Below are positions 1 through 32,000 of a stretch of DNA of 32,000 nt, one piece after another; position 1 is the first letter of the stretch, and each line of letters opens with the position of its first letter. The notes beneath the pieces are model-generated. The model was not told the origin of the DNA, made no database searches, and saw nothing but the letters and a program-made list of their open reading frames with translations. The position numbers were made by a program, and so were the translations under genes. This stretch comes from an uncultured Candidatus Saccharibacteria bacterium (lineage in GTDB: Bacteria > Patescibacteriota > Minisyncoccia > UBA11713 > 2-01-FULL-45-33): assembly GCA_964367075.1 (NCBI GenBank), contig CAYIWH010000007.1:185-32184 (forward strand), given 5' to 3'.

Positions 1-103
1 TTTAAATCTAAATTTCGTGGTAGACGGTAAGCAAGCAGTAAGGGGCGTTCTATGGAACACCTGCTTTTTATACGCAAGAGATTTGCAATGCTATAATATA
101 AAA

Positions 104-646
104 ATGAACAACAAAATTGAAATAACCACTAAAAATGCTTCCGAAACAAAAAAACTCGGTTCGCTTTTAGCAAAAACAATAATTGATGGAAGTCCGACTT
201 CCATCAATTCAACGATTATTAGCTTGGAGGGAGACCTTGGCACAGGAAAAACTACTTTTACACAAGGATTTGCCGAAGGATTGGGAATTCGCGAAAAAAT
301 TCAAAGCCCAACATATGTAATTTTAAAGATTTATAATTTAACCGCCAGCGCTTCAAGGAAAAGAGCAAATGATATATTTACTAGTGATAAAAAAAATAAA
401 ATTTTATTGAAGCGAGCGAAGGCAAGTGGTAATAAGAAATTTATTCATATTGACGCATATCGTGTGGGACCAAAAGATTTTGTTATATTGGGTTGGAAAA
501 ATTTTATCAAAAATCCAAATAATATTATTATGGTGGAGTGGGGGGATAGAATAAAAAAAATATTACCAAAAAACACCACTCATATTTTATTTTCACATCA
601 AAAATGTGATGAGCGAAAAATAAAATTTTTCAATGAAACAAAATAA
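104..646 (+). CDS. tsaE: tRNA t6A37 biosynthesis ATPase, TsaE/YjeE family
   Basis: P-loop GDLGTGKTTF, then SPTYV, HIDAYR and MVEWG motifs typical of TsaE. The ORF-track start at 17 is a GTG extension; the first ATG (MNNKIEI) is at 104. A ~30-aa Lys/Arg-rich insertion lies between the SPTY and DAYR motifs. Confidence 0.8.
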   Translation: MNNKIEITTKNASETKKLGSLLAKTIIDGSPTSINSTIISLEGDLGTGKTTFTQGFAEGLGIREKIQSPTYVILKIYNLTASASRKRANDIFTSDKKNKILLKRAKASGNKKFIHIDAYRVGPKDFVILGWKNFIKNPNNIIMVEWGDRIKKILPKNTTHILFSHQKCDERKIKFFNETK

Positions 647-3362
647 AGAACAAATTCTGCTTCTTTTGGATACTCACGCGCTTATTCATAGAGCATATCA
701 CGCTCTGCCTCCTTTTCGATCAAAAAGCGGCGAGCCTACAGGCGCGCTTTATGGTCTTTCTTCGATGTTTTTAAAAGCGCTCAATGATTTTAAGCCGGAC
801 TATGTGGTGGCTGCGTTTGATAGGCCAGAGCCAACATTTAGGCACATTGCATTTAAGACTTACAAAGCACAGCGCCCAAAGGCGGATGATGATCTTATTG
901 CTCAATTAAAGCGCGCACACGATATTCTCCTGGCTTTTGGGGTACCAATTTTAGATGCCGCTGGGTTTGAGGCAGATGATATTTTGGGAACAATCGTGGA
1001 ACAGGCAGATAAAATAAAAAATTTAAAAATAATTATTGTTTCTGGCGACGCTGATACTTTTCAGTTGGTTGATGATGATCACATTGTTGTTTATACAATG
1101 CACAAGGGAATTCAAGATACGGTGATTTACGACCAAAAACAAGTGGAGGAAAGATATGGTTTTTTGCCAAAACAATTAATTGATTACAAGGGGCTTCGTG
1201 GAGATGCTTCTGATAATATTGCCGGCGTGCCGGGTATCGGAGAAAAAACAGCCACAAAGCTTATTAAATACTTTGGTACATTAGAAAATTTGTACAAAAC
1301 AATTGAACAAAAAGATTTTGCTTCTCCTTCATTTTTGAAACCGAGAATTCTGGAATTGTTAATGATACACAAAAAAGATGCTTTATTTTCAAAAACTTTG
1401 GCTACAATACGGCGCGATGCGCCGGTACAATTTAATCTACCAAAACATCCATTCGTATTTGATATAGAAGGAGCTAAAAAAATATTTATAAAACTTGGCT
1501 TTGTCGCGCTATTAAGGCGATTGACATCCAGAGAGCCCATAACTCCAATAAAAACAGCTATAAATAAAAGAGAAGCGACCGCCTTGACTCGCGCCGAGCG
1601 AGGCGAACAGGCGAGCCTCTTGTTTTCAAACAATATGCTATCAGGGAAACAACAAAAAAAGAATATAGATATTGTTTCTGCGTGGAAAAATAAAAAAGAT
1701 TTTTGGAAGGAACTACAAGTAATGGACAATCTTTATTTTTATAAAGACGCTGAAAACATATATATGATAGGAGATGAAAAAACATGGAATCTTGAGTATG
1801 AAATTTTTAGCGCACAAAAAGAGTGGCCACCTATTCTTGGATCAAAATTTTTTATTTTCCCATTTGCCAAAGAATTCATTAAAATTTTACAAAAAAATAA
1901 ATTACCTATGCCAAAGCGATATTTTGATTGCGCGTTGGCGTTTTGGGTTTCTGACAGCACATTTCGCGGAGATTCAATAGAAGAACTTTTTCATCACGCA
2001 ATCGGAGAGTCGGCCACAACAGATTTTTATAATGTTCTTATGAGGCTTCCAGATATTCATAAAAAAGCCTCCGAACTACTTAAAAAAAAGAACATAGAGG
2101 CAGTATATTCTGAAATAGAAATTCCATTGATTCCTGTTTTATCTACGATGGAGATCCTCGGTATCGCCGTAGACAAGTCCTTTTTAGAGAAATTCAAAAA
2201 AGAGACGTCATTTTTTCGCGAGAAACTGAAAAAAAATATTTATGCTATTTCCGGTTCCCACTTCAATATTGATTCCCCGGCGCAAGTGGGAGATATTCTG
2301 GTAAATAAATTAAATATTGTCCAAACAAATAAAAAAGGAACGTCAACAAAATGGAAGCTTACCAGTACAGGCAAAATCTCTACACGAGAAAGCGAGCTTG
2401 TAAAATTACAGGACGAGTATCCGATTATAAAATTGATATTGGAATATAGAGAATTATCAAAAATTTTGACTACATATATTGAGCCTCTGTTGGAGCTTTC
2501 AAAAATTGACGGAAGAATTCACACGACATTTAATCAAGAAGGAACTGTCACTGGCAGATTGTCATCCGACTCTCCCAATTTGCAAAACATCCCGATTCGT
2601 AGCGATTTCAGCGCCAGAATTCGCAATGCCTTTGTATCTTCTCATGGTTTTACGCTCGTATCATTTGATTACGCGCAGATAGAGTTAAAAATTTTAGCTT
2701 CACTGGCGAACGACACAAAAATGATAAACGCATTTAAAAATGGCATAGATATTCATCTACTTACAGCGGCAGAAATAAATAATATTGCCTTGGACAAGGT
2801 GACGCAAAAAATGCGAAGCGCCGCAAAAGCAATAAATTTCGGAATTATTTATGGAATGGGCATACGACAGCTGGCTCAAAATACAGGCATGACACAAGAT
2901 GAGGCATCAAAATTTTATAAAGAATATTTTGATGACTTTCCGAAGATCAGAGGATATATAGATGAAGTAAAAAAATTTGTTCACAAAAATGGTTTTGTTT
3001 CTACTTTATATGGACGCAGGCGATTTTTTGATTTGCAAAACACTCAAGGAAATAGATTTTTGGAAGCAGAAATGGAACGCATGGCAGTAAACGCAATTAT
3101 TCAAGGAACAGATTCCGATATTATGAAACAGGCCATGATTGCTGTTTACAACAAATTTGATTCGCAGACAGTGAGGCCGCTTTTACAAATTCACGATGAG
3201 ATGATCTACGAAATTTCTGACAATGTCGTTAATGGCGTCATTTTTCAGATAAAAAGAATAATGGAAAATATTTCTATTATTGAAGCCCCGCTTAGTGTTG
3301 AGGTAAAAATCGGGAAGCGCTGGAGCGAACTTAAATCAATAAGAGATACCACAAATCAATGA
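633..3362 (+). CDS. polA: DNA polymerase I (5'-3' exonuclease plus family A polymerase)
   Basis: N-terminal FEN/5'-3' exonuclease domain (LLLDTHALIHRAYHA, GVPGIGEKTA). Polymerase motif A DYAQIELKILA, motif B RSAAKAINFGIIYGMG, motif C QIHDEMIYE. The central domain has no obvious DxE ExoI motif. Overlaps tsaE by 14 nt. Confidence 0.95.
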   Translation: MKQNKEQILLLLDTHALIHRAYHALPPFRSKSGEPTGALYGLSSMFLKALNDFKPDYVVAAFDRPEPTFRHIAFKTYKAQRPKADDDLIAQLKRAHDILLAFGVPILDAAGFEADDILGTIVEQADKIKNLKIIIVSGDADTFQLVDDDHIVVYTMHKGIQDTVIYDQKQVEERYGFLPKQLIDYKGLRGDASDNIAGVPGIGEKTATKLIKYFGTLENLYKTIEQKDFASPSFLKPRILELLMIHKKDALFSKTLATIRRDAPVQFNLPKHPFVFDIEGAKKIFIKLGFVALLRRLTSREPITPIKTAINKREATALTRAERGEQASLLFSNNMLSGKQQKKNIDIVSAWKNKKDFWKELQVMDNLYFYKDAENIYMIGDEKTWNLEYEIFSAQKEWPPILGSKFFIFPFAKEFIKILQKNKLPMPKRYFDCALAFWVSDSTFRGDSIEELFHHAIGESATTDFYNVLMRLPDIHKKASELLKKKNIEAVYSEIEIPLIPVLSTMEILGIAVDKSFLEKFKKETSFFREKLKKNIYAISGSHFNIDSPAQVGDILVNKLNIVQTNKKGTSTKWKLTSTGKISTRESELVKLQDEYPIIKLILEYRELSKILTTYIEPLLELSKIDGRIHTTFNQEGTVTGRLSSDSPNLQNIPIRSDFSARIRNAFVSSHGFTLVSFDYAQIELKILASLANDTKMINAFKNGIDIHLLTAAEINNIALDKVTQKMRSAAKAINFGIIYGMGIRQLAQNTGMTQDEASKFYKEYFDDFPKIRGYIDEVKKFVHKNGFVSTLYGRRRFFDLQNTQGNRFLEAEMERMAVNAIIQGTDSDIMKQAMIAVYNKFDSQTVRPLLQIHDEMIYEISDNVVNGVIFQIKRIMENISIIEAPLSVEVKIGKRWSELKSIRDTTNQ

Positions 3363-3386
3363 TATTAACATGCTCAAGCTCGCTAT

Positions 3387-3415
3387 TTGTGCTAAAATTG
3401 ACAGTATATTATAAT
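3387..3415 (+). promoter_or_regulatory. Predicted sigma70-type promoter (-35 TTGTGC, 17-nt spacer, -10 TATAAT) placed 8 nt before the ATG
   Basis: TTGTGC at 3387-3392 and TATAAT at 3410-3415, with the ATG at 3424. There is no purine-rich SD in between, which suggests a leaderless or near-leaderless mRNA. Confidence 0.35.
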
Positions 3416-3423
3416 ATCAATAT

Positions 3424-3822
3424 ATGGCAGAACAGAATGCAAATACACAAAAAGTTCTTATTATTGAGGACGACAAGTTTCTTCGGGATCTTATTCAACA
3501 AAAGCTAAACAAAGAAGGCTTTTTGACCGTGGTTGCTAGCGATGGAGAAGAAGGGGTACGCGTTGCTCAATCGGAGGTTCCGCACCTTGTATTGCTTGAT
3601 CTTATTTTACCAGGCATTGATGGGTTCGAGGTATTAAAACAACTCAAAGGAGATCAAAAAACATCATCCATTCCCGTTATTGTACTATCGAATCTAGGAC
3701 AAAAAGAAGACATGGAGCGAACCCTAAAAAATGGGGCAGAAGATTTTATGGTGAAAGCACACTTTACACCAAACGAAATTGTTACAAAAGTACGAGCCAC
3801 GCTCAAGGCAAAATATTTTTAA
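3424..3822 (+). CDS. Single-domain response regulator (CheY-like receiver only)
   Basis: Acidic pocket IIEDDKF, phospho-acceptor context VLLDLILPGIDG, VLSN, conserved Lys in FMVKAHF. No output domain. Confidence 0.85.
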   Translation: MAEQNANTQKVLIIEDDKFLRDLIQQKLNKEGFLTVVASDGEEGVRVAQSEVPHLVLLDLILPGIDGFEVLKQLKGDQKTSSIPVIVLSNLGQKEDMERTLKNGAEDFMVKAHFTPNEIVTKVRATLKAKYF

Positions 3823-3828
3823 AAAAGG

Positions 3829-4749
3829 ATGGTTTATTTACTTTTTGGAGAAAATTCATACCGAGCATTTCAAAAGATCGCGGATATAAAATCCGCGTTT
3901 TATAAAAAAGGCGGGAAGAATTTAGCTGTTGTTGAAATGAGCGGGTATGATGCATCTATGGAAGAAATATTAGAATCTATTGGAGCCGGCAATTTATTTG
4001 CAACACGCCGACTTATTGTTTTAAAGCGTGCTATCGAAACGCATCCGCGCCTTATTAATTTCATCGAAGAAAATAAAAAAGAACTTATGGCGCCAAATGA
4101 CGTTTTTATATTTTGGGAACGCAATTTTTCAAATAACAACAAGGCTCTGTTATTATTTAAAAAAATTGCAGAAAAAATCGAAGAAACAAATATAAGATCG
4201 TTTAATGAATTAGATCTATGGTTTCGAAAAGAAGCTGACGCGAGAGAAATTCAAACAAGCTCGCAACAGCGCAAAACAATGATTGAAAAGCAATCTATTT
4301 TATATGGCGAAGCATCAGAATGGGCGCTTTTACAGGAGCTTGAAAAAATAACGCTTGGTGGAGAAAAAAACGCGGGTACTAATCAAAAGCAAATTCAAAC
4401 AACTAACAATCTTATTTTTTCATTTGTTGACAGAATTTTTGGCAATAAATTTTCACGCGCTCTTATTGTATTTCGCCAATCTAAACAAGAGGGCATTGGC
4501 GAGGCTGATTTGTTCCGAATGTTTTTATGGAAATTAAAAAACATTTTTATTGTAAAAAACGGAGAAACAAAAAAATTAAATTCGTACGTGGCGCAAAAAA
4601 CATCCGTTGACGCGGTGCAATTTGACGACAAAAATATTTTAGACGCGTTTTGGGAAGGGATATTGACTGACTCCGCGCTCAAGCGCGATAACAAAAACAC
4701 CGACGAACATATCGAAAGTTATATTCTCTCAATGAAAAATCCAAAGTAA
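3829..4749 (+). CDS. holA: DNA polymerase III delta subunit-like protein
   Basis: The N-terminal VYLLFGENSY pattern, size and helical C-terminus resemble HolA. This is a family-level resemblance only. Confidence 0.55.
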   Translation: MVYLLFGENSYRAFQKIADIKSAFYKKGGKNLAVVEMSGYDASMEEILESIGAGNLFATRRLIVLKRAIETHPRLINFIEENKKELMAPNDVFIFWERNFSNNNKALLLFKKIAEKIEETNIRSFNELDLWFRKEADAREIQTSSQQRKTMIEKQSILYGEASEWALLQELEKITLGGEKNAGTNQKQIQTTNNLIFSFVDRIFGNKFSRALIVFRQSKQEGIGEADLFRMFLWKLKNIFIVKNGETKKLNSYVAQKTSVDAVQFDDKNILDAFWEGILTDSALKRDNKNTDEHIESYILSMKNPK

Positions 4750-4754
4750 AATAT

Positions 4755-5015
4755 TTATTGCTTCCCGGCGAGTTTTGCGAGGCGAGATTTCATCCTAGAG
4801 GCTTTGTTTTTTTGAATGAGGTGTTTTTTAGCCGCCTTGTCTATTGTCTTGTATGCCGAAGAAAGAGCTTTTTTTGAGTCCTCTATATTTTTTGCAACAA
4901 CAAATTTTTGTACTGTTTTTACCGCAATACGCACAGCGTCTTTCCATTTTCGATTTCTTGCTTCTCTGCTTTTGGCTTGTCGCAAAGCCTTTTTAGCTGA
5001 TTTGATGATTGGCAT
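4755..5015 (-). CDS. rpsT: 30S ribosomal protein S20
   Basis: MPIIKSAKKALRQAKSREARN is a canonical S20 N-terminus. The ATG at 5015 is preferred over the TTG at 5024. Lies immediately downstream of uvrB on the minus strand. Confidence 0.9.
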   Translation of the reverse strand: MPIIKSAKKALRQAKSREARNRKWKDAVRIAVKTVQKFVVAKNIEDSKKALSSAYKTIDKAAKKHLIQKNKASRMKSRLAKLAGKQ

Positions 5016-5032
5016 ATATGACAATAAGATTA

Positions 5033-7039
<2,007 letters not shown>

Positions 7040-7043
7040 ATTT

Positions 7044-7056
7044 TAGTGTAACACTA
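7044..7056. promoter_or_regulatory. Perfect 13-bp palindrome TAGTGTAACACTA, 4 nt upstream of the uvrB start codon (candidate operator)
   Basis: Read directly from the sequence. On the uvrB strand the context is CATAATA-TAGTGTTACACTA-AAAT-ATG, so the palindrome lies between a -10-like element and the ATG. Confidence 0.35.
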
Positions 7057-7136
7057 TATTATGTGGCGTGCTGTTTTACAAGAAAATGCATATAACAATA
7101 ATTTGACTTTAAAGCTGGGTATGATATTCTGATCTT

Positions 7137-7302
7137 AAGGGGTGTAAGCTTCACCCAATCGCCTAATAAGCGAAAGGGCCTAGCCACCGCGGATGGCGAA
7201 GGATGAGACTACAGCCACGCGCAAAGCGTGTGGCAAAGTAGCAAAGAGGAGGCCTCTCCCCCCACCGACTTGAAGGGTTCCAAACGGGACCCTTCTTTTT
7301 TT
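7137..7302 (+). ncRNA. Candidate structured small RNA of unknown class
   Basis: GC-rich island in the 296-nt uvrB-ruvA spacer. Upstream promoter: TTGACT (7103-7108), TG-A-TATTCT (7122-7130). Internal hairpins GGGTG/CACCC (7139-7156) and GCCACGCG/CGTGTGGC (7214-7234). Ends in an intrinsic terminator. The only ORF here (7209..7679, minus) is antisense to ruvA and implausible. Confidence 0.4.
7275..7302 (+). terminator. Rho-independent terminator
   Basis: GGGTTCC-AAAC-GGGACCC stem-loop followed by TTCTTTTTTT. Confidence 0.7.
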
Positions 7303-7335
7303 GTTGTCAAACAAATATTAATGTAAGATAAAACA

Positions 7336-7911
7336 ATGATAGGGCATATTGAAGGGAAGATTATTTTTAAAGGGGAGAGGCATGTGGTGGTAAATGCCAA
7401 TGGAGTTGGATATAAAATATTTTTACCACTTTCCGCGCTCAAGACATCAGTCATAGGGAATACCGGAAGCTTTTGGACGCATTTGCATGTGCGAGAAGAC
7501 GCGATGGATCTATTTGGATTTTTACATCCAAGTGAATTGGAGTTTTTTGAAATGCTGATTGGGATATCTGGAATTGGTCCAAGATCTGCTTTGGGAGTGA
7601 TGGCTTTGGCTCCTGTTGATACGATAAAGAAGGCGATTGCCGCTGGAGACACATCGTACCTCACAAAAGTGTCCGGCATCGGAAGAAAAACTGCGGAAAA
7701 AATTGTCTTAGAATTAAAAGAAAAAATGGGATTTGGGAAGACGGCTTATGGCGGAGAAGATCTACAATACGATACGGATATTTTAGACGCGCTTGTCGCT
7801 TTGGGATATTCCATGATGCAGGCACGCGATGTGCTTGGACATATTCCAGCATCCTTACAAGGCCGCGAAGCGCGCCTCAAAGAAGCATTAAAAATGTTGG
7901 GGAAGAAATAA
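7336..7911 (+). CDS. ruvA: Holliday junction branch-migration complex subunit RuvA
   Basis: MIGHIEGKI...VVVNANGVGYKIF N-terminal OB domain and two HhH motifs (GISGIGPRSA, VSGIGRKTAEKI). Confidence 0.9.
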   Translation: MIGHIEGKIIFKGERHVVVNANGVGYKIFLPLSALKTSVIGNTGSFWTHLHVREDAMDLFGFLHPSELEFFEMLIGISGIGPRSALGVMALAPVDTIKKAIAAGDTSYLTKVSGIGRKTAEKIVLELKEKMGFGKTAYGGEDLQYDTDILDALVALGYSMMQARDVLGHIPASLQGREARLKEALKMLGKK

Positions 7912-7924
7912 ATTTGTTCAACAA

Positions 7925-9028
7925 ATGAAAATAATAAAAGTGCAGCTTGGGAAAAGAAGCTACCCGATTGTTATAGGTAAGGGAATTATAAAATCGTTTA
8001 GTTTTAAAAAATTAAAAGCAAGTAAATTTGTTATTATTACCGATACAAGCGTAGATAACCTTTTCGCCAAAAAATTAGAAAATTATTTAAAACGATCAGG
8101 CTTTTTGGTGGACAAGATCGTAATTCCTGTTGGAGAAAAATCTAAAACATGGAATGTTGTAGGCAATATAATCAAACAATTGGCCAAAAACAAAACTCAA
8201 AAAGACGCACTAATTATTTCTTTGGGTGGAGGAGTTGTTGGGGATATTTCGGGGTTCGCGGCATCCATATATAAAAGAGGCATTCGATATATTCATATAC
8301 CGACAACCTTGCTTGCGGGGGTTGATAGTAGTATTGGTGGCAAGACAGGAGTGAATTTACAGGAAGGAAAAAATTTGGTCGGCACGATATATCAACCTAC
8401 GGTCGTGTTGATTGATACGGAATATTTAAAAAATCTTCCGGAAAAAGACATTCAAAATGGGCTCGCAGAAGTTATTAAGCATGCTGTTATCACTGACAAG
8501 AACCTTTTTGGATATTTAGAAAAAAATATTTTACGGCGAGACCACGATTTTTTTGAACATATTATTACAAAATCAGTAGAGATAAAGGCAAAAATTGTAT
8601 CAAACGACGAGTTTGAAGCAGAGGGCAGAAAGATTTTGAATTTTGGGCATACTATTGGGCACTCAATTGAGATGCTATCTAATCATAAAGTTTCGCACGG
8701 CGAAGCGGTGGCAATAGGCATGATTTACGAAACAAAAATCTCACAAAAACTTGGAATTATGAGCGAACAAGATGTAGAAAGGCTGGAATCGCTTCTTAAG
8801 TTTGTGGGCTTGCCAACAAAATATTCATTTACAAAAAACAACATTGATAAAGCCATCGCTATAATGAAACAAGACAAAAAATCAAAAAATGATAAATTAT
8901 ATTTTGTGTTTTCCAGCAAGATCGGTAGCATAAAAAGAAATGGAAATATTGTGTCATTCCCAGTGAGTGAATTTATAGTAAAAAATAGTATTTTACAACA
9001 AGACATAAAAAGACTCGCGAAGAAATAA
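7925..9028 (+). CDS. aroB: 3-dehydroquinate synthase family (sugar-phosphate cyclase) protein
   Basis: GGGVVGDISGFAASIYKRGIRYIHIPTTLLAGVDSSIGGKTGVNL and NFGHTIGHSIE...HGEAVAIG metal/NAD motifs of the AroB superfamily. Confidence 0.8.
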   Translation: MKIIKVQLGKRSYPIVIGKGIIKSFSFKKLKASKFVIITDTSVDNLFAKKLENYLKRSGFLVDKIVIPVGEKSKTWNVVGNIIKQLAKNKTQKDALIISLGGGVVGDISGFAASIYKRGIRYIHIPTTLLAGVDSSIGGKTGVNLQEGKNLVGTIYQPTVVLIDTEYLKNLPEKDIQNGLAEVIKHAVITDKNLFGYLEKNILRRDHDFFEHIITKSVEIKAKIVSNDEFEAEGRKILNFGHTIGHSIEMLSNHKVSHGEAVAIGMIYETKISQKLGIMSEQDVERLESLLKFVGLPTKYSFTKNNIDKAIAIMKQDKKSKNDKLYFVFSSKIGSIKRNGNIVSFPVSEFIVKNSILQQDIKRLAKK

Positions 9029-9030
9029 AA

Positions 9031-9046
9031 AAGCCCAAAAGGGCTT
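9031..9046. terminator. Hairpin shared by convergent genes (AAGCCC-AAAA-GGGCTT)
   Basis: Perfect 6-bp stem flanked by an A-run on one side. Overlaps the stop codon of the minus-strand zinc-ribbon gene. Confidence 0.5.
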
Positions 9047-9236
9047 AGTCGTACATAATTCTGAGCCAGAATAGATTTTCACATTTGATACTACAAAGAT
9101 CGGCGCCTGTGTGATGTAAATAAAGAACTTTTTTAACTTTTTTGCCACAAACATCGCATGTGGTGTTTTTTTGTTTGAATTGAACTGCGATTCCTTTTCT
9201 TTTCATTTCTTCGCATTGAGCGCATTTTTCAGTCAT
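9045..9236 (-). CDS. Small zinc-ribbon protein (two CxxC pairs)
   Basis: CAQC...CDVCGKK plus a C-terminal CSIKC. GGAGG sits 9 nt upstream of the ATG at 9236; the ORF-track start at 9245 is a TTG. Confidence 0.5.
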   Translation of the reverse strand: MTEKCAQCEEMKRKGIAVQFKQKNTTCDVCGKKVKKVLYLHHTGADLCSIKCENLFWLRIMYD

Positions 9237-9307
9237 GTAAATCAACCTCCAATAAACATCTGTCTAAAAAGATAGCAAAACAGGCAAAAATAAGCAATAA
9301 TAGAAAA

Positions 9308-10555
9308 ATGATTGATTCTCTAACAAATTTTGGCAAAAAAATAATCCCAAAATCAATATTTGAATTTTTCCAACCAATGTATCACTGGTTTTTGGCGTGT
9401 GGCGCAGCTTTGTGGTACGGATTTCCATCTAGAAAACTCTATATGATCGGAGTAACTGGAACAAATGGCAAATCAACGGTTGTTGACTTGCTACATGCAA
9501 TATTATCCGAGGCCGGCGAATCGGTGGCATCGGCATCTTCAATTCGTTTTAGAATAAACAACAAAGAAGAAACAAATACGCTTAAGATGACAATGCCGGG
9601 GCGATTTAAAATGCAAAAATTTTTGCACGATGCTGTGCGCGAAAGATGTAAATATACCATACTTGAAGTTACATCGGAAGGCATCAAGCAATTTCGCCAC
9701 AAAGGAATTAGATTTTCTTTGGCGGTTTTAACAAATGTAACTCCTGAACATATTGAATCACACGGAAGCTTTGAAGAATATCGCGCCACAAAAGCAAAGC
9801 TTTTTTATCATACGCCAAATCATATTTTAAATGGCGATGACGCGAACATTACATATTTTTTAAATATTCCAGCAAAAAATAGAATTATTTATACAAAGAG
9901 CGATTTTCCGCCTGATTGGAAATCAAAATTACTCGGTGATTTTAACAAAGAAAACATTGTAGCCGCTTATCAGGCCGCGCGATTGCTGGGAATAAATCCG
10001 GAAAAAATTAAATTGGCGGTTGAAAAGTTCAATGGTGTCCCGGGAAGGCTTGAATTTATACAGCACGAGCCATTTACTGTTGTTGTGGATTATGCTCATA
10101 CTCCTGATGCTTTGGAAAAGGTGTATAAAACACTTCGATCAACTTACTTAGTAACTAAGTCACTAAGTAACACAAATGATATGATTTCTGGTCGGCTGAT
10201 TTGTGTGCTTGGCGCCGCCGGAGGTGGACGCGACAAATGGAAACGCCCAGAAATGGGGAAAATTGCGGCGATATATTGCGATGAAATTATACTTACAAAC
10301 GAAGATTCGTATGATGAAGACCCACTTTCTATTATTAAAGAAATTGAAAGCGGGTTTTCGCAACTACCAACTACCAACTATCAACTATCAACTATTCTTG
10401 ATCGCAAAGAGGCTATTGCCAAAGCGATCGCAAGCACGAAAACCGGCGATGTTGTTATTATCACCGGCAAAGGATGCGAGCCTTGGCTTATGGGTCCAAA
10501 CGGCACAAAAACAGCGTGGGATGATAGAAAAATCGCACGAGATGTGTTAAAGTAA
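9308..10555 (+). CDS. murE: Mur ligase, MurE-like (UDP-MurNAc-tripeptide synthetase) with a short N-terminal domain
   Basis: GVTGTNGKST P-loop, DYAHTPDALEKV, GAAGGGRDKWKRPEMG, ITGKGCE. Contains two repeat-derived in-frame segments (see findings). Confidence 0.8.
   Translation: MIDSLTNFGKKIIPKSIFEFFQPMYHWFLACGAALWYGFPSRKLYMIGVTGTNGKSTVVDLLHAILSEAGESVASASSIRFRINNKEETNTLKMTMPGRFKMQKFLHDAVRERCKYTILEVTSEGIKQFRHKGIRFSLAVLTNVTPEHIESHGSFEEYRATKAKLFYHTPNHILNGDDANITYFLNIPAKNRIIYTKSDFPPDWKSKLLGDFNKENIVAAYQAARLLGINPEKIKLAVEKFNGVPGRLEFIQHEPFTVVVDYAHTPDALEKVYKTLRSTYLVTKSLSNTNDMISGRLICVLGAAGGGRDKWKRPEMGKIAAIYCDEIILTNEDSYDEDPLSIIKEIESGFSQLPTTNYQLSTILDRKEAIAKAIASTKTGDVVIITGKGCEPWLMGPNGTKTAWDDRKIARDVLK
10145..10168. 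repeat. 24-nt palindrome-containing repeat TACTTAGTAACTAAGTCACTAAGT (copy 1, in frame inside murE)
   Basis: 23/24 identical to 16392-16415. Contains the perfect palindrome CTTAGTAACTAAG. Encodes YLVTKSLS. Confidence 0.8.
10361..10395 (+). repeat. Heptanucleotide tandem repeat (CAACTAY)x5 inside the murE coding region
   Basis: Read directly: caactac caactac caactat caactat caactat. Encodes QLPTTNYQLSTI. Confidence 0.9.
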
Positions 10556-10584
10556 TATTATTAAAAGTTAATTATAAAAATATC

Positions 10585-11367
10585 ATGGAAGACAAAACAG
10601 AGTCAAAATGCGAGTGGGTGAGGGATATGTGTGGGCACGGGCTAGTGGCAAAAATGCTCGCAATATTTCTTATTATAGTATCGATATTTTATATTGTAAA
10701 AATCAAAAATGAGTATCGCGGATACAATCGCACACAGCCAGCGACAACAATTAGCGTATCTGGTGAGGGCAAAGAATTTATAAAACCGGATATCGCGACT
10801 ATTAGCGTTGGTGTAATAAAGCAAAATGTTGATTTGTTGAAAGCGCAAAAAGAAGCCGCCGATGTGATAGATAAAGTGTTGGCGGTACTCAAAGACAAGG
10901 GGGTCGCCGACAAAGATCAGAAAACAACATCGTTTAATATTTACCCTCAATATGATTATCGTGATGGAGTTCAAAAATTCCGCGCGTACGAAGTTCGCCA
11001 AACATTGGAGGTAAAAATTCGCGACCTTTCAAAGGTGGGAGAGATTTTGGGTGGGGTTGCCGGTGCTGGCGCCAATGAAGTTGGATCACTAAATTTTACC
11101 GTAGACAATCCAAAGGCAATGCAAGAAAAAGCACGAGCCGCCGCGATTGAAGAGGCAAAAACAAAAGCAAAAACGCTATCTCGTGATTTAGGTGTGCGAT
11201 TAGTAAAGATTGCAAGTTACTCGGAGTCAGGTGGCGCTCAACCACCACCGATATTTTACGAAAAAGCAATGTATGGTATGGGAGTTGGCGGCGGGAGCGA
11301 TGTCTCTATCCCAACAGGAGAAAATGAAGTGAGAATAAATGTGACAATTACATACGAGATTAAATAA
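10585..11367 (+). CDS. SIMPL (DUF541) domain protein, N-terminally membrane-anchored
   Basis: TM helix (LAIFLIIVSIFYIV), then ISVSGEGKEFIKPDIATISVGV...TTSFNIYPQYDY...VRQTLEVKIRD, typical of SIMPL/26-kDa periplasmic immunogenic protein family members. Confidence 0.75.
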   Translation: MEDKTESKCEWVRDMCGHGLVAKMLAIFLIIVSIFYIVKIKNEYRGYNRTQPATTISVSGEGKEFIKPDIATISVGVIKQNVDLLKAQKEAADVIDKVLAVLKDKGVADKDQKTTSFNIYPQYDYRDGVQKFRAYEVRQTLEVKIRDLSKVGEILGGVAGAGANEVGSLNFTVDNPKAMQEKARAAAIEEAKTKAKTLSRDLGVRLVKIASYSESGGAQPPPIFYEKAMYGMGVGGGSDVSIPTGENEVRINVTITYEIK

Positions 11368-11369
11368 TT

Positions 11370-11987
11370 ATGTTTCGTGTTATTTATCCTAATCGCTACT
11401 TTTTCTGGGCAATCGCGCTTCTTGTTATCTTTGGGATTGCCATGTGGGGCGCGGTAGAACGTTTTGGAATTGAACAAGAATTTGAATTTTTCCACGCGAA
11501 CACCATAACAGCTCCTCGTAATAAGATAACCATTGGCGATGGTCATGTAGGATCACCAATTGCCGTTTGGTTACCATCGGGATTTGCTGGGGATCAAGGT
11601 GCAATTTCCGATTCTAATGATATGTTTTTTAGCAAAGCAGGGCAGAGTGGATATGGATTGAGAGTTGCATTATTAAAATTAGGCGACAAAGAAAATTTTG
11701 AATATGTAATACTCCGCGATTACTACGGATTTGATAATAATAACCCTAGAACATTTCAGGGCTACATAAAAAGTTCAGTATATCCACCTACGGTTAAAAC
11801 CATAAGCATTGTCGGATTAAATGGGTATTATGTTAATCAAGAAACAGAAGCAGGCAGTAGCGATAGCATTTTTCTCGAAGACAGATTAAAAAAACGAGTT
11901 ATAATAATTGAAGCATCTCCGTTGGGTGCAAAACAATTTGTTGATATAAAAGAATTTTTTGAAATAGCACACAGCTTAAGGCTTTAA
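11370..11987 (+). CDS. Membrane-anchored hypothetical protein (paralog A)
   Basis: The N-terminus MFRVIYPNRYFFWAIALLVIFG...VERFGIEQE is homologous to the N-terminus of 12393..13019. No recognisable domain otherwise. Confidence 0.6.
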   Translation: MFRVIYPNRYFFWAIALLVIFGIAMWGAVERFGIEQEFEFFHANTITAPRNKITIGDGHVGSPIAVWLPSGFAGDQGAISDSNDMFFSKAGQSGYGLRVALLKLGDKENFEYVILRDYYGFDNNNPRTFQGYIKSSVYPPTVKTISIVGLNGYYVNQETEAGSSDSIFLEDRLKKRVIIIEASPLGAKQFVDIKEFFEIAHSLRL

Positions 11988-11990
11988 TAA

Positions 11991-12092
11991 ATGACTCTTT
12001 ATCTAATTCTCCACAATGTCCGCAGTCTTTACAATGTCGGTTCGATATTTGGGGCGACGCATTGTTTGCATTTAAATCGATTTTTGATATGA
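11991..12092 (+). pseudogene. Truncated 5' fragment of a SpoU/TrmH methyltransferase gene
   Basis: MTLYLILHNVRSLYNVGSIF matches MTIYLILHNIRSLHNVGSIF of the intact gene at 13029 (about 80% nt identity over ~60 nt). It then diverges and stops after 33 codons. Confidence 0.65.
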
Positions 12093-12099
12093 TAGAAAT

Positions 12100-12345
12100 A
12101 TGAAAAAGACGGAATTTCAACATCGAGGAGCGCAGTTACCGGTTTTTATTGAGCGGGATATAGATGGATGGTATGTTATCGAATGCCCTATTTTTCGTGG
12201 TTGTTTTACTCAAGGCAAAACTATTGATGAGGCTTTGCACAATATTCGTGAAGTGATCGATTTGGTTTTAGAAGAAAAAGAGAATAGAGACATTCTCAAA
12301 AGTTATAAGCCGCGCGAGATGAGCTTGCATACCATTACGGTTTAA
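12100..12345 (+). CDS. HicB-like (UPF0150) antitoxin-family protein, no HicA partner visible
   Basis: DGWYVIECPIFRGCFTQGKTIDEALHNIREVIDLVLE is the typical HicB N-terminal RNase-H-like fold signature. Confidence 0.75.
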   Translation: MKKTEFQHRGAQLPVFIERDIDGWYVIECPIFRGCFTQGKTIDEALHNIREVIDLVLEEKENRDILKSYKPREMSLHTITV

Positions 12346-12392
12346 TGTTTTTTGATTGAATTACTTTAAAATAGAGATAATACAGAAAACAA

Positions 12393-13019
12393 ATGTTCCG
12401 TTTAATCTTTCCAAATCGTTATCTTGTTTGGACAATCGCACTAATTTTTATAATGGCGCTTCTTTTATTGGGCACTATTGAACGATTCAAAATTGATGAA
12501 GAGATTTCAATGCAAGAAATTGTTGCTTCGTCAACGATTTCTCACAATTCCACAGCGGGCTGGAAAACATATCGGAACGAAAAATATGGGTTTGAAGTGA
12601 AGTATCCACCTGATTGGAATCCCAAAGTTTTTTTTGAGAACACAAAAGATGAATTTATATTGTTTGAGCGACCAACGAAAGAGAACACGGCTCTATTCGG
12701 ACCTGAGGATTTTATACTAGATAAAACAGCAATTCGTATTCAGGAATATAAAAAAGACCCATCAATTTCTCTTTTGAATTTTAGTAGCGGATTTGTATCA
12801 AACCTACCTGATGTGAAAAGAAACCTAAGCACCTTTCTTAGCTTTTCTGCTGTATATATACCAATTGATAATCACGGTGACTACAATTTTAGCAAGGTAT
12901 TGGTTGAATATAATCCATTGCGAGTTATTGAAATTATGAGCTGGTCAGGACCGGAATCGCGGCACATTGTTGATGCCGTATTTAAAATTTTTCTTTCCAC
13001 ATTTAGGTTCATCAGGTAG
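12393..13019 (+). CDS. Membrane-anchored hypothetical protein (paralog B) with WKTYRNEKYGFEVKYPPDW motif
   Basis: The N-terminus is homologous to 11370..11987. The central motif is shared with 29158..29718. Confidence 0.65.
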   Translation: MFRLIFPNRYLVWTIALIFIMALLLLGTIERFKIDEEISMQEIVASSTISHNSTAGWKTYRNEKYGFEVKYPPDWNPKVFFENTKDEFILFERPTKENTALFGPEDFILDKTAIRIQEYKKDPSISLLNFSSGFVSNLPDVKRNLSTFLSFSAVYIPIDNHGDYNFSKVLVEYNPLRVIEIMSWSGPESRHIVDAVFKIFLSTFRFIR

Positions 13020-13028
13020 GATCAAATA

Positions 13029-13535
13029 ATGACTATTTACCTTATTCTCCACAACATCCGCAGTCTTCATAATGTTGGCTCTATTTTTCGTACAGCCGAT
13101 GGTGCTGGTATAAGTAAGATTTATTTGACTGGTTATACGCCCAGCCCATACGATTTTTTTGGCAAAAAATTGCGAAATGATTTTGCAAAAACCGCGCTTG
13201 GCGCGGAAAAATTTGTTGAGTGGGAGCAAAGAAAAAACATCTCAAATGTTATTGTGCAACTAAAAAAAGAAAACACATTTGTGTTTGCGTTAGAACAACA
13301 TTCTACAGCCACTGCATATAATAAAGCCACTATCATAAATGATAGTGGCTTGCGAAAGAAAAAAGGCAAAAAAAGTATCGCGCTTATTGTAGGTAATGAA
13401 GTACGCGGGCTTTCGCCAACAATTTTAAAAAAAGCCGACGCAATTATTGAAATTCCTATGCATGGAAAAAAGGAGTCTCTTAATGTATCGGTGGCCACAG
13501 GCATTGCTCTATATGCTCTTATAGAGTCAGATTAA
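13029..13535 (+). CDS. SpoU/TrmH-family RNA 2'-O-methyltransferase
   Basis: LHNIRSLHNVGSIFRTADGAG, IVGNEVRGLS and IPMHGKKESLNVSVATGIALY SPOUT motifs. Confidence 0.85.
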   Translation: MTIYLILHNIRSLHNVGSIFRTADGAGISKIYLTGYTPSPYDFFGKKLRNDFAKTALGAEKFVEWEQRKNISNVIVQLKKENTFVFALEQHSTATAYNKATIINDSGLRKKKGKKSIALIVGNEVRGLSPTILKKADAIIEIPMHGKKESLNVSVATGIALYALIESD

Positions 13536-13567
13536 ATCGCTTTGTGATATAATCAAGGAAGCGAAAT

Positions 13568-14371
13568 ATGAAGAAAATTATTTTATATTGCTTGATATTA
13601 TTGACAGTTCTTGTTGGCACATTAATTCTTTTTCAGGTGATCAATAATAAGCAAAACCAAAGAACTTTATCGGATTCAAATTATACTATGGGAGAGAAGA
13701 TAACATTTACAACAAAAGATGGTGTCAACATAGTTGGCAATTATTATTCTGCTTCTAGCACAAAGGGAATAGTGCTTTTGCATATGATGCCAGCTACCAA
13801 AGAAAGCTGGGTGTCATTTGTTACAAAATTACAAAGCGCAGGGTTTAAAGTTCTTGCCATTGATTTGCGTGGGCACGGGGAATCAATAGAATATCGAGTT
13901 GATGACAACATTGCAATGCCACAACATTTGGATTACACGAAATTTTCTGATGCACAACATCAAGCAAGCATACAAGATGTTGAGTCGGCTGTAGAATTTT
14001 TAAAAACGAAAGGAGTAACAGAAATTAATTTGGGTGGTGCGTCTATTGGCGCGAATCTGTCTTTGCAATTGGGCGCGGAACACACGGAAATAAAAAAAGT
14101 TATTTTGCTTTCTCCCGGATTTGATTACCGTGGTATAAAAACCGAAAACTATTCAAAAGCCTTAAAACCAAATCAAGCCGTATTTTTTGTCTCAGACGAA
14201 AACGATATGAGAAGTTATAGTGGCTCTGCCGCAACAATGTCGCAACAATTGTATAATATTACGCCTGCCAAAAAAGAAATAAGAATATTCAAGGGCGCAG
14301 GACATGGTACTGATATATTTGCTGCTCATCCAGAGCTTGAAGACGAATTAATTCAATGGCTGTTAAAATAA
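13568..14371 (+). CDS. Secreted or anchored alpha/beta hydrolase
   Basis: N-terminal TM/signal sequence, DLRGHGES, nucleophile elbow GGASIGAN (GxSxG) and C-terminal GAGHGTD. Confidence 0.75.
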   Translation: MKKIILYCLILLTVLVGTLILFQVINNKQNQRTLSDSNYTMGEKITFTTKDGVNIVGNYYSASSTKGIVLLHMMPATKESWVSFVTKLQSAGFKVLAIDLRGHGESIEYRVDDNIAMPQHLDYTKFSDAQHQASIQDVESAVEFLKTKGVTEINLGGASIGANLSLQLGAEHTEIKKVILLSPGFDYRGIKTENYSKALKPNQAVFFVSDENDMRSYSGSAATMSQQLYNITPAKKEIRIFKGAGHGTDIFAAHPELEDELIQWLLK

Positions 14372-14462
14372 TACATTTTCCGGTAATATATGAATATGAA
14401 AGAACAGCCAGATCTTTTTCCAGAAGACGCGGAAAAAGCTGAAAAATTAAAAAAAAACTGAT

Positions 14463-14603
14463 ATGCTTTATAAACTAAAAAAGCGCCACAAAAGCACGCA
14501 GGCTATTCGCGAGGGAAGAAGATTGATACGCAGGCTCAAGGACAAATCTAGTAAGGAGTCCAATAAACCAAATTCTGTTATTATTAGATCAAGCTATAAA
14601 TAA
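14463..14603 (+). CDS. Possible small, highly basic protein (46 aa)
   Basis: ATG..TAA ORF MLYKLKKRHKSTQAIREGRRLIRRLKDKSSKESNKPNSVIIRSSYK ends 3 nt before the DoxX ATG. Below the ORF-track size cut-off and has no homology signal. Confidence 0.2.
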   Translation: MLYKLKKRHKSTQAIREGRRLIRRLKDKSSKESNKPNSVIIRSSYK

Positions 14604-14606
14604 ATT

Positions 14607-15047
14607 ATGTGTTATTTTCAAACAATAACCGGTTGTCTAAATTTGTTTCCACAATTTCTTAATTATGGTCTTTACGGCCCGCTTTTATTGAGAGTTGGAC
14701 TTGCGGCGGTATTTATTGTCCACGGATATCCAAAATTATTTGGCGGACTAGAAAGTACTGCTCAATTTTTTGAATCAATTGGTATTAAGCCAGGAAAGTT
14801 TTGGGCGCTGGTAGTGGGCCTAGTAGAGCTTGTTGGCGGAATTTTATTGTTAGTTGGTCTTTTTGTTCAACTAGTTGCGATGTTGCTTGTGATTAATATG
14901 ATTGTCGCGATATGGAAAGTAAAATTCAAGGTTGGATTTTCTTCGCCAGCTGGCGGAGGCTGGGAATTTGATTTTGTACTATTGATTATGGCGCTGACCC
15001 TTCTCCTTCTCGGCGGCGGCGCGTATTCTATTGACTTACCACTATAA
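14607..15047 (+). CDS. DoxX-family membrane protein
   Basis: LLRVGLAAVFIVHGYPKLFG plus four TM helices. Confidence 0.8.
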   Translation: MCYFQTITGCLNLFPQFLNYGLYGPLLLRVGLAAVFIVHGYPKLFGGLESTAQFFESIGIKPGKFWALVVGLVELVGGILLLVGLFVQLVAMLLVINMIVAIWKVKFKVGFSSPAGGGWEFDFVLLIMALTLLLLGGGAYSIDLPL

Positions 15048-15085
15048 TCTTTTAATTTAAATTCTTTTGTGGTACAACAGACATT

Positions 15086-15913
15086 ATGAAGTCAGGGGAT
15101 ATTGTATTTGATATTGAAACGCAAAAATCGTTCGATGAAGTAGGCGGACGGGATTTTTTTGATAAACTTGGCGTGTCTGTTATCGCCGCTTATATTTATG
15201 GCGGTGACAAATATATTGCTTATGAAGAGCATGAGATTCCAGAATTTGAAAAACTTCTCAAATCTGTTGTATCGAACGGCAGACGAGTAATTGGTTTTAA
15301 CATTCATAATTTTGATATTCCTGTTTTACAGCCATATATTTCGTGGAATTTAAAAGAGCTCCCAACGCTTGACTTAATGGATGATGTAGAAAAATCGGCC
15401 GGATTTCGCATTTCGCTGGACAATTTGTGCACAGAAACATTGGGTGCCAAAAAATCAGCCGACGGCATGCAGGCTCTTCGGTGGTATAAAGAAGGGAAAA
15501 TAGATGAAATAAAAAAATATTGCATCAAAGATGTGGAGCTTACAAAGGCCTTATATGAATACGGCGCGAAAAACGGTAAAGTAACGTTTTTTTCACGCGA
15601 CTCAAGAAGTCGCGTAGCATTGCCGGTGAGATGGGGGATGGAGACGACCGTCAATGTTCGCTCAATTCTTAAAGACGGCTTTGATAAACGCAAAAGCGTG
15701 GAAATAGAATATGTGTCGCGCGATGTTCAAGACGACGGAGAATTAGTGCCCGCGAGAGTTGTGGACATACATAAAATTTTAAATGACACCTTTGAAGGAT
15801 ATTGTCATCTTCGTCAGGCAAAGCGAATTTTTAAAATTGACAGAGTAACTTCGGCTCGCCTTACCGATAATTCTTATAAAATGGTTCAAGATATACAAAC
15901 AAGTTTATTGTGA
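15086..15913 (+). CDS. RNase-H-fold 3'-5' exonuclease (DEDD / PolB-exo-like) fused to a C-terminal WYL domain
   Basis: ExoI VFDIETQ, ExoII IGFNIHNFDIPVL, ExoIII KKYCIKDVELTKALY. The C-terminal VEIEYVSRD...PARVVDIHKI...FEGYCHLRQAKRIFKIDRVTSARL fits the WYL pattern. Confidence 0.6.
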   Translation: MKSGDIVFDIETQKSFDEVGGRDFFDKLGVSVIAAYIYGGDKYIAYEEHEIPEFEKLLKSVVSNGRRVIGFNIHNFDIPVLQPYISWNLKELPTLDLMDDVEKSAGFRISLDNLCTETLGAKKSADGMQALRWYKEGKIDEIKKYCIKDVELTKALYEYGAKNGKVTFFSRDSRSRVALPVRWGMETTVNVRSILKDGFDKRKSVEIEYVSRDVQDDGELVPARVVDIHKILNDTFEGYCHLRQAKRIFKIDRVTSARLTDNSYKMVQDIQTSLL

Positions 15914-16398
15914 ACACAGAACAAACAAAATTTTTTAATATTGTTGGCCGCTCTTTCAGCCTAGATGAAGTTGTAGACGAGATAAATGATTTTGTGAAAA
16001 AAGCGCCTACGCGCGAATATAAAATTATTGTTGGTACCGATTCGTCTCCGCGTGAAATTGTAAAATTTGCTACCGCAGTAACTATTTGGAGAGTTGGCAA
16101 TGGCGGTATTCATTTTTGGACCAGCTCCGCAGAAAAAGGATATAAAAATCTACGAAATAGGATCTCGCGTGAAACCATGAGATCAATAATATTGGCTCAA
16201 GAATTAAGGGGACGACTCAAAGAGTCTTTGGGTGATGAATTTTTTTGGAATGATCAGATTCATATTGATGTGGGAGAAAATGGCCCGACAAGAGATTTAA
16301 TTGACGCAATGGTCGGCATGGTCAAAGGATACGGCTTTGATGCTGTTATCAAGCCGTATTCTTTCGGCGCATCTATAGTGGCCGACAGGCATACTTAG
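15910..16398 (+). CDS. YkuK/DUF458-like RNase-H-fold protein
   Basis: YKIIVGTDSS...KFATAVTIWRVGNGG...IHIDVG...S.A...ADRH layout resembles the YkuK family. GTGA start/stop overlap with the upstream gene. Confidence 0.55.
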   Translation: MNTEQTKFFNIVGRSFSLDEVVDEINDFVKKAPTREYKIIVGTDSSPREIVKFATAVTIWRVGNGGIHFWTSSAEKGYKNLRNRISRETMRSIILAQELRGRLKESLGDEFFWNDQIHIDVGENGPTRDLIDAMVGMVKGYGFDAVIKPYSFGASIVADRHT

Positions 16399-16415
16399 TA
16401 ACTAAGTTACTAAGT
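16392..16415. repeat. 24-nt repeat TACTTAGTAACTAAGTTACTAAGT (copy 2)
   Basis: 23/24 identical to 10145-10168. Supplies the TAG stop of the DUF458 gene and ends 11 nt before tRNA-Arg. Confidence 0.8.
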
Positions 16416-16426
16416 GATTATATTTG

Positions 16427-16498
16427 GTCCTCGTAGTTCAATGGATAGAATATCTCCCTCCGAAGGAGGTGATCCCAGTTCGACTCTGGGCGAGGGCA
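16427..16498 (+). tRNA. tRNA-Arg (anticodon CCG)
   Basis: Manual cloverleaf: acceptor GTCCTCG/CGAGGGC, D arm GTTC-AATGGATA-GAAT, anticodon arm TCTCC-CTCCGAA-GGAGG, T arm CCCAG-TTCGACT-CTGGG, discriminator A. CCA is not encoded. Confidence 0.9.
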
Positions 16499-16550
16499 AA
16501 AATATGCTATTATAATGAAAGTAGATAATTATAAGCTAATAATATTTAGC

Positions 16551-16823
16551 ATGGATAAAAAAGTGTCAAAAATAATCGTGGATAGGAATCTTTGTATAGG
16601 AGCGGCTAGTTGTGTGATCGCGGCATGTGATGTATTTGAATTGGATGCGGAAAACAAAGCAGTTATTAAACTTAAAAACAACATAAAAAATTCAGGTCCT
16701 GCGGAGCGCCCAAATCTTGAAGGTGATGCCGTGAAAGACGCGGATATTGTGGCCGCGGCGCAATCGTGTCCAACAAAAGCAATAACCTTGATTGCGGAAG
16801 ACGGAAGCAATATATATCCATAA
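16551..16823 (+). CDS. Small single-cluster ferredoxin ([3Fe-4S]/[4Fe-4S] type)
   Basis: IVDRNLCIGAASCVIAACDVFELD ... AAQSCPTKAI (CxxAxxC...CP pattern). The ATG at 16551 is preferred over the ORF-track start at 16515. Confidence 0.75.
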   Translation: MDKKVSKIIVDRNLCIGAASCVIAACDVFELDAENKAVIKLKNNIKNSGPAERPNLEGDAVKDADIVAAAQSCPTKAITLIAEDGSNIYP

Positions 16824-16854
16824 ATTTAAATCTTACTCATTAAATACATTATTT

Positions 16855-18093
16855 GTGCAAGAAAATATTAAATATTTAATTGTAGGGGGAGGGGTTGCAG
16901 GTACCACGGCGGCAGAAATCATTCGCAGTGTTGATAAAGACGGCAGTATCGCGATCGTTTCGGACGAACTGTACAGGCTTTATTCGAGAATAATGCTTTC
17001 GAAGCCGAATTTTTTTCTTGAAAAAATTCCATTTGACAATGTTTGGCTAAAAACGGATGATTGGTACAAAAAAAACAACATTGAATTTATAAACGGCAAA
17101 AAAGCAGTTTCTATTGATGTCACAAACAAAACAATTACACTTAATGATGACAAAACTATCAAATATGAAAAATTGCTTCTCGCGATCGGCAGTTCTACAA
17201 GAGCGTGGGAAGCGCCAGGAGCAAATAAAAAAGGAGTTTTTTATTTGCGCACACTCGATGACGCCAAAAAAATAATCGCCGAAGTTAAAACAGCCAAAGA
17301 AGCTGTATGCGTAGGCGGAGGATTTGTGAGCTTTGAGATGTGCGACATGCTAAAGATGGCGGGGATTGATGTGACGCTTGTCCTGAGAGAATCGCACTAC
17401 TGGGAGCCACTGTTGGATGAACCGTCAGGGCGCATTATCGAGGAGGCTTTAAAAAAAGGGGGAGTAAAAATAATTTTAAATTCAGAAACAAAGGAAATTT
17501 TAGGAGGTGAAAAAGTAGAGAGTATTGTACTAAATAATGGGCGCACGATTCCTTGTCAAATTATTATCGCCGGCATTGGCGTTTGCTGTCAGCTGGAACA
17601 AATAAAATCATCAGGCATTCAAACAAATCGAGGTATTCTCGCAAACGAGTACCTTGAGACAAATATTACGGATATTTATACTGCTGGCGATTGTGCAGAA
17701 TTTAAAGATGTTATTTTGGGAGAAAGCGTTCAATTGGGCAATTGGGTCAACGCACAGATGCAGGGCAAAATCGCTGGGGGAAATATGACGGGCAAAAAAG
17801 ATCCGTTCAAAATGGTGTCGTTTTATACTACACAAGGATTTGGTATTACAATTGCGTTTGTAGGCGATGTTCGCCCAAGCGCGGATCGCTCCATTATCAC
17901 ACGAGGTTCTTTTGAGATCGGTTCGTACGGAAGGATTATTATAAAAGATGGCGAGATAATAGGCGCTACATTAATTAATCGCACACAGGAGTTGTGGACC
18001 ATCTCAAAATTAATAGAAAAAGATTTCAAAATTGCCGGACACGAAACCGAATTATCAAACCCAGATTGTAAATTACAAGAGCTGATAAAATAA
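16855..18093 (+). CDS. FAD-dependent pyridine nucleotide-disulfide oxidoreductase (ferredoxin/rubredoxin-reductase-like)
   Basis: YLIVGGGVAGTTAAE (FAD GxGxxG), AVCVGGGFVSFEMCDML (NAD(P) site), YTAGDCAEF. The GTG start at 16855 is chosen because the longer ORF overlaps the ferredoxin gene, so the start is uncertain. Confidence 0.8.
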   Translation: MQENIKYLIVGGGVAGTTAAEIIRSVDKDGSIAIVSDELYRLYSRIMLSKPNFFLEKIPFDNVWLKTDDWYKKNNIEFINGKKAVSIDVTNKTITLNDDKTIKYEKLLLAIGSSTRAWEAPGANKKGVFYLRTLDDAKKIIAEVKTAKEAVCVGGGFVSFEMCDMLKMAGIDVTLVLRESHYWEPLLDEPSGRIIEEALKKGGVKIILNSETKEILGGEKVESIVLNNGRTIPCQIIIAGIGVCCQLEQIKSSGIQTNRGILANEYLETNITDIYTAGDCAEFKDVILGESVQLGNWVNAQMQGKIAGGNMTGKKDPFKMVSFYTTQGFGITIAFVGDVRPSADRSIITRGSFEIGSYGRIIIKDGEIIGATLINRTQELWTISKLIEKDFKIAGHETELSNPDCKLQELIK

Positions 18094-18100
18094 AAACAAC

Positions 18101-18589
18101 ATGGACGAAAAAATAAAAATCGGATGGTTTTCTTTTTCGTGCTGTGAGGACAGTACTATTGTGTTTACGGAAATAATGAACGACCATTGGCAAGATTGGA
18201 AAAAAATGTTTGATTTTAGGCACGTCAGAGTTTTAAAATCGCACAATATTTTAGACTCTCTCGATGTTGCTTTTATTGAAGGGGCAATCGCTTCAGATGA
18301 GCATACCGCCAAAGTCAAAGAAATTCGTGAAAAGTCAAAGATTGTAGTAGCCATTGGCGCGTGCGCAGTTGTAGGTATGCCCGCAGGTCAGCGTAATTTT
18401 TTTACTGAAGGACAAAAAAAAGAAATTGAATTTCTTATCGCACGATTTAATGCTCTTCCAAAGGTTTTGAAGCTCTCAGACGTTATCAAAGTGGATGCGG
18501 AAGTTGGTGGATGCCCAATGGACCCAAATAAATTTTTGGAGGCGGTTAATGGCATTGTAACTACTTTAAAAAATCCAGCTCCAAAATAA
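18101..18589 (+). CDS. [NiFe]-hydrogenase small subunit, short soluble type (group 3 / sulfhydrogenase delta-like)
   Basis: IGWFSFSCCEDS...AFIEGAI...VAIGACAVVGMPAGQRN...VGGCPMD: NuoB/20-kDa-like proximal-cluster cysteines in a ~160-aa protein. Confidence 0.8.
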   Translation: MDEKIKIGWFSFSCCEDSTIVFTEIMNDHWQDWKKMFDFRHVRVLKSHNILDSLDVAFIEGAIASDEHTAKVKEIREKSKIVVAIGACAVVGMPAGQRNFFTEGQKKEIEFLIARFNALPKVLKLSDVIKVDAEVGGCPMDPNKFLEAVNGIVTTLKNPAPK

Positions 18590-18590
18590 T

Positions 18591-19706
18591 ATGATTACTG
18601 GGCTCACCGCGTTTTCTTACCAAAATATTGCAAAACCAATATTTTTTTTAATTGATCCGGAAAAAGTACACGACAATATGACAAGGCTTGGAGGGAGTCT
18701 CGGCGGCAGCAAAATGATGGTTTCGCTTTTAGCGCGCGCGTTTAATTTTGAAAACCAGATCTTGGAACAAAAAATTTGGAATATAAATTTTAAAAATCCA
18801 GTCGGACTTGCAGCCGGCCTTGATAAAAATGCAAGGCTTACCCAAATATTACCGTCTTTGGGATTTGGATTTGAAGAGATTGGCTCGATTACTTTGGAAG
18901 AAAGCGAAGGCAATCCTCGTCCTCGATTGAGCCGATTGCCTCAAAGCCAAGGGCTTGTTGTAAATTATGGCCTTGCCAACATGGGCGCGGAAAAAATATT
19001 AAAACATCTTTCTGCTAAAAACCACTCATTCCCGATTGGCATTAGCATAGCAAAAACAAATTCTCCGCGCACCGCCGATAAGCAATCAGGAATTGATGAT
19101 TATGTAAAATGTTTTCAAAAAGTAGTGCAAAGCAATTTGGGCAATTACATTACTATAAATATAAGCTGTCCAAATGCGTACGGAGGAGAACCATTTACTA
19201 AACCGCAAGATCTGGACGACTTGCTTGATGTTTTGTATAAAATTTCAAACAAAAAACCTATTGCAATAAAAATGCCGGCTGACGTGAGCACAGAAGAATT
19301 TCACGCACTGCTTTTAGTATGTAAGAAATACAAAGTGAATGGAATTATATTGTCCAATTTAACGAAACAAAGAGAGTCGCCGTGTATATCGCAAAAAGAA
19401 ATTAAAAACGCAATACCAAAAGGAGGTATTAGCGGAAAGCCTTGTTGGAATAAGTCCAATCAATTGATACAATATGCTTATAAGAATTTTAAAGACGATT
19501 TTACAATTATTGGTTGTGGTGGTATTTTTTCTGCCGAAGACGCGTACATCAAAATACGGCTTGGCGCGTCTTTAGTACAATTGATTACCGGTCTTATTTT
19601 TAAGGGACCACAGCTTGTATGTCAAATAAATCAAGGACTTGCGTCTTTATTGAGAAAGGACGGATTTAATAACATAAAAGAAGCGATCGGCGCAGATAAT
19701 AAATAA
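18591..19706 (+). CDS. pyrD: Dihydroorotate dehydrogenase, class-2-like architecture
   Basis: FKNPVGLAAGLDKN, GFGFEEIGSIT, PRPRLSRL, VVNYGLANMG, ITINISCPNA, ILSNLT, GGISGKP, IIGCGGIFSAEDAY, GASLVQLITGLIFKGPQLV. Colinear with E. coli PyrD including the N-terminal extension. Confidence 0.85.
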   Translation: MITGLTAFSYQNIAKPIFFLIDPEKVHDNMTRLGGSLGGSKMMVSLLARAFNFENQILEQKIWNINFKNPVGLAAGLDKNARLTQILPSLGFGFEEIGSITLEESEGNPRPRLSRLPQSQGLVVNYGLANMGAEKILKHLSAKNHSFPIGISIAKTNSPRTADKQSGIDDYVKCFQKVVQSNLGNYITINISCPNAYGGEPFTKPQDLDDLLDVLYKISNKKPIAIKMPADVSTEEFHALLLVCKKYKVNGIILSNLTKQRESPCISQKEIKNAIPKGGISGKPCWNKSNQLIQYAYKNFKDDFTIIGCGGIFSAEDAYIKIRLGASLVQLITGLIFKGPQLVCQINQGLASLLRKDGFNNIKEAIGADNK

Positions 19707-19710
19707 AACT

Positions 19711-21000
19711 ATGCATACTATAGATTTAAAATTTGATCATTTTACAAAAGTTGAGGGTGCGGCAACATTGGATGTAAAAATCCGTGACGGAAAGGTAGAG
19801 GACGTTCATTTTAAAATAGAAGAATATAAAAGATTTTTTACAAAGGCGATAGAAGGCAAACCAATCATCGCTCTTCCACAGCTTCTTTCAAGAATTTGCG
19901 GCACATGTTCCAATGCACATATTTTGTGCAGTATTGAGGCGTGTGAACACGCTTTGGATATTGAGCCATCAGAGCAAACAAAGCTTTTGAGGCGACTTAC
20001 AATGTATGGTTTAAATATTCGCGATCATGCTTTGCATTTGTATCTTTTTGCAATGCCGGATATTTATGGTAAAGATGCTTTTTTGGATTTTGACGAAAAT
20101 GATTCAGAGCAACATCAGCTTTTGCACGATGCTTTTGAAATGAAAGCGGCAGGAAATTATTTGGCAACGATCATAGCGGGCCGAAGCGTGCACGCGACCT
20201 ATCCTACAATCGGAGGATTTACTCATTTTCCAAGCGCTGAAGAAATCGCAGAGGCAATCAAAAAAATGGAAAACATTAGGCCGGCTGTTTTGCGTCTTAT
20301 TGAAATATTCAAAAAAGCACCATTTCATTTTGATAGAAAAACAAGTTTTATGGCACTTGTGCCGAAAGATGTATATGGTTTTATTGACGGAGTTATAAAA
20401 ACTGACGACGGCGAAACAATAGAAGAAAAAGATTATCGAGATCATTTGGAGAGAGTGGTACTACCGTATTCTCAAGCGTCTGCGTATAAACACAAAAGAG
20501 GCTCGTATATGGTAGGATCTCTTGCAAGAATAAATCTTGCAAAAAATTTGTTGCACGAAAAAACAAAAGAATCTTTGTGGACCACATTAGATATTTTTCC
20601 ATCTACGGATATTTTTGCTAACAATATCGCGCAAGCAATTGAAATTTTGCATTCTTTGGACCACGCAATAGAGCTTTTAAAATCAAACACATTTGCACAA
20701 GAAGAGATTATAAAAAAAGAGTCTAGGGAAGCGACTGGCGTTGGAGTTGTAGAAGCGCCTCGCGGGACTTTGTATCATAAATATGATTTAGGAAAAGATG
20801 GGCTTGTGAAAAGCGGGGAAGTAATAGTACCCACAGGACAAAATCAAGTAAATATTGAAGAAGATATATTTGTGCTTGTGCAAAATCTTCTCCCTAATAC
20901 ATCAAAAGAAAAAATCCAATTCGAAATAGAAAAACTAATTCGCGCTTACGATCCATGCATGTCCTGTGCCGCACATTTTTTGAAAGTTAATTGGGAATAA
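19711..21000 (+). CDS. [NiFe]-hydrogenase large (catalytic) subunit
   Basis: N-terminal Ni-binding motif RICGTCSNAH and C-terminal DPCMSCAAH, followed by a 7-aa tail (FLKVNWE). Confidence 0.9.
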   Translation: MHTIDLKFDHFTKVEGAATLDVKIRDGKVEDVHFKIEEYKRFFTKAIEGKPIIALPQLLSRICGTCSNAHILCSIEACEHALDIEPSEQTKLLRRLTMYGLNIRDHALHLYLFAMPDIYGKDAFLDFDENDSEQHQLLHDAFEMKAAGNYLATIIAGRSVHATYPTIGGFTHFPSAEEIAEAIKKMENIRPAVLRLIEIFKKAPFHFDRKTSFMALVPKDVYGFIDGVIKTDDGETIEEKDYRDHLERVVLPYSQASAYKHKRGSYMVGSLARINLAKNLLHEKTKESLWTTLDIFPSTDIFANNIAQAIEILHSLDHAIELLKSNTFAQEEIIKKESREATGVGVVEAPRGTLYHKYDLGKDGLVKSGEVIVPTGQNQVNIEEDIFVLVQNLLPNTSKEKIQFEIEKLIRAYDPCMSCAAHFLKVNWE

Positions 21001-21024
21001 ATAATTTTGAAAAAGGATGACAAA

Positions 21025-21045
21025 ATCGTATCAAAATGATACGAT
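21025..21045. promoter_or_regulatory. Inverted repeat ATCGTATC-N5-GATACGAT plus a third half-site GATACGA (21060-21066) just upstream of fic; candidate operator
   Basis: Perfect 8-bp arms read from the sequence. The downstream protein starts with a winged-helix-like domain. Confidence 0.4.
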
Positions 21046-21068
21046 AAATATGCTCAAATGATACGAAA

Positions 21069-22124
21069 ATGATTAAAATTAGCCAAAAACAACAAGAAAT
21101 CATATTAATTCTTCTTAAAAAGGAAGGCATGAGTTCCTCGGCTATTTATGCTGAGCTGACTAGTGGTGGCGCACAAACTTCATTAGTTACTATAAAGCGC
21201 TCTCTATCAAAAATGCAATCGCAAGGCATTTTGAAGGTTTCTGGAAGGGGACGAGCCACAAATTATGATGTTTCTGTAACAGGAAGAATTTTTATTGATA
21301 TAAACGCGCATGAGTATTGTTCTATTGATCCAGACAAAAGATTTGGTATGAAAAATTTTAATTTTGAACTTTTTGCAAATATTCCATCTCAAATATTTTC
21401 AGATGACGAATCAAAACAGCTTTATAATTCTACTCAGCAATATTTACAAAGAACAAAAAATATTTCAGTTACTATACAAAAAAAAGAACTGGAAAGATTG
21501 ATTATTGAGCTTGCGTGGAAATCTTCCAAAATTGAAGGTAACACATATACTCTTCTTGATACAGAAAAGCTTATTGTAAAAAACGAAGAAGCTGTGGGTC
21601 ATGATAAAAAAGAGACGACTATGATTATTAATCACAAAAACGCCTTTAACTTTATTCACGACAATTCAGATATTTTTAAAATTTTAACACATGCAAATTT
21701 GGAAAAACTACATTCAATTCTGGTACAAAATTTAAGTGTTGGCATTGGATTGCGTCAAAAACCAGTTGGGGTCATAGGATCTAAATACCAACCACTTGAT
21801 AATTTACGTCAGATTTCAGAAGCAATAGAAGCGCTCTCGGCGACAATTACGAAAATAAAATCACCATATGCCAAATCTTTAGTTGCGTTGCTCGGTATTA
21901 GTTATATTCAACCATTTGAAGACGGAAACAAAAGAACAGCTCGTTTAATGGCAAACGCATTGCTTTTGGCATATGGGCTTGCACCACTTTCATACAGAAG
22001 TGTTGATGAAACCGAATATAGAGAAGCAACAATTGTTTTTTATGAAATAAATTCATTAATGTCGTTGAAAAAAATATTTATTGACCAATATGATTTTGCC
22101 GCAAAAACATATACGGTAAAATAA
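21069..22124 (+). CDS. Fic/Doc-family protein with N-terminal wHTH-like domain; active-site motif QPFEDGNKRTAR (Gln in place of the catalytic His)
   Basis: Fic core motif at 21909-21944. An inhibitory-helix-like SSKIEGN ((S/T)xxxE(G/N)) lies at 21522-21542. N-terminal SSAIYAEL...LVTIKRSLSKMQSQGIL resembles a wHTH. Confidence 0.85.
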   Translation: MIKISQKQQEIILILLKKEGMSSSAIYAELTSGGAQTSLVTIKRSLSKMQSQGILKVSGRGRATNYDVSVTGRIFIDINAHEYCSIDPDKRFGMKNFNFELFANIPSQIFSDDESKQLYNSTQQYLQRTKNISVTIQKKELERLIIELAWKSSKIEGNTYTLLDTEKLIVKNEEAVGHDKKETTMIINHKNAFNFIHDNSDIFKILTHANLEKLHSILVQNLSVGIGLRQKPVGVIGSKYQPLDNLRQISEAIEALSATITKIKSPYAKSLVALLGISYIQPFEDGNKRTARLMANALLLAYGLAPLSYRSVDETEYREATIVFYEINSLMSLKKIFIDQYDFAAKTYTVK

Positions 22125-22181
22125 ATGTATTATCCATGTATGTCCTGCGCCGCACACTTTCTTAAAATGAATTGGAAATAG
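22125..22181 (+). pseudogene. Orphan copy of the last ~17 codons of a [NiFe]-hydrogenase large-subunit gene
   Basis: ATG TAT TAT CCA TGT ATG TCC TGC GCC GCA CAC TTT CTT AAA ATG AAT TGG AAA TAG = MYYPCMSCAAHFLKMNWK*. Starts directly after the fic stop codon. Confidence 0.7.
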
Positions 22182-22283
22182 ACAAATAAATTTTAAAACT
22201 ATACAATTGACTTTTTTAGTTAATAATATAGTCTGAAGGAAGAGGCGCACATTAACAATTCTGCGCCAAAGGAAGGGGTTAAA

Positions 22284-22580
22284 ATGGCAACAAAAAAAGA
22301 TAAAATAAGATCTGATTTATTTTTTAATCCCCACAAATGGTCAATAGAAATAATTAAATATAAAGGTAAATTTCCCAAAGAACAATACCCTGGATACCGT
22401 CGCATTCCATCACTAGCCATGCTTGTTCTGGGACCACTTATGGGAGGAGCATTTGTAATTTTTTTGCCCGTATTGGGTTTTGTATTGATTACAGGTTTAA
22501 CTATTAAGAAATTAGTACAAATGGCAAAACAAGTTGGAATTCCATATAAGGTAATAAGGGTAAAATCTGAAGCAAAATAA
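22284..22580 (+). CDS. Small membrane protein, hypothetical
   Basis: Good SD (AAGGAAGGGG, 6 nt before the ATG), one or two TM helices (LAMLVLGPLMGGAFVIFLPVLGFVLITGL), followed by a terminator. Confidence 0.5.
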   Translation: MATKKDKIRSDLFFNPHKWSIEIIKYKGKFPKEQYPGYRRIPSLAMLVLGPLMGGAFVIFLPVLGFVLITGLTIKKLVQMAKQVGIPYKVIRVKSEAK

Positions 22581-22591
22581 TAAAACATCAT

Positions 22592-22612
22592 GCTCTCGAA
22601 AGAGAGCTTTTT
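22592..22612 (+). terminator. Rho-independent terminator
   Basis: GCTCTC-GAAA-GAGAGC followed by TTTTT. Confidence 0.7.
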
Positions 22613-22613
22613 A

Positions 22614-22985
22614 TTATGAAAAGCCTAAAATAGGAAAAATCTTTTCTATTGCTTCTTTTTCAGAAGTTGTCGAGGGAACGCCAATTATTTTTATTTTTTT
22701 TAATTTGTCGAGTTTGTCTAAAAATTTTAAATTGGCATATACATCAAAATCGTGCATTGTGATATTTGGCGCTTGAGAAAAATCTTTGATGCTATCAAAT
22801 ATAGTTATTTTGTCTATACCAAGCACCGTATCAATAATAATAAGCCCATCTGGAATATCCCAATCTTCATTTGGATCTTTTATTTCAAAATCAATTTTTG
22901 GGAACATTTTTTTCAGCTCCGGAAGTATTTTTAACGGAGTTGAATCAAAGTCTAATTCCCAATTGCCAAAAACAAAAACTTTCAT
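22614..22985 (-). CDS. Hydrogenase maturation endopeptidase-like protein (HycI/HybD family)
   Basis: VFVFGNWELDFDS, LIIIDTV and ITMHDF align with the GNxxxxDD / D / H metal-ligand positions of HycI/HybD. Size is ~120 aa. Confidence 0.55.
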   Translation of the reverse strand: MKVFVFGNWELDFDSTPLKILPELKKMFPKIDFEIKDPNEDWDIPDGLIIIDTVLGIDKITIFDSIKDFSQAPNITMHDFDVYANLKFLDKLDKLKKIKIIGVPSTTSEKEAIEKIFPILGFS

Positions 22986-23039
22986 ACTTTATATTTTATT
23001 AGTGTGAATTACAAAGCATCACTCAACAGTACTTTTTCT

Positions 23040-23132
23040 GGAACCTTTGCATGGTATGCAAAGGTTCCGTAATTTTCTGACTGAAAATTCGCTTCTTCCT
23101 GCCTGCCGGTAGGCAGGCTCGCTCCGTCGAGC
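23040..23132. repeat. Cluster of three GC-rich hairpins in a 200-bp spacer
   Basis: Perfect 13-bp stem GGAACCTTTGCAT-GGT-ATGCAAAGGTTCC (23040-23068); GCCTGCC-GGTA-GGCAGGC (23101-23118); GCTCG-CTCCGT-CGAGC (23117-23132). Confidence 0.5.
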
Positions 23133-23186
23133 TACAAAAATCCCAAAAAAAATACTGTTTTCGTGATTGTTTGTCACTCAAAGCTT

Positions 23187-23972
23187 TCATATATTTTCAT
23201 TCGCGAGCGCAATGCTCTTTAGCGTATAATACTCAATTGTTTTTGCCTTTTTCTCACTTATCACTTCGCATGGCACGCCCCAATGAATAGAAACAATATC
23301 ACCGATTTTCACATCGTCTATTTCAATGCTGGATTCCAGAGAGCGGGCTATTTTGCGTTTTTCAATATTTCCCAGTTTAAGCTTATTTTTAATAAAAATT
23401 AATGACTTTGTCGCAACAGTGATAAATGGTCCGTCTATTTTTTCTACTTTGCCAGAGCTTATTCTACATTCGTTCATACTTTCTAATGTGTGCGCTTCTT
23501 CTAAATGACCTGTGCGTTTCCAAATATTAAAAACGTGAAAAGAATGGTGCGGAAGAGCACCGTTTTTTATTTTTTCTTTTATTTTTTCAAAAGATTTTGA
23601 GCCAACTTTGTTTTTTATATTTTGATCTTCTAAAAGATGTCTATAAAAAGATTGTTTGTCAATTTTTTCTAACAAATTATTTCCTATCCAATATGCTTCC
23701 ACCACCCTAACATCAAAAGGGTCGCTGATTTTATTTGCTCTGGCTATATAATTAAGATAAGGATACATTGTTTGAAATTGTTTCAACAATGTCTCAATGC
23801 TGGGATCCGAAATTCCCTCTTTTATATATGACAAAATTTCTTCATTCGCATCAGGGCCACAATAATGAAGCCGATTTGGCCCAAATGCGTATTTTGCACA
23901 AAGAATTATTCCGTCTTGTTTAAGAAGAGAAATATTTTCCTCGTTTTTTGTATATTGAATATATTGTTTCAA
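23187..23972 (-). CDS. Hypothetical protein with a C-terminal HypC/HupF-like segment
   Basis: C-terminal ECRISSGKVEKIDG...VKIGDIVSIHWGVPCEVISEKKA parallels HypC (MCIGVPGQI..IDG...G.WVLVHVGFA...I.E.EA). The start is a TTG and overlaps the upstream gene by 53 nt, so it is uncertain. Confidence 0.45.
   Translation of the reverse strand: MKQYIQYTKNEENISLLKQDGIILCAKYAFGPNRLHYCGPDANEEILSYIKEGISDPSIETLLKQFQTMYPYLNYIARANKISDPFDVRVVEAYWIGNNLLEKIDKQSFYRHLLEDQNIKNKVGSKSFEKIKEKIKNGALPHHSFHVFNIWKRTGHLEEAHTLESMNECRISSGKVEKIDGPFITVATKSLIFIKNKLKLGNIEKRKIARSLESSIEIDDVKIGDIVSIHWGVPCEVISEKKAKTIEYYTLKSIALANENI

Positions 23973-32000: not shown

Follow-up and report, generated by a model that had tools for sequence, protein, structure and literature searches.

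In the window, a stretch of 32,000 nucleotides from an uncultured, ultra-small Candidatus Saccharibacteria bacterium of groundwater, the gene for the dihydroorotate dehydrogenase (DHODH) PyrD lies between hydS and hydL, which code for the small and the large subunit of a [NiFe]-hydrogenase. CPR bacteria are usually without quinone synthesis and a respiratory chain, and the location of pyrD raises the question of whether the electrons from dihydroorotate are delivered to the hydrogenase module or whether the gene merely resides in its operon. Such an insertion of PyrD in a hydrogenase operon appears to be undescribed.

Organization of the hydrogenase cluster

The cluster comprises five ORFs, all on the + strand and positioned as in the original prediction, and the placement of pyrD between the two hydrogenase subunit genes was borne out by the ORFs and by Pfam and NCBIfam matches. 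Direct reading of the sequence gave intergenic gaps of 31 nt (ferredoxin-flavoprotein), 7 nt (flavoprotein-hydS), 1 nt (hydS-pyrD) and 4 nt (pyrD-hydL), the last three being identical to those predicted. A promoter/terminator scan returned 40 promoter-like sites, where 33 +/- 6 were expected, and only weak hairpins within the cluster (18139-18156 and 20522-20542), the strong terminators being located outside it (22592-22607 and 23039-23069). The upstream edge is marked by a tRNA-Arg(CCG) gene identified with ARAGORN (16427..16498, + strand). Four contigs, each assembled independently from Hainich groundwater, show the same gene arrangement, which, hence, is not an assembly artefact.

Apart from pyrD, the genes make up an ordinary 'hyd2' operon of Patescibacteria, comprising ferredoxin, Pyr_redox_2 flavoprotein, truncated small subunit and large subunit; this hydrogenase type, with its truncated small subunit, PF07992 flavoprotein and FeS protein, is already known from CPR bacteria (Jaffe et al., 2020; PMC7304191). 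The first gene (16551..16823, + strand) codes for a single-cluster ferredoxin of 90 aa (Pfam Fer4_15, 1.6e-10, and Fer4_13) with the cysteine pattern C-x2-A-x2-C ... CP, or of 102 aa if translated from an alternative ATG at 16515, and is kept 5' of the flavoprotein gene in the related hyd2 loci L009-L013 and L021. The second (16855..18093, + strand) encodes an FAD/NAD(P)H oxidoreductase of the ferredoxin/rubredoxin-reductase type (Pfam Pyr_redox_2, 187 bits; Pyr_redox; Rubredoxin_C) with a GTG start; the longest ORF, from TTG at 16792, would overlap the ferredoxin gene. The top NCBIfam matches of this flavoprotein were ferredoxin-NAD+ reductase components, every one under the cut-off; it corresponds to 'fam013 (PF07992)' found near hyd2 (PMC7304191) and is presumed to be the diaphorase of the hydrogenase.

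The small subunit (162 aa; 18101..18589, + strand; Pfam Oxidored_q6) matches the HydD model, 261 positions long, from position 3 to position 153 and was also aligned with full-length HydD. It consists of the proximal-cluster domain only, with C14-C15-E-D17 replacing CxxC, and its length is in agreement with the mean of 164 aa for hyd2 small subunits (PMC7304191). The large subunit (429 aa; 19711..21000, + strand; Pfam NiFeSe_Hases) is group 3b-related and shares 69-90% identity with many large subunits of Patescibacteria, its top NCBIfam matches being ShyA (262 bits) and HydA (229 bits), both under cut-off. The N- and C-terminal Ni-binding cysteine motifs are intact, the predicted RICGTCSNAH and DPCMSCAAH both being found. 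Two genes on the - strand follow. A HycI-like candidate maturation endopeptidase of 123 aa (22614..22985; weak Pfam HycI match, E 0.007) adjoins HydL in most of 80 related hydrogenase loci, and a DUF6390 protein with a HypC-like C-terminus (23187..23972; Pfam DUF6390, 202 bits; weak HupF_HypC match) is a conserved CPR/DPANN hydrogenase companion that co-occurs in many of these loci and matches 'fam002' of PMC7304191.

PyrD as a member of a CPR-wide family

PyrD (371 aa; 18591..19706, + strand; Pfam DHO_dh, 229 bits) scored 338 bits on NF003652 (cut-off 267) and 281 bits on TIGR01036 (cut-off 200), and 104 bits on the class-1 model against a cut-off of 270. Its AF2 model (pLDDT 96) showed a predicted class-2 fold, with an N-terminal three-helix domain and an FMN TIM barrel, and a Foldseek TM of 0.88 to human DHODH. 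These scores are in agreement with the expected colinearity with class-2 enzymes, N-terminal extension included, and the motifs NISCPN and LIFKGP were found as predicted. In the PDB alignment, Cys193 of NISCPN aligned with the catalytic Ser in 'NVSSPN' of rat class-2 DHODH. The replacement of Ser by Cys is therefore real; an operon-specific meaning for it did not hold, as Cys occupies the catalytic-base position in 118/120 and 133/150 CPR PyrD relatives, mostly stand-alone, and says nothing specific on hydrogenase coupling. The embedded PyrD is 50-58% identical to stand-alone CPR PyrDs with the invariant active-site motifs kept, and it is a genuine DHODH of a CPR-wide Cys-type, class-2-fold family.

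It is very improbable that PyrD, instead of being a biosynthetic DHODH, reduces orotate with electrons from H2 or NAD(P)H or acts within the hydrogenase as a general-purpose FMN subunit for electron transfer. A precedent exists in dihydropyrimidine dehydrogenase, in which a DHODH-fold domain is the terminal FMN module fed by an Fe-S chain, and PyrD gave a weak NCBIfam match to PreA (39 bits). The hyd2 enzymes are, moreover, without medial and distal clusters and, hence, need some partner (PMC7304191). However, the scores exceed the curated DHODH equivalog cut-offs, the invariant active-site motifs are retained, the identity to stand-alone CPR PyrDs is 50-58%, and hyd2 functions without PyrD in nearly all lineages.

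The embedded PyrD clade is without several residues conserved in other CPR PyrDs, namely G102, W114 (adjoining the conserved Arg of PRxxRL), K129, K173 and D238. It is also altered at positions 90, 335 and 338, which we take to align with quinone-tunnel positions of human DHODH. Neither an Fe-S motif nor a docking domain was found in the embedded PyrD, which retains the full class-2 N-terminal domain, and no convergent substitutions were found between the embedded PyrDs of hyd2 and hyd1 operons. Among 150 family representatives, 10 have PyrD fused to VKOR, the cysteines of which are intact, and in one PyrD is fused to PAP2. These VKOR-PyrD and PAP2-PyrD fusions point to membrane, quinone or thiol acceptors in the PyrD family, and at the level of the family they challenge the premise that no quinone is involved.

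Recurrence and rarity of pyrD in hydrogenase operons

The order hydS-pyrD-hydL is not unique to this contig, as it was found in five further lineages (L005, L086/L090, L088, L171/172 and L173), the PyrDs of which are 57-75% identical to that of the present contig. All six looked-up members of the present contig's PyrD clade were embedded, and the synteny recurs clade-wide down to ~57-60% PyrD identity. The hydS-pyrD junction is tight or overlapping in every embedded hyd2 lineage; the pyrD-hydL junction is also tight except in L086/L090, with a gap of 54 nt, and L171/172, where pyrD and hydL are set apart by ~2.9 kb of unrelated genes, one of them for a reverse transcriptase. Bootstraps of the embedded clades in the NJ PyrD tree were low (36 and 20), and the embedded loci did not form a clade in the HydL tree.

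An analogous insertion of pyrD in canonical CPR 3b operons arose separately. In three hyd1 operons (L138, L170 and L174), each with the complete set of four subunit types arranged in the canonical order B-G-D-A, pyrD is placed between the gamma and delta genes; their large subunits show 32% identity to that of the present contig. The PyrDs of these hyd1 operons are as far from the present contig's clade as from PyrDs that stand alone, or farther, and the smallest NJ clade uniting them with that clade contains 143 of the 205 sequences. The 3b gamma subunit of hyd1 is homologous to PyrK, scoring 149-183 bits on PyrK models, and is alike in operons with and without pyrD, which was lacking in two of the four hyd1 operons sampled. 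At L130, a PyrD of another lineage lies outside the operon, 3 kb from a hyd2 pair and adjoining the hyd2 maturation protease, and the large subunit is 84% identical to that of the present contig. The pyrD family has thus entered hydrogenase clusters at least two times and probably three times, at different positions and in different hydrogenase subtypes.

The linkage is rare, pyrD being present within 7 kb in 0/80 related hydrogenase loci from species-representative genomes and no hydrogenase gene being found nearby at 77/80 metagenome PyrD loci (~96%). Chance alone would place 0.05-0.16 hydrogenase loci within the PyrD flanks, which span 540 kb, whereas two were seen beyond the discovery clade (P ~0.001-0.012 against a uniform-placement null). 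As this exceeds the simple chance expectation, it is plausible that DHODH and the hydrogenase/diaphorase module are functionally linked.

The main alternative, which we regard as a serious though somewhat doubtful possibility, is that a housekeeping pyrD hitch-hiked into a compact, insertion-tolerant operon and is merely co-transcribed, its acceptor (free flavin, scavenged membrane quinone, O2 or another carrier) being unrelated to the hydrogenase. Unrelated genes with equally tight spacing occur in CPR hydrogenase operons, as in L171, in L178 (MurD and MurC between hydD and hydA), in L174 (an NYN-domain gene) and in L043 (4 kb of opposite-strand genes), and tight spacing by itself is hence weak evidence. 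The same explanation is favored by the absence of pyrD from the 80 related loci, by the stand-alone state of most same-family PyrDs, the most recurrent neighbour family of which occurred in just 5/77 loci, by the membrane-side acceptor that the VKOR and PAP2 fusions indicate, and by the use of free flavin by a fungal Cys-type class-II DHOD (PMC8520639). It is disfavored by the repeated entry of one family at different positions and in different subtypes, the excess over the placement null and the retention of the arrangement in diverged PyrDs. An indirect association, in which sparse, laterally transferred accessory genes or a shared anoxic need would give a common expression or transfer history without shared electrons, seems unlikely. 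The scatter of hyd1 and hyd2 over the CPR tree, in conflict with the species tree, implies lateral transfer (PMC7304191) and is consistent with it, as are the combination of a similar large subunit with a PyrD of different lineage outside the operon at L130 and the HydL tree. However, pyrD is located within operons and not just in the same region, and no island-like conserved neighbourhood was found at the 77 stand-alone PyrD loci examined.

Proposed redox coupling and known systems

The reading that we prefer, tentatively and with somewhat less than even confidence, is that in this lineage specifically DHODH is redox-coupled to the hydrogenase/diaphorase module, as proposed from sequence. The organism's pyrD was inserted into the hyd2 operon and then kept, and the hydrogenase module, through its iron-sulfur chain and in place of a respiratory quinone pool, may re-oxidise the FMN of PyrD. 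Dihydroorotate would give its electrons to FMN, from which they would move to the [Fe-S] of the ferredoxin, to the proximal cluster in the truncated small subunit, or to both. They would then either pass through the flavoprotein to FAD/NAD(P)+ or reduce H+ at the NiFe centre. The former route would be analogous to that of class 1B DHODH, in which electrons move from FMN through [2Fe-2S] and FAD to NAD+ via PyrK; in the latter, H2 release would be thermodynamically feasible only at low H2, ~1-10 Pa or below. Such coupling would be restricted to the lineage and a general trait neither of CPR PyrDs nor of hyd2.

Counted in favor were the order kept in six lineages, the hyd1 recurrence, L130, the chance test, the class 1B and fungal precedents and the clade-specific residue changes; counted against were rarity, porous operons, the VKOR/PAP2 fusions, the lack of Fe-S or docking features, low bootstraps and the loose junctions of L171/172 and L086/L090. 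The predicted wiring of DHODH to the ferredoxin/flavoprotein/hydrogenase module has thus gained plausibility from recurrence above chance and is weakened by the rare linkage and the porous operons. The pairing in separate lineages suggests that a hydrogenase module may take DHODH electrons in cells without a respiratory chain.

Among known systems, CPR 'hyd2' (Jaffe et al., 2020, BMC Biol, PMC7304191) shares the intact Ni motifs, the truncated small subunit (~164 aa there, 162 here), a nearby PF07992 flavoprotein, a small Fe-S protein, a HypC-like protein and the absence of beta and gamma subunits; the DHODH gene between hydS and hydL, here and in five further lineages, is the difference, and dihydroorotate is nowhere mentioned in that text. 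The Pyrococcus-type sulfhydrogenase (group 3b, alpha-beta-gamma-delta), cytoplasmic and NAD(P)-linked like the present enzyme, supplies the top matches of the large subunit, and the hyd1 loci L138, L170 and L174 have its four subunits in B-G-D-A order. In contrast, the present cluster is without beta and gamma, its small subunit is without the domain bearing two of the three clusters, and its scores are all far under the equivalog cut-offs.

With canonical class 2 enzymes (E. coli PyrD, human DHODH), the present PyrD shares full-length colinearity, the N-terminal helical domain and scores above the NCBIfam class-2 cut-offs, and its model matched the structures from human, M. tuberculosis and H. 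pylori with a TM of 0.85-0.89; these quinone-dependent, membrane-associated enzymes differ in the catalytic Ser, and the CPR host and hydrogenase-operon embedding are particular to the present one. Class 1B DHODH (PyrD-PyrK heterotetramer) shares the Cys catalytic base and, as proposed here, re-oxidation of the flavin through an Fe-S/FAD partner, and in the hyd1 variant pyrD lies 3' of a PyrK homologue in L138, L170 and L174, directly so in L138 and L170. The present PyrD, however, is of the class-2 fold, N-terminal helical domain included (class-1 score 104 < 270), and its flavoprotein is of Pyr_redox_2 type instead of PyrK, in a partner module that includes a hydrogenase. The fungal class-II DHODs ArUra9, SjUra9 and DbUra9 (Bouwknegt et al., 2021, PMC8520639) are eukaryotic and without hydrogenase linkage, and ArUra9, unlike the CPR enzyme, is without the N-terminal domain. 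They share with PyrD the class-2 scaffold, Cys for Ser and hosts without respiration; they are active anaerobically, and for ArUra9 a non-quinone acceptor, free FMN/FAD and not quinone, NAD(P)+ or fumarate, has been demonstrated (PMC8520639).

Gene layout and hydrogenase type of the cluster

The cluster at 16551–21000 comprises five co-directional ORFs on the forward strand, with a tRNA-Arg gene just upstream. The first ORF encodes a single-cluster ferredoxin of the Fer4_15/Fer4_13 type (16551–16823; alternative start at 16515), and the second a flavoprotein with Pyr_redox_2 and Rubredoxin_C domains (16855–18093) resembling ferredoxin/rubredoxin-NAD+ reductases. These are followed by a truncated hydrogenase small subunit of 162 aa (HydS, 18101–18589), a class-2-fold dihydroorotate dehydrogenase (DHODH) of 371 aa (PyrD, 18591–19706), and the hydrogenase large subunit (HydL, 19711–21000), whose best family matches were sulfhydrogenase alpha subunits. 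The intergenic gaps are 31, 7, 1, and 4 nt. The gene order, coordinates, quoted motifs, and gaps of 7, 1, and 4 nt in the original prediction were confirmed from the five ORFs, and a consensus promoter/terminator scan gave no more hits than chance would within the cluster, with the strong terminators falling outside. Four independently assembled Hainich aquifer metagenome contigs carry the identical 371-aa PyrD and its neighbors. Downstream, on the opposite strand, lie genes for a HycI-like protease and a DUF6390 protein with a HypC-like C-terminus, both of which accompany the hydrogenase in many CPR/DPANN loci. The gene that follows hydL (21069–22124) encodes a Fic/DOC-domain protein whose N-terminal region is winged-helix-like; the gene is absent from this position in the related locus L005, and the window copy is therefore probably a recent insertion. 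At 26104–26175, a tRNA-like gene to which ARAGORN assigned no identity has a four-base anticodon, 'gggg', and hence an 8-nt anticodon loop.

The Ni-binding motifs of the large subunit, RICGTCSNAH (N-terminal) and DPCMSCAAH (C-terminal), were invariant across 33 relatives, and many Patescibacteria large subunits are 69–90% identical to it. Its scores were far below the cut-offs of the group-3b equivalog models, i.e., ShyA (262 bits, cut-off 700) and HydA (229 bits, cut-off 880). The small subunit covers only positions 3–153 of the 261-position HydD model and thus is without the domain carrying two of the three clusters; alignment with HydD of L138, a canonical CPR group-3b (hyd1) operon, likewise showed the C-terminal part to be missing. 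In an alignment with full-length CPR HydD, C14-C15-E16-D17 of the small subunit takes the place of the proximal-cluster CxxC, with Asp for the second Cys and an additional neighboring Cys; the 'FSCCED' motif to which it belongs was also seen in L130 and L043, two loci of relatives. Genes for the beta (AsrA-like Fe-S) and gamma (PyrK/AsrB-like FAD) subunits were not found in the window. The CPR hydrogenase termed hyd2 has been described as lacking beta and gamma subunits, with a small subunit truncated to 164 aa on average and an uncertain function; encoded in its vicinity are a flavoprotein (PF07992), a small Fe-S protein, and a HypC-like family (Jaffe et al., 2020, PMC7304191). By its match to this description, the window hydrogenase is assigned to the already known hyd2.

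In the subclade nearest the window (L009–L013 and L021), the usual operon is ferredoxin–flavoprotein–HydS–HydL, with nothing between HydS and HydL. Substitution of PyrD for the absent small-subunit domain was considered and rejected, as small subunits are truncated throughout hyd2, whether pyrD is present or not. A pair consisting of a Fer4_15 ferredoxin and a Pyr_redox_2 flavoprotein was also observed at L177 (14963–15227), where it follows a canonical hyd1 operon at a distance of 7 kb, and the two may form a redox module of general use in CPR, independent of hyd2. At L130 (contig Ga0209541_10007334, 1933–4479), a CPR [NiFe] hydS–hydL pair is immediately followed by genes for [FeFe]-hydrogenase maturases and then by one for a HycI-like protease; the HydG score (439 bits) was above the cut-off and that of the HydE-like protein (236 bits) just below it. 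No hyp genes were visible at this locus, and the neighborhood therefore hints at an unconventional maturation of its NiFe site.

Class, fold and catalytic base of PyrD

Pfam PF01180 (DHO_dh) matched residues 58–354 of the window PyrD (229 bits), an FMN TIM barrel in which the conserved substrate and FMN motifs are kept. The protein exceeded the cut-offs of both class-2 models, NF003652 (338 bits, cut-off 267) and TIGR01036 (281 bits, cut-off 200), and scored 98–104 bits with the class-1 models, below their cut-offs of 269–270 (TIGR01037, 104 vs. 270). It is colinear with the rat and human enzymes from residue 2–19 onward. The N-terminal helical extension of class-2 enzymes forms the acceptor tunnel and the membrane-association domain. 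The AlphaFold2 model of the window PyrD (pLDDT 96, pTM 0.94) showed an N-terminal helical domain (helices 2–18, 23–38, and 41–51; pLDDT >95) and gave TM scores of 0.85–0.89 against the human, M. tuberculosis, and H. pylori class-2 structures (0.88–0.89 for full-length class 2). In the alignment, Cys193 of the motif NISCPN occupied the position of the catalytic Ser in rat DHODH (NVSSPN). The family models, predicted fold, and alignment upheld the proposal that this PyrD is colinear with class 2 but carries a Cys base.

The Cys base was found in 118 of the 120 closest homologues, all from CPR and mostly stand-alone (i.e., encoded without hydrogenase genes nearby), and in 133 of 150 representatives at 35–54% identity to the window PyrD. 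As a sign of hydrogenase coupling it was rejected, since a residue that occurs family-wide, mostly in stand-alone PyrDs, is uninformative on such coupling. Judged from models and alignments, the window PyrD is a member of a large CPR family with a class-2 fold, which has neither the Ser base of class 2 nor the sequence features of class 1. Fungal class-II enzymes with Cys at the base position support anaerobic, respiration-independent pyrimidine synthesis, and one of them uses free flavins as acceptor and not quinone, NAD(P)+, or fumarate (PMC8520639).

Recurrence of pyrD in CPR hydrogenase operons

Among 80 hydrogenase loci from species-representative genomes, including ∼60 CPR/DPANN hyd2-type and 17 canonical 3b loci, no pyrD was found within 7 kb of the related large-subunit genes. 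Conversely, a nearby hydrogenase gene was absent at 77 of the 80 metagenome loci encoding the closest PyrDs; clustering of the neighbors within 4 kb at these 77 loci revealed neither pyr genes nor a redox partner, and no family was present in more than five loci. Though rare, the linkage is not confined to this contig, and the synteny hydS–pyrD–hydL (type 1) recurred in L005, L086/L090, L088, L171/L172, and L173, with PyrDs 75, 62, 60, 62, and 57–58% identical to that of the window, respectively. Six members of the PyrD clade P0001–P0011 were looked up, and each was embedded in a hydrogenase operon. The hydS–pyrD junction was a 1-nt gap or an overlap wherever seen, and the pyrD–hydL gap ranged from 4 to 54 nt, L171/L172 excepted.

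In a second arrangement (type 2), seen in the canonical CPR hyd1 operons (hydB–hydG–hydD–hydA) L138, L170, and L174, pyrD comes after the gene for gamma, a PyrK homologue, and before that for delta. The look-up of PyrD P0080 and HydL P0143, which share the value 8481 for their longest contig, led to an operon of this hyd1 type. The insertion was not present in two related hyd1 operons or in the non-CPR 3b operons examined. At some hyd1 loci, gamma and beta have been reported as 'not immediately upstream' of the small subunit (PMC7304191). In a further hyd1 operon (L178, 1–4557; Candidatus Terrybacteria, JACQXW010000025.1), murD and murC are packed tightly between hydD and hydA, followed by hypC, hypD, and hypE. 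The type-2 PyrDs were no nearer to type-1 PyrDs than to stand-alone ones. The two types of hydrogenase are only 32% identical, which makes this a separate insertion of pyrD. A third case was observed at L130, where a PyrD of a different lineage is encoded 3 kb from a hyd2 pair (84% identical to that of the window), back-to-back with the maturation protease gene. Under a simple null model with a 1-Mb genome, 10–30% of CPR genomes having a hydrogenase, and 540 kb of PyrD flanks examined, 0.05–0.16 co-locations were expected by chance against two observed outside the discovery clade (P ∼0.001–0.012).

The embedded loci did not form a clade in the neighbor-joining tree of HydL, the smallest clade holding them comprising 93 of 190 sequences, as HydL is too conserved to resolve them. 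Identity of HydS was 74–93% for the embedded loci and L130, vs. ≤69% for others, which suggests that the embedded loci group together. An indirect association, brought about by co-transfer or co-expression of pyrD and the hydrogenase genes, is considered unlikely.

CPR hydrogenase operons are porous to unrelated genes, the peptidoglycan genes murD and murC of L178 being a clear instance. An NYN-domain gene lies between hydD and hydA in L174. At L171 (2896–5581) and L172 (1454–4139), which represent one lineage, three genes separate pyrD from hydL: one for a 252-aa protein that matched no Pfam family, an ORF of 94 aa on the other strand, and one for an RVT_1 reverse transcriptase (333 aa). In the gracilibacterial locus L043 (3014–6633, genetic code 25), opposite-strand genes for two paralogous proteins (412 and 443 aa) and an HNH-like 344-aa protein part hydS from hydL by 4 kb. 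Owing to this porosity, position and spacing alone are no proof of function, and hitch-hiking of pyrD in a porous operon is a serious possibility, if short of an even chance. A functional link is argued for only by the recurrence of the same PyrD family.

Acceptor site, proposed electron path and comparison with known systems

The type-1 clade has lost residues kept in >75% of other CPR PyrDs, namely, V90, G102, W114 (which adjoins the conserved Arg of PRxxRL), K129, K173, D238, M335, and E338, and has a one-residue insertion at 275. Positions 90, 335, and 338 presumably align with acceptor-tunnel residues of human DHODH, and the substitutions would fit, as weak evidence, an altered acceptor site. 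Type-2 PyrDs retain the residues in question; no substitution was shared by both embedded types, the changes being specific to the type-1 clade. Differences in N-terminal hydrophobicity between embedded and stand-alone PyrDs were within one standard deviation. With the PyrK models (cut-off 224), the gamma subunits of hyd1 loci with pyrD scored 149–163 bits and were no more PyrK-like than those of loci without it (162–183 bits).

Fusions of PyrD to an N-terminal VKOR membrane domain were found in 10 of the 150 closest 50%-identity representatives of the family (∼7%; P0248, P0249, P0256, P0257, P0261, P0263, P0266, P0289, P0291, and P0304), from Patescibacteria and WWE3. The VKOR loop Cys pair and CxxC were kept in all nine fusions checked, the partial P0266 being left out, and through these fusions DHODH of CPR is joined to a membrane protein of quinone/thiol redox function. 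A literature search on DHODH with VKOR returned ferroptosis papers only and none on such fusions. The closest representative, P0241 (54% identity), is a fusion of PyrD with a PAP2 membrane phosphatase, a second kind of membrane anchor, and P0243 has a cytidylyltransferase-like domain at its C-terminus. As parts of the family are tied to membrane redox proteins, the VKOR and PAP2 fusions weaken the original argument that a quinone-type mechanism could be excluded. The CPR lineages, which to our knowledge have neither quinone synthesis nor a respiratory chain, seem to have solved the electron-sink problem of DHODH in several ways.

DHODH hands two electrons from FMNH2 to an acceptor, in class 1B through the [2Fe-2S]/FAD protein PyrK to NAD+. 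Profile scores identified the 3b gamma subunit as a PyrK homologue, and in the window the equivalent of the PyrK module would be the ferredoxin together with the Pyr_redox_2 flavoprotein. Electrons from dihydroorotate would pass via the FMN of PyrD to the Fe-S cluster of the ferredoxin and/or the proximal cluster of HydS, and from there would either reach NAD(P)+ by way of the flavoprotein or be taken up by H+ at the NiFe site. The orotate/dihydroorotate couple lies near −258 mV and NAD+/NADH at −320 mV; H+/H2 lies at −414 mV at 1 bar and reaches about −270 to −300 mV only as H2 falls to 1–10 Pa, so that H2 release would need low H2. For DHOD-bound FMN, values of −242 to −330 mV have been quoted (PMC8520639). 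These potentials would allow the proposed path.

It is conceivable, and put forward tentatively as on the doubtful side, that in some Patescibacteria a class-2-fold, Cys-base PyrD docks on a group-3b hydrogenase/diaphorase (the hyd2 ferredoxin and Pyr_redox_2 flavoprotein, or the PyrK-like gamma of hyd1) as its electron sink. In such a DHODH system, of a type not recognized before, the synthesis of pyrimidines would be tied to the reduction of NAD(P)+ or the release of H2, or the reaction would be reversed to an H2-driven redox poise. A non-biosynthetic role of PyrD, as an orotate reductase or an FMN subunit, is very improbable. Searches of the literature on DHODH with hydrogenase, CPR, or Patescibacteria returned nothing linking DHODH to a hydrogenase operon, in agreement with the earlier statement that no such coupling is known to have been described. 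The hyd2 hydrogenase is already known, and the DHODH–operon link, drawn from gene context, appears new to the literature searched.

The embedding of pyrD in two CPR operon types joins two questions, the electron partner of hyd2 and the re-oxidation of class-2-type DHODH, and makes both testable. If true, the coupling would provide the enigmatic hyd2 hydrogenase with a physiological partner and give one answer to how a 'quinone-type' DHODH is re-oxidized in respiration-less CPR cells; if it is not real, the case is a caution that CPR operons admit unrelated housekeeping genes. Compared with canonical group 3b, in which the delta subunit has ∼250 aa and three [4Fe-4S] clusters, the window small subunit is truncated, and beta and gamma are replaced by the ferredoxin and the Pyr_redox_2 flavoprotein. 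Unlike class-2 DHODH with its Ser base, the window PyrD has Cys193, a base that it shares with class 1B; however, it possesses the N-terminal extension absent from class 1B, and in place of an adjacent gene for PyrK (FAD and [2Fe-2S]) the window has a flavoprotein of the Pyr_redox_2 type. A real coupling would extend the acceptor types of DHODH, namely, fumarate, PyrK/NAD+, and quinone, by a fourth.

Follow-up and report, generated by a model that had tools for sequence, protein, structure and literature searches.

The stretch of DNA analysed here (the window, 32,000 nucleotides) belongs to a groundwater ultra-small (CPR) bacterium in which a Fic gene is inserted at the end of a hydrogenase gene. 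This gene, hydL (19711–21000, forward strand), encodes a [NiFe]-hydrogenase large subunit of 429 amino acids (PF00374, E = 7.5e-29), is intact and ends in ...DPCMSCAAHFLKVNWE-TAA. Its product shares 90% identity with P0002, and CPR homologues with the same C-terminal motif number in the thousands; the Ni-binding DPCxxCxxH motif and a short tail are present, as judged from PF00374 and from the C-termini of the 120 homologues listed. The last 16 codons and the stop of hydL, together with ~13 nt of 3' flank, make up the left copy of a direct repeat (copy 1, 20950–21013, forward strand), which is the functional gene end. The right copy (copy 2, 22131–22198, forward strand) is an orphaned hydL end, YPCMSCAAHFLKMNWK-TAG, followed by native 3' flank. 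Here the hydrogenase-like sequence amounts to only 51–67 nt and starts 6 nt past the Fic stop codon; with an ATG at 22125, copy 2 forms an 18-codon ORF which overlaps that stop codon (TAAATG).

The two copies of the gene end had been recognised in the initial annotation, and they are real. Over 51 nt they differ at 10 positions (41/51 identical), and both read in frame as (D/Y)PCMSCAAHFLK(V/M)NW(E/K)-stop. A repeat search of 19500–23200 gave 20951–21004 against 22132–22185 as the longest direct repeat (54 nt, 81%), and a gapped alignment reaches 20951–21013 against 22132–22198 (67 columns, 79%). The ungapped score of 34 (+1/−1) is far above the null calculated from 150 mismatched pairs of upstream and downstream flanks (mean 9.7, 99th percentile 17.5, maximum 22), and with gaps allowed the score of 37 compares with a null maximum of 20. 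The differences are scattered through the 51 nt right up to the end of the repeat, TAA versus TAG among them; no stretch of identity exceeds 8 nt, and the copies share no identical core.

Between the copies we find only a promoter-like site, a palindromic operator and the wHTH-Fic ORF, which confirms the annotated content of the interval (an operator-like inverted repeat and a wHTH-Fic gene) and adds the promoter-like site to it. The cassette promoter and putative operator (21017–21068, forward strand) comprise ATGACA-17-TACGAT (21017–21045, the −35-like ATGACA at 21017–21022), a perfect palindrome, TCGTATCA-AAA-TGATACGA (21026–21044), which is the predicted operator and overlaps the −10, and a third half-site, TGATACGA (21059–21066), just 5' of the Fic start codon. 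The same architecture precedes the Fic gene in 77/78 loci from other genomes. The gene itself (21069–22124, forward strand) encodes 351 amino acids (PF02661, E = 1.7e-12; weak FUR and Penicillinase_R wHTH matches), with an N-terminal winged helix and the class II inhibitory-helix motif SSKIEGN. The GC content of the Fic region (31–33%) shows no clear anomaly against that of the flanks (29–40%), and an Rfam scan of 20800–22700 gave nothing over threshold.

The protein shares with class II Fic proteins (FICD/HYPE, SoFic) the Fic fold and the S-x-x-x-E-G motif of an N-terminal inhibitory helix. The class II motif, (S/T)xxxE(G/N), lies N-terminal to the Fic core as the invariant S152-S-K-I-E156-G157 and aligns to TVAIEGN of FICD. 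FICD and SoFic are the best matches in the PDB, and the AlphaFold model (mean pLDDT 87.6) matches FICD with a Foldseek probability of 1.0 and a query-normalised TM-score of 0.59. The SoFic model of PADLOC, where SoFic is entered as a single-gene defence system, also matches (E = 2.2e-17). The protein differs from class II Fic in its N-terminal winged-helix domain, paired with a conserved palindromic operator, and in its active site. The motif there, QPFEDGNKRTAR, departs from the canonical HxFx(D/E)GNGRxxR in having Gln in place of the catalytic His, aligned with His363 of FICD, and GNK instead of GNG; it is invariant in 37/37 family members. With Gln in this position the AMPylase chemistry is therefore uncertain; the protein may have a toxin- or defence-like selfish function. 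Its closest relative is only 76% identical. Titles and abstracts on Fic genes in Patescibacteria contain nothing on Fic mobility, and those on 'mobile mystery protein' nothing seemingly relevant.

A second hydL-like end could also reflect a chimeric assembly or the decay of a tandem second hydrogenase gene, both raised in the initial annotation, and the existence of that end is all that speaks for either. The left junction is reached or crossed by seven contigs, all 100% identical to the window, and six of these go on across the right junction; they stem from five ENA assemblies of replicates of Hainich well H43 and two Logan assemblies. Over the junctions that they span, contigs of no fewer than seven independent assemblies, made from different samples by two pipelines, match the window, and the junctions at copies 1 and 2 are no assembly artefact. 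As for tandem decay, the hydrogenase-like stretch of copy 2 is no longer than given above and follows directly on the Fic stop codon, a search for PCxSCxxH found no further hydL-end fragment in the locus, and the related locus L038 is single-copy. Both explanations are refuted by these data and we give them practically no weight. An additional Logan contig, L010, spans 20956–22147 only. Its ends, inside both copies, were considered as a signal of a circle or a graph branch, but they do not overlap and low coverage explains them equally well. The tail of contig L003 departs from the window inside the Fic gene at 21508 and continues for 158 nt of unrelated sequence to the contig end, probably a local misassembly.

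Copy 2 leads into the native intergenic region 5' of orf98 (22179–22283, forward strand), which contains a promoter-like TAGACA-17-TACAAT, with its −35 overlapping the copy 2 stop codon, and a GGCGCA...TGCGCC hairpin, and which is conserved in L038. The following gene, orf98 (22284–22580, forward strand), is an orphan gene for a small membrane protein; a single homologue was found, 93% identical, and the gene is present at the Fic-free site of L038 and absent from L027. The window and L038 versions differ by 22 synonymous and 7 non-synonymous codons, which points to a real gene, and as orf98 is present at a Fic-free site it predates the Fic insertion. It lies outside the Fic cassette. Next comes a convergent gene for 123 amino acids (22614–22985, reverse strand), whose product weakly resembles the HycI maturation protease (E = 0.0067, short of the Pfam cut-off). 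It is found directly 3' of hydL in most related CPR loci (synteny in L011, L012, L018, L022, L026 and L027) and therefore marks the ancestral right flank.

In L038 one hydL end joins directly to the sequence found 3' of copy 2, then to orf98 and the putative protease gene, with no Fic gene, and the window is collinear with this locus from the TAG of copy 2 onward. In L027 and six other CPR loci hydL is directly convergent on the protease gene, again without Fic. The L038 empty site supports the annotated insertion at the very end of hydL between two copies of the gene end. It had been predicted that an empty site would end in the MNWK version and run directly into the gene at 22284; the single hydL end of L038 does run into that gene, but its tail is IAWE. 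The extent of the extra DNA also needs correction, since against the more distant syntenic L027 it is ~1.6 kb and takes in the orphan gene at 22284–22580. The two copies and the single end of L038 are mutually equidistant, with 10/51 differences per pair. Polarising the copies by L038 and 15 other hydL ends was therefore uninformative, and the window gives no indication of which copy is the native one. Over the 225 nt 5' of the repeat, hydL is nearest to L038 (86%, versus 81% to L027), and no long imported donor tract is visible there. A further hydL, P0003 (88% identical), with a VNWK tail and a 63-aa ORF after it, would be a candidate for a second empty site.

A scan with a Fic alignment gave 80 loci. 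Of 78 non-redundant loci of this conserved Patescibacterial family, 13 have tightly flanking direct repeats with a score of 35 or more (39–188 nt, 69–100% identical; null maximum 20), and at at least 13 independent loci the repeats enclose just the ~1.1–1.3-kb Fic unit. In the ungapped test a score of at least 18 was reached by 16/82 Fic loci as against 0/49 control ORFs in the same loci (Fisher P = 5e-4). Two more contexts were checked: L129 has a clear repeat (score 36), and at L139 the score of 21 is just over the null maximum of 20, the repeat there reading as a putative decayed copy of the neighbour's 5' end. About 80% of the Fic loci are without a repeat. The repeats correspond to 5' or 3' ends of differing neighbour genes, on one strand or the other, and an intact version of the gene is kept every time. 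Neighbours rarely recur (132 flanking ORFs fall into 119 clusters), and none of the ~80 other cassette loci adjoins a hydrogenase gene or carries a PCxSCxxH fragment. The idea that the cassette targets a conserved hydrogenase motif must accordingly be given up; the targets are unrelated gene ends, and the hydrogenase motif is apparently not a specific one. What looked like a curiosity of one locus proves to be an instance of a family-wide pattern, in which a highly conserved cassette of a single Fic gene moves about in Patescibacterial genomes although it has no recombinase of its own, landing repeatedly in gene ends whose genes are kept through duplications of 40–110 nt.

Movement of the cassette is seen at L075/L083 and L077, where a 98.6%-identical 1,325-bp cassette lies in unrelated flanks. 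Identical Fic proteins from many metagenomes (P0155, P0228) keep essentially one context each; movement is therefore slow, and rapid hopping was rejected on the same grounds. The conserved core of the cassette starts at the −35 box, and the spacers vary (repeat end to start codon 55–393 nt on the left, 6–141 nt on the right). Across the cassette loci no conserved termini or inverted repeats were seen.

The absence of an integrase noted in the initial annotation holds for the 32-kb window ORFs scanned against Pfam, which contain no transposase either. Judged as a classical transposon or IS, the insert has no transposase and no terminal inverted repeats, and the repeats of 39–188 nt are variable. 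The footprint does resemble that of e14 in E. coli, where the element provides the end of icd and the native end, displaced, persists as the icdC stub at the far side (Hill et al. 1989, as summarised in PMC13626634). As with e14 and phage 21 at icd, and with tRNA-targeting islands, a gene 3' end is occupied, a replacement end supplied and the displaced end left as a stub, and in the window we find such a completed gene and far stub. The two ends at icd differ mostly at silent or conservative positions and excision leaves a chimeric functional gene; the silent differences in the window, 4 synonymous to 2–3 non-synonymous, are not significant. The icd elements are at least 15 kb and have a site-specific integrase/excisionase and an identical att core, whereas the Fic insert is 1.1 kb and has none of these, and its family targets many genes, including their 5' ends. 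The annotation had proposed the residue of a larger element, and this likeness to e14 is one argument for the insert being what is left of a prophage or genomic island that carried an integrase, sat in the hydL 3' end and was deleted down to the Fic gene; another is that some family members lie in contexts rich in defence or mobile genes (as at L129, with an rve integrase and AbiEii close by). Such a remnant is very improbable, given the missing integrase and identical core and the at least 13 independent loci at which the repeats surround the 1.1–1.3-kb unit only, each of which would need the same near-total deletion. The viral contigs of IMG/VR also contain no family member. A phage vector was rejected, the Fic genes in IMG/VR being only 27–30% identical.

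The divergence of the repeat copies was counted in the seven loci with clear gene frames, the frames being those of the longest flanking genes. The pooled codon differences number 29 synonymous to 12 non-synonymous (8:0 in 19 codons at L090, 2:0 at L066, 2:0 at L065, 6:4 at L108, 4:2 in the window, 5:4 at L071 and 2:2 at L093). With 38% synonymous expected under duplication followed by drift of the stub, this gives P = 1.8e-5, and the copies have therefore diverged mainly as coding sequence. The annotation had read this from the window itself, where the silent bias (4 synonymous and 2–3 non-synonymous codons, plus TAA/TAG) is not significant; the claim holds strongly across the family. Diverged, mainly synonymous pairs point to two orthologous gene ends rather than to a fresh duplication.

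The alternative is a true long target-site duplication, with staggered breaks 40–110 nt apart filled in after insertion. Its agent would be some trans-acting enzyme or break-repair route, and the copies would be identical at the start and diverge later. The synonymous bias would then have arisen afterwards, when recombination with relatives exchanged the allele of the intact gene, and overwriting of the intact gene end by a diverged allele could indeed produce it. Repeat identity forms a continuum, from 100% (55/55) at L079 through 94–95% at L066 and L065 to 79% in the window and at L071, like that of ageing duplications; its perfect or near-perfect members (L079; L066 at 94%) look as would be expected of fresh target duplications, which we count against the reading favoured below. 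The equidistance of both copies from each other and from the end in L038 also suits this alternative, and for the window taken by itself a plain duplication from about the time of the L038 split would fit equally well. The published restriction-modification cases are likewise described as target duplications (PMC2853133). A free stub, however, should gain mostly non-synonymous changes, against the 8:0 of L090 and the pooled 29:12; the differences in the window extend to the end of the repeat nearest the cassette, where a crossover that overwrote the gene later would find almost no homology; and the cassette has no conserved ends for an enzyme. We consider a true target-site duplication rather unlikely, though it deserves to be kept in mind.

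For restriction-modification gene units, insertion with long target duplication was reportedly described by Nobusato and colleagues in 2000. Furuta, Abe & Kobayashi (2010, NAR, PMC2853133) describe such units as inserted with variable-length repeats >30 bp and as free of further mobile genes, chiefly in species with natural competence. The Fic loci are similar in several respects: in both there is a small selfish or defence-type unit with no transposase, integrase or inverted repeats, the direct repeats exceed 30 bp, vary in length and sequence from site to site and are single-copy in the empty site of a relative, and they frequently extend over the 3' end of an adjacent gene. Set against the definition of the Kobayashi group, the empty site, the repeat >30 bp, the lack of mobile genes and the variable length are all found, and the restriction-modification cargo is not. 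The Fic cargo is instead a one-gene wHTH-Fic unit and the hosts are Patescibacteria; moreover, many of the Fic repeat pairs are 79–90% identical with mainly synonymous differences, a feature not seen in the portion of PMC2853133 available. A restriction-type double-strand break made by the Fic cargo itself is less likely, judging from the kind of gene, and this shifts the explanation towards host recombination.

The explanation that we favour, and regard as reasonably probable, sees here a variant of 'insertion with long target duplication' that occurs in the CPR and has a Fic gene as its cargo; host recombination, homologous or illegitimate, would act on incoming DNA that brings an orthologous gene end. 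The cassette is a single-gene mobile unit of ~1.12 kb, widespread in Patescibacteria, with its own autoregulated promoter/operator and the wHTH-Fic gene. In an ancestral locus hydL–orf98–protease gene, it landed inside the last 51–67 nt of hydL, and the target segment now flanks the insert on either side. Of its two copies, the left one completes hydL, with the Ni-binding DPCxxCxxH end and the stop codon kept, and the right one is the orphaned stub, still bearing the orf98 promoter. The insertion itself, its empty site, the duplicated gene end, the spread of the pattern over the family, the lack of recombinase genes and of defined ends and the largely synonymous divergence of the repeats are direct observations. 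The Fic gene may have arrived joined to a short orthologous gene end from its previous host, as the mainly synonymous divergence of the repeats, a new clue to such insertions, suggests.

With no encoded recombinase and no defined termini, we infer that the recombination was that of the host, and it may have taken either of two routes. When a circle recombines by a single crossover, as known from pneumococcal genetics (Campbell-type insertion-duplication), the homologous segment is duplicated on both sides of the insert; a circular form of the cassette crossing over once within the gene-end stretch would give the arrangement seen here. Alternatively, homologous pairing on one side might be combined with an illegitimate joint on the other, that is, homology-facilitated illegitimate recombination as defined in PMC3240628. 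Both resemble the present case in needing short homology, host recombination and no element-encoded enzyme; they are laboratory-defined, and their application to Patescibacteria, to segments of 40–110 nt at 80–95% identity and to the natural movement of a gene family is an extrapolation made here. Neither a crossover nor an illegitimate joint can be located in the window. The DNA would presumably be delivered by natural transformation, and natural competence has been shown experimentally in Saccharibacteria (PMC10187176). The neighbours differ at almost all loci; orthologous sites exchanging the cassette therefore cannot be the sole route, and another step must colonise new sites.

The cassette might in principle be an autonomous mobile element of a new kind, whose own product, a DNA-binding Fic protein with Gln for the catalytic His, promotes insertion with long duplication. 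The product could act on DNA ends, or it could modify a host topoisomerase or recombination protein at a site bound by the wHTH domain. If true, this would explain why the footprint lies on the Fic gene, and not on its neighbours, at many unrelated CPR sites; we think it improbable.

On the explanation that we favour, 'insertion with long target duplication' would extend past restriction-modification systems and into the CPR. Thousands of members of the Fic family are found in public metagenomes, and with some CPR bacteria now tractable through natural competence the mechanism becomes testable. For annotation, short orphaned gene ends beside accessory genes in CPR MAGs are real insertion scars, not assembly errors. 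Across the Fic loci, the GC content of the Fic gene follows that of its flanks (r = 0.76).

The two 51-nt copies of the end of hydL, the [NiFe]-hydrogenase large-subunit gene (19711–21000), differ at 10 positions, in agreement with the sequences and count in the initial annotation. In a repeat search this pair (54 nt, 81% identical) is the longest direct repeat of the region, and a gapped alignment extends it to about 13 nt past the stop codon (20951–21013 and 22132–22198). The pair scores 34 ungapped and 37 gapped, where the maxima for mismatched flank pairs, our null, are 22 and 20, respectively. Between the copies lie only the wHTH-Fic gene (21069–22124), a palindromic operator with a third half-site before the ATG and a promoter-like site, the last being an addition to the operator-like inverted repeat and Fic gene already described there. 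The operator is a perfect palindrome, TCGTATCA-AAA-TGATACGA. The junctions are supported at the contig level: seven contigs 100% identical to the window, from five ENA assemblies (replicate samples) and two Logan assemblies, all extend at least to the left junction, and six also span the right one. A chimeric assembly, for which a check had been proposed, is excluded, since both junctions are reproduced in separate assemblies. The window matches, at 100% identity, contigs assembled from Hainich groundwater (well H43, 0.1 and 0.2 µm filter fractions), and its proteins carry the NCBI label 'Patescibacteria group bacterium'. One ENA contig (L003) matches it to 21508, inside Fic, and then ends in 158 nt of unrelated sequence (L003 7799–7956), probably a contig-end misassembly, the alternative being a variant. 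The right-hand copy forms an 18-codon ORF (MYYPCMSCAAHFLKMNWK, 22125–22181) whose ATG overlaps the Fic stop codon (TAAATG); translational coupling could in principle yield from it a peptide that mimics the hydrogenase C-terminus.

Downstream of this copy are orf98, an orphan gene for a 98-aa membrane protein (22284–22580), and three genes on the opposite strand: a short one with weak similarity to the HycI protease (22614–22985), a DUF6390 gene (23187–23972) and an EamA gene. In L027, the closest syntenic locus among those with DNA (hydL 90% identical, same gene order), hydL converges directly on the protease-like gene, with neither Fic nor orf98 between them, and this hydL–protease arrangement was found again in six more CPR genomes. 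The sole homologue of the 98-aa protein is on an 818-bp contig, L038. Here a single hydL end (...DPCMSCAAHFLKIAWE-TAG) is joined directly to ACAAATAAATTTT..., the sequence found downstream of the right-hand copy in the window, and orf98 and the protease gene come next, in that order. L038 thus provides the empty site that had been sought, with one hydL end running into the sequence beyond the second copy. The presence of a single hydL end together with orf98 therefore indicates a two-step history, orf98 first and the Fic unit later: orf98 was already in place when the last hydL codons received the Fic unit, which measures 1,181 bp between the two repeat starts. It had also been considered that the second copy might be what is left of a decayed tandem hydrogenase paralogue; this explanation fails because a motif search for PCxSCxxH gave no other hydL-end fragment in the locus. 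The orf98 segment (window 22179–22580, L038 279–679) was found only in the window lineage and L038 and is absent from L027. The two proteins are 93% identical, with 22 synonymous and 7 non-synonymous codon differences. Its promoter-like −35 element (TAGACA) overlaps the stop codon of the second hydL copy, and a GGCGCA...TGCGCC hairpin lies upstream of its ribosome-binding site.

The window Fic is a member of a Patescibacterial protein family that is both very large and highly conserved, with 6,798 matches at E ≤ 1e-10, the best 120 of which are ~350 aa long and 61–76% identical to the query. A scan of metagenomes with the family alignment gave 80 loci. At 77 of the 78 with enough upstream sequence there is a common architecture, consisting of a −35 element (TTG...), the palindrome (A)ATCGTATCA-N3-TGATACGAT, most often 24 nt from the ATG, and a proximal TGATACGA half-site at the start codon. 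The cassette therefore carries its own promoter, which is presumably autoregulated. Its flanking genes almost never recur (132 neighbouring ORFs fall into 119 clusters), and no other cassette among the family loci has a hydrogenase neighbour or a PCxSCxxH fragment, contrary to the proposal that the hydrogenase motif is the target. In one case, L075/L083 against L077, a 1,325-bp cassette that is 98.6% identical sits in unrelated flanks, with a sharp right border 25 nt past the stop codon. Of the 19 mismatches between these cassettes (3757–5081 in both L075 and L077), 15 lie in the leftmost 65 nt (~77% identity there), a pattern suggestive of a recombination boundary or of an older segment in common. 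Across loci, the GC content of the Fic gene follows that of the host flanks (r = 0.76), and Fic proteins identical across many samples have one context each; relocation therefore takes place on an evolutionary timescale. In a tally made by hand from the longest-contig column of the protein match tables, at least 17 complete Fic genes among the top 120 matches were on contigs of 1.1–1.4 kb, compared with 5 for hydL (about three times more). Such an excess would be expected if a cassette present in several contexts breaks assemblies at its borders. No family member was found in IMG/VR viral contigs. One member (P0228; L129 900–6600) lies in a defence- and mobile-gene-rich neighbourhood with rve-type integrase, AbiEii and HTH genes.

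When the upstream DNA of each Fic gene was compared with its downstream DNA, flanking repeats proved not to be confined to the window. Direct repeats scoring at least 35 (null maximum 20) were found at 13 of 78 non-redundant loci, with lengths of 39–188 nt and identities of 69–100%, and several further Fic loci scored 21–24. Of two loci fetched later, L129 has a clear 46-nt direct repeat (89% identical, score 36), and L139, scoring 21 against the null maximum of 20, reads as a decayed copy of the 5′ end of a malic-enzyme gene. With a threshold of 18, repeats flank 16 of 82 Fic loci and none of 49 other ORFs of the same loci (Fisher P = 5e-4), so that the duplicated neighbour end is a property of the Fic cassette. 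The repeated segment is different at each locus, typically one end (3′ or 5′) of the gene next door, which may be on either strand, or else a promoter region, and the neighbouring gene is always completed by one of the copies. The distance to the core is also variable, 55–393 nt from the left repeat end to the start codon and 6–141 nt on the right, and no conserved termini or inverted repeats were seen across the family loci compared.

The main rival explanation is a genuine long target duplication with divergence of the copies afterwards, which is kept in contention by the perfect or near-perfect repeats of L079 and L066 and by the diversity of targets. The nature of the differences speaks against duplication followed by drift of a stub. 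With the long flanking genes setting the reading frame, the ratios of synonymous to non-synonymous codon differences are 8:0 (L090), 2:0 (L066), 2:0 (L065), 6:4 (L108), 4:2 (window), 5:4 (L071) and 2:2 (L093, within the gene), a total of 29:12 over the seven loci. The synonymous share of 71% compares with ~38% expected if, after a duplication, the intact copy was under purifying selection and the stub drifted neutrally (P = 1.8e-5). Both copies were therefore functional gene ends during most of their divergence, and across the family the codon pattern is strong evidence that they are two orthologous versions of a gene end brought together. Divergence as coding sequence, as first proposed, is thus only suggestive in the window and strong family-wide. 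The window differences reach as far as the repeat end next to the cassette (TAA and TAG), which speaks against their origin in a later overwriting of the gene end.

The unit is a single gene, free of a recombinase and without defined ends, whose insertion duplicates 40–110 nt of the target and leaves the neighbouring genes intact, and the repeat copies look like orthologues. Such a cassette would carry along a short stretch of the gene it last adjoined, and the recombination machinery of a new host would integrate it at that host's orthologue. One possible route is a Campbell-type single crossover in which the cassette is circular; recombination between the repeats could generate such circles, which would carry the junction Fic stop-ATGTAT, a single hybrid repeat and AGGATGACAAAATCG. 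Alternatively, homologous pairing on one side could be combined with an illegitimate joint on the other, a process as defined in PMC3240628. Any two of the three hydL ends (both window copies and that of L038) differ at 10 of 51 positions, and a long donor tract upstream of the window repeat was not seen, so that the window is compatible with either route. Natural competence has been demonstrated in Saccharibacteria, according to PMC10187176.

Among described phenomena, insertion with long target duplication comes closest. In the account of PMC2853133 this is a mode known for restriction-modification units: the repeats vary and exceed 30 bp, other mobile genes are lacking, the target is single-copy at empty sites, the species are mostly naturally competent and the mechanism is given as unknown. 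The Fic cassette shows every structural feature of that description and differs in its cargo; the Fic gene as cargo and CPR as host group are new here, and the synonymous divergence of the repeats is an added clue to the mechanism. The e14 element with its icd–icdC pair (PMC13626634) shares the replacement-end logic but is integrase-driven, whereas a scan of window ORFs gave neither an integrase nor a transposase; outside the hydrogenase locus the ORFs scanned are of housekeeping type (PolA, UvrB, DHQ synthase, Mur ligase and others). The identical core between repeats of the e14 class is also absent from the window repeat pair. Overall, the initial annotation stands as regards the insertion, the empty site, the replacement-type ends and the lack of an integrase; it does not as regards targeting of the hydrogenase motif, and the residue of a larger element is judged unlikely.

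The model of the Fic protein (pLDDT 87.6) has the Fic fold, with FICD and SoFic as best structural matches; the PADLOC SoFic model matches it at 2e-17 and the class-II inhibitory-helix motif is present. Its active site, QPFEDGNKRTAR (residues 281–292; window 21909–21944), has Gln for the catalytic His and GNK for GNG, a variant invariant in 37 of 37 aligned family members, implying that AMPylase chemistry would be non-canonical or lost. The N-terminal winged helix pairs, in concept only, with the conserved palindromic operator as its putative binder. A selfish role, akin to that of a toxin or defence gene, is plausible.

Near the insertion are also genes for a ferredoxin, a pyridine-nucleotide oxidoreductase and the hydrogenase small subunit (18101–18589). 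A dihydroorotate dehydrogenase gene (18591–19706) separates the small- and large-subunit genes, as in L027; in the other hydrogenase loci checked it had no match and the subunit genes are mostly adjacent. The HycI-like gene (123 aa) and the DUF6390 gene, whose product ends in a weakly HypC-like segment, are directly downstream of hydL in many CPR genomes and may be divergent hydrogenase maturation factors. ARAGORN reports an odd tRNA with a four-base anticodon (gggg) at 26104–26175, and an overlapping segment (26068–26140) is 86% identical to the end of L027.
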